Notes: generated by a model not told the origin, from the letters alone. A DNA stretch of 64,000 bases from Nitrosopumilus sp. (GCA_965223425.1 OZ245003.1:2336001-2400000); one strand, 5' to 3'. Positions 1-64,000 are shown, counted from the first letter of the stretch. Program-made: numbers and translations.

Positions 1-143
1 TTTGTCTGCCGGTATTACTATGGAATCGTTGTATTTCATGCGGATTCTGCCATACACTGGGATCTGGATCTTGTGGTTGAATAATGTTGTCTGTTTTGTG
101 AGCGATTGTTAATCCAATTCACTACGTAAACGTCCGTTCCCCA

Positions 144-3100
144 TTATTTGTCCTGCTTTTGTCTCATGATGAACATGACAGCAATTCCGATCGCAACACC
201 GGCTGCTACTCCAAGGGCAATACCGGAATTAAATGACAAATCAGAATCACCAGGGTTGTTTCTTTGAGCAAAGTCCGGCAGGGGTTCTGTTTGGGCAACA
301 GTATCATTACTGTCGTTGAGAGGAGGAAGAGGGGAAGTGGAAGGGGGAAGAGAAGAAGGATCCGCTACTCCAAATGTGGTTTCTGCCTGTGCGTCCTGAG
401 ACGAAATATTGGTAAATTTAGCTGCAAGCGTGACAGGTTCTGTCGTGGAATTTCCTCCAAACAGCGTTGAATGTGTCAAAAGTGTATAAGTTCCAGTTTG
501 ATTAATCGGAACATAAAGAACAGTGGAGGTGTCATCCTTGTTTTTTACGGGAAAGAACCCGCCGCCCTGGCTAAAACCAGAAACGCCCAGCCAGTCAAGT
601 GAGGCCCATCCTAGAAAATGGCCAAACACTCCGGAGGGAACATTTGTCTGGACAATCCGTCCGGAGGGATCCATTACAAAGACAGACAGGTTGGTATCAT
701 CAGTCAGCCATGAAAGCTCGATTGCCGCTGAATTAACTGATTCGTCTTGGATGTCAAAGTAATACTGCCGCCAGTCTCCTGCCATGTATCTGTTAACCAT
801 ATCAAACGCTCCCTTGGTGTATCCGTTGCCATACAGAACATCGTCGCCCTGTCTTCCTTCAATAACTACGGCAGAGTCATTTTGATCAACCAGATGCTTG
901 ATTACAAAGGATACAGGCGCGTTTACAGAGTGCCGCTCTCCCTCAAAACTTAGAAATCCCTGATAAGCCCCTGTCTGCAGATCAGATGGTGCAACCAAAG
1001 TTACATCAACTGTGGCAGAAGCCTTTGGAGGCACGGTAATTTGCTGTGACTCAACCCACAGGGCAGGCCAATTCTCCTTTTGATAGTATCTTGCAGACAG
1101 CGTGTAATCCATCGAGGTGGAGTTCATTTTTGTATCGCCTGTCCAGTAGGAATATCTTGTCGGAACGGGATACACCCCAACCAGCGGAACCCCTTCAAAC
1201 TTTTCGTTGGGATCAGTGACCCTAAGCTCCTGAACGGTTCCCCACGAACCGGCCCTGTTTACCATGGACAGCTCATCGCTTGTAACTTCCGTGTCGTTGT
1301 TGCTATCAAGCCAGTCATAAAGATACAGGGAAGAGATTCTGAGATCACCGGCATACATATCTGAGGTTTCATTCATGAACGTGTCAAACGGAAAATTTAC
1401 GCTTAACACCATTAACGAAGAGTCATCAGGAATTGGATCTTTGTCGTCAAAAAATTCGTCCAAAGTGGAGGGCTGCCTTACATCTGCAAGCCTGACATAG
1501 TTGGGAATGTAGGATCCAGACTTGTTAAGCGCGGAATCCTGCTGACGTACGGCAGTTGCGCCATCAAACTCGGTCTTTGCAATTAAAGACAGCTTTTTTG
1601 GCATTACGTCAACTGTCAGCTCGTTCTCAGAGGGATTGACTACGGTAAAGGTCGCAGGGCTTCTCTCCCCAGGCAACAGCTGTCCTGCAAACCAGCTAGT
1701 CATCGGAATGGATCTTGATGGCAGCCCAAACCGTTCAAATCCAATCGCAGTCAAATTGAGAGAGTCCATCGCAGGATCCAGAATTTTCTTAATGTTGTGG
1801 TATGATGCGTCATTATATACAATAAACGAGCCGTTTTTTCCAGCAACATAGTCCAAAGCAGAGGAGACGTCAACCAGTCCCGACCCCTGGGTGAACGGGT
1901 CATTTTCCAGGTCAGCGGCAGTAGACATTAGGATGTTTTTGACTGTGAACGGATCGGCGTCTTGGGACTGTCTTTTCATTACCTCAATCAGAACTGCCGC
2001 ACCCCCAGATACGATAGGCGCTGCCATGCTGGTTCCTCCAAACAGGGAAAAGGACTCGTCCTTGGAGTCTTTTTGGGTTTTTATGACGTTTGAAGGGGTA
2101 AACCCGTATGCGCCAACGCCCATCAGGTCAGGCTTGGGATCGCCAACAGGGCCCGGGCCCCTGCTGGAAAAGTCAACTACGTGGTTGTAATGGGACGTCG
2201 TATTTCCAAATCTTGGCTGCTCCTTGAATGGCCCGTAACCTACAAAGACATTATTGGTAGTTGCGCCAACTGAGATTCCGTACGGCGAAACGCTAGGCAG
2301 TCCCACCGTACCGTAACCATGTCCGGAATTTCCGGCACTGGAAACCATTGTCACCCCGGGATAGTCATCATCCAAAGAATGAGGCGTCACCAGCACGCCG
2401 AGAATCAAAGAGAGGACATCCATGCCAGGGGACGCGTTAAAAGTTGGAAATGCAGAGACGCCCCAGCTGTTTGAGATTATGTCAACTCTGGGATTTCCCG
2501 TAAACTTCCAATCATGCCCTGCATTATCAAATCCGGCAGACCACAGCCATCCATACACCGTATCGCCAAACCACAGCGCCTTTACCGGAACAATCTTTGC
2601 ATCCGGAGCTACGCCGGTAATGGTGTATTTTTCAGTGTTGTTGTAGATGTCATAAGTCTCATGCCCCCGCGAGGCAATGGATGCGGCACTAGCTGTGCCA
2701 TGCCCCGCAAAATCCGTCATCAGTCCAAAAAACTCACCGTCGGGATCCAAGGCGGGAAGCAGTGTCCCGTTGACTGCCCGTATCGAGTCGTGAATTTCTG
2801 CGGTCTTGTTTTGCATCACCCCGTAAACGTCCAGGACTTGGGCGCCAAACGTTCCTGCGCTATAGTCATTTTTTCCGTCGCCGTTTGAGTCATAGACAAG
2901 AAATTCGTTTCCGCTTCCCAGCACAATCGGCTTTTCGTCGGTAAAATCAAAGTCATAGCTTGGCTTTTCATCCGGCTCCAGATCAAACCTGGTATAGTCT
3001 TCCCATGAGGTACTCAGATCCGGGATTATTGTGTCATAAACCCCGGGCATGAAAGAGTCAACGACTAGCACGGGCACAACCTGGATTCGTGCCAGGGGCC

Positions 3101-4049
3101 CCTGTACTGCGCCCTGGTATATCACGCCAAGATGATACACCCCGCTTTTTGATTTGATGTAGTTTCTGTTATCGTCACCGATTTTCATATCATTGGCCAG
3201 GGTTCCGTTAAAAATTACTGAAGAGCCAAGCTGCGGAAAAAAAGAGTTATAGATTGGAATCTGGGTTCCATTCCCATCTTGGGACACGTCAAGAAAAACC
3301 CCGTCCTTTGATACGTAAGCTGAGGAGGTCATGTGGGGCGGTATGGGCCTGCTGTGATTTCGGATAACCTCATTCTCATCGATGAGCGCAAAGAAGGTTG
3401 CGTTTGTAAAGACAATTCCCTGGCCGTCAGGATCAAGCATTATGGGATGGTTCTTCTCGTCCCTGGCAAGAGAGTGCCGTATGTCTAGATTAGAAAAATC
3501 AACCCCGGTATCCACAACTGCAATTGTTGTTCCGTTTCCAGTGGCATTGTAGTTTTGTCGGGCAATGTCTGAGCGCGATATTTGGGCAATCCTGGACGCG
3601 TCGCTTGGAGGCTTGTCGCTTGGGGATTCGTCGTCAGCACCGTCAGAATGAAAGTCCAGCTGCAAGTCTTCGATCACATTATAACCTTGAGAGGCCAGAT
3701 TTGACGCGTTGCTCTCTGAAAGTATTGCCACATGGAAGAATCCGCTGCCGGAATTAACTCCATGCAGGGAGTTGTTTCTTAAGGAGCCAGAATTCCCAGG
3801 GGCCGTTCCAAAGATCAGATATCGCTTGAAGCTGTTTTCAGTAAAAAAATCAGAGTCAACCTTGATGATGTCTGAACTAAACTCAATTTGCCGTGTTGGC
3901 ATCTGTCCTTCTGGAATCACGTCTTCGGGAAGTAACGCAAAAGAATTTGTCAGTACGATTGAAAAAAGTACGACAGAAAAGAAAATCGCCACCTTGGGCA
4001 TCAATGGTTTTTCTTTTACAGCATTATTATAACTATCTTCTTCGTGCAA
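144..4049 (-). CDS. Membrane-anchored S8 (subtilisin-like) serine peptidase
   Basis: Catalytic motifs VVDTG, AGHGT, SAGNSG and GGTSMAAP; N-terminal signal peptide and C-terminal TM helix. The true start may be the second Met (MPKVAIF). Confidence 0.92.
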   Translation of the reverse strand: MHEEDSYNNAVKEKPLMPKVAIFFSVVLFSIVLTNSFALLPEDVIPEGQMPTRQIEFSSDIIKVDSDFFTENSFKRYLIFGTAPGNSGSLRNNSLHGVNSGSGFFHVAILSESNASNLASQGYNVIEDLQLDFHSDGADDESPSDKPPSDASRIAQISRSDIARQNYNATGNGTTIAVVDTGVDFSNLDIRHSLARDEKNHPIMLDPDGQGIVFTNATFFALIDENEVIRNHSRPIPPHMTSSAYVSKDGVFLDVSQDGNGTQIPIYNSFFPQLGSSVIFNGTLANDMKIGDDNRNYIKSKSGVYHLGVIYQGAVQGPLARIQVVPVLVVDSFMPGVYDTIIPDLSTSWEDYTRFDLEPDEKPSYDFDFTDEKPIVLGSGNEFLVYDSNGDGKNDYSAGTFGAQVLDVYGVMQNKTAEIHDSIRAVNGTLLPALDPDGEFFGLMTDFAGHGTASAASIASRGHETYDIYNNTEKYTITGVAPDAKIVPVKALWFGDTVYGWLWSAGFDNAGHDWKFTGNPRVDIISNSWGVSAFPTFNASPGMDVLSLILGVLVTPHSLDDDYPGVTMVSSAGNSGHGYGTVGLPSVSPYGISVGATTNNVFVGYGPFKEQPRFGNTTSHYNHVVDFSSRGPGPVGDPKPDLMGVGAYGFTPSNVIKTQKDSKDESFSLFGGTSMAAPIVSGGAAVLIEVMKRQSQDADPFTVKNILMSTAADLENDPFTQGSGLVDVSSALDYVAGKNGSFIVYNDASYHNIKKILDPAMDSLNLTAIGFERFGLPSRSIPMTSWFAGQLLPGERSPATFTVVNPSENELTVDVMPKKLSLIAKTEFDGATAVRQQDSALNKSGSYIPNYVRLADVRQPSTLDEFFDDKDPIPDDSSLMVLSVNFPFDTFMNETSDMYAGDLRISSLYLYDWLDSNNDTEVTSDELSMVNRAGSWGTVQELRVTDPNEKFEGVPLVGVYPVPTRYSYWTGDTKMNSTSMDYTLSARYYQKENWPALWVESQQITVPPKASATVDVTLVAPSDLQTGAYQGFLSFEGERHSVNAPVSFVIKHLVDQNDSAVVIEGRQGDDVLYGNGYTKGAFDMVNRYMAGDWRQYYFDIQDESVNSAAIELSWLTDDTNLSVFVMDPSGRIVQTNVPSGVFGHFLGWASLDWLGVSGFSQGGGFFPVKNKDDTSTVLYVPINQTGTYTLLTHSTLFGGNSTTEPVTLAAKFTNISSQDAQAETTFGVADPSSLPPSTSPLPPLNDSNDTVAQTEPLPDFAQRNNPGDSDLSFNSGIALGVAAGVAIGIAVMFIMRQKQDK

Positions 4050-5016
4050 GAATTGTAATTTGCAGGGCTACAATGAGCCCAATTGACGCAATAATTGGCA
4101 GCATCAACGCGTTAAGCTGGGACGATGCCTCGCTGATGAATTTTACAGAACTGGAAATGGTTCCAATGTTTTCATCAATTTGGACACTGGCGCGTTCCAG
4201 GGTATCGTCGAACCCCTCAATTTCTGATTTTAGAGTGTCAAGCTCGCGTGAGGTCTCATCCAAAATTGAGTTGAGCTTGATTATTTCTTTGTTGATTCCG
4301 CCGAGATTCTGGCTCAGTACGTGGGTTGCGGCAAATCCTTTTGATATGACCCCCTCATTGAACACGGATATTTGAAAAACATGTGTTCCCTGCTGCTTTG
4401 GGGTAAAGTCAAGATAGTAGACCCCGGGATACAGCGTCTTAAACGAGTTTCTTATGGACAGGGACAGCCCGTCAGGCAGGTGAATCAAGGAATTTCCAAG
4501 CAGTTCTGAAGGGTTGTTTCCAATGTTTAATCCATCGCGGGTGGTTTGAACAAATACCCGAAATGACTGGTTTATTGCCCCAGTCTCTGGCGCAAATACA
4601 ACAGTGTCAATTCGTCGCTCTACTGCAACGGAGACCAGATCCGTTGTTGATGAAAATTTGATGTCTATTTTCTCAGATATTCCGTTTTGCTCAGTGCTTA
4701 GCACCTCGACAACATAGGTTCCGTAAGGCGTGGATGACGAGGGCTGGGGCCAAAGTAATAATTGATGGTTAAAAGACCCGTCGGGTTCAGTTTGTACCTG
4801 TTCAAATTTTGTAATCGACTCGTCTGGTGCAAACAGTCGCAATATCAGGCTCTCGCCGGGCAGGCCGGTTCCGTAAACTTGCAAGGCGTGATCCGGGGAA
4901 TACACCTTGCTGTTTGTAGAAGCCGCCAACCCTTCTGAAAAAGAACTTTGGGTTGGAAGCAAAAGGAACAGGAACAGGAACAGGAATGGAATGGAAAATA
5001 AAATGGCTGATTTCAT
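4033..5016 (-). CDS. Secreted protein with C-terminal coiled coil and TM anchor (SlaB-like architecture)
   Basis: Signal peptide, beta-rich domains, heptad-rich segment and C-terminal TM ending RRR; lies directly downstream of the S-layer gene. Confidence 0.6.
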   Translation of the reverse strand: MKSAILFSIPFLFLFLFLLLPTQSSFSEGLAASTNSKVYSPDHALQVYGTGLPGESLILRLFAPDESITKFEQVQTEPDGSFNHQLLLWPQPSSSTPYGTYVVEVLSTEQNGISEKIDIKFSSTTDLVSVAVERRIDTVVFAPETGAINQSFRVFVQTTRDGLNIGNNPSELLGNSLIHLPDGLSLSIRNSFKTLYPGVYYLDFTPKQQGTHVFQISVFNEGVISKGFAATHVLSQNLGGINKEIIKLNSILDETSRELDTLKSEIEGFDDTLERASVQIDENIGTISSSVKFISEASSQLNALMLPIIASIGLIVALQITILARRR

Positions 5017-5089
5017 TTTAATTAACTGTCATTGTCCTACTAGATATTACTTCTGGAAAAATTGTCTATAACTTTCGTTAAGAATGATT

Positions 5090-5113
5090 CAAAAAAAGAA
5101 AAAAGGGAAAATT
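5090..5113 (-). terminator. Oligo-U terminator after the S-layer gene
   Basis: The minus strand reads a long T-rich run (TTTTCCC then T-tracts) just after the stop codon at 5124. Confidence 0.5.
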
Positions 5114-5123
5114 TGAACTAGTT

Positions 5124-8100
5124 CTAACTTACGTTGACAGTTGTACTAACTGGTGGCGATAGAGCCGTTGGATTATCAACAGACTCCCAGACAAATGCGG
5201 TTGTTGTGTAACTTCCTGAATTTGCTGGAATCCATGATAATGCCGGGCTGAATGATTGACCAGGATCTAATGTACCTGTAATCCATGCCAGTGATACTGT
5301 AACACCGTTACCATCCTGAACCTGTACCAAGTATGCAAACTGTTGCTTTTTATCCTGACCACTTGCCAAGTCAGCACTGATTTGTACCTGTTGATCAACG
5401 GAAACAGAATCTAAGCTGTTGCCGAATGCGTCAACTGTTCTCAAGTTAGTAGTTAATACTCTCTCGAGAGGTGGTACAACAGTACCGATTAGTGAAGTGG
5501 CAGTAATATCAAGTTCATCTCCAGTTGTGTATGGCTTGGGTAGTGTATTGTCCTCATATTCTGCAGTGACTGTGTCACCTTCTGCGACTCTGAGTCTGTG
5601 GCCGGATGATTCGTCAGTAATTGTGAAGAACACAGTACCTTCGAAAATTCCGGTTGCCTCATTAGTCTCAGTTACAGTAAGGTCAATACCTCCGGCATCA
5701 GAGTCAGAAAACACATTGACATGGAAGTTGTCAACTGCTTCTGGATCCAAGTTCATGTCTGGATCAATTACTCTTATAACACCTGTTCCGCTAGCTGGAT
5801 AGCTTGCTTCAAGCCACTGGACTTCACCAATGTTCCATCTGATAAGTGATGAACCAATTACAGTTTCACCATCTGAGAATTCAAAGGACACTGTAAGTCC
5901 ATCATCGTCATCAGATTCTAGGAATCCGCCTGTTGGACCTGATCCAGTTGTTCGTGGATTGGTATCCTCTGTACTATCACCGTCTGCATCGTGTGCAAAT
6001 CCAGTAAGGATAACCTCACCAGTAAAGATGCCTGTGTCAGTACCAGTTTCGACTAGCTTGTAGTTGTCAAGATCAAATCCTCTGGTTGAAACCTTTATTG
6101 GGTCATTCTCAGATTCTCCGATTTCGTCAACTAAATCACTGTCAAAGTTGTGGTCTGGTGCGACAATGGTAATGTAGACTTTATCAGTCCATGTGTAAAC
6201 TTTTTGGTCAAGTTCTATAGTTGCACCGAAGTTTGAAGTATAGACTGTCAAGTTGATATCTTCATCTTCATCACCTACATAGTTGGCGCCACTTGGACCC
6301 CAATCAGTGTATTCTAAGCCAATCTCCTCACCTCGATCTAAATCTTCATTGGCTATAGCATCAGGAATTTCAATCACTACCTGGAAGATACCAGTAGAAT
6401 CGCCTGTCTCTCTAAGAGCAGATGGTTCTGGGTCAAATGCGAGATGATGCTTATCATCACCACCACCTATGGAACCCATGGTCATGGTTGCTGCATCTGA
6501 ATCCCACTCAATCAAGTCAAGAGAATATGTCTCAGCACCATCATTGTCAAGATCGAAGTCTGGCTCAATGAGAGTCAAGATCATGTCGGATCCAATTAGG
6601 TACACAGATTTGTCGGATTGTAAGACACCGTTTCTAAGGTCAAATGTAGCTGAATCAGTTACAGTATTTGGAGAACCTGAGGCATCAGTAGGATCAGCAT
6701 ATTCCACAGTGAGAATATCTCCCTGTAAGATACAGTGTTGTGAATTGCTCCCCTCAATATGAGATACTGCTTTGGTATTGCTTTCTGGACATGTAGGCGA
6801 TTCAGGACCGTCGGTGTACGCTATAGGAATGTCAATCTCAAAGATTCCAGCAGTTGGTTCAATTTCTACGATTGGACCGAACTCTTTGGTAATTTTTTTG
6901 TTAGGATTTTCAGGATCTGGTTTTTGAATAGCTTCACCTATAGTTATCCGGGTCAGTTCATCTTCAACGTATTGCTGAATTGCATCACTGTCTGAACCGG
7001 CTGTTCCAAGTAGAACAGTATCGCCACCTCTAGTAACCATAACCTTTACTGGGCCATGGATATCTGATTCGGCAATTTTGTCCTGACCACTCCCAGATAC
7101 ATCATAGTCCGGATCATTGACTCTGATGTGAATCATGAGTTGACCGTTATCTAGATGTTCTCCTTCACCTGCTGTATCATGTACTGCAAAGAAAGAACCA
7201 TCATTTTCATCGTCTGTGAAGTTACCTGGCATACCAAATGGTACTGGATAGACAGTTCTGTCAAGAGATATAGAACCAGTATTGGCTCTAATTCCTGCAC
7301 TGTCTCCAACTTCAATCTCTTCACCTGAAGAATCTCTAAAGTCTTGATAGTTTACTTCTATGTCAAGACCGGTTACAGTAACAGCTATGTCATCTGGAGT
7401 ACAGTATTCTTCTGGAACTTGGAAATTAGTGGTAAAGACGCCTGTGTCTACACCGGTTTCTTGCAAACTGCCAATGGCAGAGCCAAAGCCTTCATTGTGG
7501 ATAGGAGAACATCGCTCCCATGGCTTGTCATCAAAGGTAACATCCAAGAGTAAGGATCTGTCAGATCCTATAGTATCACCTGTAACAGTATAGATGTCTT
7601 TTACGTCACTATCAGTATTAAGGTCTCTATCCTCTAATGTGATTGTGACAGTATCAGCTACCTTGTAATTATCACTGTCAAATGATACGACACCGGAATA
7701 TGTTGGAGCATTAATTTTGTCAGATGTCTGAGTCTTTACACCTTGACCATCACGATCAAGATAAATCATCTCAACTCCGTCCTCGTCAGTCAAATCCTCA
7801 TGTACAATAATATCCAACTCATCACTAATGGTTGCAAGTCCATCGTATGTATCATGCTCGTAGATATTGATTTGATTTAGCATGATATATTCAACTGTTC
7901 CGCTATATACACCAGTGTTTACATCAGTTTCTTCTGCTTCAAATCTGTAGATTGCGTCATTGTATCTTGTACCATCATTTGATTGTCCAAATGTGAAAAT
8001 ATCCAATAAGATATTGAACGTTTCACCACCACCGCTTAAACCTGTATCAATCTCGATAGTGAGATTGCCAGTAAAGTTAGCAGTTGAACTATCTGCGGTA

Positions 8101-10241
8101 TATAGATCCAGACCTTGATCTGAATTTGACAATGTCATGCTACCATCTCCTCCTGTTAGTCTGATCTCAGTAGCGCTCAAAGATCTAACATCATAATTGA
8201 TAAGTTGAAAAACACCATTAGTGTTTACCAAATCATCAAGGATACTAGAATCAATGTTAGTTGAGATTGTTACTGTAGGATTAGCAGTAAGTGTAATACC
8301 ACTAGTATCAATACTCAATATATTATCAAACGCTCCTACAGTAGAAGCGATCATAACATTACCGCTACCTCCAAGAACATTTAGCCTGTCATTTAGAACA
8401 TCAACTCTTTGTTGTGCATCCATTTCTGCAGTTTGTGCAACAGCTAAGGCATCAAGTGTCTTTTGCTGCGTAGCATTGTAGACTAACAAACTAAGTGCAG
8501 TGTTAATTTCCGCTAATCGTTCTTCAGCATTACGTTTAGCATTAATAGCTGCACCTACCTCACCTGGTTCACCAGAACGGTCTAGAGTCATTTGGGCCGC
8601 GTCTCTGTCAGCAATCTGATTTGTCATATTTGCAATCAAAGCAGCAGCTCCAACCTCTGCGTATACAGTATCTGCTGCTGTCTTGTTGCCATTAACAAAG
8701 CCTTGTGCCAGAGTTAATGCGGCATTAGCATCATTCAAATCACTTTGGAGTTCGGTAGTATCAGTAGTGCCTTGTATCATTACTTGTGTTGTACCTTCAA
8801 GTGTTTGTGGATTTCCAATTGAAATACTTGGAATTGATTCAAATGCACTGGATGCAACACTAAAGTCGTCATCAAGTAGGGAGTTTTTGTTCTCATCAGG
8901 ATCAAGTATGTTGACAGTCAGTGATTCGCCTGAACCCCAGTCTGCGTCAATACTTGATAGATCCATAGTTACGCTACCTGCTAAGAATGAGACTAGTCTG
9001 TTGATTGTTGTATCGTTATAGTCTATTTCAAAGTCAAGATCACGCAAGTCTGTCTCACTAGTCGTTGTCAGTGAAGACACATCACCATTGTCAGTATTTG
9101 AAAAGATACCAGAGTTTGGTTCTGTTTCTTGTACTGTGACAAGAGGTGAAGTTACAAGATCCGTTGAATACGGTGAAAGTTCTCTACGGTCTTGATAACC
9201 GTTATCCTCAACCATCAAGATTTCTTCCTCGATGTCGTCAGAGTTTGGACTTAGATCAATGAAAAGAAAACCATTATCACCGTAGAATGCGTTATTCAAT
9301 TCTGTTTTGTAATCTTTCAATTGGTTGGTGTTATCGATTGTAATAGATCCACTTTCATCAAACAAGTAATAGTATGCTGCATTGCTACCATCAGTATTAA
9401 ATGTCCAAGTATCTTCATCAGTTGGATCAATGTTTAATTGATTATCACTGATTGTTAAGTGGACATCAGCACCGTGTGGATAGCTTTCTCTATCCAAAGA
9501 GAAATCTGCAAAGTCGTCCATAGATTCGTCATAAATCACAGTGATTTTCTGGTTACTTCCACCTGAATGATAGATGACATCAATTGTAGCGTCATCTGTA
9601 AAGTCATTCCATGTTTGGATAAATGGCCAAACATTTATGTTGTTTAAACCATTGTTACCAAAAGTAGTACCAGGAAAGTCAAGATTACCATTACGATTAC
9701 TATTTGCTTCTTTTGCATTTCTTAGTACGTTTAATGTTTCCACAGCATTAGGTGTTTCACAGTTACTTCCAGACACATAGACTATAGTACCAACATCAAA
9801 ATCTTCGCCAATAAGACGATTAGCTTGTACATCGGTACATTCTGTACCAAAATCTAAACCAATATTGTTAAGAGTAGTAGCATTGTTACCATTATCAACT
9901 GCTTTTACATTGTCAGTATGCGCAACATATGCATACCAATAACCATCAGTTGCCTGAACCATTCTAAGATCATTGCCGTCAAAAGTTACATCAGGTTCTG
10001 CCTCATCTTCATCAGTTTCTGATAAATTGGGATCCCTTACAATAACTTCAACGACCATTGGTCCGCCAAATGTGGTAGTTGATACATACAGATTTGCTGT
10101 CTCTTTAGATTCAGCGCTAACATCAGGCATGATACCAGGGATTGCAAACGTCATTCCGCCTGCAACCATGATAGTCATTAATGTTAAACTAGTTATTTTT
10201 CGTTGTATTTCGTTATTCATGTTATTGAGTTTTTTCTTCAT
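5124..10241 (-). CDS. slaA: Thaumarchaeal S-layer protein (SlaA/NmSLP-like)
   Basis: N-terminus MNNEIQRKITSLTLMTIM (likely start 10220), repeated acidic Ig-like ETG.DTGIF motifs, and C-terminus AFVWESVDNPTALSPP typical of Nitrosopumilus S-layer proteins. Confidence 0.9.
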   Translation of the reverse strand: MKKKLNNMNNEIQRKITSLTLMTIMVAGGMTFAIPGIMPDVSAESKETANLYVSTTTFGGPMVVEVIVRDPNLSETDEDEAEPDVTFDGNDLRMVQATDGYWYAYVAHTDNVKAVDNGNNATTLNNIGLDFGTECTDVQANRLIGEDFDVGTIVYVSGSNCETPNAVETLNVLRNAKEANSNRNGNLDFPGTTFGNNGLNNINVWPFIQTWNDFTDDATIDVIYHSGGSNQKITVIYDESMDDFADFSLDRESYPHGADVHLTISDNQLNIDPTDEDTWTFNTDGSNAAYYYLFDESGSITIDNTNQLKDYKTELNNAFYGDNGFLFIDLSPNSDDIEEEILMVEDNGYQDRRELSPYSTDLVTSPLVTVQETEPNSGIFSNTDNGDVSSLTTTSETDLRDLDFEIDYNDTTINRLVSFLAGSVTMDLSSIDADWGSGESLTVNILDPDENKNSLLDDDFSVASSAFESIPSISIGNPQTLEGTTQVMIQGTTDTTELQSDLNDANAALTLAQGFVNGNKTAADTVYAEVGAAALIANMTNQIADRDAAQMTLDRSGEPGEVGAAINAKRNAEERLAEINTALSLLVYNATQQKTLDALAVAQTAEMDAQQRVDVLNDRLNVLGGSGNVMIASTVGAFDNILSIDTSGITLTANPTVTISTNIDSSILDDLVNTNGVFQLINYDVRSLSATEIRLTGGDGSMTLSNSDQGLDLYTADSSTANFTGNLTIEIDTGLSGGGETFNILLDIFTFGQSNDGTRYNDAIYRFEAEETDVNTGVYSGTVEYIMLNQINIYEHDTYDGLATISDELDIIVHEDLTDEDGVEMIYLDRDGQGVKTQTSDKINAPTYSGVVSFDSDNYKVADTVTITLEDRDLNTDSDVKDIYTVTGDTIGSDRSLLLDVTFDDKPWERCSPIHNEGFGSAIGSLQETGVDTGVFTTNFQVPEEYCTPDDIAVTVTGLDIEVNYQDFRDSSGEEIEVGDSAGIRANTGSISLDRTVYPVPFGMPGNFTDDENDGSFFAVHDTAGEGEHLDNGQLMIHIRVNDPDYDVSGSGQDKIAESDIHGPVKVMVTRGGDTVLLGTAGSDSDAIQQYVEDELTRITIGEAIQKPDPENPNKKITKEFGPIVEIEPTAGIFEIDIPIAYTDGPESPTCPESNTKAVSHIEGSNSQHCILQGDILTVEYADPTDASGSPNTVTDSATFDLRNGVLQSDKSVYLIGSDMILTLIEPDFDLDNDGAETYSLDLIEWDSDAATMTMGSIGGGDDKHHLAFDPEPSALRETGDSTGIFQVVIEIPDAIANEDLDRGEEIGLEYTDWGPSGANYVGDEDEDINLTVYTSNFGATIELDQKVYTWTDKVYITIVAPDHNFDSDLVDEIGESENDPIKVSTRGFDLDNYKLVETGTDTGIFTGEVILTGFAHDADGDSTEDTNPRTTGSGPTGGFLESDDDDGLTVSFEFSDGETVIGSSLIRWNIGEVQWLEASYPASGTGVIRVIDPDMNLDPEAVDNFHVNVFSDSDAGGIDLTVTETNEATGIFEGTVFFTITDESSGHRLRVAEGDTVTAEYEDNTLPKPYTTGDELDITATSLIGTVVPPLERVLTTNLRTVDAFGNSLDSVSVDQQVQISADLASGQDKKQQFAYLVQVQDGNGVTVSLAWITGTLDPGQSFSPALSWIPANSGSYTTTAFVWESVDNPTALSPPVSTTVNVS

Positions 10242-10424
10242 AGTTAGTATTTAAAACTAATGGACAAATTGTCCACAATTATAGAATTTTTTGATTAAAT
10301 TTCCAAATTTAATGAAATTATTTGAAGTTTGCGTTATAAAAATTACACTTTATTCCATAAACTGCAGTATGATCGTTAAATTTTTTATATTTTGCCTGTA
10401 ATTCATGAAATTTTTACAGCCTGT

Positions 10425-11759
10425 TTATGCCTTGGTCTCATTGCCCAGCAGGCCTTTGTACAGTGCTACGGCATCAGCCTCGTCTTTTGGCCCCACAACA
10501 ACTGCAGAGCCCCTTTTCATAAAACTGACAGAGAGATCATTTGTCCTCATGGACAATCCCAAGTCGCCTTGGTTCTCCACTGTAAAGCCTTTTTGTTTTG
10601 CAGCTGCAGTGATGCCCTCAACATCAAGATCAAGTGTCTGGGTCGGGGTAATGGAAAAGGTTCTCCTTCCGCGGTTTCGTCCGCACAGCTCCTCTAGAAT
10701 CAGCTCCTCTTTTTGTACGGCCTCTTCAGGTTTTCCTGTTCCGCAGACTGGACACTCGTCGGCTCTGAACGTTTTAGTACTGTTAAAGTCCAGACTTTCC
10801 AAATCAATATGCAAAATTCTTTCAGACAAGCTTGGTTTTTTTCCAGTGACAATCTTTACAGCTTCTGCAACTTCGATTCCTCCAACCAGTGAAAGTATCG
10901 GCGGATGAACCCCCTCAATGCTGCATGTCGGCATTGTGTCCCCGTCCAGTTCCGGAAACATGCAATAGTAGCACGCAGACTCTTTTGGCAGAACCGTGAA
11001 GGCCTGTCCTGAGACTCCGACTGCAGCTCCTGTTACAAAAGGAATTCCAAGATCCACACAAGCTTTGTTTAGCGCATACCTGGCATCAACGCTGTCAAGT
11101 GCGTCAATGACGACATCGCATCCGCTGACTACTTCTGGTGCAGTGTAGTCATTTACAGATACGGCCAACGCCTCGATTTTACAGTCAGGATTTAGTTTCT
11201 GTAATTTTTTTGCAGCCACTTCCACCTTTACCTGGCCGACATCATCCTCATCAAACATGGTTTGCCTGTGCAGGTTGGACAGCTCTATTACATCCCTGTC
11301 TACAATGCGTAATGTGCCGACACCCATTGCAGCTAACCGCGATGTGATCGGATTGCCAAGACCGCCGGTTCCCACAACACAGACCTTGGAGTTTTTCAGC
11401 TTTAGCTGTCCCTGATAGCCAATCTCTTCAAGCATCACTTGCCTGGAGAACCTGTCCAGCTCCTTTGGAGACAGCTCCCCAGAGCCGCCGGCCACTGCAG
11501 GCAGGATGTAGATCTCATCACCGTCCTTTAGGGCAGTCTGCATGCCGTCAGAAAACTTGGCATTTTTTCCGTTGATGTAAATGTTAATCAGCGAGCGCGG
11601 CTTGCCGTTGCCCTCCAGAACCCTGCGCCTGAAATCATCGCCCATTACCTCAGACATTATCACAAATGCGTCATGAAGGGAGTCAGCTGAGATGTCCGTT
11701 CTCTTTTCGCCGCCTCCCTGGTTTAGTACCGAGGGAACGGTAAATACAATGTCTGCCAT
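10425..11759 (-). CDS. ThiS/MoaD (ubiquitin-like) fused to ThiF/MoeB adenylyltransferase
   Basis: N-terminal beta-grasp domain ending ILPAVAGG, followed by an E1 domain with GTGGLG, SNLHRQ and CxxC motifs. Confidence 0.9.
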   Translation of the reverse strand: MADIVFTVPSVLNQGGGEKRTDISADSLHDAFVIMSEVMGDDFRRRVLEGNGKPRSLINIYINGKNAKFSDGMQTALKDGDEIYILPAVAGGSGELSPKELDRFSRQVMLEEIGYQGQLKLKNSKVCVVGTGGLGNPITSRLAAMGVGTLRIVDRDVIELSNLHRQTMFDEDDVGQVKVEVAAKKLQKLNPDCKIEALAVSVNDYTAPEVVSGCDVVIDALDSVDARYALNKACVDLGIPFVTGAAVGVSGQAFTVLPKESACYYCMFPELDGDTMPTCSIEGVHPPILSLVGGIEVAEAVKIVTGKKPSLSERILHIDLESLDFNSTKTFRADECPVCGTGKPEEAVQKEELILEELCGRNRGRRTFSITPTQTLDLDVEGITAAAKQKGFTVENQGDLGLSMRTNDLSVSFMKRGSAVVVGPKDEADAVALYKGLLGNETKA

Positions 11760-11760
11760 A

Positions 11761-12975
11761 CTATTGGACTACCGCCGATATTTCACTTACGTCTGCCTTC
11801 ATCACGTCGGGTTTGGGCAGAACCTCCATGACTGATTCGGTGGCCTTCAAACCGTTTCCGGTGACGTAGCACACTACAGAGTCATCCTTGTCAATCTTGC
11901 CTTGCTTGACCATCTTTTGCAGCACTGCAACAGAGACACCGCCGGCAGGTTCTGTAAATATTCCCTCAGTTCTTGCAAGCAGCAAAATTGCATCAAGGAT
12001 CTCCTTGTTGCTTGACTCTTCGGCAAACCCGTTGTATTGCTGCAAACGTTTTAGAACGTACCTCCCGTCACCGGGATCGCCAATGGCCAGACTCTTTGCC
12101 ACAGTGTCAGGATGCTCTACAGGGACTACGTCTTTGCTGTTTTTCTTAAACGCATCAACGATTGGCGCGCATCCGCGGGGCTGCGCTGCGATCATGCGCA
12201 TGCCAGAAACATCGCCAAGCAGTGAAACATGCTGCAGCTCCTCAAAGCCCTTGCAGACTGCATTAAGCATTGCCCCGCTCCCTACCGGAACTATCAGCTG
12301 ATCAGGCACTTGCCAGCCAAGCTGTTCTGCAACCTCGTAGGCCAGGGTTTTTGAGCCTTCCACATAATGGGAGCGCATGTTAATGTTTACAATTCCAATT
12401 CCCTTGCTGTCGCCGATTTGTGCGGCGACTCTGTTTGCATCATCATATGTCCCATCCACTGCAATGTAGTTTGCGCCATATGACAGCGCTTGTGTGATCT
12501 TTGCCATCTCAATGTTGCTTGGCGCAAACACATGACATGGAAATCCCCCCTTGGCAGCATGTGCTGCAGTGGCAGATGCCAGGTTTCCAGTAGACGCGCA
12601 TCCCACTGCAGACAGCCCAAACTCTTTTGCTTTTGATATTGCAACCCCCGCAGGCCTGTCCTTGAATGAAAAGGTCGGGTTTACAGAGTCATTTTTGATG
12701 TAGAGGTTTTTTAGTCCCAGTTTCTCCCCCAGATTATCGGCCCTGATCAGCGGAGTCATTCCAGCACCGATGCTAACAATGTTTGACTTGCTCTCTATTG
12801 GGAGCAGCTCAAAATATCGCCAATAGTTGTGCCCACGGCCAGAAAACGTATCCTTTGAGACCGGCGGAAAGTCATACCCCACGTCAAGCGGGCCAAAACA
12901 GTCATCGCAGACATACTTGAAGGCAGAATCATACTGCCTCTTGCATTCTCTGCACTGTAGGTATGTTCTAGCCAA
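11761..12975 (-). CDS. thrC: Threonine synthase
   Basis: NPTFSFKDR PLP lysine motif, ASTGN, N-terminal Zn ribbon. Confidence 0.9.
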   Translation of the reverse strand: MARTYLQCRECKRQYDSAFKYVCDDCFGPLDVGYDFPPVSKDTFSGRGHNYWRYFELLPIESKSNIVSIGAGMTPLIRADNLGEKLGLKNLYIKNDSVNPTFSFKDRPAGVAISKAKEFGLSAVGCASTGNLASATAAHAAKGGFPCHVFAPSNIEMAKITQALSYGANYIAVDGTYDDANRVAAQIGDSKGIGIVNINMRSHYVEGSKTLAYEVAEQLGWQVPDQLIVPVGSGAMLNAVCKGFEELQHVSLLGDVSGMRMIAAQPRGCAPIVDAFKKNSKDVVPVEHPDTVAKSLAIGDPGDGRYVLKRLQQYNGFAEESSNKEILDAILLLARTEGIFTEPAGGVSVAVLQKMVKQGKIDKDDSVVCYVTGNGLKATESVMEVLPKPDVMKADVSEISAVVQ

Positions 12976-13229
12976 GACTAGCTTCTCCTGTTAAATTGTA
13001 CATAAAAAATCCTAATATCAAGTTAAGTATTGCTTAATTTTAATGCTTAGAAAATTTAATAAAAAAAGCCGTCCGCAGGCGGGAAAAATCCATGCAAAAA
13101 AGGAAACTTTGAGAAAAATCCAAAAAAATCGAGTTTTAATGGATTTTTCATTGATTGGGAGGGTGTGGTACAACACTGACGAATCTCAAAAATTGTGCAA
13201 AAGTGCTAGTCTCCGTCGTACTTGCCTTT

Positions 13230-13400
13230 GAGCGTTTCTTTCAGGCATTCGTGAGGGGTATCAGAGTTCTATACCAAAGCCAATTATTGATGCTCTAGGG
13301 GAATCAAAATCTATCAAATTTACAACAAGTGGAAATTCAATTAAAATACTTTCTGGAGATAGTTCAAAAGCTGTTCAGAAATTTACCAAACATTCTTAAA
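13230..13400 (+). pseudogene. Degraded small thaumarchaeal protein (AbrB-like fold suspected)
   Basis: One frame reads GYQSSIPKPIIDALGESKSIKFTTSGNSIKI, resembling a small Nitrosopumilus family recalled from memory; no intact start. Confidence 0.35.
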
Positions 13401-13860
13401 TACTATTTTTGTCATCAAAAAAACATGACTGCAGCAGTGGATTCCCAGCAATCAAAAACTAGAGACATTAGCATCACCCTTGAAAAAATTCAAAACTTTG
13501 ATGCAAAAATAGCATTTGAGAATTGGAAAAAACTAGGCACCGATAAAAAATAAATTTTTACCTTTTTCTTATCTTCTTTTGTTTTTTTCTTGATGTTTTT
13601 TTAATTTTTGATTTTTTTGCATTAGTTTTTTTAGATAATGGTAAACAATATCGAATAAAATGTTTATCAGATTCTATCATCAAATACTTTGAAAGCCATT
13701 TTCTCATGATGCCCCATTCTTTTGGAAATGAATTTTCTTCTACAACATGCAAACCTATTTCTTTTGCTAGTGAATGTTGAATTACGAATCCATGTGTAGG
13801 TAATGAAAAGATCATTGAGTCAATAATTTTCTCTTTTTCATTTTCTTTGTATCCTGCTTT

Positions 13861-15540
13861 GTAACTATTCGGATTTGTGGAGTTGTGGGGGATTTATTTT
13901 GACAGACAAATCACGCCCCGTTATATAGTGACAGTTCAAAATCGGCAAAAACGCCGCTCAGCCCCATACATGTGTGCGCGATGTTGCGGCGTTTTAGGCA
14001 CAGACACACTTTACTGCCGCAGCTTTGTCCGGACAAGCCATGGGAATCCCGTCGGTTCTGCGGCCGTCAAGGCATTCCAGGATAAAACTGTACGGGTTTG
14101 CACCGCGCATCCTGCATGTGGCGTATATGCTTGCCAGCGTCTCTGTGATGTACATGCCCTTCTCGGATCTGCTGCCGTAGCTGACCTTGCGCATGGTGGC
14201 AAACATCCTCAGGGCCCTCTCGCTTTTGTTGTTGTGGTATTCCACGCCGTGCTCTAGAAACGTCAGCAGCTGATCCCCCTCCCTTTTGAGCCTTTTTGCG
14301 TACCTCCGGCAGTCCGCATCGTCGTATGACTGCCGTGCCAGCGCGTCTATCCTGTCCTGCAGCCTTTGTGTGACGTCTGCTGGAACCGCATTACTGTCGT
14401 ACTTTTCCCGTGCGTCTATGGCATCCTTGAGTATGCCGTGCAGTCTCTTGAAGAATGTGGCAAACTCGTTACTGCAGCTCTCCTCCAGGGTCTTGTACAT
14501 GTCCCTGAAATAGTGCAGCAGGCACTTTTGGTGTAGCAGGCCTACTCCACTCCATGCCAGATACGAGTCCGATATTACAATTCCGTCAAACTCACCTGCC
14601 AGTGCCTCTGCCACCTGCTTGCTGCGCGTCGATGATATGTGGTATATCACGCCGTGCGTGGAGACTAGAACCCATACCCAGTAATGCAGTCCGTTGAGAA
14701 ACCATCCGGTCTCGTCCCCGTATATGGCGCGAGCCCTGTGAATCATCCCTGCAAGCAGTCCGTCGTAGACGGGCCTCATCTGGCATGCCGCCTTTTCGCA
14801 CATGGAGACCAGCGTTGAACCCGGGATTTGTATCCCGTATATCATGTCAAATAGGTCAGTTATCCTTTCAAACGGTATGCCCATGCAACGCATCAGCACT
14901 ACCTGGGAGATTATCGTGATTCCATACTGAGAGCCGGACAGGGTGCCGGGTATGCGTGCGGAGTGTGACGTTTTACAGTTCCTGCAGTAGCGGCGCGCCA
15001 CGCTCCATCTGATGCGGCGCGCCCTGCCGTCCTGTATGTCTGTTATGTCACGGTCGTAATCGGTACTGCTGTCTGCAAGTCTGAGACCGCATCCGGGACA
15101 ATATGAAATGTCTGCGTCCCTGTGATCTGTGACTGGGATGTCAGTCTTCTGTTCCCTGCCGCGCATCCCGGTATTTTTGTCGCTTTTTGGCCGCGGATAT
15201 TCCTTGAATTTTCTCACATTGTAGCTTCTTGCCTTCCTGGCCGGCTTTTGGGTTGCGGATCCTGTCCTTAGCTGCCTGTTCTCTTCTTCCAGCTGCCTGA
15301 TTGTGTCATTTTGCTGCTTGATTGTATCATTTTGCTGCTTGACTTTTTCTTCCAACGACTTTCTCTCTCTTCTCTCCTGATCAAACACTGATTTGAAATG
15401 CTTAAAGAGATAGTTTGTGTCTTGGTTGTCCCAGTCTACGCGGGTAGGATCAAACTCCGCCGGCATCACATGTGTGTTCTAGCCGTGATCTTTATCTCTT
15501 TCGGCACCCCAAAATTCACTCCAGAAATCCGAATTGTTAC
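13861..15540 (-). mobile_element. Complete IS66-family element (1680 bp)
   Basis: TIRs GTAACTATTCGGATTT / GTAACAATTCGGATTT; 8-bp TSD CCTGCTTT at 13853-13860 and 15541-15548. Confidence 0.95.
13994..15469 (-). CDS. IS66-family transposase
   Basis: Coiled-coil N-terminus, CPGCG/CRNC Zn finger, GDETGW, QKCLLH and HNNKSERALR motifs. Confidence 0.95.
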   Translation of the reverse strand: MMPAEFDPTRVDWDNQDTNYLFKHFKSVFDQERRERKSLEEKVKQQNDTIKQQNDTIRQLEEENRQLRTGSATQKPARKARSYNVRKFKEYPRPKSDKNTGMRGREQKTDIPVTDHRDADISYCPGCGLRLADSSTDYDRDITDIQDGRARRIRWSVARRYCRNCKTSHSARIPGTLSGSQYGITIISQVVLMRCMGIPFERITDLFDMIYGIQIPGSTLVSMCEKAACQMRPVYDGLLAGMIHRARAIYGDETGWFLNGLHYWVWVLVSTHGVIYHISSTRSKQVAEALAGEFDGIVISDSYLAWSGVGLLHQKCLLHYFRDMYKTLEESCSNEFATFFKRLHGILKDAIDAREKYDSNAVPADVTQRLQDRIDALARQSYDDADCRRYAKRLKREGDQLLTFLEHGVEYHNNKSERALRMFATMRKVSYGSRSEKGMYITETLASIYATCRMRGANPYSFILECLDGRRTDGIPMACPDKAAAVKCVCA

Positions 15541-16249
15541 CCTGCTTTACCTAGAATAGTATCAGTATATGCTATTCCTTCCTCTTGTATTCCAGAAAAT
15601 TCTTCAAACATAACTGGATCTATTGATTCTGCCATATGTTGCATTGTATAGGGGGATTCTTTAACTGATTTTTTTGAAAAATAGTTATCCAGTCTTGCTT
15701 TAGCCCTAAAATAAGAATTCACTGAAATTATATGTCCATCTTCAAATGATACTTGTACATCTAATGGACTAAGTTGACTCATCATTCCCATGACTATACG
15801 ATTTCCAGTCATTGCGATCAATGTACCTCCACTAGCAGCAATATGAGGTACAAAAACAGTAATGTCATCAAATGCATCTCTTACAGCTTTAGCCGTTTTG
15901 AATGCAGATGCTAAACTACCTCCGGGAGAATTTACTAACAGGTATAGTTTTCTAGTAGGGAGTTTTTTTGTTCTTTTACAAACTTCTGTAATTGCTTGTT
16001 CAATACTAAATTCATCTACTACATTAATTGTTGAATATCCTCTGGTACTAGGAGAATATCTCCTTGGAACATATGACCCAATAAATGCTAATAATGTAAC
16101 ATTGTTATCTTTGGCAAATTTAATAATTTCATCATCTGCTTCTTCCTCCACTTCAATTAGACTGCCTAATTCCTTTGGAATAGGCTCATTTCGTCCATCC
16201 AACAAGTATAATTTCTGTGCCTAAAGAATACTTAAGCATTTCAAATTAG

Positions 16250-17412
16250 GGGAGGTGATCCACGGCATACTGCATAACAGCGCAAAGCTTGCAGGGATTA
16301 CCTCATATGACCTTGACCAGTTTGACTACATCTACAATGACTTTGTGGCAGAGTCAAAGAAGCACCACGGCGAGGGCGGCGGCGGCGGCGGCGGCGGCGC
16401 GCCGCTCTTTTCAGAGGACGGGACGCCGGATCCCGGAAACCGCTGCCTGCCTGGCCGCAGGTCCGTCCTGCTGCTTGCGCTGTTCCGCAAGAGGTCAAAC
16501 GTGACGCAGGACGCCCTGGGAGTGCTGTTTGATGCGGATCAGTCCACCGTGTGCAGGTACCTCCGGTTCGCAGATTCCGTGCTGGCAGGGATCCTGCCGA
16601 CTGCAGAGAAGATGACCCGTCTGGTAAAAAAGGCCGAGACATCAGAGCAGCTAGAGCAGCTAATGCCGGACAGAACCATCATAATTGACGGCACCGAGGT
16701 GCCAAGGCAGCGTCCGCAGGACAGGGATAAAAGAAAAAACACGTACTCTGGCAAAAAGAAGCGCTTTACGATTAACACCACCATAACAACAAACAGGGCA
16801 GGCCTGATACTTGCAGCAGGCAGGTCCTTTGAGGGCGGGACGCACGACCTTACCATGATAAGAGAGGATCCGACAGACTGGCAGGTGGTCTAAATCCATG
16901 TACAAAAGGGACACTCCGGAAAAGGACAGGATACGGGTACTTGCAGACAAGGGATACCAGGGATGCCAATCACTACACGGGAATGGCACTTGAGATGCCG
17001 GAAAAAAAGAGGCCGCGGACGGAGCTGACACAGCGGCAAAAGGACTCCAACAAAAGGATCAGCGCCAAGAGGGTAAAGGCGGGGCACGCCATCGGAAGAA
17101 TAAAGCAGTGGGCAGGGATGACAGACCCGTATGACGGCACGGTAGAGGAGTTTTGCGAGGAACTGGCTGTGTGTACCGGCCTTGCAAACTTTCAACTGCT
17201 GTGGGATGCAAAGAAAAAGCGGCCGTCACTTGGTTATTGACGGCACAGCACAGGGTGCATGATGCACCGCAAGAGTGCGCACGGATTTCTAATTTCTGCG
17301 AATTTACACGGCCTTTTGTGTCAAAATTAAATAATTTCCTGGACTGGCTTTGCGTGTCTTGGTGATGTATGCTGCAGAAAAAATTTGGCAGGTCAATTAC
17401 GCATAAAGTCTA
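16250..17412 (+). mobile_element. IS5-family (ISL2-like, DDE_Tnp_4) element, frameshifted, left end not found
   Basis: HTH (QSTVCRY), IIDGTE, YSGKKK and HD motifs; ORF broken at ~16890-16960; right end AATTACGCATAAAGTCTA at 17395-17412. Confidence 0.8.
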
Positions 17413-18591
17413 CTGTAAAGAAGTGATGTTTTCTATACCAAAAACGCTTGCTCAGGATATACTTTTGAGTTTGGCGCCGTGGAAATAATATCACTAGAAA
17501 AGGAACACATCATTGTCAAATCATAGCTCGATGTTTCCCGAAGAATTGTTGGCTTTGAGTAGGGTAAAATTCGAGCTACATCTTTCTTAAATATTTCAAA
17601 ATCAAAATCTAGATCATGAGTAAAATGAAAGCCATAAGTAAAGCAAATCTGTGGGAATTGTTTATAATTCCGTTGCTCTTGATAATCGTAGTGATAATTA
17701 TGAGTCAAATGGAAGAACATAAAACATTACAAGTGGTAATTGTCGCTCTTGTGATATTATATTTTTCATCAATAGGAGCTTATCCGATTAATGGTGAAAG
17801 ACACACGCCTGAAACACACCGTCGTTTTAACTTGCATAATTTTCCTAAAACACTACAAATGTTTTATGGTTGTACTACCAGTCCATGCGTGCATGAAATT
17901 GAAGCAAAATGGAATTCAAATCTCCGACTATGAACTTGATCTGCTTGCAATGTAGAGAAGAGAAAGCAAGAAAAAACCCGTAAATAATCTTAGAAGAGTA
18001 TTACTCAAATATTGGAACTTGCAAGAACCTAGACCGCATATTTATATCTCCAAAGACTAGTTATCAAACATGATATATTTATCAAAACCGATCATAAAGG
18101 CTTATGGTAGAAGGATAATTGGGTATCATATCCGGGAAGACGGTACTTATCAAGAAATCATTCAGCCATACCATAATAGAACTATCCGATAGATGTCGAT
18201 TCCGTTCCTGATGAACAGATACTTGATTTAACCAGAGCTTTCATGATCGGGAAATCCCATAAGATCCACATTTTCGACCACCAGTAGGTTCCATGCAGAT
18301 CACCCTTTAAGCACCAGTATATTAGAAGGCATTTACAGATGGTACAACGTGGACCGGTTCAGGTCACCATTTAAACGGCGGACTTGTCTGAATCGGGAGG
18401 AAGATCCATAAAGCATACTTTCAAACAACAACTAGGCTAGATCACCACAATTGAACAAAGTCAGATACGGAAAATATTTTGTATAACGTCTGTTAATTGA
18501 CTTGTCATGGGTTAGTTATTTATGATTGCTCAAATAAAATGATTAAGAAAACTGACTTGTAGGTCGTGATCAAAACTTGGCTTTTTTGAAA

Positions 18592-19854
18592 TTACCAGAA
18601 TCGCCACCATGGCTTTTGTACTGGTTTTTCAATAATGGTGCACACTCCATCAATTAGCTTGGTTCCGGTTCCGCAAAGTCCAAACTTTTTTTCAGGTTCT
18701 GCTTCTTTGGGTTCTGTCTTTTCAGCTTTGGGCTCTTGTTTTGTTGGTTCCTCCATTCCTACTGCCTGGTAAATTGAGTCATACTCTGGGTAGCTGCCAT
18801 CAAACCATTTCTTGTAGCCTGCCTCCCTGGCGTACCTGTCAACGTAGCTCTGCGGATCTCTTGTTTTGTCTACAAACGGCGCAGGAACCGCTAACGGTTC
18901 CTCCAAACCTACTGCCTGGTAAATTGAATCATACCCGGGATAGCTGCCATCAAACCATTTCTTGTAGCCTGCCTCCCTGGTGTACCTGTCAACGTAGCTC
19001 TGCGGATCTCTTGTTTTGTCTACAAACGGCGCAGGAATCTGCAGTTCTTTGGGTTCTGCAACTGGCGGCTCTGGTTCATGTTGTGCGGGTTCTTGCTGTG
19101 CGGGTTCCTGTTGCGGCTCTGGTTTGACATATGCCGGTTGTACAGTGATGACAACGTTCTCCCTATCTTCTTGAGCTCCTTTGGTTGCAATAACATCAAA
19201 ACTGTACAGCACATCTTGAATATTTCCTTGCGATTTTGCTACAGTCCAGACAAACTTTCCTGAATCTGGATCAATTGCGGCCCCTGCAGGTGCTGCACCA
19301 TTCAGACGAAATGCTGTACCCTCAATTGTGTTGTCCGTAAGACCGGCTGTAAATGAAACTGTTTTTCCCACTTTAACTGTCTTGTCTGAAATTGCTTTTA
19401 GCGCAAGTACAAAGTCGTCTAAAACCGATATTTTACCGTTGTCGTATTGTATTTTTATCGTTATTCCGTTATCCATTTTTTGTGTATTTGTAAATGCAGT
19501 TGCATTGTAAATTCCCTCTCCTACAAAGAAGCTTGAAACCGGTCTTGGAGTTACTGAAAACAGTCCTTTTTCCGGTGTAGGATCTGATAGCATCCCTTTG
19601 AAATTGCCTGAAGGGTTTTTGATAACTACATAAACTGCTTCTTTTCCATCTTGGGTTCCGATAAACGCCAAGGATTCATTATCTGTATAGAGGATCCTTC
19701 CAAGTTCCAGTGATGTGACATCTGCAAACGCCGGATTTGCTACAAGTATGAATAATGAAAACACTGCAAACAATCCAAACCCTGTGCGCACAGTAATGGT
19801 TTTGACTTCAAGTCTTTTTAAAAAACGCGTATAATTTCTTCTGTTTTCTTGCAA
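18592..19854 (-). CDS. Secreted Ig/cadherin-like protein with duplicated ~48-aa domain
   Basis: Signal peptide, GAAIDPDSGKFVWT Ig-like motif, two copies of PAPFVDKTRDPQSYVDRY..QAVG, and C-terminal CGTGT..GVC. Confidence 0.75.
   Translation of the reverse strand: MQENRRNYTRFLKRLEVKTITVRTGFGLFAVFSLFILVANPAFADVTSLELGRILYTDNESLAFIGTQDGKEAVYVVIKNPSGNFKGMLSDPTPEKGLFSVTPRPVSSFFVGEGIYNATAFTNTQKMDNGITIKIQYDNGKISVLDDFVLALKAISDKTVKVGKTVSFTAGLTDNTIEGTAFRLNGAAPAGAAIDPDSGKFVWTVAKSQGNIQDVLYSFDVIATKGAQEDRENVVITVQPAYVKPEPQQEPAQQEPAQHEPEPPVAEPKELQIPAPFVDKTRDPQSYVDRYTREAGYKKWFDGSYPGYDSIYQAVGLEEPLAVPAPFVDKTRDPQSYVDRYAREAGYKKWFDGSYPEYDSIYQAVGMEEPTKQEPKAEKTEPKEAEPEKKFGLCGTGTKLIDGVCTIIEKPVQKPWWRFW
18746..19037. 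repeat. Intragenic direct repeat, 2 x ~142 bp, 150-bp period
   Basis: 18746-18887 and 18896-19037 are near-identical. Confidence 0.9.
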
Positions 19855-19994
19855 AGAAATCTTTACAAATCAAGCAAAAATTTCATAAAAGCGCCTGTGA
19901 TGCATTGAAAGACAGCTCCAGATCAGGCCTCAATAATCTATAGGTTGACGGCTACAACAAGTGGAAGACCGTCATACAAAATGCCTCGTTGAAC

Positions 19995-20385
19995 GGGGTT
20001 GTCGCCAAATTCACATCAAGCTGCCACCACCTGAATATTTCGCCTTGCGGCGCACACTAGACGGTTTAACACCTCAAGGTTCCATCCTATCGCCTTGCAC
20101 AGTCCAAACCGCCTTCTTGTGGATGTCTTTCTGAACCTGCACAGCAACCGGTGGCCCTCTGTCTCCTCGGCTCCAAATATCCCCTTTATCATGCCCCACG
20201 TTTTTTGTAGACATCTGCATCAAACATTCCTGCGGCCCTTTTACGAAATGGCTTTGAGCTGCTTATGGTTTGTTTCTCTGCTTTATGTTTGGAGTCATAC
20301 CGGCATCAAAACAAGCCTAAAGTTCTCATCAGAGTCATATCCCTTGTCTGCGTTGATGCTGCCAGAAAATGCAATGCCTGATGGA
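19995..20385 (-). mobile_element. IS5-family remnant (3' end)
   Basis: TIR GGGGTTGTCGCCAAATT at 19995; minus strand encodes a NADKGYDSDEN motif with frameshifts. Confidence 0.75.
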
Positions 20386-20468
20386 TTTATGTCAAAATAT
20401 CATCGTGTGAAATATAATCCAGAATTCTACGATGTCAAAGAAGTTACAAATATTATTTTGAAGCACAG

Positions 20469-20490
20469 TAGACTTTATGCATAATTGAAT
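20469..20490 (+). mobile_element. Isolated TIR of the ISL2-like family
   Basis: TAGACTTTATGCATAATTGA matches the reverse complement of the end at 17393-17412 with 1 mismatch. Confidence 0.7.
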
Positions 20491-20529
20491 CATAAAAATT
20501 TTTCCGAAAGATTTAGATCCATTTTGATC

Positions 20530-20690
20530 GCCGCAACAGGTAATGGAGTCTCCAGAACAGATGATACGCAGGTTGCAAAGGGAGCTCAAGCAAAAGGACA
20601 CAGCAATCAAGCAGAACAACAGAGCAATCAAGCAAAAGGACAATTGAGCTTTTTCTCGTAGCTGTGGGTCAAGATTACAAAAGCGCAATT
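20530..20690 (+). pseudogene. Probable IS66 transposase N-terminal fragment
   Basis: MESPEQMIRRLQRELKQKDTAIKQNNRAIKQKDN resembles the KQQNDTI coiled coil of the IS66 transposase at 13994-15469. Confidence 0.45.
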
Positions 20691-20721
20691 TCGGAAAAAA
20701 GAATGGAAATTTCTTTTGTGA

Positions 20722-21933
20722 TCATCTAATCAGTCTTGTAATTCTCCCAAAATTTTCTTTACCAAACTCTTTTTCTTGTACATGTTTGATAACTGAATTT
20801 TCCTCTATATGGGTACGGTATTCCAAGGCCTCCAAGGCTTGCTTTTCGACATTAAAAGCGCGTCGCAGACGTTTTAATTTCGCTTCATTATAATCAGGAC
20901 TAGTAAGATCAGATAGTTTGATTACATGATCTTGAGTGTCCTTAAAAATTACTTCTAGTCTTGTTGCGTCATTCTTGTAGTAACCATAATCCTTTCGATT
21001 AAATAATCTAAATGGATGAATGTATTTTGTTTTCATTCGTTCGGCTTCTAGTTTTTTCTGTTCAGTTTTTTTGTTAATTTTTTCGATTGTCTCCGGAGGC
21101 ATATTTTCTCGCTTGTGATTTGTGCCATAGCTATCAAAGCCACTAACAAATGTCAATATGTCCTTAGCTGGCGCTATATCGGTTGTAGGTTGTGCTTTTG
21201 GCATTGGAACATTAAAAGCGTGCAGATAGGTTTCGTCTCGGTATTCTTTTTTTATTACACTAGTTAGTCTTCTGACCTCATTTACAAGAAGATATGCATC
21301 CATAGGATATTTTCCATCAAAATCAATTGAAAACAAATTCACGCCGTTCTCAAAATAAAACTGATTGATCTCTCTTAATTCACTTGTAGCTACCATAGGG
21401 ATATTGCCCATTATTTCTTGTTTTTTTCCATACGATTTTAGAAATCCAAAGAATTTTTTTAGAAATTTTAGATATTCTGTTCCAGATATGTTGGGTATCA
21501 TGGGTGGTATTATGACTTCGCTTGCAGGATGAGTAACTATGTTACACAGATACTCAATCTCAGTATCTGTGGGCAAGCTATTTGGTTTGTTGGTTTTTTT
21601 GTCTTTATTTTCATAGGTAAAATATAAGAGATTTAGCTCATCTTTGATTTTTGGCATTGTGAAAATATATCGAAGTTTTTTCCCCCATTCATTTAATTTA
21701 TCAACATCACTGTCGATATCTTCAATTTTTTGTTTTGTCAACTCATGGTATATTTCGTTCATACCTCGCACTTTGGCGTTTTGAATGAGCCTGGATTCAG
21801 AAGCTGTGTCCTGTCTCAAGTGAAAGGCTCTGATAGGTGTTTGAATGCTTGCAGAGTTGGTACTTAGTGATAGTTTTCTCATCATAGAGTAGTTTTCATC
21901 TTCTGCTTCAACCTTTACTTTTACATGGGACAT
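20722..21933 (-). CDS. Hypothetical protein, possible tRNA-guanine transglycosylase (TGT)-like TIM barrel
   Basis: Motif order resembles TGT/DpdA: N-terminal IQTP, LHAFN, GFDSYG and a C-terminal helix with FN; no Zn-binding Cys motif. Confidence 0.45.
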   Translation of the reverse strand: MSHVKVKVEAEDENYSMMRKLSLSTNSASIQTPIRAFHLRQDTASESRLIQNAKVRGMNEIYHELTKQKIEDIDSDVDKLNEWGKKLRYIFTMPKIKDELNLLYFTYENKDKKTNKPNSLPTDTEIEYLCNIVTHPASEVIIPPMIPNISGTEYLKFLKKFFGFLKSYGKKQEIMGNIPMVATSELREINQFYFENGVNLFSIDFDGKYPMDAYLLVNEVRRLTSVIKKEYRDETYLHAFNVPMPKAQPTTDIAPAKDILTFVSGFDSYGTNHKRENMPPETIEKINKKTEQKKLEAERMKTKYIHPFRLFNRKDYGYYKNDATRLEVIFKDTQDHVIKLSDLTSPDYNEAKLKRLRRAFNVEKQALEALEYRTHIEENSVIKHVQEKEFGKENFGRITRLIR

Positions 21934-21983
21934 ACGCTATCCTTTTAGAGAATGGTTATTATCTTTTAGGTAGGTGATTTGAT

Positions 21984-22643
21984 TTGAAGAGATATTATGA
22001 ATTAGATGGTGATGACGGATTCCCACCAGAAGAAAAATACTTGTATTTACTGCTATATGCTCCCGGATATACACAAAAATTTAACGAACCAATCAAAGGA
22101 AATACATGGTTACAAAAACAAATGCATGCATTATCTAAAGCAGTACCTAAATTAAATTTTGAATTTGATGAATACAATTTTGGTGCGTTTAGTCCATCTT
22201 TAGAAACAGTGCAGATTCAAAATGAAGTCTCAGATTTTATTTATCAACCATATGGTGATGGACCACTTGAGCTGACTTCTAGGGGTTTGCGTATTGCAAA
22301 AAAACTCTGGAATGAATCTAAACCAGAAGAACGGGAACTTATTTCTGAATTAAAAAATTTCCTTAATGAAATGAAATATTGGGAAATTATTGCGTTCTCA
22401 TATTCGACTTTTCCAGAAACTACACTTGGATCAGAAATTAAACCAGAATTTAAAAAAACTCGCTTAACTTCTGCAATTAATCTTTTCAAAAGACAAAAAA
22501 TTTCACTTAAAAAAGCTGTATCCATAGCCGGAATTTCTGTTGAATCTTTTGAAAAAGAATTAATAAAGAAACAGATTCATCCGTATGAATTAAACGAAGA
22601 TAAATATAACAAATCACTGAAACTAATTGAAAATATTACTTGA
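21984..22643 (+). CDS. Panacea/DUF4065-like antitoxin fused to UPF0175-like HTH
   Basis: LQKQMH..FDEYNFGAFS motif; C-terminal ISLKKAVSIAGISVESFEKEL. Confidence 0.65.
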   Translation: MKRYYELDGDDGFPPEEKYLYLLLYAPGYTQKFNEPIKGNTWLQKQMHALSKAVPKLNFEFDEYNFGAFSPSLETVQIQNEVSDFIYQPYGDGPLELTSRGLRIAKKLWNESKPEERELISELKNFLNEMKYWEIIAFSYSTFPETTLGSEIKPEFKKTRLTSAINLFKRQKISLKKAVSIAGISVESFEKELIKKQIHPYELNEDKYNKSLKLIENIT

Positions 22644-23142
22644 TACCAGTTTTCTGAGACATTTAGAACAGGTGAATCTACTTCAACTTCTTTCCACTTT
22701 TTCGGAAAATCTAGGATGGGAATTTGTGATGCCCGAAATAGTTCACAATGAGCTTAGAGCTAGAGATGTTCCACAGGAAATTGAGAGTTTTTTAGAAAGT
22801 GGCACAGTAAATCTAGATTCCTGTAATCAAATTCAATTTTTATCAGTAAAATATAGGTTGTTAGGTTTAGATGATGGGGAATTAGAAGCAATATGCATAG
22901 TAGATAAATGTGAAGATCGAACTTTCAAAAATTATCTAATTTTGACTGATGATATTCCAGCTCAGAATGGTTCGGGAAAATTAGGAATGAATTCATTAGA
23001 TGTCCTAATGTTTCTCTTTGTATCTAATGAAAGAGGATTCCTGTCAAAAAATATAGCTGAGAATGCCTTAGAAACACTTGAAAGTTCAGGATACAACATA
23101 GATGGTGCAGTCAAAGTGGATTATTTACAACGTTTACAATAA
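22627..23142 (+). CDS. PIN-domain (DUF3368-like) putative toxin
   Basis: ILLDTS, VHNEL, LDDGELEAI and ILTDD acidic motifs; overlaps the upstream gene. Confidence 0.75.
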   Translation: MKILLDTSFLRHLEQVNLLQLLSTFSENLGWEFVMPEIVHNELRARDVPQEIESFLESGTVNLDSCNQIQFLSVKYRLLGLDDGELEAICIVDKCEDRTFKNYLILTDDIPAQNGSGKLGMNSLDVLMFLFVSNERGFLSKNIAENALETLESSGYNIDGAVKVDYLQRLQ

Positions 23143-23153
23143 GGTAATGCAGG

Positions 23154-24377
23154 GTAACTGATCGCGTTTTTGAAGTTGCCTAGAAATCCTACCGACATCA
23201 AAGATCCAACTCGTCATCAGGGAATTCCATCCGTCATGTGATGGTGTCCTGATTCAAAACCATGGAAAAACCCGACGATCCTGCAGATGTGTGCTGCTTG
23301 TTTCTGATGCTCTTCCCTTTCAGGCACAGCTTGCCACAGCGTTAGGTGGTGTCGCCGCCTCCGCCGCTACTGTAGGCATCGGAATGTCATCTGTCTTGCC
23401 GTCAAGGTAATCCTTGATGAACTCATACGGATTGACGCCCCGCATATCGCAGGTGGCACACACCGTCATCAGCATCTCCGTCGCCTGCATTCCGCCCTCA
23501 GACCTGCTGCCGTAGTTGACCTTGCGCATGGTGGCAAACATACGAGGCAGCCTCTCGCTTGTGTTGTTGTGGTACTCTACATACTGCTCAAGGCACGTCA
23601 GCAGGTTATTCCCCTCCCTTTGCAGCCTCTTTGCGTACCTGATGCAGTCCAGATCCTCGTAGGCTCCCCGTGCCAGTGCGTCTATTCTGAGCTGCAGTTC
23701 CCGTACCGTATCTGCGGGCACCTCCCTGTCGCCGTCGCGCCCTGTATTCCACGCCGTTATGGCGCCCTTTAGGATGTCGTGCAGCTCTGTAAAGAACGAC
23801 GTGAACTCACTGCCCGTGTTGTGATTATGGGTTCGGTACATGTCCCTGAAATAATGCAGCAGGCACTTTTGGCGCTTGGTGCCAATGTCGTTCCATCCCC
23901 CGTATGAATCCGATATTATGGTTCCCACAAAATCTGCCAGCAGTGCCGTGGCCACCAGCTTGCTGCGCGACGGCGAAATGTGATACAATACGGAATCCGA
24001 GGAGGCCACAACCCACACCCGGTAGCGCAGGCCGTTGAGGAACCATCCCGTCTCGTCCCCGTAGACGGCATATGCGGCGTTGATTCTGCCCAGTATGCCG
24101 TCGTACAGGGGCATCATGTACGATGTGGCAGTATTGCAGATGTGGATTAGCGCGGATCTCGCAATCGGCATCCTGTATATCATGCCCAGAATCTTTTCTA
24201 TCTTCTCAAAGGACACCCCGATGTACCGCAACACCAGGATCTGCGACACCGGCCCGTTGCCGTACCGCTGGCCATCAAGCACTCCCGGTATGGAGGCAGA
24301 GTGCTGCCTGTGGCACCTTTTGCAGTAGCGGCGCATGATGGTCCACTGCGTGCTGCAGAGCTGGCCGCCTGCCACAT
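23154..24377 (-). mobile_element. IS66-family element, 5'-truncated
   Basis: Transposase C-terminal two-thirds (GDETGW, QKCLLH, HNNTSER); GTAAC end at 23154; cut by an ISH3 end at 24378. Confidence 0.85.
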
Positions 24378-24775
24378 CAGTAGTTCCCAGATGTAGATTT
24401 ACCGCAACCGCAACTGACATCGGCTCTACTTGCCTCGATCATTGACAAACAGCTCGTTCCTGCCTGTAATGTACACGATAAACAACTCCATGGTAAGTTT
24501 TTTCCCGCAGAAGACACTCCTCCATACATCTTTCCTGCATCAAGGCAGAACCTGGCGATCCTCCACAGGTTGTACAGCAGCAGCGGCAGATAAAACATCA
24601 GCAGCCTCACAGCCAGGGAGTTGCTGCATGTCCTGCCCATGATTTCCTTTATGACGCGAAACCCCGTCTCGATGCCCCATCTTGCGGTACTGCTTCGGTA
24701 TGATGTCTGTCATGGCTCTGTGGCACTCCTGATGGGAATGTTTGTTGCAAACGCAATGTATTGCTCCTTTGCCTC
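24378..24775 (-). mobile_element. ISH3-family remnant (3' end)
   Basis: Minus strand encodes RWGIETGFR; the end sequence CAGTAGTTCCCAGATG.. is repeated at 26790. Confidence 0.7.
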
Positions 24776-24877
24776 ACCATTAATTCGTGTACATTCGAGG
24801 CAAAAGCATGTATGTTAAAACCATGTGATTATACGTGAATTTTTGGGTCTATCTATATAATTCCTGTACGTGTCCAG

Positions 24878-25975
24878 TCATTCTTCTGAATCCAACGACT
24901 CTATGATTTCATCCAGATCGTTCTTGATTGCAGATTCCATATCCTTGACGGTGTCTTTGATCTCTTTGGCTGATGTCTCAATGCTCGTGCATTGTGTTTT
25001 TACGGATCTCATGTCTTTCATCTTGTTTTGAATCGCTCTTGTTTTTTCTACGACAAAGGAAGGATCCAGTTTCTTTTCCTTGGCCGATTCTATTCGAAGT
25101 CTTGCCCTTGCCCATTTGTATGCAATGTGGATTATTTCTCCATCGATAAAGGAATCTCCGTTGCCATCTTCAACCGCACAAACAAGGTGACCATCATCAT
25201 ATTCGTTAAACCAGCCAATGCTCTCTGGAAGTGACTCTTTATTTTTTGCCACAAATATTCCGTACTCCGCCTCCCTGTTTTCCATGGCTTCATCTAACTC
25301 TTTTTGTATTTCACGGCGCGAGATTGTTCCCTTGTTTTTCATTTCAAAGACCATCTTCTTTTTAATGCCACCCAGTTCTATGACGAAATCCCCTTTCTTG
25401 CTTCTTGGGAGTTTTCCATAGTCATTGCCTGTTTGCTCTAACATGTCTGAATGAATGTCTGCGATCCAGTTCAGTTTTTTTGCGCACTGCTCCTCAAAAT
25501 CTATCCCTTTTCTAGTGCCTTTTTCAACAACCGCATCCACTACCGCATTAATTCCGAGCTTTTCCCTAATTGCAAAAAGATTCCCCTCAAGCTCTGAGCG
25601 CAGTGAGTGTAGCGGGCTTCCGTCTCTGTTTGGATCAAACAACTCTTTGATTAGTTTTCCATCTTCGCCGAATTGTTCTTTTAGAATTCCAGAGAATTGA
25701 CCGTCTTTGCTAAAAACCGAATCCAGACCCTGCTTCATCTTTTCGTTAAGATTGTCAAATGCTTTTTCTACATAGTTGACATTGCCTGTGACTCCAATCG
25801 ACCTTATTGCGACTATCCCAGTCTTTAACGCATTTTCCAGTTTTTGATTCAAGTCGTCTGATTCGTTCAAATCTTCAAAATATGAGACAATGTCATAATC
25901 CTGTGTGACAAAATCCTTGACTATGACCTGATTTCCTTCTGTGACGATTTTTCTGTTCTGCTCAACGGATGTCAT
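24878..25975 (-). CDS. Coiled-coil protein with PD-(D/E)xK nuclease-like motif (RmuC/DUF2130-like)
   Basis: KGIDFEE..KGDFVI..VFEMKNK motif between coiled coils; likely start MTSVEQ at 25975. Confidence 0.55.
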   Translation of the reverse strand: MTSVEQNRKIVTEGNQVIVKDFVTQDYDIVSYFEDLNESDDLNQKLENALKTGIVAIRSIGVTGNVNYVEKAFDNLNEKMKQGLDSVFSKDGQFSGILKEQFGEDGKLIKELFDPNRDGSPLHSLRSELEGNLFAIREKLGINAVVDAVVEKGTRKGIDFEEQCAKKLNWIADIHSDMLEQTGNDYGKLPRSKKGDFVIELGGIKKKMVFEMKNKGTISRREIQKELDEAMENREAEYGIFVAKNKESLPESIGWFNEYDDGHLVCAVEDGNGDSFIDGEIIHIAYKWARARLRIESAKEKKLDPSFVVEKTRAIQNKMKDMRSVKTQCTSIETSAKEIKDTVKDMESAIKNDLDEIIESLDSEE

Positions 25976-26052
25976 TTGGGCTCCGATACTTGGCAACTCT
26001 ATAAAAAGTAACAGCTCGCGTTTTTGAAGCGATTTGAGGCAGTGCATAGTCT

Positions 26053-26686
26053 GGTTCTGTTGCGTTAGCGGGTGTTAGCTAGAAATTTTAAAACTGTGTG
26101 AGTTTAGCTGGTTATCAAATGGTAGAGATAGTTGTTGGCTCAAGCTAATTTCATAATTTTTTTATTGAGATGGTTTTAAAATATTTTTGTGGAAGAGATA
26201 ATCAAAATTCCAAATATTAATTTGAATTGGAGTGAATGGTACAAATGGAATGATCTGAAACTTGATGCAAGAGTTAACACATACAATCGAATACATGTTC
26301 CAAACAAACAATCAGGTGTTTATGAGGCAAAATATGAAGATGTATCTGAAAGACTAACCATTGGTAGAGCATCTAATTTATGTTCTAGAATAAAACAAGG
26401 ATTAGTCAAAGGTAACATACCACATAGTGCAGGGGAACGTATGAGATCTGATATTGATGATTTTTCCAAAGTTGTTGTGAGATGGGCAATAACTGATCGA
26501 CCACCAATGATTGAAAAAGAGTTACATAAAAAACATAGGCAGAAATATGGAAAATTACCAAAATATGTTCTGAGAACTTAAAAAATAACCTTCGCCTATC
26601 TTAACACCTTGTTCAATTAGCTCAAAACCCTTGATACCTTATCAGTGTAAAAATTTCTAGATAACACCCGCTAACGCAACAGAACC
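26053..26686. mobile_element. Non-autonomous IS6-type cassette (44-bp TIRs, no transposase)
   Basis: GGTTCTGTTGCGTTAGCGGGTGTTAGCTAGAAATTTT at 26053 and its near-perfect inverse ending at 26686; GGTTCTGTTGC is the IS6/IS257-type terminus. Confidence 0.85.
26189..26581 (+). CDS. GIY-YIG-like nuclease
   Basis: SGVYE..LTIGRASNLCSRI..EKEL..GKLP motif pattern. Confidence 0.65.
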   Translation: MEEIIKIPNINLNWSEWYKWNDLKLDARVNTYNRIHVPNKQSGVYEAKYEDVSERLTIGRASNLCSRIKQGLVKGNIPHSAGERMRSDIDDFSKVVVRWAITDRPPMIEKELHKKHRQKYGKLPKYVLRT

Positions 26687-26789
26687 ATCGACTAGTGTGT
26701 TGCATAACTCGGCCTGACCACATCCCGTCCATCCCAGGATCCATGCACCTGCTCCCCTACATTGTTGCTGCCACCCACCGGTTGTACAT

Positions 26790-26875
26790 CAGTAGTTCCC
26801 AGATGTAGATTTACCGCAACCGCAACTGGCATCGGTTCTACTTGCTTCGATCATTGACAAACAACTCGTTTCTGA
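26790..26875 (-). mobile_element. Second ISH3 end fragment
   Basis: ~85-bp near-identical copy of 24378-24463. Confidence 0.7.
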
Positions 26876-27057
26876 ACACATGATAACCACCTTGTCGTAG
26901 TTACTGTGATGGATCGACCCCTGCACATGTATGGGCTTTGCGCCCTTGTTTCTGAATGGGGCAATCCGAGCTGCTGTGTAATTGGGCCTTGCGCCCTGAT
27001 AGGTGTATGCAGCTTCCGATCCACCACAACATATCCAAAAGGAGGTGATAAAAAAGG

Positions 27058-27322
27058 ATGAATGCAAACATTGGAATAGACATTGGAAAGAAAAAATGTG
27101 ACGTATGCGTAGTGGACGGGAATGGAAAGGTCCTGGAGACAGGGCAGCATGCCAACACAACACACGAGGCAGGCAAATTTGCACAAAAGATGGCGCACAA
27201 ATACGCCGGCAAGGCAAGAAAATGCAGGGCAGCATGCGAGACTACTGCCAACATGTGGCTCAAGACCTTTGATGCCTTTGAGCAGGCAGGCATGGAAATC
27301 AAGCTGGCCAACACGTACAAAC
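27058..27322 (+). pseudogene. IS110-family transposase N-terminal fragment
   Basis: IGIDIGKKKCDVCVVD..ACETT (DEDD domain); truncated by an ISL2-like end. Confidence 0.8.
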
Positions 27323-27324
27323 TA

Positions 27325-27478
27325 GTGCATGAGGCACTGCAAGTGCGCACGGGTTTGAATTTCTGCGAATTTACAATGATCTTTTGCATCAAAATTAAAT
27401 AATTTCTTGGACTGGCTTTGTGTGTCTTGGCAGTGTGTGCTGCAGAAAAAATTTGACGGGTCAATTATGCATAGTCTA
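27325..27478 (+). mobile_element. Right-end fragment of the ISL2-like element
   Basis: ~150 bp similar to 17255-17412. Confidence 0.8.
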
Positions 27479-27514
27479 GTATTGTAGGTGTCTAGGCGAT
27501 CTAGTCCTTGTATC

Positions 27515-28045
27515 TCATATGGATTCTGGCAGCGTGACCTTTAGTTTTATCCACTTTTTGCGCGCATTTTTGATGCTGTCAGTAGAAAAATTTTCCTTTA
27601 TTGCGTGCACCTTGTCTAACAAATCGGCATCTTTAATGTCTGGGCTGTTTCTTTTTACAAAGTCAATGGTTGCTGCAAGCTCTAGTTCTTCTTTGTTCCA
27701 ATTAGACAGATTCGTCACAAGATTTCGTGTTTTTTTTACCTTGGCAGGATCACATACGTCTTTTTCAAATTTTTCTATAAGATTGATTCCTTTGTCAGTA
27801 AGGCTGAAAGTATGTGGGGTATTGCTGCTTTGCTCAACTAGTCCAACAGATTCTGCCGTCTTTGCGGTGTCTGCAAGCGCAAAGGAGAATGGCCCGTAAT
27901 AATGGAGTTGATAACCGTTAATATCCCAGTCCAAGTACTGGCAGAAATACGCTATCTTTTGCAGTTTGGTTCTTCCGGCAATCTGATGATTCTTGCCGCC
28001 GTCTATGATCAAACAAAGTAACCCAACATCATCAATTATTGCCAT
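27515..28045 (-). CDS. YwgA/Panacea (DUF4065)-like protein
   Basis: GRTKLQKIAYF..YQLHYYGPFS..LELAATIDF. Confidence 0.75.
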   Translation of the reverse strand: MAIIDDVGLLCLIIDGGKNHQIAGRTKLQKIAYFCQYLDWDINGYQLHYYGPFSFALADTAKTAESVGLVEQSSNTPHTFSLTDKGINLIEKFEKDVCDPAKVKKTRNLVTNLSNWNKEELELAATIDFVKRNSPDIKDADLLDKVHAIKENFSTDSIKNARKKWIKLKVTLPESI

Positions 28046-28072
28046 GTTATACCCACAAACAATGCCACATTA

Positions 28073-29425
28073 TTAGTATTTAGTTAGTTGGTCAAGCATA
28101 TTGCTAACCTTTGGTGAAATCTGCTCCGGATAAAAAATCCTGATCGAACTTTTGTCATCCTTGCTGATGGCCTCAACCAGCGGAGAAATCCGAGATATTT
28201 CCTCAAGCTTCTTATGCTCTGTGATTACCATGATGTGACTAATTGCAGTTTGCTCATCGTCTTGTTCTGTAGCCGTATACGGTTCATAGCCAGGTGTTTT
28301 CTCGGCATCTTGAATGAAATAATAGTCAAAATCTAGCCCTTTCTTCTTGAATTCCTTTTTGATATCCTTCATAGAATCTAATCCCAGTTGGATCATATCA
28401 TTCTGATTAATCCGGTGTACCTTTAGCAGCTGCCTATTAATCAGACGTGCAGACATGTCCTTTAGAATTCTATCTGAAGACTTGGTCCATCCATGAATCG
28501 CAGAATAGCACATATAATCATCCAGAGAAAGCATCATGCCTGGAGTGGCCTTTTTTGTAATGTCGACTATTTTGTTGTGTTTTTTGGACAGTTCTGATGC
28601 TCGCTTGAATATCTTGACTAGAATGTTTTCCATGCAACGGATGGTTTTGTGATAATATACTCCCTTGTACATGTGATATCTTCCTAGAAGGTAATCCTCA
28701 ACGGCTTCTATTCCTTTTTGAGAAACGACCACTGTTCCTTTCAGTGATTCTTTGGGTGTTTTCTTGTTCCATATTGACAGCGTGTTTGCAATTCTATAGA
28801 TATCGATTTTTCCATATGGAACGCCTGTAAACAGTGCGTCCCTCATGAGATAGTCAAGCCGGTCAGCGTCTAGCTGGCTGCTTATTAGCTGCGATACAAA
28901 CAGCAGATCTCCGGAGACCGCATGCTTTAAGATATCGCAGATGAGCTGGGACGAGATTCTATTCTCATTCAGTATTTTTTTAATCTCGGTTTTGCGAATG
29001 ATATCCTGTGTCATATCTTCATGGTTGAATTTTCCCTTATTGAGGAACTTTTCTGATGCATGTGAGAAGGGACCGTGTCCGATATCGTGAAGCAGGGCAG
29101 CAACTGCACCAACAGGTCTGAGTCTTGTGATTCTGTCCTTGCTCAGGGTTGATCTTTTGGCAACTGAATCAAACAGTACAAGAAAAACATGCATTACGCC
29201 TATGCTGTGCGCAAATCTGGAATGTGTTGCATTTGGATAAACAGTTGATGCAAGACCAAGCTGATGTAGCCGCCTCAGTCTCTGGAAGTGCGGAGTATCA
29301 ATTAATTGCTGTATTACTGGATATTCTGATATGTCGATAAAGTTGTGAATCGGATCCATTATTTGGATGATTTTATCGTTTGGATGCCGTTGTGGTACTT
29401 TGTCTAGCACTTGTAAATTCATCAA
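28073..29425 (-). CDS. HD-domain dNTP triphosphohydrolase-like protein (YwfO/SAMHD1 family)
   Basis: DPIH, FQRLRRLHQLG, HSRFAHSIG, LLHDIGHGPFSH, DADRLDYLMRD and VYYHK motifs. Confidence 0.9.
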   Translation of the reverse strand: MMNLQVLDKVPQRHPNDKIIQIMDPIHNFIDISEYPVIQQLIDTPHFQRLRRLHQLGLASTVYPNATHSRFAHSIGVMHVFLVLFDSVAKRSTLSKDRITRLRPVGAVAALLHDIGHGPFSHASEKFLNKGKFNHEDMTQDIIRKTEIKKILNENRISSQLICDILKHAVSGDLLFVSQLISSQLDADRLDYLMRDALFTGVPYGKIDIYRIANTLSIWNKKTPKESLKGTVVVSQKGIEAVEDYLLGRYHMYKGVYYHKTIRCMENILVKIFKRASELSKKHNKIVDITKKATPGMMLSLDDYMCYSAIHGWTKSSDRILKDMSARLINRQLLKVHRINQNDMIQLGLDSMKDIKKEFKKKGLDFDYYFIQDAEKTPGYEPYTATEQDDEQTAISHIMVITEHKKLEEISRISPLVEAISKDDKSSIRIFYPEQISPKVSNMLDQLTKY

Positions 29426-29606
29426 TGTACTGTTGTATGGTTATGGTTAAAAATGATCTGTAATATCTGTAATGTATAATTATTTTGAATGCTTGATAAT
29501 TACTTGTCAAATTATAGGAACGTTGGAAACATTATAAAATAAAATAAAATAAAAGTTTTGAAAGTGCCCCAATAACTCTCTGCCGTCATTTATATACATT
29601 ACAGAT

Positions 29607-29816
29607 TTGCTAAATGACGTACCGCTGATGAAAGGAGACGAATGCGCAGTTCCCTGTTTTGGCAGACATTTGTCTTTTCTGGTTACAGAGACGATACCTG
29701 CAGGAAATGTAATTGTAAAAAATGACTATACCTCTTGCATGTTTACAAAAGATGTGTCCTCATCAATGATTCATCACTTGACATGCAAATTCGAAACGTC
29801 ATACAGGATCTTTTGA
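29607..29816 (+). pseudogene. Fragment resembling CDC48 N-terminal subdomain 2
   Basis: PLMKGD..VPCFGRHLSFLVTETIPAG pattern; no AAA domain follows. Confidence 0.4.
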
Positions 29817-29864
29817 AGATAAAAAAAACCCCGACAGACGATGTAGTTTGTTGCATAGCTTGGA

Positions 29865-30184
29865 TCCTAGGCACGAAATTTACCCAACTTTTGACTGGAT
29901 TAGGCATGTTATGCAACAAACTACGGTACTGGGCCTGCAGGTCATACTCTCCTGCCGCATCACATCCAACAGGATGGCAGACACTGCCGTTTTGCCTCAC
30001 TGCTAAAGAAGATCAAAAAGACAGGCATTGCCTTTGCAGACAGGTTCAATGCAGACAGGGGGTATGGCGGTTTGGACTGCAAGACAATAGGATGGAGCCT
30101 TGAGGTGTTAAACCGTCTAGAGTGTGCCGCAAGGCGAAATATTCAGGTGGTGGCAGCTTAGATGTGAATTTGGCAACAACCCCC
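29865..30184 (+). mobile_element. IS5-family remnant with internal deletion
   Basis: FNADRGY motif; the 3' ~115 bp is the reverse complement of 19995-20110; TIR AATTTGGCAACAACCCC. Confidence 0.75.
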
Positions 30185-30422
30185 GATCGGTACAGCCTGA
30201 AATAATCATCTATTGTCCTTTTGATCCTAGGCGGACTGACTTTTCGTACAACAGACGACTTAGCTGAACGGTCGATAAAATTTATAAAGATATTTAGCTA
30301 AAGATGATTGGATATATGTCCAGTCTGTCTGTATTTCTTGTGGTTTGATCCATCACAACAAAGACAGTAAAAAATGAAGCCTTGTACTGCGAGAGGTCAC
30401 AAGGTGGATTTTTAATTTTTGT

Positions 30423-30779
30423 TTAATCGTTATTATTGTGATAATCCATAATTACAATAACATCTTCTTCTTTAATGTATGAACTAGAATTATCACCTTT
30501 GATCCAGCGGAATTTTAAACCATAGGAAAGTATTCCATCAGCATGATTATTTTTTATGTATGACGAGATTCGACCTTGTATATCTGAGGCTACGCTATGT
30601 CTTGCAGAGCGCTTACTTGACTTTTCAAACAAAGATGCAATTAAACTGCTCCAGATGGCAATCTTGTCAGGATGAGTGAAGAAATAAAATAGTAATGATG
30701 ATAAAGTTACTATTGGAAGCGACCACCAAAAATCAATAAAATTTTGGAACACATATTGGAAAATAATATCTTTTGTCAT
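30423..30779 (-). CDS. Hypothetical membrane protein, probably truncated
   Basis: ORF with an N-terminal hydrophobic segment in AT-rich DNA. Confidence 0.4.
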   Translation of the reverse strand: MTKDIIFQYVFQNFIDFWWSLPIVTLSSLLFYFFTHPDKIAIWSSLIASLFEKSSKRSARHSVASDIQGRISSYIKNNHADGILSYGLKFRWIKGDNSSSYIKEEDVIVIMDYHNNND

Positions 30780-30796
30780 GCTACACTGATCTACGG

Positions 30797-31075
30797 TTAT
30801 TGAATATTTTTAACTATTTGATCATAACAAGACATTTTGTTGCAAGCAAACACAAATTTTTCATTGACTAGTTTCATACTTCCAACATTTGTTGATGATA
30901 TCTCATTTAGGCATACATGGCACTTTATATTGCCTCTGCGAAAATCTTGTAACTGATCATATTTTTTTAGCAGATTATCCAAATCTGCAATATGGACTGC
31001 CTTGATTTCTTTGCTTTGGGTAGACATCATGACACAATTGTATATTTTTGACATAAATAACTTGTTCGGATTCAT
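30797..31075 (-). CDS. Small hypothetical Zn-binding protein
   Basis: CxxC..CxxxxC motif; co-oriented with the adjacent ORF. Confidence 0.5.
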   Translation of the reverse strand: MNPNKLFMSKIYNCVMMSTQSKEIKAVHIADLDNLLKKYDQLQDFRRGNIKCHVCLNEISSTNVGSMKLVNEKFVFACNKMSCYDQIVKNIQ

Positions 31076-31306
31076 TGGATTGTTTTGTCAAATTTGTGAT
31101 TGCTAGGATTGAAATATCACCATGATCCTCATAAACGCAGATTTTCGTCTGATGGCCATTCGTATAAAGTCAACTATGGATGATCTCATTAACTAGATAT
31201 TGGTTTTACAAACAACATTCCAGTTAATGTGATTATGTAGGCCATAAGGAGAATCAAAAAATAGAAACAGTTGAAGATGTGTTATTTTGATAAAAACTGA
31301 CATGTG

Positions 31307-31531
31307 TTATGAATTATCTGTTTTTTTATAATGTTGCTTTACTTGATAGTCAATATCATGGAAATAAACTCGAATCTTTTGTTTTTCCAAATTTTTTAAT
31401 TCCTTACTGTGTGCATCAATATTTCTAAAATGAGCTAGTTCAAATAATTTTACTGCTATTGCGGATTTATCTTCTCCAAAAACCTCTTTAAAATACGGAT
31501 AATTTTTCTTATCTGTAACGATCCATTGCAA
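31307..31531 (-). pseudogene. Swt1-like HEPN fragment
   Basis: FRNIDAHS matches the HEPN RxxxxH motif; the N-terminus is missing. Confidence 0.45.
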
Positions 31532-31721
31532 ATGGATAAAACCTGTTGACTGTATGTCAGATCACAAAGTGAACAGCTAATATTTTCAACCAATTAACGG
31601 ATCACAGTTAACATGTTTCAAATATTCAAAATTCTATCCATATTTATCGGATTACAAAGTTAACACGTGAAAAAATTTGGAGAAAATTTGCATATCACGA
31701 GTTACCAACATTTTGGACAGA

Positions 31722-32084
31722 TTACATAAATTTACCAGTACCGGTTGCAGGGCCGTCATCCCCAATAAAGTTATGAAAACAGGACCGCTTTCCCATATGA
31801 CAGGCAGGACCAGAAGGCTCGACAAGATAAATTATCGCATCTGAGTCACAGTCAACCAGGATATCCTTAATCTTTTGGATGTTGCCTGATTCCTCGCCCT
31901 TCATCCAAAGCTTGTTTCTTGAACGGCTCCAGAACCAGGAGTTGCCAGTCTTTTTTGCAAGCTCAAGTGACTCTCTGTTAGCATAAGCCAGGGTTAAAAC
32001 ATCTTTTGTGTTTGCATCCTGGACAACTACCGGTACAAGGCCGCCGCTTTTCTCAAAATCTATATCGTCAACTGCCTTTTGCAT
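31722..32084 (-). CDS. hisI: Phosphoribosyl-AMP cyclohydrolase
   Basis: WSRSR..LWMKGEESG, DCDSD and ACH..SCF motifs. Confidence 0.95.
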   Translation of the reverse strand: MQKAVDDIDFEKSGGLVPVVVQDANTKDVLTLAYANRESLELAKKTGNSWFWSRSRNKLWMKGEESGNIQKIKDILVDCDSDAIIYLVEPSGPACHMGKRSCFHNFIGDDGPATGTGKFM

Positions 32085-32106
32085 GCTCTAAAACTGGAAA
32101 TAGGTC

Positions 32107-32910
32107 TTATAATCTTACAGGGATCTCTTTTTCTTTGAGGTGTGTTTTGACCCCCCTTACGCCATGGGTCCCATAGTGAAAGATGGATGCGGCCAAGGCA
32201 GCATCAGCGTTGGACTCTTTGAATACGCCGACCATGTCCTCAGGCCTTCCACATCCCCCGGATGCAACCACGGGAATGGAAACCGAGTCAACGACGGCTT
32301 TTGTAAGCAAGATGTCATAGCCGTCTTTTGTGCCGTCCTTATCAATGCTGGTAAGGAGGACTTCGCCGGCGCCAAGATTCTGTGCTTTTTTTGCCCATTG
32401 GATGGCATCAATCCCGGTTCCTTGCTTGCCGCCATAAATGAAGACCTCAAACCACAGGTTTTTCTTATTTTCTGAAAATACTGTCACACCGTCCTTGAGA
32501 TCATAGTTTCTTTTGGCATCAATTGCAACCACAATGCACTGGCGGCCAAACAGCCCCATCAGTTCAGTTATTACCTCTGGGTTCTTTATTGCCCCGGTGT
32601 TTATTCCGACCTTGTCAGCGCCGTTTAGGAGAATGTTCCTTGCATCCTCCAGTGATTTGACGCCGCCGCCTACGGTAAACGGGATGTCAATTACAGAGGC
32701 AACCTTCCGAACCAGGTCCTTGATGGTATCCCTTTGTTCGTCAGATGCGGTAATATCCAAAAAGACCAGCTCGTCGGCTCCCTCGTTGCTGTATCTTTCA
32801 GCAAGCTCTACAGGATCGCCTGCGTCTTTGATTGACTCAAAGCAAAGTCCCTTTACAACTCTGCCGTTTTTTACATCAAGACAGGGAATAACTCGCTTGG
32901 TCAGAGTCAT
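32107..32910 (-). CDS. hisF: Imidazole glycerol phosphate synthase cyclase subunit
   Basis: [27 protein letters not shown]. Confidence 0.97.
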
Positions 32911-33614
32911 GCGATCTTCTTTGCCTCCTCGACTGATATCTTGTTTTCATATAATGCCCTTCCCAAAATCACTCCATATGCGTTCTTTTCTTTTACGTCT
33001 TTGACATCACCCACGTTAGAGATGCCCCCGCTTGCAATCACGTTTGCGTTTGGCAGTCCGCATGTTTTCTCCAAAAATTCCAGATCAGGCCCTGCAAGGG
33101 TTCCATCGCGGCCAACGTCAGTCAGCAGGAACTCCGTAAATCCCATATCAAGAAAGCCGTTCACTGCATCAAGTAGCTTTATTCCGGTGTTTTTTTGCCA
33201 GCCATGGATAACTATCTTGCCGTCTTTGTGATCAACTGAGATTACAATTTTTTTGGCTCCAAATTCAGTTAGCAATGTCTTCAGCAGGGGCCTGTCATTG
33301 AAGGCCAGCGTTCCTAAAACCATTCTTTGGGAGATTTTTGCCACATCTGAGACTATGGATTTGTTCCTTAACCCTCCGGCAACCTCGACGGGGACAGAAA
33401 CAGAGTCAAGAATTTTTTTAACAGCAGACAGGTTAGACCCGAGTCCAAGTGCGGCATCCAGATCAACCAAATGAAGCATGTCAGCGCCTGCTGACTCCCA
33501 TCTTTTTGCAGTCTTGACGGGATCATCGCCATATACGGTTTTTTGACTGGGATCGCCTTTGTACAGTCGGACTACCTGGCCACCCATCAGATCAATAGCA
33601 GGGATTACTTTCAT
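32907..33614 (-). CDS. hisA: ProFAR isomerase
   Basis: IPAIDL, HLVDLD, TDVGRDGT. Confidence 0.95.
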   Translation of the reverse strand: MKVIPAIDLMGGQVVRLYKGDPSQKTVYGDDPVKTAKRWESAGADMLHLVDLDAALGLGSNLSAVKKILDSVSVPVEVAGGLRNKSIVSDVAKISQRMVLGTLAFNDRPLLKTLLTEFGAKKIVISVDHKDGKIVIHGWQKNTGIKLLDAVNGFLDMGFTEFLLTDVGRDGTLAGPDLEFLEKTCGLPNANVIASGGISNVGDVKDVKEKNAYGVILGRALYENKISVEEAKKIA

Positions 33615-34216
33615 CCTCTACACTCTTCAAGAAAGTTCTTTATCATCAGATTTCCAACCTGTCCGGATTTCTCAGGGTGGAACTGGGTTCCAAAAAAATT
33701 CCCATGCTCCACTACGGCAGGCACCTTAATCCCATAGTCAGACTCGGCAGTAACCACGTCATCAGATGCAGGCTTTACTCTGTATGAATGGACAAAGTAA
33801 ACCCAAGAACCGTTATCAACGCCCTCAAGAATTTTTCCGGGTTTTTTTATTTCAAGATCATTCCATCCCATGTGCGGCACCTTCATTGAAGGCGGAAGTA
33901 CAACCACTTCTCCATCAATTACGTTCAGTCCTTTTTCTTGGCCTTCCTCGCTTTTTTCAAAAAACATTTCCATTCCCAAACAGATTCCAAGAACGGGGGC
34001 ATCACCAACATAATCCAAGAATTGCGTCTTGGAGAAGTCTCTAATGCTGTGGATGGCAGGATCAAAGTTTCCCACGCCGGGAAGCAACAAGCCAGAGTAT
34101 GAGTTAGGTTTGTCAAAATCAGCAATCACATCAACTGTTGCCCCTGCCTTCTCAAGAGAGTTTTTCAGGCTGAAAATATTTCCAGCGCCATAATCAAAAA
34201 TTGCAACACCAGTCAT
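33611..34216 (-). CDS. hisH: Imidazole glycerol phosphate synthase glutaminase subunit
   Basis: PGVG, GICLG, PHMGWN, QFHPEKS. Confidence 0.97.
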   Translation of the reverse strand: MTGVAIFDYGAGNIFSLKNSLEKAGATVDVIADFDKPNSYSGLLLPGVGNFDPAIHSIRDFSKTQFLDYVGDAPVLGICLGMEMFFEKSEEGQEKGLNVIDGEVVVLPPSMKVPHMGWNDLEIKKPGKILEGVDNGSWVYFVHSYRVKPASDDVVTAESDYGIKVPAVVEHGNFFGTQFHPEKSGQVGNLMIKNFLEECRG

Positions 34217-34812
34217 TACATTGAACCTTTTGTGCTGGGAACTCCTTTTTGCTTTTTGTCTGTTGCAGATGCGTTTCTAAGTGCCACTGCAAGTGATTTG
34301 ATGGCCGCCTCAACTTTGTGGTGATCATTATCGCCATACTTTACAGTAAGGTGGATGCAGCTATTCAGGTTTTGCAGCAACGACTGGAAAAAATGCTCCA
34401 GATCTTCTTTGGACATATCCTCAATCTTGCTTCGCTTGATTGACAAGGCCAGCTTCCAGAATGGGCGTTTTACCAGATCAATTGAGGCCTCTGCAAGGGA
34501 CTCATCCATGGGAACAGACGCATAGCTAAACCTTGTCACACCGCTTCTGGAGCTTAATGCCTTGTCAATTGCTTGCCCTACTGTAATTGCAGCATCCTCA
34601 ATAAGGTGATGTTTGATTCCGTCGTTTGATTTGGCAGTAACTTTCAGATCCATCATGCCATGTTTTCCAAAAGATACAATCAGGTGATCAAGAAAATTAA
34701 TGCCTGTTTTAACGCTTGCTTTTCCAGTTCCATCCATGTTTACAGATACCTGGACGCTGGTCTCCTTGGTGCTTCGTTTGATTGAAGTTTTTCGCGGTGC
34801 CATATCTCTCAC
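34216..34812 (-). CDS. hisB: Imidazoleglycerol-phosphate dehydratase
   Basis: [23 protein letters not shown]. Confidence 0.95.
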
Positions 34813-35163
34813 AGGTATGTTGTCTGCTTTGTTCTAAATTTAATACTTTTTACGTATGGTTTATCAGGAATGAGGCATCTAGAAATGGCCTTGCTCATTT
34901 ATGGGATCAAAATATTGTGATTTAAGACCTTTTGATTGCAAGTTGGGCACAGAATGCAACATATCACACATGCTGGATATCGCTATCAATCAATTCTTAT
35001 CATTGGGGTCTCGATTACACAATATGCGTTCCCTGATATGATCATCCTAGTTCCTCTATGGTTTCCTGTCATGCGTATTAGTTTTTCACTGTTCTTTTTT
35101 CTGAACTGACATGCAATACGTTCGCCTATTATGGAATCATTTGTGTTATAATGAACTGACATA

Positions 35164-35571
35164 CTATCCTAACTTTTCAACAATTTGTTTATTTTCTTTT
35201 AATTCAGACATTACATCCATCACTATTTTTAGATCTAAGTTATGTTCATTAGCTATGTCGCTTGGATAAAATACCTGACCAACACTGATTTCTTTTAATA
35301 TTATTCTCTTTACATTTTCTTTATCCAAGTCAAAATTATCTTCACCGTTGTTTTCTTGGATCTGATCTAAACCATGACTTTCTATCATACGTTGTACTTT
35401 ATCCTGTTTTTTTAATACTCTTTCTAATAAATCATATAATTCGCTAACTAGATAAACAAAATTATTTGAATTAGTAGATGAGGTATTTTGAAATTCTTTT
35501 TTTATATATTCTAATCTTTGTATGTCTTGTTCGTATTCTACTTCATGTTTATCTATAGATATTTTTGTCAT
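35164..35571 (-). CDS. Hypothetical protein with coiled coil and C-terminal wHTH
   Basis: YPSDIANEHNLDLKIVMDVMSEL resembles an HTH. Confidence 0.55.
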   Translation of the reverse strand: MTKISIDKHEVEYEQDIQRLEYIKKEFQNTSSTNSNNFVYLVSELYDLLERVLKKQDKVQRMIESHGLDQIQENNGEDNFDLDKENVKRIILKEISVGQVFYPSDIANEHNLDLKIVMDVMSELKENKQIVEKLG

Positions 35572-35574
35572 ATT

Positions 35575-35985
35575 TCATCTATCTCTAACCAAACGTCGTG
35601 GAAATTTTGGTGGAACGTCATAATTCTGCCGCACATTCAACTGATGTTGTGTTGTAATATAACGTAATTGTTTGAGACTTTTATATAATTTACTAGGATC
35701 TTTTGTGTTGTATGTATCTGCCAAGGAATTCATCTTCTCTGCTATGTCTGAGTTGATTTTACTTCTAATTTCCTTTGGAATTTGATATTCAATAGATATC
35801 TCCTCTAAATTCGTAAATACACCTTCTAAAATTTCACTTATGAATACCTCATCTTCTAATTCTAAATTCCATGCAAAATTTACTAAATCATGTGCAATCC
35901 TACTACATACAGAATAATTTGCATTTTCAAGATTTTTTTGTACATCTTTAAACCTATCAGTAAATATTATGTTTACATCTTTCAT
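35575..35985 (-). CDS. Hypothetical helical protein, paralog of 37184-37600
   Basis: Shares MKD..IF, AN...CS.I..DL, FISEILE..F and RLVR with 37184-37600. Confidence 0.7.
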   Translation of the reverse strand: MKDVNIIFTDRFKDVQKNLENANYSVCSRIAHDLVNFAWNLELEDEVFISEILEGVFTNLEEISIEYQIPKEIRSKINSDIAEKMNSLADTYNTKDPSKLYKSLKQLRYITTQHQLNVRQNYDVPPKFPRRLVRDR

Positions 35986-36101
35986 TTATTCAATATGATT
36001 CCTTCATTTATAATATAAATATGATGATCTAAGGTTCTGTTTCGTCATCGGTAGTTTTCTCCGTGTTACTCTTCGGTTGCTGATAATTTTCTAAATTTAG
36101 A

Positions 36102-36761
36102 CTATTTTATTTTACTTGGGTGTGGAATTATAGCAAATTTTATTGATTTAAAATCTGGATCATTACTTAATGATTTGAACGATGTATCTGATGTATAAAA
36201 TGTCGATGATTTCCCATATTTAGCCAGATATGCATGTTCTAAATCCACATATCCCAAACCTTTGTATTGATATTTTTGAGTTGGCTCAAATGTTTCATTA
36301 CATTTTGGACATTCTAATTTAGAGTCACGTGGAACAAATCCCTCATTACACTGTGAACACACACTCATTACACGAATATATCCAAAATAATTTTGTAATT
36401 TCTTTAGAATTATGCTTTGATGTTCAGAAATTGTTTCACGTGGTCTAATTATCAAAATTTTTCTTGCCTTTGAATATTCATTAATTTTTTTAATAAAATC
36501 TATTATTTTTTGTTCCACGATGGGCTTTTTTGAATCACATTCTTCTCTCGTCCCACCAGAAAAATCTGTTCTTTTGGGCATTTTTTTCCTCATTGTGTCG
36601 ATAACTTCTAACAATAATGTGTACGACACTACCGCAATTTTTTTACCGGATTCAAGATTGTCTATGAGAGGTTTACATAATGGAAAATAATCATCTTTGT
36701 CTCCCAACATATACCCGACCCAAACGTTGGTGTCGTAATATACTAATTTATCAGGAGTTAT
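36102..36761 (-). CDS. PIN-domain protein with inserted Zn ribbon
   Basis: In-frame YYDTNV upstream of the first ATG, then LLEVID, CSQC..CPKC, VDLEH and FYTSD. Confidence 0.7.
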   Translation of the reverse strand: MTPDKLVYYDTNVWVGYMLGDKDDYFPLCKPLIDNLESGKKIAVVSYTLLLEVIDTMRKKMPKRTDFSGGTREECDSKKPIVEQKIIDFIKKINEYSKARKILIIRPRETISEHQSIILKKLQNYFGYIRVMSVCSQCNEGFVPRDSKLECPKCNETFEPTQKYQYKGLGYVDLEHAYLAKYGKSSTFYTSDTSFKSLSNDPDFKSIKFAIIPHPSKIK

Positions 36762-37182
36762 CTCTGACAGATCGAACCATCTCTAAAGAATTTTCATTTT
36801 TATCTACAAATTCACTTAATAGTCCTTCTAATGAGATAGACTCTTCTGAGTTATCTACTTCAAAAATATTCTCTAATTCCATTCTACTAATTTCATTCTG
36901 ATCTAAAAGATTTTGAATTTTATATTCTTCAGGTTTCTCTTCTAATTTTAAAATTTTTTCTTCTAATCGATTCATTTTCAAAGTTAGTTCTTGAATCAAA
37001 TCATTTGCAAAATAATCACCAATATTAATTTGTGTAAATTTACCCTCTTCTGTTTCTAAATACAAAATGTCGTTTTGTTTTGGGCTAGATATAACAGATG
37101 ATGTTTTTTTTCCATATTTTTGTCCAGATATATTTTCTTCAATATCTCTATCTTCTGGAAATGGTTTATCCGTTATTACCAT
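36751..37182 (-). CDS. Hypothetical protein, putative antitoxin
   Basis: Acidic coiled-coil protein overlapping the PIN gene; C-terminus SLEMVRSVRD is VapB-like. Confidence 0.55.
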   Translation of the reverse strand: MVITDKPFPEDRDIEENISGQKYGKKTSSVISSPKQNDILYLETEEGKFTQINIGDYFANDLIQELTLKMNRLEEKILKLEEKPEEYKIQNLLDQNEISRMELENIFEVDNSEESISLEGLLSEFVDKNENSLEMVRSVRDNS

Positions 37183-37183
37183 A

Positions 37184-37600
37184 TCATACTACCTCTCTTC
37201 TTACCAATCGCTTTGGCTCTGACTGTGTTCTTTTAAGAATATTCCAACATTTGAATTGAAGTAAAGTTGTCATCGAACGTAATTCTTTAAGAATTTCATA
37301 TATCTGTTCCTTATTGTCATTTCTATATGATTTAGAAAGTAAAGATATTTGCTCATGTAATTTTGCAATAATTGACGTTCGTTCATCTTTTGGAATATCA
37401 TATCCCTCTAGAAGTGGTGCGATTTGTTCAAAAATAGATTCAAGTATTTCTGAAATAAAAATTCCATCTTTATATTCAGCCATTGTGGACAATCTAATCA
37501 AATCTACAGAAATGTTAGAACAATTTTTGAAATTGGCTTGATCAACCATTTCTAATAAATTTTCCAATTGTTCATCAAAAATTTGACAAATATCCTTCAA
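37184..37600 (-). CDS. Hypothetical helical protein, paralog of 35575-35985
   Basis: Shared motifs with 35575-35985; 1-bp spacing to the downstream gene. Confidence 0.7.
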   Translation of the reverse strand: MKDICQIFDEQLENLLEMVDQANFKNCSNISVDLIRLSTMAEYKDGIFISEILESIFEQIAPLLEGYDIPKDERTSIIAKLHEQISLLSKSYRNDNKEQIYEILKELRSMTTLLQFKCWNILKRTQSEPKRLVRREVV

Positions 37601-37639
37601 GATATTTTTTCTCCCTCTTCTATGTTATTAAATATGTGT

Positions 37640-39012
37640 AATCTTATGTGCCCCGATCAAGGAAATCAGATGATAAGAGTGGTTCTGGTTCAGAAAACAG
37701 AGCCGGTACTGCAAGGATCAGAAATGCAAACAAACACACAACCCCAGATCCGAGGATATGCATGTCAGCTGTCTTTGTCGGCCTGGATGTCCACAAGAAG
37801 ACCATCCAGATGTCAGTCATGGATGAAAACGGCGAGGAACTGCTCAACAAAGAGATAGCAAACACAGCCAAAGACATCAGGTACAACATAGGCTGTTTGC
37901 ACAAGGACTCTAAGCTTGTGATGGAATCCTCGTCTGTCTGGAAGGCGCCGTTCTTTCAGATAAGAGACGAGCTAAGCATGGACGTGTCGCTGTCAAACCC
38001 GTACACCACCAAGCTCATAGCAGAGTCCAAAAAGAAGACTGACAAGGTGGATGCCAGAATTCTGGCAGACATGCACAGGGGAGGATACATAGTATCGTGC
38101 CACGTACCCACGTTGCAGAACATGAACAACAGGGACCTGGTGAATTACCGGCACAACCTGGTACGCCACAGGACAGGACTGAAGAACTCCATACACGGCA
38201 TACTGCTGCAGAGATCGATTCGGCCTGACGGCAAGCCGTTTTGCGGGCCATGGATTGCGCAGGTTCGAAAGATAAGCGACTATAGGATAGACTCGTACCT
38301 GGACACGATAAACAGCATAAACGACAAGATACTCCAGTCAGATGCAAGGGTGCGCCAGGCAGCAAAGGAGAACGAGGATGCAACTCTGCTGCAGACCGTT
38401 CCGGGTGTCGGGGCATACTCTGCACTGGTCATTGCATGTACAATAGACGGCATAGGAAGGTTCGTCAACTCGCACAAGCTGTGCTCTTATGTCGGCGTTG
38501 TTCCGTCTGTGAGATCCTCCGGCGAGTCCGTACACTATGGACACATAACGCACCATGGAAGCAGCATATGCAGGTGGGTTCTGACAGAGAGTGCGTCTTG
38601 TCGCATGTAAGGTATGCCCCCGAGTCTGACATTTCGATATTCTACAAGAGGCTTGCAAAGAGGAGGGGCAAGGGACGTGCATCAGTGGCTGCTGCCTCAA
38701 AGCTGCTGCGAGTCATTTACCGTATGCTCAAGGAGAGAAGGGCGTTTGTTACAAATTACAGTCAGGATGCCAATTGCGATGAACTCGTTGAGGGACAGAC
38801 CTAGTAGTCTGTATGCCTCGCCTTGTAATTGCATTATACCCTGATAAAAGAATGGAGAATGATACTGAGGGATTGCCTCCGTGGTTGCCTCGGATGGATA
38901 ACTGTTCGCCTCTTTGTTGTCTTGGGCCTTTGCGGTCTGGAAATAATCCTAGCTTGTGCCGTACCTGTCAGGATGAAAAATGTTGGGAATTCTTATAAGG
39001 ATGGCACATGGA
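37640..39012 (+). mobile_element. IS110/IS1111-family element with frameshifted transposase
   Basis: VGLDVHK (start ~37762), KTDKVDA, VPGVG and SSG motifs; an extra AG at ~38585 breaks the frame; sub-terminal IR ATGTGCC (37646) / GGCACAT (39003). Confidence 0.85.
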
Positions 39013-39020
39013 TACGTGTT

Positions 39021-40268
39021 CAGCTAAGCGAAATCTGCTCTAATTCGGGCCAAATCGGCTACAAAATGCAAACAGATCAATGAGGGTACGACCCCATGAT
39101 TTCTGTTGTTGATACAAAAAACCAGACAGAGCCGCGAACTGTTAAACAATCCACGCATATATGAAGATGTTGCAGACGGCGCCAAAAACATGCTTGCATG
39201 CGCCAACACATCAGACAGGTACAACGCAACGTTTGGACCAGATGATCTGAACTGCGGCATGCTAAAGGCTGCCACCATGGATTCCTCTGTGGGCGGATGC
39301 GCAAAGGCGCAAAGGCGCAAAGGTTGCGATACCCCGTCTGACAGGTGGATTGCATCGGCAATCAGGGGAATTGAGCAGGATGCAATCCAGCACACGCTTG
39401 AAGGCCAGATAGCAAGGCATCTTGAAACCCTCAAAAGACTGGGCAGGTTTCCAAAAAAAGGACTGGACATAGCAATCGATATGCACCTCATACCGCGCTA
39501 TGACAGGGTACTGGAAAAGGGGGGAGATGACACGTTCCAAATACAAGAACGGAACCAAATACTTCGCGTTACATGTCCAGTGCGTAAATGACAAGATGCG
39601 TATCGTTCTTGCCGCATCATGCCTGAAGATGCTTGAATCCGTGCCTGATTACGCGGATGCTGTCCTCAAAACCATGACAGAGATGGGGGCATCAGGACAT
39701 CCGGCGTTGCTTGACTGTGAGTTCTTCTCAGTTGATGCGATAGACAGGCTGCAGGAAAACAACGTAAAGTTTCTGATGCCGTGCAGGAACACGTACAACG
39801 TGGTGGCAGCCCTGCAAGAGTTTGCACAGGAGAAAAGAGGAAAGATCTCAAGGAACGTAATTGAAAACAACCTGGGTTCTGCTGCCAAATACTCTATGAT
39901 AACAACTGACAGAAAAAAGGCCAAAGACTCTGATGACCCGGAAGGAGGTATACATCGGGTTTGCAACAAACCATCCTGCAGTCAAGACTGAGGTCTATGC
40001 CAAAAGATGGGGGATAAAGATGAGTACGGCAAAATCGAGGAGTGCAGGGCCAAGACACGAATCACAGACATGGAATCGCAGATGCTGTGCTTTTGCCATT
40101 CCCTGGTATTGTAAAATGGATGGGTGATTGTCAGGGCAATGCTTTCTGATGGCACTGAAAGGCAGTGCCATGACCATGCTGACGTTTAGGGTGCAGCTGG
40201 AATCGCTTCCCATACGCCAGTCCAAACCGCCTACATGATCTCAGGCTTTGGCACACTTCGCTTAGCTG
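39021..40268 (+). mobile_element. ISH3-family element with degraded transposase
   Basis: TIRs CAGCTAAGCGAA / TTCGCTTAGCTG; IAIDMH, LLDCEFFS and YAKRWGI motifs spread over three frames. Confidence 0.85.
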
Positions 40269-40345
40269 GTACAACAATAAGATATAAAATTCCTAAACGG
40301 GCCAATGGTCATAAATAACATAATAACTACCAGCTATTATCTAAA

Positions 40346-40945
40346 ATGCTTGATTGTAAGTTCTTAAGACAAGGCGGAGATAAAATGGACACTAGATTTA
40401 CAAACGAAGGTGTTGCCTTGTCATTAATCAAAAAAGCCACCAAATATGAAGGAGCAGAAAACAGGGGAATTCGCGGGAAAAAAGCATTGCACAAGAGTCT
40501 TTATTTTTTAAACCAAACCCACACTCTTTTCAGTTTTCGCTGGGCCGATTACGGGCCATTTTGTGGGGAAATCCAACAGATTGCTGACCGATTAGTTGCA
40601 AGCGGAAACGTAAAAGTCGATGAAATTAAAACAAAGAAAAAAGGTGCTGTTATCCAAAATTTACAATTTTCTGGGAATGATTCTATTGAAATTAATATTC
40701 CTTCTGAAATTGATAGCAACCTAGATGAGATTGTCAGGTTTGTAGCAGGAAAGAGTCCAAGAGACTTGGAGCTTTTAGCATCTGTACATTTTTGGGCTGT
40801 AAAACAAAAAATATTATTTGGCGAGTATTCGGCCGGTTATGTTTTTGAAAAATTATCTGAATTAAAACCGGATGCAAGATTTGTACTAGGCGATGTAACA
40901 AATGCCATTGAAACTCTTCAGACACATGATTTTTTGACAAGATAA
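40346..40945 (+). CDS. YwgA/Panacea-like protein
   Basis: GKKALHKSLYFL..FRWADYGPF..LELLASVHF; similar to 27515-28045. Confidence 0.7.
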   Translation: MLDCKFLRQGGDKMDTRFTNEGVALSLIKKATKYEGAENRGIRGKKALHKSLYFLNQTHTLFSFRWADYGPFCGEIQQIADRLVASGNVKVDEIKTKKKGAVIQNLQFSGNDSIEINIPSEIDSNLDEIVRFVAGKSPRDLELLASVHFWAVKQKILFGEYSAGYVFEKLSELKPDARFVLGDVTNAIETLQTHDFLTR

Positions 40946-41275
40946 TTTCAACATAATTGCACAACGGTTGCATGTTCAGTATTCAAACTTTTCATGTTCT
41001 CTAATTGAACAGCATCTTGAATGGTTCGAGTTTGGAACACCCATGTAAACATCCGTATCTATCCTCTGCAATTATTTCCTTGATGTTAATTCCAAATTGT
41101 ACCTTGTTGCATGCTGATTTTCTCAAGCTTTTTCTGATACAGTTCCTCTTTTCGGGTCTGGTAAATTGTGCTCGAATCATCAAAATTTAACAGGTCTCGC
41201 CGGCTCAAACTTGTGGCATTGATGTTTAAAATAAACAGCAAGCAGTTAGCAGCGATTCAAAAGGCCAGTGAGAAT

Positions 41276-41653
41276 CTAACGGGTAAAATTCAGGGGTGGC
41301 TCATATACCCCAAGTAGCAGACATTCACTAAAGTGCCTTTCCCGATAGTCATCAATTCTGATGTATTTTAATTTGTAATTGTGTATGTTCTGCGATAATT
41401 CAGAACGCCTTTTTATTTTACTGCAAAAACAACCGGTTCCAATTCCAATCATGTGTTCTTCTATCCTGCCTTTCAAAGAATTTGTATTGCCTATGTAAAA
41501 CAGATTATTTCCATTTGTGGAATAGATCAGATAAACAGCAGGAAAGTCAAATCTATCATTTTTGGCAACATGACTCAGTGTATGAAATTTAGTTTTGTCT
41601 ATAATTGATCTCATTCTAGTATAATCAACCATTAACAACTCAACATGAACCAT
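41276..41653 (-). CDS. GIY-YIG nuclease
   Basis: AVYLI..FYIGNTNSLKGRIEEH..E..PPLN. Confidence 0.8.
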   Translation of the reverse strand: MVHVELLMVDYTRMRSIIDKTKFHTLSHVAKNDRFDFPAVYLIYSTNGNNLFYIGNTNSLKGRIEEHMIGIGTGCFCSKIKRRSELSQNIHNYKLKYIRIDDYRERHFSECLLLGVYEPPLNFTR

Positions 41654-42033
41654 ATTGATAATATTTTCGAATAAATGGCAAGTGTTGATGAAAATTTACA
41701 TGCCACGATCCTTTACAGTCAACTAAAACTCGCCATGTCCATGATCCTAATGGATCGTATATGGCCTGATCCAGCAAGGCACACCAGAGAGTCTCCACAG
41801 TAGGACAAAGTGAATTCGATGCAGAATGAACAAAGACAGCATCACAAAAATTTGGATATTGCAAATTGCAGCTGTTGGTTTTACCATTGTATGTAGTGAC
41901 GTGCAAAAGTTCATCGGATCAAAAAAATCAGCCGGTGATCCATATTGATCAGAAATTGTTCCTTTAAGATCTTTTTGATCGTATTTTTTAAAAAAAAATT
42001 TTTTTGCTAGTATGCTCTTTCACGCTTAAAAAT

Positions 42034-42957
42034 TCACTGCAACCATTCACTGAGATCTTTTTTCTTGTTAGTCGCAACCTTGAACGCACTTTCCATTAGT
42101 TCGGTAGTTACTACATCCATGATTTTCTGGGTATCATCAATGATGTTCCTAGCACCTTCGTTATTTGTTGCAAAAATTAGGTCATACAACTTGTTTTCTC
42201 CTGTCTTGAAGACAGGGATTGTATAAACGAATTTTTTGTATTTTCTTACTTGGTTAAGATATATCCCAACTAATTCTTGTTGATTATTTGCATTTTTCCA
42301 TTCCTCATTTCCAAATAATTCGTTGAAATTTTTCTCCGCTTCTGAGTTTGGTTTTGCATGTGGTCTGTTTAATGCAAGGCTATAACTCATCAACGTGATG
42401 AAAATATCTGCTCTGTTAATGCTTAACAAACCACGTATGAGATTCCATGTAATTTCTTTGTATCCTTTAGGATCTACAAAAATCAAAAGCATATTTCCTT
42501 CTCTAACATACTTTTGTATTTCTTTTATAGAATCTTCAAAACTTCTACAAGCAGGACTGTATGTTCTATTACCAAGTGATGGCTTTAGAACTGACATTCT
42601 CTGTATTAATGCATCAATTGATTCTTGATTAACATCAGATAGAAAATAATCTGAAAATGGTTTCTTTTCATTATTCAGTGTTGCAATTAATGGGGAACCT
42701 GCAAACTTTTCATCTTTAAGCATGTCTTCTTCAAATCCAATAAGACCTGAACCACAATGAGTGTCTACATAGTACCAGTTATCAAAATGTTTTTTGTAAA
42801 TAACATGTGTTGCTGATATGTAATAGTCTAATGCAAGTAGTTTCTTTATTGACCAGACTTTACCATATGAAGGAATCAACCCATCGTTTTTGATTAGATT
42901 GATTTTTTCAACAATCTTTGTTATCCTTTGTTTTGACCATTCATATGGATCCTTCAT
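42034..42957 (-). CDS. tcmP: Three-Cys-motif partner protein (methyltransferase-like)
   Basis: WSIKKL..L..Y, YVDTHCGSG, GSPL, FVDPKG and YDLIFAT motifs; adjacent to a DUF5131 gene. Confidence 0.8.
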   Translation of the reverse strand: MKDPYEWSKQRITKIVEKINLIKNDGLIPSYGKVWSIKKLLALDYYISATHVIYKKHFDNWYYVDTHCGSGLIGFEEDMLKDEKFAGSPLIATLNNEKKPFSDYFLSDVNQESIDALIQRMSVLKPSLGNRTYSPACRSFEDSIKEIQKYVREGNMLLIFVDPKGYKEITWNLIRGLLSINRADIFITLMSYSLALNRPHAKPNSEAEKNFNELFGNEEWKNANNQQELVGIYLNQVRKYKKFVYTIPVFKTGENKLYDLIFATNNEGARNIIDDTQKIMDVVTTELMESAFKVATNKKKDLSEWLQ

Positions 42958-43078
42958 CTTACTCTGGATATGATGTGCAATTTATGATTTATAGATAGTT
43001 GTACGGACATTCTTGACTAGAATTTACACTTTGACCAATCCATCAATTTTTTTAATAGATGATTTATCAAAAAGTGGC

Positions 43079-43912
43079 ATGGCAAACAACTCTGCTATCG
43101 AATGGACAGAGTCAACCTGGAACCCAACCACTGGATGCGATAAAATCTCCACTGGGTGCAAGAACTGCTATGCAGAAAAAATGTCATTTAGATTAAAATC
43201 AATGGGGGTTGTGAAATACAAAAAAGGATTCAAGTTCGTTGAACATCCAGATGATCTGAAACTGCCTCTGACGTGGAAAAAACCACGAAAGGTTTTTGTT
43301 AACAGTATGTCGGACTTGTTTCATGAAAAGGCATCTTTTGAGTTCATTGGAAAATGTTTTGATGTCATGATTAAAGCTGATAAACACACTTACCAAATTC
43401 TTACAAAACGTTCTCACAACATGATGGAATTTTCATATGTATTTTGTGATTATTTTGGCTATAAAGTTCCATCCCACATATGGATGGGAGTCAGTGTTGA
43501 GAACAAAGACAGTGTCTGGAGAATTGACGAATTGGGAAAAGTCAAAGCTGAAACCAAGTTCGTTAGTTTTGAGCCATTGATCGGTCAGATTGGAAAACTT
43601 GATTTGAAGGAAATTGATTGGGCAATCATTGGGGGGGAAAGTGGGTTTAACCACCGCAGAGTGGAAAAAGACTGGATTATGGAAATCATAAGACAGTGCA
43701 ACAAACAAAAGGTTGCAGTATTTTTCAAACAGTGGGGAGGTATCAGACCAAAATCAGGCGGCAGGGAAATTAATGGCAGAGTTTATGATAAATATCCAAA
43801 AATCAAATACAGCAATCCGTTAAAGAAGATAGAGTTTGACGAGATTGCGTTTGCCAAACATTGCCTATTACGCAAAGTGCAAAAAAGAGAACAGGTCAAT
43901 GTTGTACAGTAG
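43079..43912 (+). CDS. DUF5131 (phage Gp37/Gp68-like, three-Cys motif) protein
   Basis: IEWT..TWNPTTGCDKISTGCKNCYA, FVNSMSDLF, ILTKR, SFEPL, GGESG and FFKQWGG. Confidence 0.92.
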   Translation: MANNSAIEWTESTWNPTTGCDKISTGCKNCYAEKMSFRLKSMGVVKYKKGFKFVEHPDDLKLPLTWKKPRKVFVNSMSDLFHEKASFEFIGKCFDVMIKADKHTYQILTKRSHNMMEFSYVFCDYFGYKVPSHIWMGVSVENKDSVWRIDELGKVKAETKFVSFEPLIGQIGKLDLKEIDWAIIGGESGFNHRRVEKDWIMEIIRQCNKQKVAVFFKQWGGIRPKSGGREINGRVYDKYPKIKYSNPLKKIEFDEIAFAKHCLLRKVQKREQVNVVQ

Positions 43913-43946
43913 AGTTGTTGTCAGGCAATCACTACATGCGGTTCTG

Positions 43947-44367
43947 CTAATTTTTCATGAGATCACCAAAATTTAGCAGCAGAGTCCAAGATGGCATTTC
44001 TTGACTTGGATCATCTATCAGTCTTTTTACTGTGTGTCTGTGGCATTTTTCCCCATTTCTCTCATAGCACAGCAGCGTGACGTCTGTTCTGCTGTGTATG
44101 GCCCTGAGCTTTCTCAGCGCGTCGATAACTTTGGGATCCCTACGGAACTCGGCTAATAGTTCCTCCTCAAATGCAGACCAGTCAATCTTGCTGTTTTTCC
44201 ACCTGTCCAGCAATGCAACGCTTGGGGCCAGCTCTTTTTTCCACTCGTCTGCACGCAGTCTTTTTTTTTGGTATGAATCGAGGATAGTATCTCGTTATCA
44301 AAACTCTGTACCCGTCCTTTTTCTCCGCTTTGTCATGTACAGATTTGGTCCGTATCATTATTGACAT
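43947..44367 (-). pseudogene. DUF488/YeaO-family gene frameshifted in a poly-A tract
   Basis: DGYRVLITRYYPR in one frame and DEWKKELAPS..VTLLCYE..CHR in another; the switch falls at A9 (44261-44269). Confidence 0.8.
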
Positions 44368-44600
44368 AAAAAAACAAGACCTGATAAAAAGATGGTCAAG
44401 TGCCAGTCATTAGTCAGTTAGACTATGGTTCAATTTGGGTGAATCATATCACCAAAATAAAACAGCAGTGTTGTCTGGGGTCTGATGCTGCTTGCTTTTG
44501 GACAGTTAGCTGTATGGATCACAGGTGGATTGGGCCTGTCTTCTAATCTCTCAAAGCCGTTGCAAGCATTTCTGAAAGGGGGGATGATGCTTGATGAATA

Positions 44601-45080
44601 TCAATACTCTATCTCTACAACATAAGATAGTTTATCTGAAAATATTTTTTTTGCACTGATACCTTCAACTTGAGAATCATCTTGAATAATCAACGGGATT
44701 GTCGGATCAATATCAGGTTCCTGATCAAATAGTTTACTTGGGTTGAAATTATTTCTGCCTGGTTCTTCACGAGCATGTGAAATATGGTCACATACGCCTG
44801 CAATCAAACTGTCTAAATCCCCGATGTACCTTTTTTCATCATCATCTCCTGTTTGTTTATAATTTCTATCATCAATATTTGGCGCATACACAGTTAGATC
44901 CAGTTTTACAGGAGATGTTATACATTTGTCACGGCCCGCCTTTCCTCTGGCTTTTAATGCCGCCTTTCGTAATTTTATAATCAGACTGGCATTGTCTCCG
45001 CCCCATTTAGATTTTTGGGGAGGCTTGCCATCAACTGTGAAGACAATTTTTGAATTACCAAACAAAGATCTAAATTTCAT
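44601..45080 (-). CDS. RusA-like Holliday junction resolvase-family protein
   Basis: FTVDGKPP, GDLDSL..VCD and IQDDSQV motifs. Confidence 0.6.
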   Translation of the reverse strand: MKFRSLFGNSKIVFTVDGKPPQKSKWGGDNASLIIKLRKAALKARGKAGRDKCITSPVKLDLTVYAPNIDDRNYKQTGDDDEKRYIGDLDSLIAGVCDHISHAREEPGRNNFNPSKLFDQEPDIDPTIPLIIQDDSQVEGISAKKIFSDKLSYVVEIEY

Positions 45081-45227
45081 ATTTTTTATTCAGCTCCACT
45101 ATATACATTGGTTTTGTTTGTTACTTGTAATTCTTTAGTGCTCTCTTCATGTCACGATTCACTGCAAGCGTATCCTTTTTTTGTCCGAGTCTTTTGTTTT
45201 TGTCAAATCCGATTAAGTTTTTAAAAG

Positions 45228-45392
45228 TCATACAGGAATTCTTCTGAATTGAGGTTTTGACTTTGCCAAATATTTGGCCTTGGCATAAACTTCTGCTAGA
45301 TCTATTCCCTCAGCAATGATTTTTTCATCCTCAAGTGCAATCCATTTACTAGGAAATCTAGATTTGGTTGTAGGTTGTGCAGATTTGCCCAT
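45228..45392 (-). CDS. Small DUF5678-like protein (54 aa, absent from the ORF track)
   Basis: Translates as MGKSAQPTTKSRFPSKWIALEDEKIIAEGIDLAEVYAKAK..RIPV. Confidence 0.55.
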   Translation of the reverse strand: MGKSAQPTTKSRFPSKWIALEDEKIIAEGIDLAEVYAKAKYLAKSKPQFRRIPV

Positions 45393-45439
45393 AGTGGTAT
45401 AGCTTCCCAGATAGTATAATTAGTTTTTCCGTTATTACA

Positions 45440-45764
45440 CTTTGTTGAGAATGAGCTTTGAGAGCTATAGACGCTATACAAGATTTTCGAGACGGCAGAC
45501 TCGCAGATCTACCGCTTTATGGCACCCGTACAGCCTGCGCCGCAAAACCAAAGGAGCCTTTTATTCGATGGTTCATGCCCAAAGTGCAAGCACAATCTTA
45601 AAGTTCAGGTCAACCTAGAAAAGAATATGCCACTAGAAAACGGTGCTGTAGCGTATCCAGTCTCGACTGATTCGGCTGACTGTCCCAAATGTGGCGAAAA
45701 AATAAATCTGTTGCCGTTACGTCAACAAATAGAATCGCAGTCTGGAAAAAAGGTGGTCGAATAA
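45440..45764 (+). pseudogene. Zn-ribbon C-terminal fragment, possibly of an SDH-family Clp protease
   Basis: YKIFET..SQIYRF then CPKC..CPKCG..LRQQIESQ; the 5' part is missing. Confidence 0.4.
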
Positions 45765-45765
45765 A

Positions 45766-45948
45766 ATGGCAGAAGACAGATTTAAAATAATTTTTGAACA
45801 TATGGACAACGAGATCAGAGAACAGGCCGAATTACAGACAGATGCAATAAAAGACACGTTAGAACAAAGCGATGAGATAAAGAAATTGATCGAGATCATC
45901 AACGACGCAACACCGACCTACGAGCCTCTTCTTTATTCAAGCTCCTAG
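45766..45948 (+). CDS. Small hypothetical protein
   Basis: ATG 1 bp after the upstream stop; helical and acidic. Confidence 0.45.
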   Translation: MAEDRFKIIFEHMDNEIREQAELQTDAIKDTLEQSDEIKKLIEIINDATPTYEPLLYSSS

Positions 45949-46327
45949 ATTCCAATTCCTTGGTTTGAAATTTAGACCGAACCCAACTCAAAGCGTAGTG
46001 ATGTTTCGATTCACGATGGCCGAACTTCAAATCATTTCTTGGACTTTCTACAGGTTCTGCACCATGACTGAGGCCTTGTTATTCCGTCTATGTTTCGAAA
46101 ACCGAACTCCTTTTCTATCTCTTGTTTAGTTTCAGTTGTTTTGTTGAACTTGGGGCATTTTGCAACTCTTGTGCAAAGATCTCTGTCTTGGCGTCTTGTG
46201 CTGAGTCAGTGATAAGCGTGCATAGATTTGATCAGATCACTTTATTCTTTGTAATACTTTACAATGGATCCACTATGATATACGGGAGCTGCACAAGAGA
46301 TTCATATGGCTACACGTACAGAGAGGT

Positions 46328-46567
46328 ATGAATGAAACGACATCATTGTTACCCCCAAGTGAATCTCAGTATCTTGCCCAATACGTATGTGATGAACTAG
46401 ACAAAGTAGTCGGAGACAACAGAAAAGAGGTCATCAAACAAACTGCAATAGATATTGTTACAGACCTAATAAAAGAAGACAAAAAATTAGCAAGTGATGT
46501 ACGTGCCGAATTACTAATGTCCTATCCTAAAATTGTAACAGACAATGATCTACCTCAAGTTCAATAA
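46328..46567 (+). CDS. Small hypothetical protein
   Basis: ATG preceded by GAGG; plausible composition. Confidence 0.45.
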   Translation: MNETTSLLPPSESQYLAQYVCDELDKVVGDNRKEVIKQTAIDIVTDLIKEDKKLASDVRAELLMSYPKIVTDNDLPQVQ

Positions 46568-46627
46568 TTGTTAATTACGCCTCGATGTTTGAGAGTTGCC
46601 GCATCTTATTCCCAGGCAAAATCTAGG

Positions 46628-47605
46628 TTACGGCTCCAAGCCCAATACCCTCGGAAGTAGGTTGATTGAATCCAACACCAGTACGGCCTCATTGCGCCGA
46701 AACAGTTCGAGTTTTTCCTGTGGGTTTTTGCTTGTGCCAATAATTCCGCAGAAAACTGTTTTGCTTCCCATGCCAGTGGCCTTGGCGGCCATGATGAAAT
46801 CTTCCATGGAATCCCCGACATAAAGCGTAAAGTTCCCGTTCATTCCCTTAATGGAATCAACAAGCGGTTCAGGGTTGGGCTTGGCAAGCTCCCTTGGCTC
46901 ATCTTCCAAAAATTTGGAATTTTTCAGATCAAATTTTTCCGTCAGCTCTTTTAAAGAGTAGCTTGCAGCTTCCTTTCCCCTTCCAGTCACCATTGCAATT
47001 TTTGAGCCAAACTTTTTTTGCAGTCTTTCAGCTAGCGAATTATCCAGAATCACCTCATCTTGCTCAATCAAGCCCGGTTCGGAGAACCTGGAGGGACTCC
47101 CAAACAGTTTTTGGTACAACTCAGGCCCGTAGAAAAGCTGATCAAACACCTGATACAGGGGGGTGTCATGATGTAAGCCTGGATAGGACAGCTTGCTTTT
47201 GATTTCAGAGATGTCAGCTTGATCTTCGACGTATTTTTCCACAGAAGGAATGCCGCTTGAATCGGCGTTTTTTATCACGTCAAAAATAAAACCGGTCTGA
47301 TCTTTTTCCAGTTTTTTTGCGGCAGCCAGCGAGATTATTGCAGCATATGCAAGATCAACCTCGTCATTGAATCCCCCGGTAGATTTGAATCCATCAATAA
47401 TCCTGTAGTCAACGTTGATGGCACCGTAAATATCTGCGTAATTCTCCAAAACGTATCGCGCTGTTTGAATGATTGCAGAGTCGTATGATTTTGTAACGTC
47501 AATTAAGACGCCGTCGCAATCAAAGATTACAGAATCGATGTCGCTTAATGCGCCAATTCCAGAATCATCAATGTAGATTCCCTCGGATTTTTTCCTCAGA
47601 GTCAT
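46628..47605 (-). CDS. HAD-family phosphatase (candidate histidinol-phosphatase)
   Basis: FDCDGV, TGR, KPNP and VGDS..D motifs; overlaps hisC. Confidence 0.85.
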   Translation of the reverse strand: MTLRKKSEGIYIDDSGIGALSDIDSVIFDCDGVLIDVTKSYDSAIIQTARYVLENYADIYGAINVDYRIIDGFKSTGGFNDEVDLAYAAIISLAAAKKLEKDQTGFIFDVIKNADSSGIPSVEKYVEDQADISEIKSKLSYPGLHHDTPLYQVFDQLFYGPELYQKLFGSPSRFSEPGLIEQDEVILDNSLAERLQKKFGSKIAMVTGRGKEAASYSLKELTEKFDLKNSKFLEDEPRELAKPNPEPLVDSIKGMNGNFTLYVGDSMEDFIMAAKATGMGSKTVFCGIIGTSKNPQEKLELFRRNEAVLVLDSINLLPRVLGLEP

Positions 47606-48672
47606 TCCAGCAAGTCACGAACAGCCAGCAGGAATTTTGAATTCATTTCTTTTGTTCCAACTGTCACTCTAAGACATCCCTCGTGTTCTCCTATTTTACC
47701 TAATTTGCGAATTGAAATGCCCTGTTCGGCTAGTGCGGCGTAGACCCGCTTGTAGGCCCCGTGGGCATCAAACAATACAAAGTTGGCCTTGGACTCGAAG
47801 ACCTCAAAGGCGCCGTATTTCCGCAGATTCTCAATGATTCTCTTTCTTTCAGTTTTGATGGTGCTTACCGTGTCTTTCACAAGGTTTGATCTTTCTAGAG
47901 CCAGAATTCCAGACTGGATTGTTATCGTACTGAGGGGATACGGGTACTGCAGGACGTTCATAAACGCATCAGTGAACCTCTTGCCTGCCACAAAATATCC
48001 CAACCTAAGACCGGCCAAACCAAATGATTTGGAAAGGGTTTGCACGACAACCAGGTTCTTCTGGGTTTTTACCATGCCCGAAAGGGAGTAATCACCAAAC
48101 GCCCCATAGGCCTCATCAACTATTGCAAGCCCATCAAAGGACCTGATCAGTTTCTGCAGTTCGTTTTTTGAAAACTGAAATCCCGTAGGATTGTTTGGGG
48201 AGTCAAGATAGAGAATGTCTGCATTTTTGGACTGTCTTATGAAATCCTCGACGTCCAGTTTCATGTCATCTGCAAACGGAACTGCAATCAGAGGAATCGA
48301 GTACAGCTTGCATCGCTCTTCAAAAAACCCGAAAGTGGGATCAGAGGTGAGAACCTTGGTCTGCTTTGATGCAAAGTTAGAAAGTATCAAATCCAAAATT
48401 TGGTCAGAGCCATTGCCAACCCCAATCATGGAGGAGGGCACTTTGGCAAATTTGGATATGCCCTGAATCAGTTGTTCTGTCCCGCCAAGAGGGTATTCCC
48501 TTACGTCGGATTTTTTTCTTGCCTGGGACATGATGTCGTTTTGAAACTGTTTTGATACCACATAGTTCTCATTAGAGTCAAGCTTTAGCGCATTCTGACT
48601 GAGTTCAGGTTTTTGATATCCTCCGATGGAAGAAAAGTTCCTTATTTTCTCCTCAAGCCAGTTTTTTTTCAT
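47602..48672 (-). CDS. hisC: Histidinol-phosphate aminotransferase
   Basis: NEN, GNGSD, PNNPTG, DEAY, TLSKSFGLAGLRLG. Confidence 0.95.
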   Translation of the reverse strand: MKKNWLEEKIRNFSSIGGYQKPELSQNALKLDSNENYVVSKQFQNDIMSQARKKSDVREYPLGGTEQLIQGISKFAKVPSSMIGVGNGSDQILDLILSNFASKQTKVLTSDPTFGFFEERCKLYSIPLIAVPFADDMKLDVEDFIRQSKNADILYLDSPNNPTGFQFSKNELQKLIRSFDGLAIVDEAYGAFGDYSLSGMVKTQKNLVVVQTLSKSFGLAGLRLGYFVAGKRFTDAFMNVLQYPYPLSTITIQSGILALERSNLVKDTVSTIKTERKRIIENLRKYGAFEVFESKANFVLFDAHGAYKRVYAALAEQGISIRKLGKIGEHEGCLRVTVGTKEMNSKFLLAVRDLLE

Positions 48673-49943
48673 TTTAACCTGCCTTTGACTGCCTCATAGT
48701 GGTTTGGCAGCCCTTCGGATTTTGTTAAAACTTCAAGATGCTTTGAAATTTTGGATAGCGAGGATTTGGACGAGGTGACCTGGGTGTTTATCTTGAGAAA
48801 GTCCAGAACTGAGAGCGGGCCGCGGGTTTTTCCAAATCCGTTGGTAGGCAAGATGTGATCTGAGCCCAAGATGTAGTCGCTGGCAGACGAGGGGGAGTAT
48901 CCCCCAAGCAGGACCAGCCCTGGCGTGGTAATTTTTGAGGAAAAAGCCCTTGGATTTTTTGTCATTATCTGCAGGTGTTCGGGAGCCAGGATATTTGCAA
49001 GCTTGATCATGTCATAACTGGTTTTACAGATTGCAATAAAACCATTATTTCCAAGACTTGGTTTTGCAATGGCCTGTCTTTGAATTTTTGGCAGCAGTTC
49101 AGAAACAATGTTTTTTACGGATTGGGCAAGCCTCTCAGAGGTGGTGATCAGGTAACAAAAGGTGTCACTGCTGTGCTCTGCCTGGGAAATGAGGTCCAGT
49201 GCAGCAAAGTTTGGATTGGCCGAGCTGTCTGCAACAATTCCTAGCTCAGTGGGGCCTGCAAGCATGTCGATTCCTGTCTGGTCACTTAGCAGATATTTTG
49301 CATTGGAAACAAACGGGCCCCCGGGGCCAACAATCTTGTCAACCTTAGGAATGGTTCTGGTGCCATACGACAGTCCGGCAATTGCCTGGGCGCCGCCTGT
49401 TTTGTAAATTTCATCAACGCCGCAGATGCTTGCAGCAACGACTGTCAGCGGATCAATTCTTCCGTTTGAGTCCGGAGGGGACACCACCACAACTCTTTTG
49501 ACGCCGGCAATCTTGGCTGGAACAGCAGACATTATTACGGAGCTTGGATACCTTGCCAGTCCGCCCGGGACATAACACCCAACGCTTTTGATTGGAACAA
49601 ATTTTTTAGAAATTTTAATTCCGTCATTGCTGACTGTTATATTTTTCAAAAGAGACTTTATTGCGGTTTCTGTTTTTGCTAGCCTGGCTTTGGCTAGACG
49701 CAGCGCATCAAGCTCGGTTTTGGAGACTTTGGAATACGCATTTTTTATTTCTGTCTGGGACAAACGTAATGAGGAAATATCAGCGCCGCCAAATTTTCTT
49801 TCATATTTTCGTATTGCCTTGTCGCCGTTTTTTTTGACGTCTTTTAGAATTGATTCTACTATGGTTCTGTTTTTTTGAGGCTGTTTTGGGACTATCTTGG
49901 CTGCAAATTTTTCAACGTTGGTTACTTTGATTATTCTCATCAA
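48669..49943 (-). CDS. hisD: Histidinol dehydrogenase
   Basis: YVPGG, GGAQAIA, IDMLAGPTE, SQAEH, APEHL. Confidence 0.96.
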   Translation of the reverse strand: MMRIIKVTNVEKFAAKIVPKQPQKNRTIVESILKDVKKNGDKAIRKYERKFGGADISSLRLSQTEIKNAYSKVSKTELDALRLAKARLAKTETAIKSLLKNITVSNDGIKISKKFVPIKSVGCYVPGGLARYPSSVIMSAVPAKIAGVKRVVVVSPPDSNGRIDPLTVVAASICGVDEIYKTGGAQAIAGLSYGTRTIPKVDKIVGPGGPFVSNAKYLLSDQTGIDMLAGPTELGIVADSSANPNFAALDLISQAEHSSDTFCYLITTSERLAQSVKNIVSELLPKIQRQAIAKPSLGNNGFIAICKTSYDMIKLANILAPEHLQIMTKNPRAFSSKITTPGLVLLGGYSPSSASDYILGSDHILPTNGFGKTRGPLSVLDFLKINTQVTSSKSSLSKISKHLEVLTKSEGLPNHYEAVKGRLK

Positions 49944-50923
49944 TTCTCTTCGTCACGCTTTATCTCCTCGAGCTCTAGAATTTGTCGCGGTTCATGAACT
50001 ACGAGGCCTTGGGCAATCTTCCTCAGTTTGGGAATGAGTTTGTGGAACTCGTCCTTTCTGATTACTGTGTTTACCCCAAACCACCCCTGCTCGCTTAGCG
50101 GGCTTATGGTGGGCTTTTTGAGGGAGGGCATCTGCGTTAGAAGCTCTTTCAGGTTCTTTTCTTCAACGTTTAGATATACGTGCAGGTATTTTCTGCCGTT
50201 CACGGCTCCTCTCATCAGGGTTACAATGTCAAATATTTTTTCGCGTTTTTTTGGATCCTTTAGTGACTTTTTGTTTGCAATCAGGTGCGCAGTGGAAGTA
50301 AGCACCTCATCGACAATTTTTAGCTTGTTTTGCTTGAGGGTTGTTCCAGTTTCAGTGACGTCCATTATTGCATCCACATCTTCGGGAGGCTTTGCCTCAG
50401 TGGCGCCAAATGACAGGTGAATTTGGACGCCTTTGTTGGTTCCCAACCTAACCCAGGGGGTTACAATTAGAGGATCCGCAGAGCCGTAATATTTTTTGTA
50501 GGATTTTGACTGTTTTAGAAATTTAGATGCCGTAATAAGATATTCTGAGGATATGCGAAGCGTTTTTTTCTTTTTGCCATAATCTGCAATCATTTCATCG
50601 AGGTTCCTGTAGCGATACTTGTCTGGAAAGGCTATTACCAGCCTGATTTTGCCGTACTCCAAATCTAAAATCGGATCCACATCAGAGTTTGTTTCGCCAA
50701 CCCAGTCCTTGCCGGTAATGCCCACGTCGTACAATCCTTCTGCAACCAGGGTCGGAATCTCTTGGGGACGAAGCATCTTGACTATAATTTTTGGATCATC
50801 AAGATAAACGCGGTAGGTTCTGCTTTTTCGGTTAACTTTGGTCCAGGATCTTTCCAACAGCTTGAAAGTGGCCTCCTCCAGACTTCCCTTGGGGATGGCA
50901 AATTTTACTTCAGGCATTTCCAA
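49940..50923 (-). CDS. hisG: ATP phosphoribosyltransferase (long form)
   Basis: AIPKGSL, DVGITGKD, GATEA, ETGTTLKQN, plus C-terminal regulatory domain. Confidence 0.95.
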   Translation of the reverse strand: MEMPEVKFAIPKGSLEEATFKLLERSWTKVNRKSRTYRVYLDDPKIIVKMLRPQEIPTLVAEGLYDVGITGKDWVGETNSDVDPILDLEYGKIRLVIAFPDKYRYRNLDEMIADYGKKKKTLRISSEYLITASKFLKQSKSYKKYYGSADPLIVTPWVRLGTNKGVQIHLSFGATEAKPPEDVDAIMDVTETGTTLKQNKLKIVDEVLTSTAHLIANKKSLKDPKKREKIFDIVTLMRGAVNGRKYLHVYLNVEEKNLKELLTQMPSLKKPTISPLSEQGWFGVNTVIRKDEFHKLIPKLRKIAQGLVVHEPRQILELEEIKRDEEN

Positions 50924-50956
50924 TTGTTTTCATCTTTTAGGTATATAATCGCATGT

Positions 50957-52213
50957 TTAAATTTGCCCAAGTATCTCCTGAGCTCTGGCCAGTGAAATTT
51001 TCTTTTCCTCAACCATTTTTTGAGCAATTTCATCTATCTGTCCGGGTTTAGCTCCTGCAGCAGCGGCAAGATTTCTTGCATGCAGACGCATGTGTCCTTT
51101 TTGAATCCCCTCAGTTGCAAGTGCTTTGATGGCACTGTAATTCTGGGCCAGGCCGGTTGCAGCCATTACGCATGCAAGTTCTGGTGCAGACGAAACTCCA
51201 AGAATCCTTGCACAGACCTTTGCTACAGGATGGACGTTTGCAATGCCGCCGACCGTACCGACTGGCAGGGGAACCTCCAAAGTTCCAACCAGATTGCCGT
51301 CACTGTCCTTACTCCATTTACTAAGGGAGCGGTATCTGCCAGATTTTGCAGCATACGCGTTTGCCGCAGCTTCAATGGCCCTGCTGTCCTGGCCAACTGC
51401 GTTTGCGACAGATATGATCCCATTCATGATTCCTTTGTTGTGGGTTACTGCTCGATGAACATCATTGTCAGCAAATTCAAATGCCAGGACGATGTCATCG
51501 ACTGTTTGTCTGCCTCCAACTGCGTCTTTTTCAAACACTGCCTTTGCTTTGGCAATCCTCCTAGTAGAATAGTTTGACAGTATGCGAAGCAGGGTTCTAC
51601 CACCTGAAATCTTTTCAATCAGCGGGGAGACGGCCTCGCACATTGTATTTGTAACATTTGCGCCCATGGCATCCCCGACATCAATTAGGATCTCCGCGAT
51701 GAGCATTTTTCCAGACGGCGCATCGATTTCTTTGCAGGAAATCTCTTTGGCGCCTTTGCCCATTTTGGACAGGGTGTTACTTTTGGAATTTGCCAGCTGC
51801 AGAATTTCACTTGAAGCATCGTTGATTCTCTGAGTTGCAGAAGGAATGTCAACATCTAAGACTTGAATTTGGCCAATGCTGTAGGATTCGTCTGCTGTAA
51901 CTTCAAATCCGCCCTTGATTCGTGCGGCTTTGGCCCCCTTGGATGCTGCTGCAATTACGGATGGCTCCTCAATGACCATTGGAACAATGCAGTCTTTTCC
52001 GTTAATCTTGAAATTCGTTGCAAGGCCCAGTGGCAATGAGAATGTGCCAATGGCATTTTCCACCATTTTATCTGCCTTGTCAAAAGAAATTCCGCCGTTA
52101 TCACTCTGCAGAATATCTAATTCCTCATCAGAGAGATTTGCAAAGTTTGCGACAATGTCCAGTCTTTCCTTTCTTGATTTTTCAAAAAATTTTGAAATTG
52201 ACGAATCAGGCAT
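50957..52213 (-). CDS. mvaA: HMG-CoA reductase (class II)
   Basis: ENAIG, EEPSVIAA, GDAMGAN, THNKGIMNG, GIQKGHM. Confidence 0.93.
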   Translation of the reverse strand: MPDSSISKFFEKSRKERLDIVANFANLSDEELDILQSDNGGISFDKADKMVENAIGTFSLPLGLATNFKINGKDCIVPMVIEEPSVIAAASKGAKAARIKGGFEVTADESYSIGQIQVLDVDIPSATQRINDASSEILQLANSKSNTLSKMGKGAKEISCKEIDAPSGKMLIAEILIDVGDAMGANVTNTMCEAVSPLIEKISGGRTLLRILSNYSTRRIAKAKAVFEKDAVGGRQTVDDIVLAFEFADNDVHRAVTHNKGIMNGIISVANAVGQDSRAIEAAANAYAAKSGRYRSLSKWSKDSDGNLVGTLEVPLPVGTVGGIANVHPVAKVCARILGVSSAPELACVMAATGLAQNYSAIKALATEGIQKGHMRLHARNLAAAAGAKPGQIDEIAQKMVEEKKISLARAQEILGQI

Positions 52214-52214
52214 T

Positions 52215-53306
52215 TTACTTCAGTATCCTCAATAGTTTATCATCCATACCGTCCGGAAAACCTTTTCCATCAGTATTTGAGGTGATAACGTAAAGACTTC
52301 CGTCCGGACCCTGTACAACGTCACGAACACGGCCAATTCCACTGAGAATTGATTTTTGAGAGCCAAGCCCCTCCTCAAAATCCAACTGGTAAAGGTTGGC
52401 AGCCCTCATGGATGCCAAGATAAACGGAGATTCAAAGTCAAGCGTATCCCCAGAATAAAACAGGATGCCGCCAGGTTCTATGCTCGGATCGTAACAAAGG
52501 ACGGCATCCTCAAAGTCTTTGTCTCCCGAACATTGCTGCTCAGGCCAGCCGTAGTTTTTTCCCGGCCGAATCAGATTAATTTCATCATTTTTTTCTGGTC
52601 CAAACTCTGCCACAAACAAGTTGCCGTTGTTGTCCCAAGTCATTCCCTGGGGATTTCTGTGACCCATGGAATATACAGGAGAGTCCGGAAACGGATTATC
52701 ATCAGGTATGCTGCCATCATCGTTTAACCTCAAAATTTTTCCAGATAGCGAACCAAGATCCTGTGGAAGGTGGGAGGCATCAGAAACGGTTCCAGTGCCT
52801 GCATACAGTTTTTTGTCAGGTCCAAATTTTATAAAACCGCCATTAGTAAATGAGGATCCGGGAATCTTGTCAAATATTGTTATGGCATCCTGTAACTTGT
52901 TCTCAGATTCAGTTATTTGCAGAATCTTATTCCACAGACTTCCATCCTCCTCATATGTCAAAAACACGTAGACGTAATGATTGCTGGAAAAATCCGGATG
53001 CAAAGCAATCCCCAACAACCCGCCATCAAACACATCTGCAGAACGGAATGCGGCCAAAGGCGATTCTAGCAAGTTATTATCCTGAATTACCCTGATAAAA
53101 CCATCCTTTTCTGTTACAAAAATTCGATCACCAGAAACGGCAATCGCACGGGGCTTGTCAAGGTTTTCAGCTAAAACAGCTACCGAGTCGTTTTGAGAGC
53201 TTGATGCGGGCTTTGGTATCGGAAGAGGATCAGAGGGGGAAGTTAAAACAAATGCTGAGAATGCCACAGCGCCGACAATCGCAATGATTTGAATTTTTTT
53301 GTTCAC
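52215..53306 (-). CDS. PQQ-dependent sugar (glucose/sorbosone) dehydrogenase family protein
   Basis: GGLLGIALHPDF, FGPD, GKILR, GHRNPQG, NYGWP. Confidence 0.88.
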   Translation of the reverse strand: MNKKIQIIAIVGAVAFSAFVLTSPSDPLPIPKPASSSQNDSVAVLAENLDKPRAIAVSGDRIFVTEKDGFIRVIQDNNLLESPLAAFRSADVFDGGLLGIALHPDFSSNHYVYVFLTYEEDGSLWNKILQITESENKLQDAITIFDKIPGSSFTNGGFIKFGPDKKLYAGTGTVSDASHLPQDLGSLSGKILRLNDDGSIPDDNPFPDSPVYSMGHRNPQGMTWDNNGNLFVAEFGPEKNDEINLIRPGKNYGWPEQQCSGDKDFEDAVLCYDPSIEPGGILFYSGDTLDFESPFILASMRAANLYQLDFEEGLGSQKSILSGIGRVRDVVQGPDGSLYVITSNTDGKGFPDGMDDKLLRILK

Positions 53307-53358
53307 AAAAAGATAATCTTTTCAAATCCTATTAATTACTTTCAGGAATTTGATAAAG

Positions 53359-53367
53359 CGTATATAC
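53359..53367 (+). promoter_or_regulatory. TATA box of the tRNA gene
   Basis: CGTATATAC about 25 nt upstream of the tRNA 5' end, preceded by a purine-rich BRE-like GATAAAG. Confidence 0.5.
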
Positions 53368-53388
53368 GGCTGATCTTCATTTATGAAC

Positions 53389-53478
53389 AGCGGGGTGGGG
53401 AAGTCAGACTATTTAGGGCTAGGTCATCCCGGCGGGCTCATAACCCGCAAATCAGTAGTTCAAATCTACTCCCCGCTA
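53389..53478 (+). tRNA. Initiator tRNA-Met (CAT) with a ~15-nt D-loop intron
   Basis: Acceptor stem AGCGGGG/CCCCGCT with A1:U72; anticodon arm GCGGG-CTCATAA-CCCGC; T arm GTAG-TTCAAAT-CTAC; oversized D loop. Confidence 0.92.
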
Positions 53479-54807
53479 TTAGTTTCCATAAACACAAAAC
53501 CACAAAAGGGATTTATCAAACTTTGAAGCTTTGTTAGACAGTCCTAATCGCTGCAGGGGTCTAGTCAGATGTCGGTGGGCAGACACTTTTGGGATGTAGA
53601 GTTGTTCTTTGATTTGTCTTGGGATTTCAACAGAAAACTTTTTGGATGCTTTTTTTCCACATCGGATGCACTGGAATCCCTGATTCTGACCTTGGGATTT
53701 CATTTTTTTGCCGCATGTTTTGCAGGGAGGGTTGGATTTTATGATGTTTTTCTCAAGATGAAGGATATCAATAAACTCAAGGTTAATAATTCGGGGGAAT
53801 TTTTTTGATGCCTTTCTAATGCCGCCGCCAACACATATTTTATCGCCCCTTATCAGATTCGAGGCAACAGATGAGATTCCCGTTGGTTTGTAAACTGCGC
53901 ACCAAAACTCTTGATTTTTGGAAGTGATTTTAAAAAATACGTGGCCGCCTTTTGCAATCTTTGGGGTGTTGGATACGACTCCGGTTATTTTTCCAGATGC
54001 ATAAGGTCTCATGTTTTCCAAAGTCAGCTCGTTTTTCAGGTGATCTCCGGTTCCCTGGTTAGATTTGAATATCATATAGCCGTCTGGTTTTTCGTCACTT
54101 TTCAGAATCTTTGTAGCATGGACTAGCGACGCGGCATTTTCACCCCTAACACCGTAAAACACCGGATCAGGTCCATGAGGGGTAATCAAGATTCGCCCTT
54201 TTTTGGTATCAAAGCTGTTAAACGTCTCTGGGAAAGTTTTTTCCTGCATGATTCTTACGCTTTCTGCAGAGATCTTTCTTTCTTTTCCAAATTTAGCTTT
54301 TTTGCGATAACTCAACAGCTCTAACGTATGATCTTGAAAATCATATCCTATTGCCCCAATCGCGCCGACAAGCCCTTGCCCGTTTCCCTGATAGAAAAAA
54401 TCAAGATCGTTTTTTTCTGCAAACCTTTTTGCATTTTTTCTATTGATTAGTTGCCACAAAGCTAAGTTACTGAAATTTGTAAAGTCAGGTGGGATTGCAT
54501 CACTTTCAAAAAATACTAAACCGGGATTTGCGCCGTTTTCAGTATCAGAGTACCTTGAAACGAGATTTTTAATTTGGGTTTTTATCTTAGAGGGGTTTTT
54601 AGTTTTTATTCGAATTGAGACTGCGCCATTCCCGCGTGTTTTCCATGGTATGTTAGGATTAAATCGGACTAGTCTTGGAAAGTCAAGAAATTCCGTTTTC
54701 TGTTTTTTAAGCAAATCAACAATTTTGTATGCAAGGAATGTGGTGCACATTCCCTTAGGGGAATCAGTGTCGTCAAGTCCAATGTTGAGAACTGTTTTTT
54801 TGGCCAT
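53479..54807 (-). CDS. tiaS: tRNA(Ile2) agmatidine synthetase
   Basis: IGLDDTDS..GMCTT, NPNIPWKTRGNG, PHGPDPVFYGVRG, NQGT, OB fold, Zn ribbon and RHLTRP. Confidence 0.95.
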   Translation of the reverse strand: MAKKTVLNIGLDDTDSPKGMCTTFLAYKIVDLLKKQKTEFLDFPRLVRFNPNIPWKTRGNGAVSIRIKTKNPSKIKTQIKNLVSRYSDTENGANPGLVFFESDAIPPDFTNFSNLALWQLINRKNAKRFAEKNDLDFFYQGNGQGLVGAIGAIGYDFQDHTLELLSYRKKAKFGKERKISAESVRIMQEKTFPETFNSFDTKKGRILITPHGPDPVFYGVRGENAASLVHATKILKSDEKPDGYMIFKSNQGTGDHLKNELTLENMRPYASGKITGVVSNTPKIAKGGHVFFKITSKNQEFWCAVYKPTGISSVASNLIRGDKICVGGGIRKASKKFPRIINLEFIDILHLEKNIIKSNPPCKTCGKKMKSQGQNQGFQCIRCGKKASKKFSVEIPRQIKEQLYIPKVSAHRHLTRPLQRLGLSNKASKFDKSLLWFCVYGN

Positions 54808-55012
54808 AAATTACTGAAGCAGCTCAGGCATTTTTAGTTGTTGGAGAGTACTACGCTGTTCCAAACTCGGGCATTTAACCGTGCTGTTCAATTCGGGACA
54901 TGGAATAGATTTGGGCAATGGTTTTAGCAGAGTTTGAAGCACATTTTACTTATCTGGATTTCATCACGCATAATTATTTTGTAATAACTTGATTCAGATG
55001 CAGCTACAGATG

Positions 55013-55321
55013 TCACTGCATGTCCTGATCCTGGACGACATGATCGATTAGAGCGCTGATGTAGGATGAACTCCAATAAGAATAGTACCGCTTGTTTGTG
55101 TTGACGTACCGCTCGGTGCGGATATCGTCCTTCATGATGTCCCACATTCCTTGGAATTGCTCCATTGGGATCTCCCTGACTATTTCAGTACTGGGCATGA
55201 CTGCCACAGTAGTACTGTCATTCATTGAGGCCTCGAACTCTATTTTTCTTGTTAGGGTCGTAAACTTCCTGCCATATCTTATCTCTGTGGACAGTTTCTG
55301 CCAGAACTGCTGAAACTTCAT
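55013..55321 (-). CDS. Hypothetical protein
   Basis: Clean ATG-started ORF with protein-like composition. Confidence 0.6.
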   Translation of the reverse strand: MKFQQFWQKLSTEIRYGRKFTTLTRKIEFEASMNDSTTVAVMPSTEIVREIPMEQFQGMWDIMKDDIRTERYVNTNKRYYSYWSSSYISALIDHVVQDQDMQ

Positions 55322-55900
55322 GAATGTGTGAGAATTCTGGAATATTTTTGTCTTGCTGATAACTGGGAAGTTTATGGTTGGTCACGATCAAAAGTTCTTG
55401 AGGATAATCGATTTTCTGTACATGTACCTCATAATGTCAATTCTTGATCTTGGAATTGATAGATACATGGATTTGATAAGGCATGCTGGAACAAAACCAA
55501 ACTTTGCAAGCAATCTTGGCAAGAGAATCAACAAAGTAACCCAGCAGAATCAATACTCATCTTGTATAGGCCATAGAACTTCCCTCTATAGACCATGAAA
55601 GGTGATCTAACACATGTTTGTAGACAAGGTCGACAGATATCTCCAAAGGTTGGATCCTTTATCTACGCCTGATATAGGCAAAGTAGGCACAGGATTATGA
55701 GTTTTTTCCAAGAGATATCTCTTGAATAACGGTAGCCTCTCAAACATATCTGTCTCTTTTTGTGTCATAATGTGTATGAATGCAGGCGATCAATAATCTT
55801 TTCGACATGAATTGCATTTCTTTTTTCTTCGAAGTACAGATAACGCGTTAAGAGATTATAGATAATTTGTAAGGTATGAAGATAACAAAATCAAATTAAT

Positions 55901-57661
55901 CTAACTTGGAATGACTCCGCCTGATTTTTTGATTGCATTTTCGAAGGCCTCCCAAATTTTTGATGTCTTTACTTTTTGTAAACCATCTTGTTGTTTTAAC
56001 AAATCCTTCATGAAAGAATATGCATTTTCTTTCAGTTTTTCTGAACATTTCCAACCTAATTTTTTATACTCATCTTCTAGATCCACGGGTAGTTTAGTTA
56101 CATTATCCATATTTTCATGGTATTCGTTATCCACCATCGCAATAAATGGGATATCAAAGGCATTATGAAGTTCAATATTAGGATAGACATTAGCCACACC
56201 CCACATCTGCATCACAAAAATATTATATTTTTTAAACAAGCCGCCAAAATGATCTGAAATTGCCTCTAAGGCAAATTTATCACCTGCTCCTTCTCCAATT
56301 AAAGTACAATTACTGAAAAATACTTCAGGATTAAATAAATGAGATTTTAATGTGATTTGGAAGTCAGTTGGAAGAGATTTTACATTACTTTCTCCATTGA
56401 CTCTATTAAGATAGATTAATGAGGAAGAATCTGGCTTTGCAAGTAATTCATAAGATGCAAATTTTGGCGAATGTGAGATGATAATTATTTGATTGTTTTT
56501 TGATACAGCAAGCTCAGATAGTTTCTGAGATAAATGATTGATTTTGATTGGATGAAAATGAATTTCTGGCTCGTCAATCACTAAAATTTGATTTGGTTTA
56601 GCCAGAATAGTGTATAAGATATGAATTAATGCATAATGTCCTGAAGCTGATTCTTGCAAATTAAATTCTTTGTCTTTTTCACTTAATCTAATTTGTAATG
56701 AACTGTTTCCATGTTCATCAGAAACCTCATCTACACGTACCGCTATGCCATTAAAAATATTTGAAAATTCTTTCTTCAGTGTTTCGTAAGTTGGCTCATG
56801 TTGACTTTTCATATTGAATAATTGCTTTGTTAATTTATCATATGTTGGATGAATTTCTTCAATAAACGTTAGATTGTTATCAATAATTTTATGTAATAAC
56901 TGATCTAATTGTACTCTAACATTTGTATTCTTTCTTATTTGCATATATTCTAGAATGTCAGATGCAGTTTGAGTTGGATTTTGATTGCTATACATGATTT
57001 CTAATTTAACTTGTGTCCACCATTTAGTATCACTAGTCATCAAAACAGATGAAGGAGGAGAGCCATTTGTTAAAGCATCTAATAATGTACCTTGTGTACC
57101 AATACTATCATCTTCACGCATTGTGTATGATTTTGCAATTCTTTCTGGGATGGAATTCATTTTTAAGGATTGTATGTTAGTGAGTAACTCATCAATAGTG
57201 CCTGAAGAATTACTAGCGGAAATATAATCAAAAACAACTTGACGTCCATCTTTCTCAACAATTGTGAGACCATTCTCAAAATAATACATTAAGAAATTCG
57301 GATGGGCTGTATCACTTATTGTGTTATTCCAATTTACTATAACATTAAGATTTTTTAGAGCATTAGGAAAAGTATCTTTATCTATTTTAGAACCAAACAT
57401 TGTTTGTAGAACTAATTTTGCTTCGTTATCTGTGAATTGTAATTGTAATAAGATTCGAGAGTTGCCAGTTTGATCAAATTTTTTATTTCTATCTAATGGG
57501 AGTAAATTTAAGTTGCTATTTTTACATATGAATTGTAATATTCTTATCAAATTAGTTTTTCCAGAGTTATTTGCACCCACAACCACATTGTATTTATTAA
57601 AATAAAAATCAGAATTTTTGAATGACAAAATATTTTGAATGTTTACTCGTTTTAGATGCAT
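55901..57661 (-). CDS. OLD-family ATP-dependent nuclease (ABC ATPase + TOPRIM)
   Basis: GANNSGKT Walker A, SASG signature, IDEPEIHFHP, SHS, then GEGAGD and MVDNE TOPRIM-like motifs; likely start MHLKRV at 57661. Confidence 0.85.
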   Translation of the reverse strand: MHLKRVNIQNILSFKNSDFYFNKYNVVVGANNSGKTNLIRILQFICKNSNLNLLPLDRNKKFDQTGNSRILLQLQFTDNEAKLVLQTMFGSKIDKDTFPNALKNLNVIVNWNNTISDTAHPNFLMYYFENGLTIVEKDGRQVVFDYISASNSSGTIDELLTNIQSLKMNSIPERIAKSYTMREDDSIGTQGTLLDALTNGSPPSSVLMTSDTKWWTQVKLEIMYSNQNPTQTASDILEYMQIRKNTNVRVQLDQLLHKIIDNNLTFIEEIHPTYDKLTKQLFNMKSQHEPTYETLKKEFSNIFNGIAVRVDEVSDEHGNSSLQIRLSEKDKEFNLQESASGHYALIHILYTILAKPNQILVIDEPEIHFHPIKINHLSQKLSELAVSKNNQIIIISHSPKFASYELLAKPDSSSLIYLNRVNGESNVKSLPTDFQITLKSHLFNPEVFFSNCTLIGEGAGDKFALEAISDHFGGLFKKYNIFVMQMWGVANVYPNIELHNAFDIPFIAMVDNEYHENMDNVTKLPVDLEDEYKKLGWKCSEKLKENAYSFMKDLLKQQDGLQKVKTSKIWEAFENAIKKSGGVIPS

Positions 57662-57858
57662 CCTATGATTGTAATAATTCATAATATAAGATCTTGGATC
57701 CGTACAACATGGAACAGTACGAAAGGATGATAGAGCAGACAATCAAGGCTATGTCTGGTTACATTTTGGATTAGCGTCCAAGAGCACTTTGTTTGAGCAT
57801 AGCCAACAGACTAACTCACAGTATGTGGCGGCATATGCCCTATTCTTTTTTCTAAAAT

Positions 57859-58302
57859 TTAGATCATCTTGATTTTTTTCAAAGCCTCGGTTAAACTTAC
57901 TAACATTTCTTCCATTCTACTGCGTGAGAAGGTCAGGCAAGTAGCACGCATTTGTATGTTGGAGGGAATTTCAACCATCTCTTCTGCAATAATTACTACG
58001 GGCTTGTTAGTTGCCTGACCAATTTCATCGATCACGTTTTGGCTTGGATAAAAAATCTCTTTTTCATTTTTAGATGACTTGATGTCTTTTGTAAGTATGG
58101 CTAGCAATGCATTTGATTCGGTAATCAGATCACTTACTTGAGTACTGGGAGATAAATCCGCCCTTCCTGTTTCTTTAGCAGAAAGAACGGTAAATCCCAA
58201 GGCCTTAAGCAATCTGCTTACTAGATCATAGAGACTATTATTTTTCTCCTGCATGGCAAAACTGATGAATATTGTAATGCCTTCTAAAGAGAAAGGCGGC
58301 AT
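57859..58302 (-). CDS. TIR-like / nucleotide-binding domain protein
   Basis: IFISFA, ESNALLAILT and SQNVIDEIGQA (catalytic-Glu helix) fit the TIR/NDT flavodoxin fold. Confidence 0.65.
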   Translation of the reverse strand: MPPFSLEGITIFISFAMQEKNNSLYDLVSRLLKALGFTVLSAKETGRADLSPSTQVSDLITESNALLAILTKDIKSSKNEKEIFYPSQNVIDEIGQATNKPVVIIAEEMVEIPSNIQMRATCLTFSRSRMEEMLVSLTEALKKIKMI

Positions 58303-58385
58303 TTCCTAGTTAAAGTGAATAAACAATTGAATCACTTGAAGAATCGATAAAACTTGTGCATTTGGAATTCATTACAATATCAAAT

Positions 58386-58840
58386 ATATTCAAACTATGT
58401 CGCCTAACTCCCTCTCATTTTTGGAGTGCAAAAATGAAACAGAGTTTACGATACTAAAAAAACTGTACAGATATCCGTTGCTGGGGGTTGTTGCCAAATT
58501 CCCGCCTACATAGTCCTTATCCAATATTCGACCCTTATTCGCGCCTGTAGAAAAGCCACATATCACACAAATCCAACAGCAAGATACAATTCGGCAACAA
58601 CCCCCCGTTGCTGTGCTCTAAAGAATGGGATTTTCATGCTGCACGTGAATTTGATATGACCAATAATTCCAACCTATTTCATACCACCAAGGTTGGATAT
58701 CCTCTTTATGAAGGGAAGATGATCTATCAATTTGAACATAATTATCTAGAACCGAGATATTGGATTGACGAAGAAGAGGGCCGCGCAGTTTTAGAATCAA
58801 AAGAACTCAGTAGAATGAAAAAAATAAACAAGGATCATAA
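58386..58840 (+). repeat. Left inverted repeat (~325 bp plus 130-bp insertion)
   Basis: Reverse complement of 61032-61356, with about 3 mismatches apart from the MITE and its TSD. Confidence 0.95.
58484..58604. mobile_element. 121-bp MITE (IS5-type ends)
   Basis: TIRs GGGGTTGTTGCCAAATT / AATTCGGCAACAACCCC; 9-bp TSD CCGTTGCTG at 58475-58483 and 58605-58613; the empty site is visible in the repeat copy near 61260. Confidence 0.95.
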
Positions 58841-59417
58841 GACATCACCAAAATTAGATCTGTCATATTACAGATTAGCTTGGAGGGATATTTCAAATGC
58901 TATTGATAGACGTACATTAATTTGTACTATTATGCCTCCACATGTATTTTTAGGTAACACATTATCATACATTCGCCCCATAGAGTTTGATGGTAAAAAA
59001 TATGTTTGTTCATTATCTTATAAAGAAATAATTTTTTTATGTGGTCTCTTCAACTCATTTCCAATTGATTTTATTTTGCGTCATCGAATAAATTTACACG
59101 TAAGTATTTTTTATTTAATGGAATTATCTATTCCAAAATTTGATGAAAATAATTTATTACATCAAAAAATTCTAGAAAATACAGCTAAATTAATTTGCAC
59201 TACTGATGAATTTGAAGAATTATCAACACAAATTGGAATCAGTGGGGGTGTACATGATGCAAAAAAACGTTTGAAACTCATATCTCAGATTAATGCATAC
59301 GTGTCTAAAATATATCATCTAAATCAAGAGGATTTGAAATTTATTTTAGAGTATTTCAGAGTAGAAGATGAAAATCTAAAAAAATCAACTTTAGAAGAAT
59401 TTGTGAAATTGGAATGA
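58608..59417 (+). other. Silent alternative C-terminal target-recognition cassette of the Type IIG-like MTase
   Basis: The first ~75 aa are essentially identical to the MTase; the remainder is a diverged homolog of its C-terminus; no catalytic domains. Confidence 0.88.
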
Positions 59418-59445
59418 GTCAGATATTAGTTAGTAATATGAATCA

Positions 59446-60366
59446 TCATATTTTAAGATCATTTATTCCTTTTATGAATTCTGCAAATAATTCATCAAGC
59501 GTAGGTACGAAATATACACCGTCAAGTCCATTCTTATGGCCCATGAGTTTTTCTACAACATTATAATTTATTGAATTATTTAGTTTTAGTAACGTATTGA
59601 ATCTTTTTCTAAATCCATGATGCATTTGAATGTCATATCTGTTTCCTTCTAAATTCCGGATTATCGAAGATTTCTTTATTAAATTAAACATTACATTTTT
59701 TACAGAATTGGAATTCATCTGATTTTTTATGTCATATGAGATAAAAAGTGGAGATTCCTTCGTCATGAGTTCTCCTCTCCTTACTCTGTATCTGTGATAA
59801 TCATTTAAGAGTTTTACAGCTTGTGGTGTAAGAAATGACCAGTATTCATCCATATGATCTGCGTATAGTTTTATTGCCATGCACCCATACTTCATTTTTT
59901 TAGTATGTTTTAATTGTAAACTGTGATCAAATATTCCCACTCTTGCGCCAGTGGATGCAAGAAAATGTACTAATGCTTTCGTTCTCACACTTCTAACACA
60001 TTTGAGCATATTTTGTATATCTCTAGTTGTCCATGGTTTATGTCCCGTTCTTTTTTGTTTTTGAGGAAATAATTTATGAATAATATCCCAGTTGATATTC
60101 TTTCTGTTCATTATACAAAAATGTCTTAATCCTGTAAATCTCACAGGAATTGAATTTGGGTTTATTGTGTGTTTTAATTCAATCAAATAATCTTCTAACA
60201 TTTGCTGTAATTTTACTGAAGAAATAGCTGTAAGTTGATGGACAAATTCAATATTTATGAATTGCATGAATCGTTTTAAGTTTGTAATGTAAAGATCTTT
60301 TGTGTATTCAGATTTTATAGATTCCTCAAATAGAATCATCGATCTTTGTAAAGATGTTATAGCCAA
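59446..60366 (-). CDS. Tyrosine recombinase/integrase
   Basis: Catalytic residues TGARVG (R), HGFRKRF (HxxR), KLMGH (H) and DGVYF (Y). Confidence 0.92.
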   Translation of the reverse strand: MAITSLQRSMILFEESIKSEYTKDLYITNLKRFMQFINIEFVHQLTAISSVKLQQMLEDYLIELKHTINPNSIPVRFTGLRHFCIMNRKNINWDIIHKLFPQKQKRTGHKPWTTRDIQNMLKCVRSVRTKALVHFLASTGARVGIFDHSLQLKHTKKMKYGCMAIKLYADHMDEYWSFLTPQAVKLLNDYHRYRVRRGELMTKESPLFISYDIKNQMNSNSVKNVMFNLIKKSSIIRNLEGNRYDIQMHHGFRKRFNTLLKLNNSINYNVVEKLMGHKNGLDGVYFVPTLDELFAEFIKGINDLKI

Positions 60367-60442
60367 TTTTACTTCATGTTAAATTATTTTCTAACTATAA
60401 GAAACAATTAGTTTGAGTCAAAAAACATAGAACCAATTTTTC

Positions 60443-63400
60443 TTAGACTATCTTTTTATTACTCTGACTAAATTCGTTTAATGATAGTTTTTTTAACTGC
60501 TTATTAGCAATAGGAAAATTTTTTAAAATTAATTTCAAATCATCATGATCTAAATTATATATTTTAGCTACACATGCGTTAATTTGAGATTCTAAAGCAA
60601 AACGTTTAGCACTTTGAGTTTCATAATCAGAAATACCTAATGAATTGCGTAATTTGGAGAATTCATCCGTAGTGCAGATTAATTTAACTGTATTTTCAAA
60701 AACTCTATTATGTAATTTATTTGATTTATCAAATTTTGGAATAGGTAATTCCATTAAATAAAAAATATTAAGATTAGTGGCTACCTTATGACGTAAAATA
60801 AAATCAATTACAAAGGAATTAAAAATACCACATAAAAAGATAGTTTCATTTAGAGAAATTGAACGGACATGTTTTTTGCCGTTAAAGATTAAAGGAGAGA
60901 GATAATTTAACGAGTTCCCTAAAAATAAATTATACGGTAAAATTGTACTAATTAGAGTTCTTTCATTAGTTGAATTAGTTATGGATCGCCATACCAGTCT
61001 ATATTCATCACAATCAATTCTAGAGTCAGCATTATGATCTTTATTTATTTTTTTCATTCTACTGAGTTCTTTTGATTCTAAAACTGCGCGGCCCTCTTCT
61101 TCGTCAATCCAATATCTCGGTTCTAGATAATTATGTTCAAATTGATAGATCATCTTCCCTTCATAAAGAGGATATCCAACCTTGGTGGTATGAAATAGGT
61201 TGGAATTATTGGTCATATCAAATTCACGTGCAGCATGAAAATCCCATTCTTTAGAGCCCAGCAACGGATATCTGTACAGTTTTTTTAGTATCGTAAACTC
61301 TGTTTCATTTTTGCACTCCAAAAATGAGAGGGAGTTAGGCGACATAGTTTGAATATGTTTTAGATCATAATCATATGCAATTTTTTTATGATTTTGAAGT
61401 ATTGATGCATCTTCAAGATAAAAGCTGGCAAGAAATTTTTTTGTTGTATTACCTTTAGTGAATATAATTAAACAGAATTTGAATTGTCGATGAATTCCTT
61501 CAAAAATCCCTTTTTTATTGATAAATGAGTATAATGAGTTAATTTTAGTTTTCTCAATAAGCATTTCTCTTAATCCTTTGGAACCTAAATCTGAATAAAT
61601 TCCAGATGGAACTACAAATCCGCATAATCCATTTTTACCTAATTGAGCATATGATCTCTCTGTGAATAATTTATACAAATTTAGATCACTGGATTGTTTT
61701 TTGCCGTTAACTATTGATGACTGATAATAATATGAACCACTGTTAAAATATTTCATTTGTTTTTCATAATATCTGTTATACAAATCATAATCGACTTTGA
61801 TTTTTTTATCTTTCAAGCACTCTTTAACAAATTTATTTTTTTTATTTTTAGTTAACATACTAAACTTTTGTTCAGTATTTTTTAAATTATAAAAAGGAGA
61901 AAAGAATTCATCAACGTCTGGTTTTACTATCTGCCATGGTGGATTTCCAACAACCCCGTCAAACCCAGAATTCTTCCTCCGCTTCCCGTCATCATCATAA
62001 AAGATATCTGGAAACTCCAAGTCCCAATGAAAAAACGAATGTTCCTGTGACACCTTCTTGACCTGCTGCCATCTCTCGTCTGAATAAAAGTCAAGGCCGT
62101 TCTCGCCGATTTTGGCCACATAATCGCCTATCGGAGGCACATCGACACCAAACGATTTTGCCAGCTTTGCATCAAGCATGAATTTCAGATCATAGTATGT
62201 GGTTCCCTTTTGCTGCATATTCTCATATTTTACAACCTTTGTTTTTACCGCAGATGGTGTATCGTCTTCTAGCTGTTCAAGCATGATAAAGTCCTTTACA
62301 ATCTTCTTAAAACGACCCCTGCCCTTTGTGGATTCTATGAGGGTAGTCTGTTTTTCCAATATGTCGTCAATGCTAGCTCCAATCAACGAGTTTCCTGTTT
62401 TTAGATGGGCGTTCAAAAAAGATAGCGGCCTTTCAGAAGACAATGTTTCTAGCCACAAGGACACCTGTGCTAGATCCACTGCAAGTGGGTTGAGATCCAC
62501 ACCATAGATACACCGCCTGACAACATCCCTTTTTCTCTCTACAAACGCATGTTCGGAAATTTCATCTTCGTACTCTATATGGCAGATCCTTCTTGCAATA
62601 TAGTTTGTAGCTCCAACCAGAAAGTGACCTGATCCCATGGCAGGATCCAGTATGTTCAGTGCCAGTATGTCATCTACTTGCTGGCTTTTGTCCGGTGTTT
62701 TTTTAACAATGTCATCAATTAACGGTCCTATAGTGTTTTTCACGATATAATCAACAATATACTGCGGAGTGTAATAACTTCCTGTGGATTTTCTCTCCTT
62801 TGGGTTTGGGAGATCTGAAACCTTACCATCTTTTATTGTGAGGTGAAACTCCAGCAGATGCTCATAGATTGCGCCGAGATGGCGGGTCTCAAGTGCGGCA
62901 TAGTCCAAAAAGAAATAGTTGTCCTTTTTGTCACGCGTTCTGGTCAGCAGGCCTATTGCCTCAAGAAGATTCTTGTTTGGAATCTTCCATTTTTCAAGTT
63001 CGTGGTGTATTTTTCTGTCAAACAGTCTGCCATAATATGAACGCATGAAAAATTCCTCATGCTTGTAATCAAGATCCTCACTTCCAACTTCTATCAACCG
63101 AAACAACTTTCTCAGCCGTTCCTGAACCTGATACTGGCCAATCTTTTTCTTTTTCTTTTGGTCGTTTTTTAAAATCCATTCCTGCTTTATCCACTTTAAG
63201 CTAAAATTGTCATGATAGAACTTTTCATCAGGAAATATCGACCTGTCTTCCGCATAAAGGACAAACATGATCCTGTACAGCAAGATGAATGTGGGTTCTC
63301 TGATCTCTTCTAACGTATGCTCATCCAAAGTCAGTTTATTTGACTCGTCCAAAATTATTCCCTCTGATAATATCTTTAATGCCTCAAAGACATTTACCGT

Positions 63401-63916
63401 AAGCTCATTGTGAATTTGTACTGCAAACGAGTCAAAGGCATCAGATATTTTGGATACGATTGACGATGCGGTCATTTTCGGTTCAACCTTGATTTTTTCG
63501 AGGAATTCCACAAAGGTTTTTGGAACGCCAGCATCTGGTCTGATATCTATTGGAACGTGTCTTGTTTCTGAAAAAGACTTTGAGAATTCCTTCGAAAGGC
63601 TTGAAAACACCCACTTGAATCCGCCCGGATTGTGCGAGCACACCATGCAAAATCCGTTATTCTGCTTGATTATCTTGGCAGCTATCCCCTTCCAGTTTCT
63701 CAGGGAATCTGTGTTTGTCTGGACATAGTAAATTCGGTAATCGTTTTTGCTTGCAATTATTCTGGCCTCTGAGACGGTCTGTTTTTGTTCCTTGCTCCAA
63801 CTATCCTTGTTGACTGGCTTGTTTTCAAAATCAAAGTTCAATTCTGAGAATAGACTGCGTAACGAATCCAGATCTTTTAGCCTGTATGCCAAGTTTTCCA
63901 GCTTTTTATCTACCAA
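60443..63916 (-). CDS. Type IIG/Eco57I-like N6-adenine DNA methyltransferase with fused TRD
   Basis: LGAIYE, GSYYTP, ILDPAMGSGHFL (motif I), GVDLN, GNPPW (motif IV) and a TaqI-C-like C-terminal TRD. Confidence 0.92.
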   Translation of the reverse strand: MVDKKLENLAYRLKDLDSLRSLFSELNFDFENKPVNKDSWSKEQKQTVSEARIIASKNDYRIYYVQTNTDSLRNWKGIAAKIIKQNNGFCMVCSHNPGGFKWVFSSLSKEFSKSFSETRHVPIDIRPDAGVPKTFVEFLEKIKVEPKMTASSIVSKISDAFDSFAVQIHNELTVNVFEALKILSEGIILDESNKLTLDEHTLEEIREPTFILLYRIMFVLYAEDRSIFPDEKFYHDNFSLKWIKQEWILKNDQKKKKKIGQYQVQERLRKLFRLIEVGSEDLDYKHEEFFMRSYYGRLFDRKIHHELEKWKIPNKNLLEAIGLLTRTRDKKDNYFFLDYAALETRHLGAIYEHLLEFHLTIKDGKVSDLPNPKERKSTGSYYTPQYIVDYIVKNTIGPLIDDIVKKTPDKSQQVDDILALNILDPAMGSGHFLVGATNYIARRICHIEYEDEISEHAFVERKRDVVRRCIYGVDLNPLAVDLAQVSLWLETLSSERPLSFLNAHLKTGNSLIGASIDDILEKQTTLIESTKGRGRFKKIVKDFIMLEQLEDDTPSAVKTKVVKYENMQQKGTTYYDLKFMLDAKLAKSFGVDVPPIGDYVAKIGENGLDFYSDERWQQVKKVSQEHSFFHWDLEFPDIFYDDDGKRRKNSGFDGVVGNPPWQIVKPDVDEFFSPFYNLKNTEQKFSMLTKNKKNKFVKECLKDKKIKVDYDLYNRYYEKQMKYFNSGSYYYQSSIVNGKKQSSDLNLYKLFTERSYAQLGKNGLCGFVVPSGIYSDLGSKGLREMLIEKTKINSLYSFINKKGIFEGIHRQFKFCLIIFTKGNTTKKFLASFYLEDASILQNHKKIAYDYDLKHIQTMSPNSLSFLECKNETEFTILKKLYRYPLLGSKEWDFHAAREFDMTNNSNLFHTTKVGYPLYEGKMIYQFEHNYLEPRYWIDEEEGRAVLESKELSRMKKINKDHNADSRIDCDEYRLVWRSITNSTNERTLISTILPYNLFLGNSLNYLSPLIFNGKKHVRSISLNETIFLCGIFNSFVIDFILRHKVATNLNIFYLMELPIPKFDKSNKLHNRVFENTVKLICTTDEFSKLRNSLGISDYETQSAKRFALESQINACVAKIYNLDHDDLKLILKNFPIANKQLKKLSLNEFSQSNKKIV
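61032..61356 (-). repeat. Right inverted repeat, inside the MTase gene
   Basis: Encodes IQTMSPNSL..KKINKDH; matches 58386-58840. Confidence 0.95.
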
Positions 63917-63918
63917 AT

Positions 63919-64000
63919 TTAATCGCCCACATATTTGCTGTACAGAATCCGAGGGGACTTGCTTTCCTCCTCGCTTTGTTTTATCTGGTTTTGCAGATTG
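63919..64000 (-). CDS. 3' end of an upstream gene coupled to the MTase (partial)
   Basis: Open frame ..NLQNQIKQSEEESKSPRILYSKYVGD* stops 2 bp before the MTase start. Confidence 0.5.
   Translation of the reverse strand, partial: NLQNQIKQSEEESKSPRILYSKYVGD

Follow-up and report, generated by a model that had tools for sequence, protein, structure and literature searches.

A candidate multi-state specificity shufflon on a two-gene restriction-modification-like system of a Nitrosopumilus genome

The locus at positions 58386-63916 of the window, a 64,000-nt stretch of a Nitrosopumilus sp. genome (GCA_965223425.1 OZ245003.1:2336001-2400000), is probably a multi-state RM specificity shufflon on a two-gene RM-like defence system, a reading to which we would assign a probability of about three in four. 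The host encodes AmoA, which marks it as an ammonia-oxidising archaeon. The core of this reading, a recombinase-linked invertible specificity switch, had been proposed in an initial annotation and is now well supported by the anatomy of the locus, the clade to which its recombinase belongs and the recombined repeats of a second assembly.

The expressed gene of the switch lies on the minus strand at 60443..63916, an ORF that had been correctly delimited from the outset, and codes for an N6-adenine DNA methyltransferase (MTase) of 1157 aa with a C-terminal TRD. Its Pfam matches are to Eco57I (5.1e-22), N6_Mtase (2.7e-13) and MmeI_Mtase (29.2 bits, cut-off 27), and it also recovers the PADLOC profile REase_MTase_IIG (2.1e-89), the latter covering profile positions 462-1239 of 1250 only. 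A structure search with a predicted model (mean pLDDT 62, with the C-terminal 400 residues mostly at 70-90) gave CamA, BrxX/PglX, M.BseCI, LlaBIII/LlaGI, BpuSI and DrdV as the nearest folds. The Pfam families, together with the folds of CamA, BpuSI, DrdV and BrxX, typify a gamma-class N6A MTase domain followed by a TRD. Among 60 relatives no close orthologue was recovered.

Immediately upstream, the 3' end of a PLD-SNF2 nuclease/helicase gene of 1112 aa occupies 63919..64000 on the same strand and continues to window-equivalent position 67257, its stop codon being 2 nt from the MTase start. This gene possesses the Pfam domains PLDc_2, SNF2-rel_dom, Helicase_C and ResIII, and shows PADLOC matches to 'HKD+Snf2' (7.3e-71) and to DrmD-like models. 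A homologue of the helicase is found in 41 of 160 related loci, with the match beginning in the PLD region in 12. Adjacency here and recurrence among homologues point to a two-gene RM-like module, of which the PLD-SNF2 nuclease/helicase would form one part and the N6-adenine MTase carrying its own C-terminal TRD the other. The initial annotation had instead described the MTase as a Type IIG-like single-chain enzyme. This class is ruled out, as Pfam and PADLOC searches found no nuclease family in residues 1-370, the PADLOC profile starts at its position 462, and a PLD nuclease is encoded by the gene abutting the MTase start; an invariant acidic/lysine motif was likewise lacking from residues 1-100 across 16 homologues. 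Two further assignments were rejected: Class 1 DISARM, for which there are DrmMI-like and DrmD-like matches but neither a DUF1998 (DrmB) nor a DrmA-type gene in the flanking ORFs that were scanned, and BREX, whose PglX models reach just 48-50 bits where the cut-offs are 400-500, and whose PglZ and BrxC do not occur in the scanned neighbours.

The C-terminal part of the MTase exists in a second version. Residues 962-1157 constitute a variable cassette (Va; 60443..61043, minus strand), the one expressed now, while a silent alternative (Vb; 58829..59417, plus strand) of 192 codons and a stop is contained in a plus-strand ORF of 269 aa (58608-59417), so that the plus-strand copy does continue as a different C-terminus with its own stop at 59417, as had been annotated. 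The Vb side is a promoterless partial copy without the MTase body. The two cassettes share 103 of 196 residues (dN 0.38, dS 1.21, dN/dS ~0.3) and match the same end of the PADLOC profile; the motif differences quoted earlier, WRSITNSTNERT versus WRDISNAIDRRT and RHKVATNLN versus RHRINLHVS, are both seen in their alignment. In the family alignment Vb retains 20 of 21 invariant and all 23 nearly invariant residues, and the TRDs of several full-length homologues elsewhere (P0001, P0018, P0020-22) are closer to Vb than to Va. Given its open frame, the dN/dS of ~0.3 and the retention of conserved family residues despite an identity of only 103/196, Vb looks functional, as judged from its sequence. 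A simulated inversion at the repeats that flank the two cassettes (IR1) produced an in-frame gene of 1153 aa, the same as the reference up to residue 961 and thereafter carrying the alternative tail, which bears out the in-frame fusion that had been predicted.

IR1 had been described as a ~325-bp segment (61032-61356) repeated in inverted orientation at 58386-58840. The repeat is real, but its left copy measures 455 bp and not 325, because it is split by a 130-bp insertion consisting of a 121-bp MITE (58485..58605) and a 9-bp target duplication (CCGTTGCTG, at 58476-58484 and 58606-58614). Initial alignment paired 58605-58840 with 61032-61267 (236 nt, 99%) and 58362-58485 with 61257-61380 (124 nt, 93%). 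Base by base, the 313 nt of the right arm (61044..61356, minus strand), which encode MTase residues ~854-958, equal the outer (58386..58484, 99 nt) and inner (58615..58828, 214 nt) parts of the plus-strand left arm with zero mismatches, and identity directly outside the repeat is ~55-78% on both sides. The repeat part has a dS of 0.025 as against 1.21 for the homologous flanks, and this contrast, together with the perfect and sharp-edged 313-nt repeat, points to ongoing homogenisation. The inverted repeats link an expressed gene with a promoterless partial copy, as in a shufflon. A comparable duplication is present on a 25,304-nt contig encoding a 77%-identical MTase homologue (P0024), on which a separate 122-aa ORF (P0031) repeats the IR1 region. 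In its terminal inverted repeats and 9-bp duplication the MITE matches an IS5-family element of 1.07 kb, the paired ends of which are found five times in the genome; the MITE itself is present as one full copy and one 47-nt partial copy.

Between the IR1 arms, within the segment that would invert, lies a gene for a tyrosine recombinase of 306 aa (rec1; 59446-60366, minus strand). It matches Pfam Phage_integrase with 29.9 bits (cut-off 27.1) and XerA, XerC and XerD below threshold, while the profile of its clade recovers the XerA structures 5hxy (3.3e-8) and 4a8e. The R..HxxR..H/W..Y pattern is present as R142, H250-G-F-R253, H277 and Y285, and R142, R253, H277 and Y285 do not vary across 18 aligned relatives, in keeping with the catalytic residues attributed to it earlier; the position of the catalytic lysine is less certain, in that K166 lacks conservation and, going by the sequence, K157 or K159 may fill this role. 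The clade (support 99/96) is linked to RM systems: a Type I hsdS gene occurs within 7 kb in 19 of the 27 other members, and inverted repeats between hsdS copies in 10 of the 27 (flanking the recombinase in 7 of these), as against hsdS nearby in 2 of 14 more distant relatives. The closest relatives of rec1 reside in hsdS loci with inverted repeats in related archaea. Among further loci, all at 22-40% identity, a rec1 homologue was found in none of 171 cellular or 80 viral ones, and an inverted copy of the MTase 3' region in none of the 171 cellular loci (11 from relatives, 80 genomic and 80 metagenomic). IR1 further contains a perfect 8-7-8 dyad, TCATTTTT-GGAGTGC-AAAAATGA, at 58415-58437 and again at 61305-61327, which we infer to be a candidate recombinase core. 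Words shared between IR1 and the hsdS repeats of the relatives of rec1 are at chance level only (4 shared 10-mers versus 3.95 in shuffles).

A second inverted repeat (IR2) has its left arm of 191 nt at 61938..62128 on the minus strand. Its counterpart at window-equivalent 71015-71205, outside the window, is 82% identical, and the left arm includes a core of 21 identical nt at 62105-62125. The region is mosaic in composition, GC rising from ~27-32% to ~41-44% at 61.9-62.1 kb, and the neighbourhood of the locus comprises IS copies, a second recombinase and an MTase half of truncated look. A simulated nested inversion of 8.9 kb at IR2 gave a gene of 1017 aa. A product of just this size is encoded in a second public assembly, from a near-identical strain with otherwise identical proteins by exact-protein look-ups (ENA contigs of 293,632 and 369,336 nt), the arrangement of which was deduced from the called proteins. 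P0037 (1017 aa) consists of MTase residues 1-604 and the last 421 residues of a third cassette, all identical, whereas its counterpart P0030 (314 aa) begins with 23 residues from the start of the cassette-3 ORF, continues with MTase residues 597-887 and then reads VVAKFPPT and a stop into the MITE. In both, the crossover lies in GDYVAKIG, the 8 residues encoded by the IR2 core; hence both reciprocal IR2 junctions exist. At IR1 the same assembly carries the MITE on the other arm, and P0040 (296 aa) represents the Vb cassette on an arm free of it; P0057 (257 aa), which reproduces window positions 60443-61216 exactly, is a gene of its own on the ENA contig only.

The possibility that the repeat or its alternative arrangement is an assembly artefact is scarcely credible. 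Short-read assemblers are liable to join perfect repeats of 99 and 214 nt wrongly, and a mis-join across the 99-nt part could have occurred in the second assembly, whose arrangement is known from called proteins only. Against this, the depth in run X1 is 2324 for the repeat contig (61044-61257) and 1171 for the 2275-nt inter-arm contig (58799-61073), and the contig boundaries recur identically in the runs of a second study; these observations indicate that the repeat is genuine, although the runs, being k=31-type contigs that end at repeats, are without information on orientation. Moreover, the genome of the window comprises just 2 contigs, and the IR2 junctions fall at only 21 identical nt, with both reciprocal products present and flanks 100% identical.

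Somewhat less remote, yet still improbable, is an unprogrammed arrangement, with both rec1 and the second recombinase serving as integrases for mobile elements of a defence island and the partial copies of the MTase left over from horizontal transfer and rearrangement by IS elements. The GC mosaic, the IS copies, the truncated-looking MTase half and the second recombinase would all suit such an origin, as would the fact that most recombinases related at 33-47% identity have no RM genes beside them; according to PMC6563490, thaumarchaeal integrated elements also commonly carry integrases and Type I RM genes as cargo. However, integration yields direct and not inverted repeats, both partial copies are open, in frame and end at the homologous stop, a strain whose other proteins are identical has both reciprocal IR2 junctions at a single 21-nt core, and inverted copies of hsdS are associated with the close clade of rec1.

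The state of IR1 requires more caution. While both reciprocal IR2 products are seen, at IR1 it is the MITE-bearing arm that differs, and the Va/Vb flip originally proposed was not seen: among long proteins the best match to Vb has 62% identity, and the 90% cluster of the MTase comprises P0029, P0030 and P0031 only. The change of MITE arm requires crossovers in both parts of IR1, and because exchange is needed in two places it is no less compatible with general homologous recombination or gene conversion than with a single site-specific core. Hence IR1 might be the relic of a shufflon, or a crippled one, at which exchange is now only occasional and homology-driven, rec1 is uninvolved and the MITE renders many flips non-productive. 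The MITE splitting the left arm, the crossovers on both sides of it, the missing Va/Vb-flipped gene and the want of a core common to the repeats of the relatives of rec1 all lean that way. Nevertheless, both repeat parts remain 100% identical, rec1 is intact with invariant catalytic residues and belongs to a clade of RM shufflons, Vb keeps the conserved family residues, and the repeat harbours the perfect 8-7-8 dyad, on which balance we regard a relic as unlikely.

Under the preferred reading of a working shufflon, two nested tiers of inversion can be envisaged. In the first, recombination between the 313-bp IR1 arms, presumably catalysed by rec1, would invert ~2.2 kb holding rec1 itself and swap the last ~195 residues of the TRD in frame, Va for Vb; such switching may well continue at present. 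In the second, nested around it, recombination at the 21-bp core in IR2 would invert 8.9 kb containing the helicase gene, MTase codons 1-604 and the second tyrosine recombinase, so that this block reads into a third 3' half with motif IV and a TaqI_C-type TRD. Any joining of the MITE-bearing IR1 arm to the expressed gene would cut the MTase short. The two states envisaged by the initial annotation are therefore too few: the nested inversion connects the 5' part of the MTase with a third cassette, a form that is present in public data, and the MITE adds possible OFF states. Each allele would be expected to methylate and restrict a different motif. By a tentative extension, to which we would give slightly less than even odds, ammonia-oxidising archaea run phase-variable epigenomes, here with two nested inversions and a movable MITE by which a clonal population could display, for a single helicase-coupled RM system, three or more ON specificities as well as an OFF state, and with the XerA-like invertase clade driving specificity switching of RM systems of both Type I and MTase-TRD types across this archaeal family. 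If true, virus defence, and possibly gene regulation, would be heterogeneous by design in globally abundant nitrifiers.

These features are reminiscent of several known systems. Within the archaeal domain, the Int1 invertible region of the haloarchaeal viruses phiCh1 and phiH1 is likewise altered by recombinase-driven inversion, but the gene concerned encodes a viral tail fibre and not the specificity of a chromosomal RM system. The Type ISP enzymes LlaGI and LlaBIII (5ffj, 4xqk), to which the MTase is matched in fold with E of 5e-10 to 1e-9, similarly unite a nuclease and a helicase-type motor with an MTase and a C-terminal TRD; they do so in one polypeptide with an Mrr-type nuclease, whereas the present system has a PLD-type nuclease, is divided between two genes and would be switchable in its specificity. 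An inversion locus of BREX type 1 PglX was reportedly described by Goldfarb in 2015. SpnIII/ivr of Streptococcus pneumoniae and hsd of Mycoplasma pulmonis are Type I hsdS shufflons, and the layout of the present locus, with repeats, a silent copy and a recombinase between the arms, does resemble theirs, as first suggested. As far as the surveys of such shufflons describe them (PMC7672463, PMC7394358), they have in common with it the inverted repeats that connect the expressed specificity gene with partial, silent copies, and a tyrosine recombinase located within the invertible segment or next to it; they differ in rebuilding a separate S subunit, while in the present locus the TRD belongs to the MTase polypeptide itself and the second tier would also swap catalytic motif IV.

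Inversion loci of BREX type 1 PglX and Class 1 DISARM DrmMI are reported in Milman 2023 (NAR, PMC9881135), and in the account given there also involve a large gamma-class N6A MTase whose integral TRD is altered by inversion; BrxX/PglX is a near fold and DrmMI a match of our MTase, but PglZ, BrxC, DrmA, DrmB and DrmC are absent from the neighbours examined, and the PglX family scores far below cut-off. The initial annotation was aware of no description of such a switch. The kind is already known in bacteria, including PLD/SNF2 with an MTase, while no report of an archaeal case was found in the literature. The closest parallel is provided by the bacterial Cj0031-like Type II RM genes with adjacent PLD and SNF2-helicase CDS (loci CP083813.1 and CP044495.1 in Table 3 of PMC9881135), an architecture whose inversion was confirmed there by long reads in a scan that, as described, did not extend to archaea. 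By architecture the likeness is an Eco57I-type MTase-TRD gene adjoining PLD-SNF2, repeat-driven inversion with partial copies and a recombinase nearby; in contrast to those bacterial loci as portrayed in that paper, the present one belongs to an AmoA-encoding archaeon and has a XerA-like recombinase, two nested tiers and a MITE in one arm.

The genome that carries the locus (2.64 Mb in two contigs) encodes an archaeal AmoA (3.9e-118), indicating that the host is an ammonia-oxidizing archaeon. ORF calls bore out the three genes proposed in the initial annotation, namely a methyltransferase (MTase) of 1157 aa on the minus strand (60443-63916), a tyrosine recombinase of 306 aa, here termed rec1, on the same strand (59446-60366) and a plus-strand ORF of 269 aa (58608-59417) holding a silent cassette. 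A repeat search recovered inverted arms of 236 nt (99% identity) and 124 nt (93%), with diverged homology reaching 59356/60516. Base-by-base alignment revealed a 313-nt inverted repeat (IR1), in which 61044-61356 equals the sum of 58386-58484 (o99) and 58615-58828 (i214) with zero mismatches, and outside of which identity falls abruptly to about 55-78% on both flanks. The left copy of IR1 is longer by 130 bases, which consist of a 121-bp element bounded by terminal inverted repeats plus its 9-bp target duplication. Given that its ends and the 9-bp duplication are the same as those of a 1.07-kb IS5-family element, the 121-bp element is a MITE. This IS5-family element, with a 332-aa transposase, terminal inverted repeats of the sequence GGGGTTGTTGCCAAATTC and a 9-bp target duplication, is found at L175:184-1258 (G000:C1:61783-62857) and in four more copies, and probably gave rise to the MITE in the IR1 arm. 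The idea of a multi-copy MITE was rejected, as the genome holds one full and one partial (47-nt) copy, and it is the parent element whose paired ends occur five times.

Simulated inversion between the perfect arms yields an open gene of 1153 aa, identical to the reference through residue 961 and continuing into the alternative tail; the earlier suggestion that inversion would fuse the alternative C-terminus in frame to the MTase thus holds in silico. The expressed cassette (Va, 60443-61043, minus strand) and the silent one (Vb, 58829-59417, plus strand) are identical in 103 of 196 residues; of the positions that are invariant or nearly invariant in the family, Vb retains 20 of 21 and 23 of 23, respectively. 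Comparison of the two cassettes gives a dN of 0.38 and a dS of 1.21, against a dS of 0.025 for the repeat part; that silent sites are saturated right next to a perfect repeat speaks for ongoing homogenization of the arms and for selection acting on Vb. Full-length homologues with either type of target-recognition domain (TRD) were also recovered, with those of P0001, P0018 and P0020-22 being nearer to Vb than to Va, and that of P0002 (78% overall identity) being of the Va type. A perfect 8-7-8 dyad inside o99 is a candidate rec1 site. If rec1 does use this dyad, inversion starting from the current arrangement would bring the MITE into the MTase and turn the enzyme OFF.

Exact protein sequence look-ups pointed to a second assembly of this region, whose arrangement is read from its called proteins. 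Only one recorded contig, that of the window's genome, encodes the 1157-aa MTase, and the upstream helicase, the recombinase and a TIR protein are each encoded on two. Two ENA contigs encode rearranged products, in which every matched stretch is 100% identical. On the 369,336-nt contig P0037 (1017 aa) combines MTase residues 1-604 with the last 421 residues of a 436-aa ORF, the two parts overlapping in GDYVAKIG. This ORF, cassette 3, lies beyond the window (70970-72280 in continued coordinates) and contains Eco57I and TaqI_C domains. On the 293,632-nt contig P0030 (314 aa) consists of the first 23 residues of the 436-aa ORF, MTase residues 597-887 and a terminal VVAKFPPT followed by a stop, which corresponds to reading into the MITE. 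The latter contig alone encodes P0057 (257 aa), a separate gene matching window 60443-61216 exactly, and it also encodes P0040 (296 aa), which runs from MSPNSL...RYPLLG into Vb without the MITE. A second inverted repeat (IR2), with arms at 61938-62128 and L174:15516-15706 (71015-71205 in continued coordinates), is 82% identical over 191 nt and has a 21-nt identical core; its inversion, simulated before P0037 was seen, gave a 1017-aa ORF with 604 residues unchanged. From the junctions in P0037 and P0030 we infer that an 8.9-kb block, comprising the helicase, MTase codons 1-604, a second tyrosine recombinase (L174:11941-12900) and an IS, is inverted in the second assembly, with both reciprocal junctions falling in the 21-nt core.

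The same proteins would place the MITE on the MTase-side arm of IR1 in the second assembly, and Vb on the MITE-free arm. To convert the IR1 arrangement of one assembly into that of the other, an exchange is required in o99 and another in i214; these would be either two inversions, one of which passes through a Vb-expressing state, or a single double exchange or conversion. Hence IR2 inversion and recombination of the IR1 arms in near-identical genomes are shown by the protein-level comparison, but the Va/Vb flip claimed initially is not among the products and lies outside what the assemblies show. We estimate a probability of roughly three in four that the locus is a working multi-state shufflon, the two assemblies being evidence for its real rearrangement. 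The main alternative, which is rather unlikely, is that the IR1 repeat now serves just as a substrate for homologous recombination or conversion, partly crippled by the MITE. The view that the locus is mobile-element debris is still harder to sustain, as the cassettes are inverted, in frame and open, and the reciprocal junctions lie at the 21-nt core.

These junctions also speak against an assembly artefact, a check raised in the initial annotation, as does the depth of the repeat contig in a public run (2324 versus 1171 between the arms in X1), which confirms two copies of the repeat and makes such an explanation extremely improbable. The stretch is present in five runs from three studies, of which four were compared, all as contigs, and the 2275-nt unit between the IR1 arms was confirmed in runs of two studies. 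The run contigs carry no IR1 orientation because they are interrupted at the perfect repeats of 214 and 99 nt; a 324-nt contig in X5 that runs from the MTase-side junction through the repeat to the beginning of Vb is a k-mer path only, at a depth of 6, and was not counted. Contigs from the runs of two studies match to 61366 and 60916 and then continue with sequence absent from this genome. At IR2, contigs break at 62096-62125 in X2 and X4. In X1 the nine letters of a loose end beyond 62125 are the reverse complement of the cassette 3 flank. This offers a hint of graph branching at the 21-nt core, as if both IR2 states were present, a reading that depends on how such contigs are built, and the X1 loose end could also stem from the reference cassette 3 locus.

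The MTase contains Eco57I, N6_Mtase and MmeI_Mtase domains (Pfam), and its top PADLOC model is a Type IIG profile, of which only positions 462-1239 of 1250 are covered. No nuclease family was found in its residues 1-370. The gene directly upstream, 2 nt from the MTase start, codes for a 1112-aa protein with PLDc_2, SNF2 and Helicase_C domains, labelled 'HKD+Snf2' by PADLOC (7.3e-71), homologues of which occur in 41 of 160 loci of the wider MTase family, with the match beginning in the PLD region in 12. The missing MTase nuclease, the adjoining PLD-SNF2 gene and the recurrence of helicase homologues together indicate that the single-chain Type IIG enzyme initially envisaged has to be abandoned and that, going by its predicted domains, the system is a two-gene module of a nuclease/helicase and an MTase-TRD protein. 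Membership in BREX and DISARM was rejected, their partner genes being absent among the neighbours scanned. The helicase gene contains a perfect 37-bp direct repeat (65614-65650 and 65689-65725 in continued coordinates), 75 bp from start to start. A 16-sequence AlphaFold model of the MTase has a mean pLDDT of 62, with the C-terminal 400 residues mostly at 70-90 and the N-terminal half poor. The folds nearest to this predicted structure are CamA, BrxX/PglX, M.BseCI, LlaBIII/LlaGI, BpuSI and DrdV, all of which we take to be gamma-class adenine MTases bearing a C-terminal recognition domain. Searches by sequence against solved structures gave no match for the MTase and none for rec1 alone.

The rec1 protein passes the Pfam Phage_integrase model, with resemblance to XerA, XerC and XerD below cut-offs, and a profile of its relatives matches the XerA structures 5hxy and 4a8e. 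Its residues R142, R253, H277 and Y285 are invariant across 18 relatives. Of 251 genomes of the order, 78 have a homologue (E<=1e-20), as do 40 of 401 family genomes (E<=1e-75), counting the window's genome and the unpublished G342. Contexts of rec1 relatives were scored in 42 loci with 7-kb flanks using Pfam-confirmed HsdS/M/R queries. In a tree of 43 recombinases rec1 belongs to a clade with 99/96 support, and hsdS lies near 19 of its 27 other members (three of the eight without an hsdS label being on truncated contigs) and near only 2 of 14 more distant relatives; as the related genomes are not independent, this tie is an association and not a statistic. Ten of the 27 have inverted repeats between hsdS copies, and seven of these pairs flank the recombinase, e.g. 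those of L205 (189 nt, 99.5%) and L192 (208 nt, 92%). The inverted hsdS pairs at L192:5624-9394, L205:5200-9371, L206:3616-9776, L211:5814-9839, L208, L209, L204, L198, L180 and L179, with repeats of 40-622 nt that are about 71-99.5% identical and a recombinase between or beside them 50-57% identical to rec1, are candidate hsdS shufflons across the archaeal family, and the rec1 clade would mark further RM switches in related genomes. The window's MTase family is absent from all 42 loci, making rec1 the sole case tied to an MTase-TRD gene. No recombination core shared by IR1 and the hsdS repeats of rec1 relatives was found, nor one shared by IR1 and the 21-nt core of IR2 (best match 13/21). A paralogue of rec1 in the same genome (54% identical; L176:6272-6457, 9170-10579) has an hsdS fragment on one side and a full hsdS-hsdM-hsdR set on the other; here the two hsdS pieces share one strand, with no inverted repeat found.

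No close MTase orthologue was found in 60 relatives (best 31% identical). An inverted copy of the MTase 3' region was found in none of 171 cellular loci (80 genome, 80 metagenome and 11 relatives), and a rec1 homologue neither in these nor in 80 viral loci, the MTases being 22-40% identical. P0024, a 77%-identical MTase homologue, shares a 25,304-nt ENA contig with P0031, a 122-aa ORF repeating the IR1 region, which suggests the same design in a relative; the variable part of P0024 begins like Va and ends early, at 1034 aa, and the pair may represent a degenerate or alternative shufflon. Six of 28 long cassette homologues (P0003, P0005, P0008, P0011, P0013 and P0019) are just 553-573 aa with the Eco57I domain alone, and might reflect gene splitting or silent half-gene cassettes resembling cassette 3. 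Inverted repeats also lie near a distant MTase in the viral loci L293 and L267; in L293 (23% MTase homologue) a 264-nt, 83% repeat (10599-10862/12220-12483) links the MTase 3' end to the start of an opposite-strand 304-aa ORF.

Adjoining the silent cassette (window 55901-58302) are an OLD/GajA-like ATPase-Toprim gene (613 aa) and a small gene (147 aa) for a CAP12/Pycsar-type TIR domain (8.5e-7); a scan of neighbouring ORFs recovered no known partner for this pair. A sharp GC seam lies in the MTase gene at the IR2 arm (window 61900-62100; L174:6400-6600), with the MTase 3' half, rec1, the silent cassette and the TIR and OLD genes at 27-32% and the 5' half and helicase at 41-44%; cassette 3 is again of low GC. 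Two inverted DDE-transposase IS copies (93-95% identical; 69394-70767 and 75694-77168 in continued coordinates) bracket cassette 3 and three unannotated ORFs in a composite-transposon-like arrangement.

The locus gives archaea a definite case that can be put to the test in an ammonia oxidizer amenable to cultivation. Should its alleles recognize different motifs, a clonal population of a key nitrifier would carry several methylomes and restriction specificities, with a bearing on virus-host dynamics, gene flow and the reading of methylome data obtained from such organisms; assemblies of loci of this kind are to be treated with caution, as snapshots of a single state each. In bacteria, the programmed inversion of RM specificity genes has been studied extensively. 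The literature searched contained no report of an archaeal MTase-TRD shufflon or of an hsdS shufflon in an ammonia oxidizer, supplementary tables, which could list archaeal loci, being outside the scope of the search. Archaeal invertons are described as 'only minimally investigated' by Chanin et al., whose 42 archaeal long-read sets are given in the text as Euryarchaeota and Crenarchaeota, with none from the host's phylum (PMC10028968), and a 2025 review anticipates archaeal phase-variation surveys (PMC11868660). Krupovic et al. 2019 described thaumarchaeal elements that carry integrases and Type I RM genes, in a text in which inversion, invertase and 'phase varia' do not occur (PMC6563490). 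The closest parallels come from Milman et al. 2023, whose main survey, as its text describes it, scanned bacteria only and not archaea: there, long reads confirmed inversions in DISARM DrmMI and BREX PglX, and likewise in 'Cj0031-like' Type II RM genes that adjoin a PLD and SNF CDS (PMC9881135).
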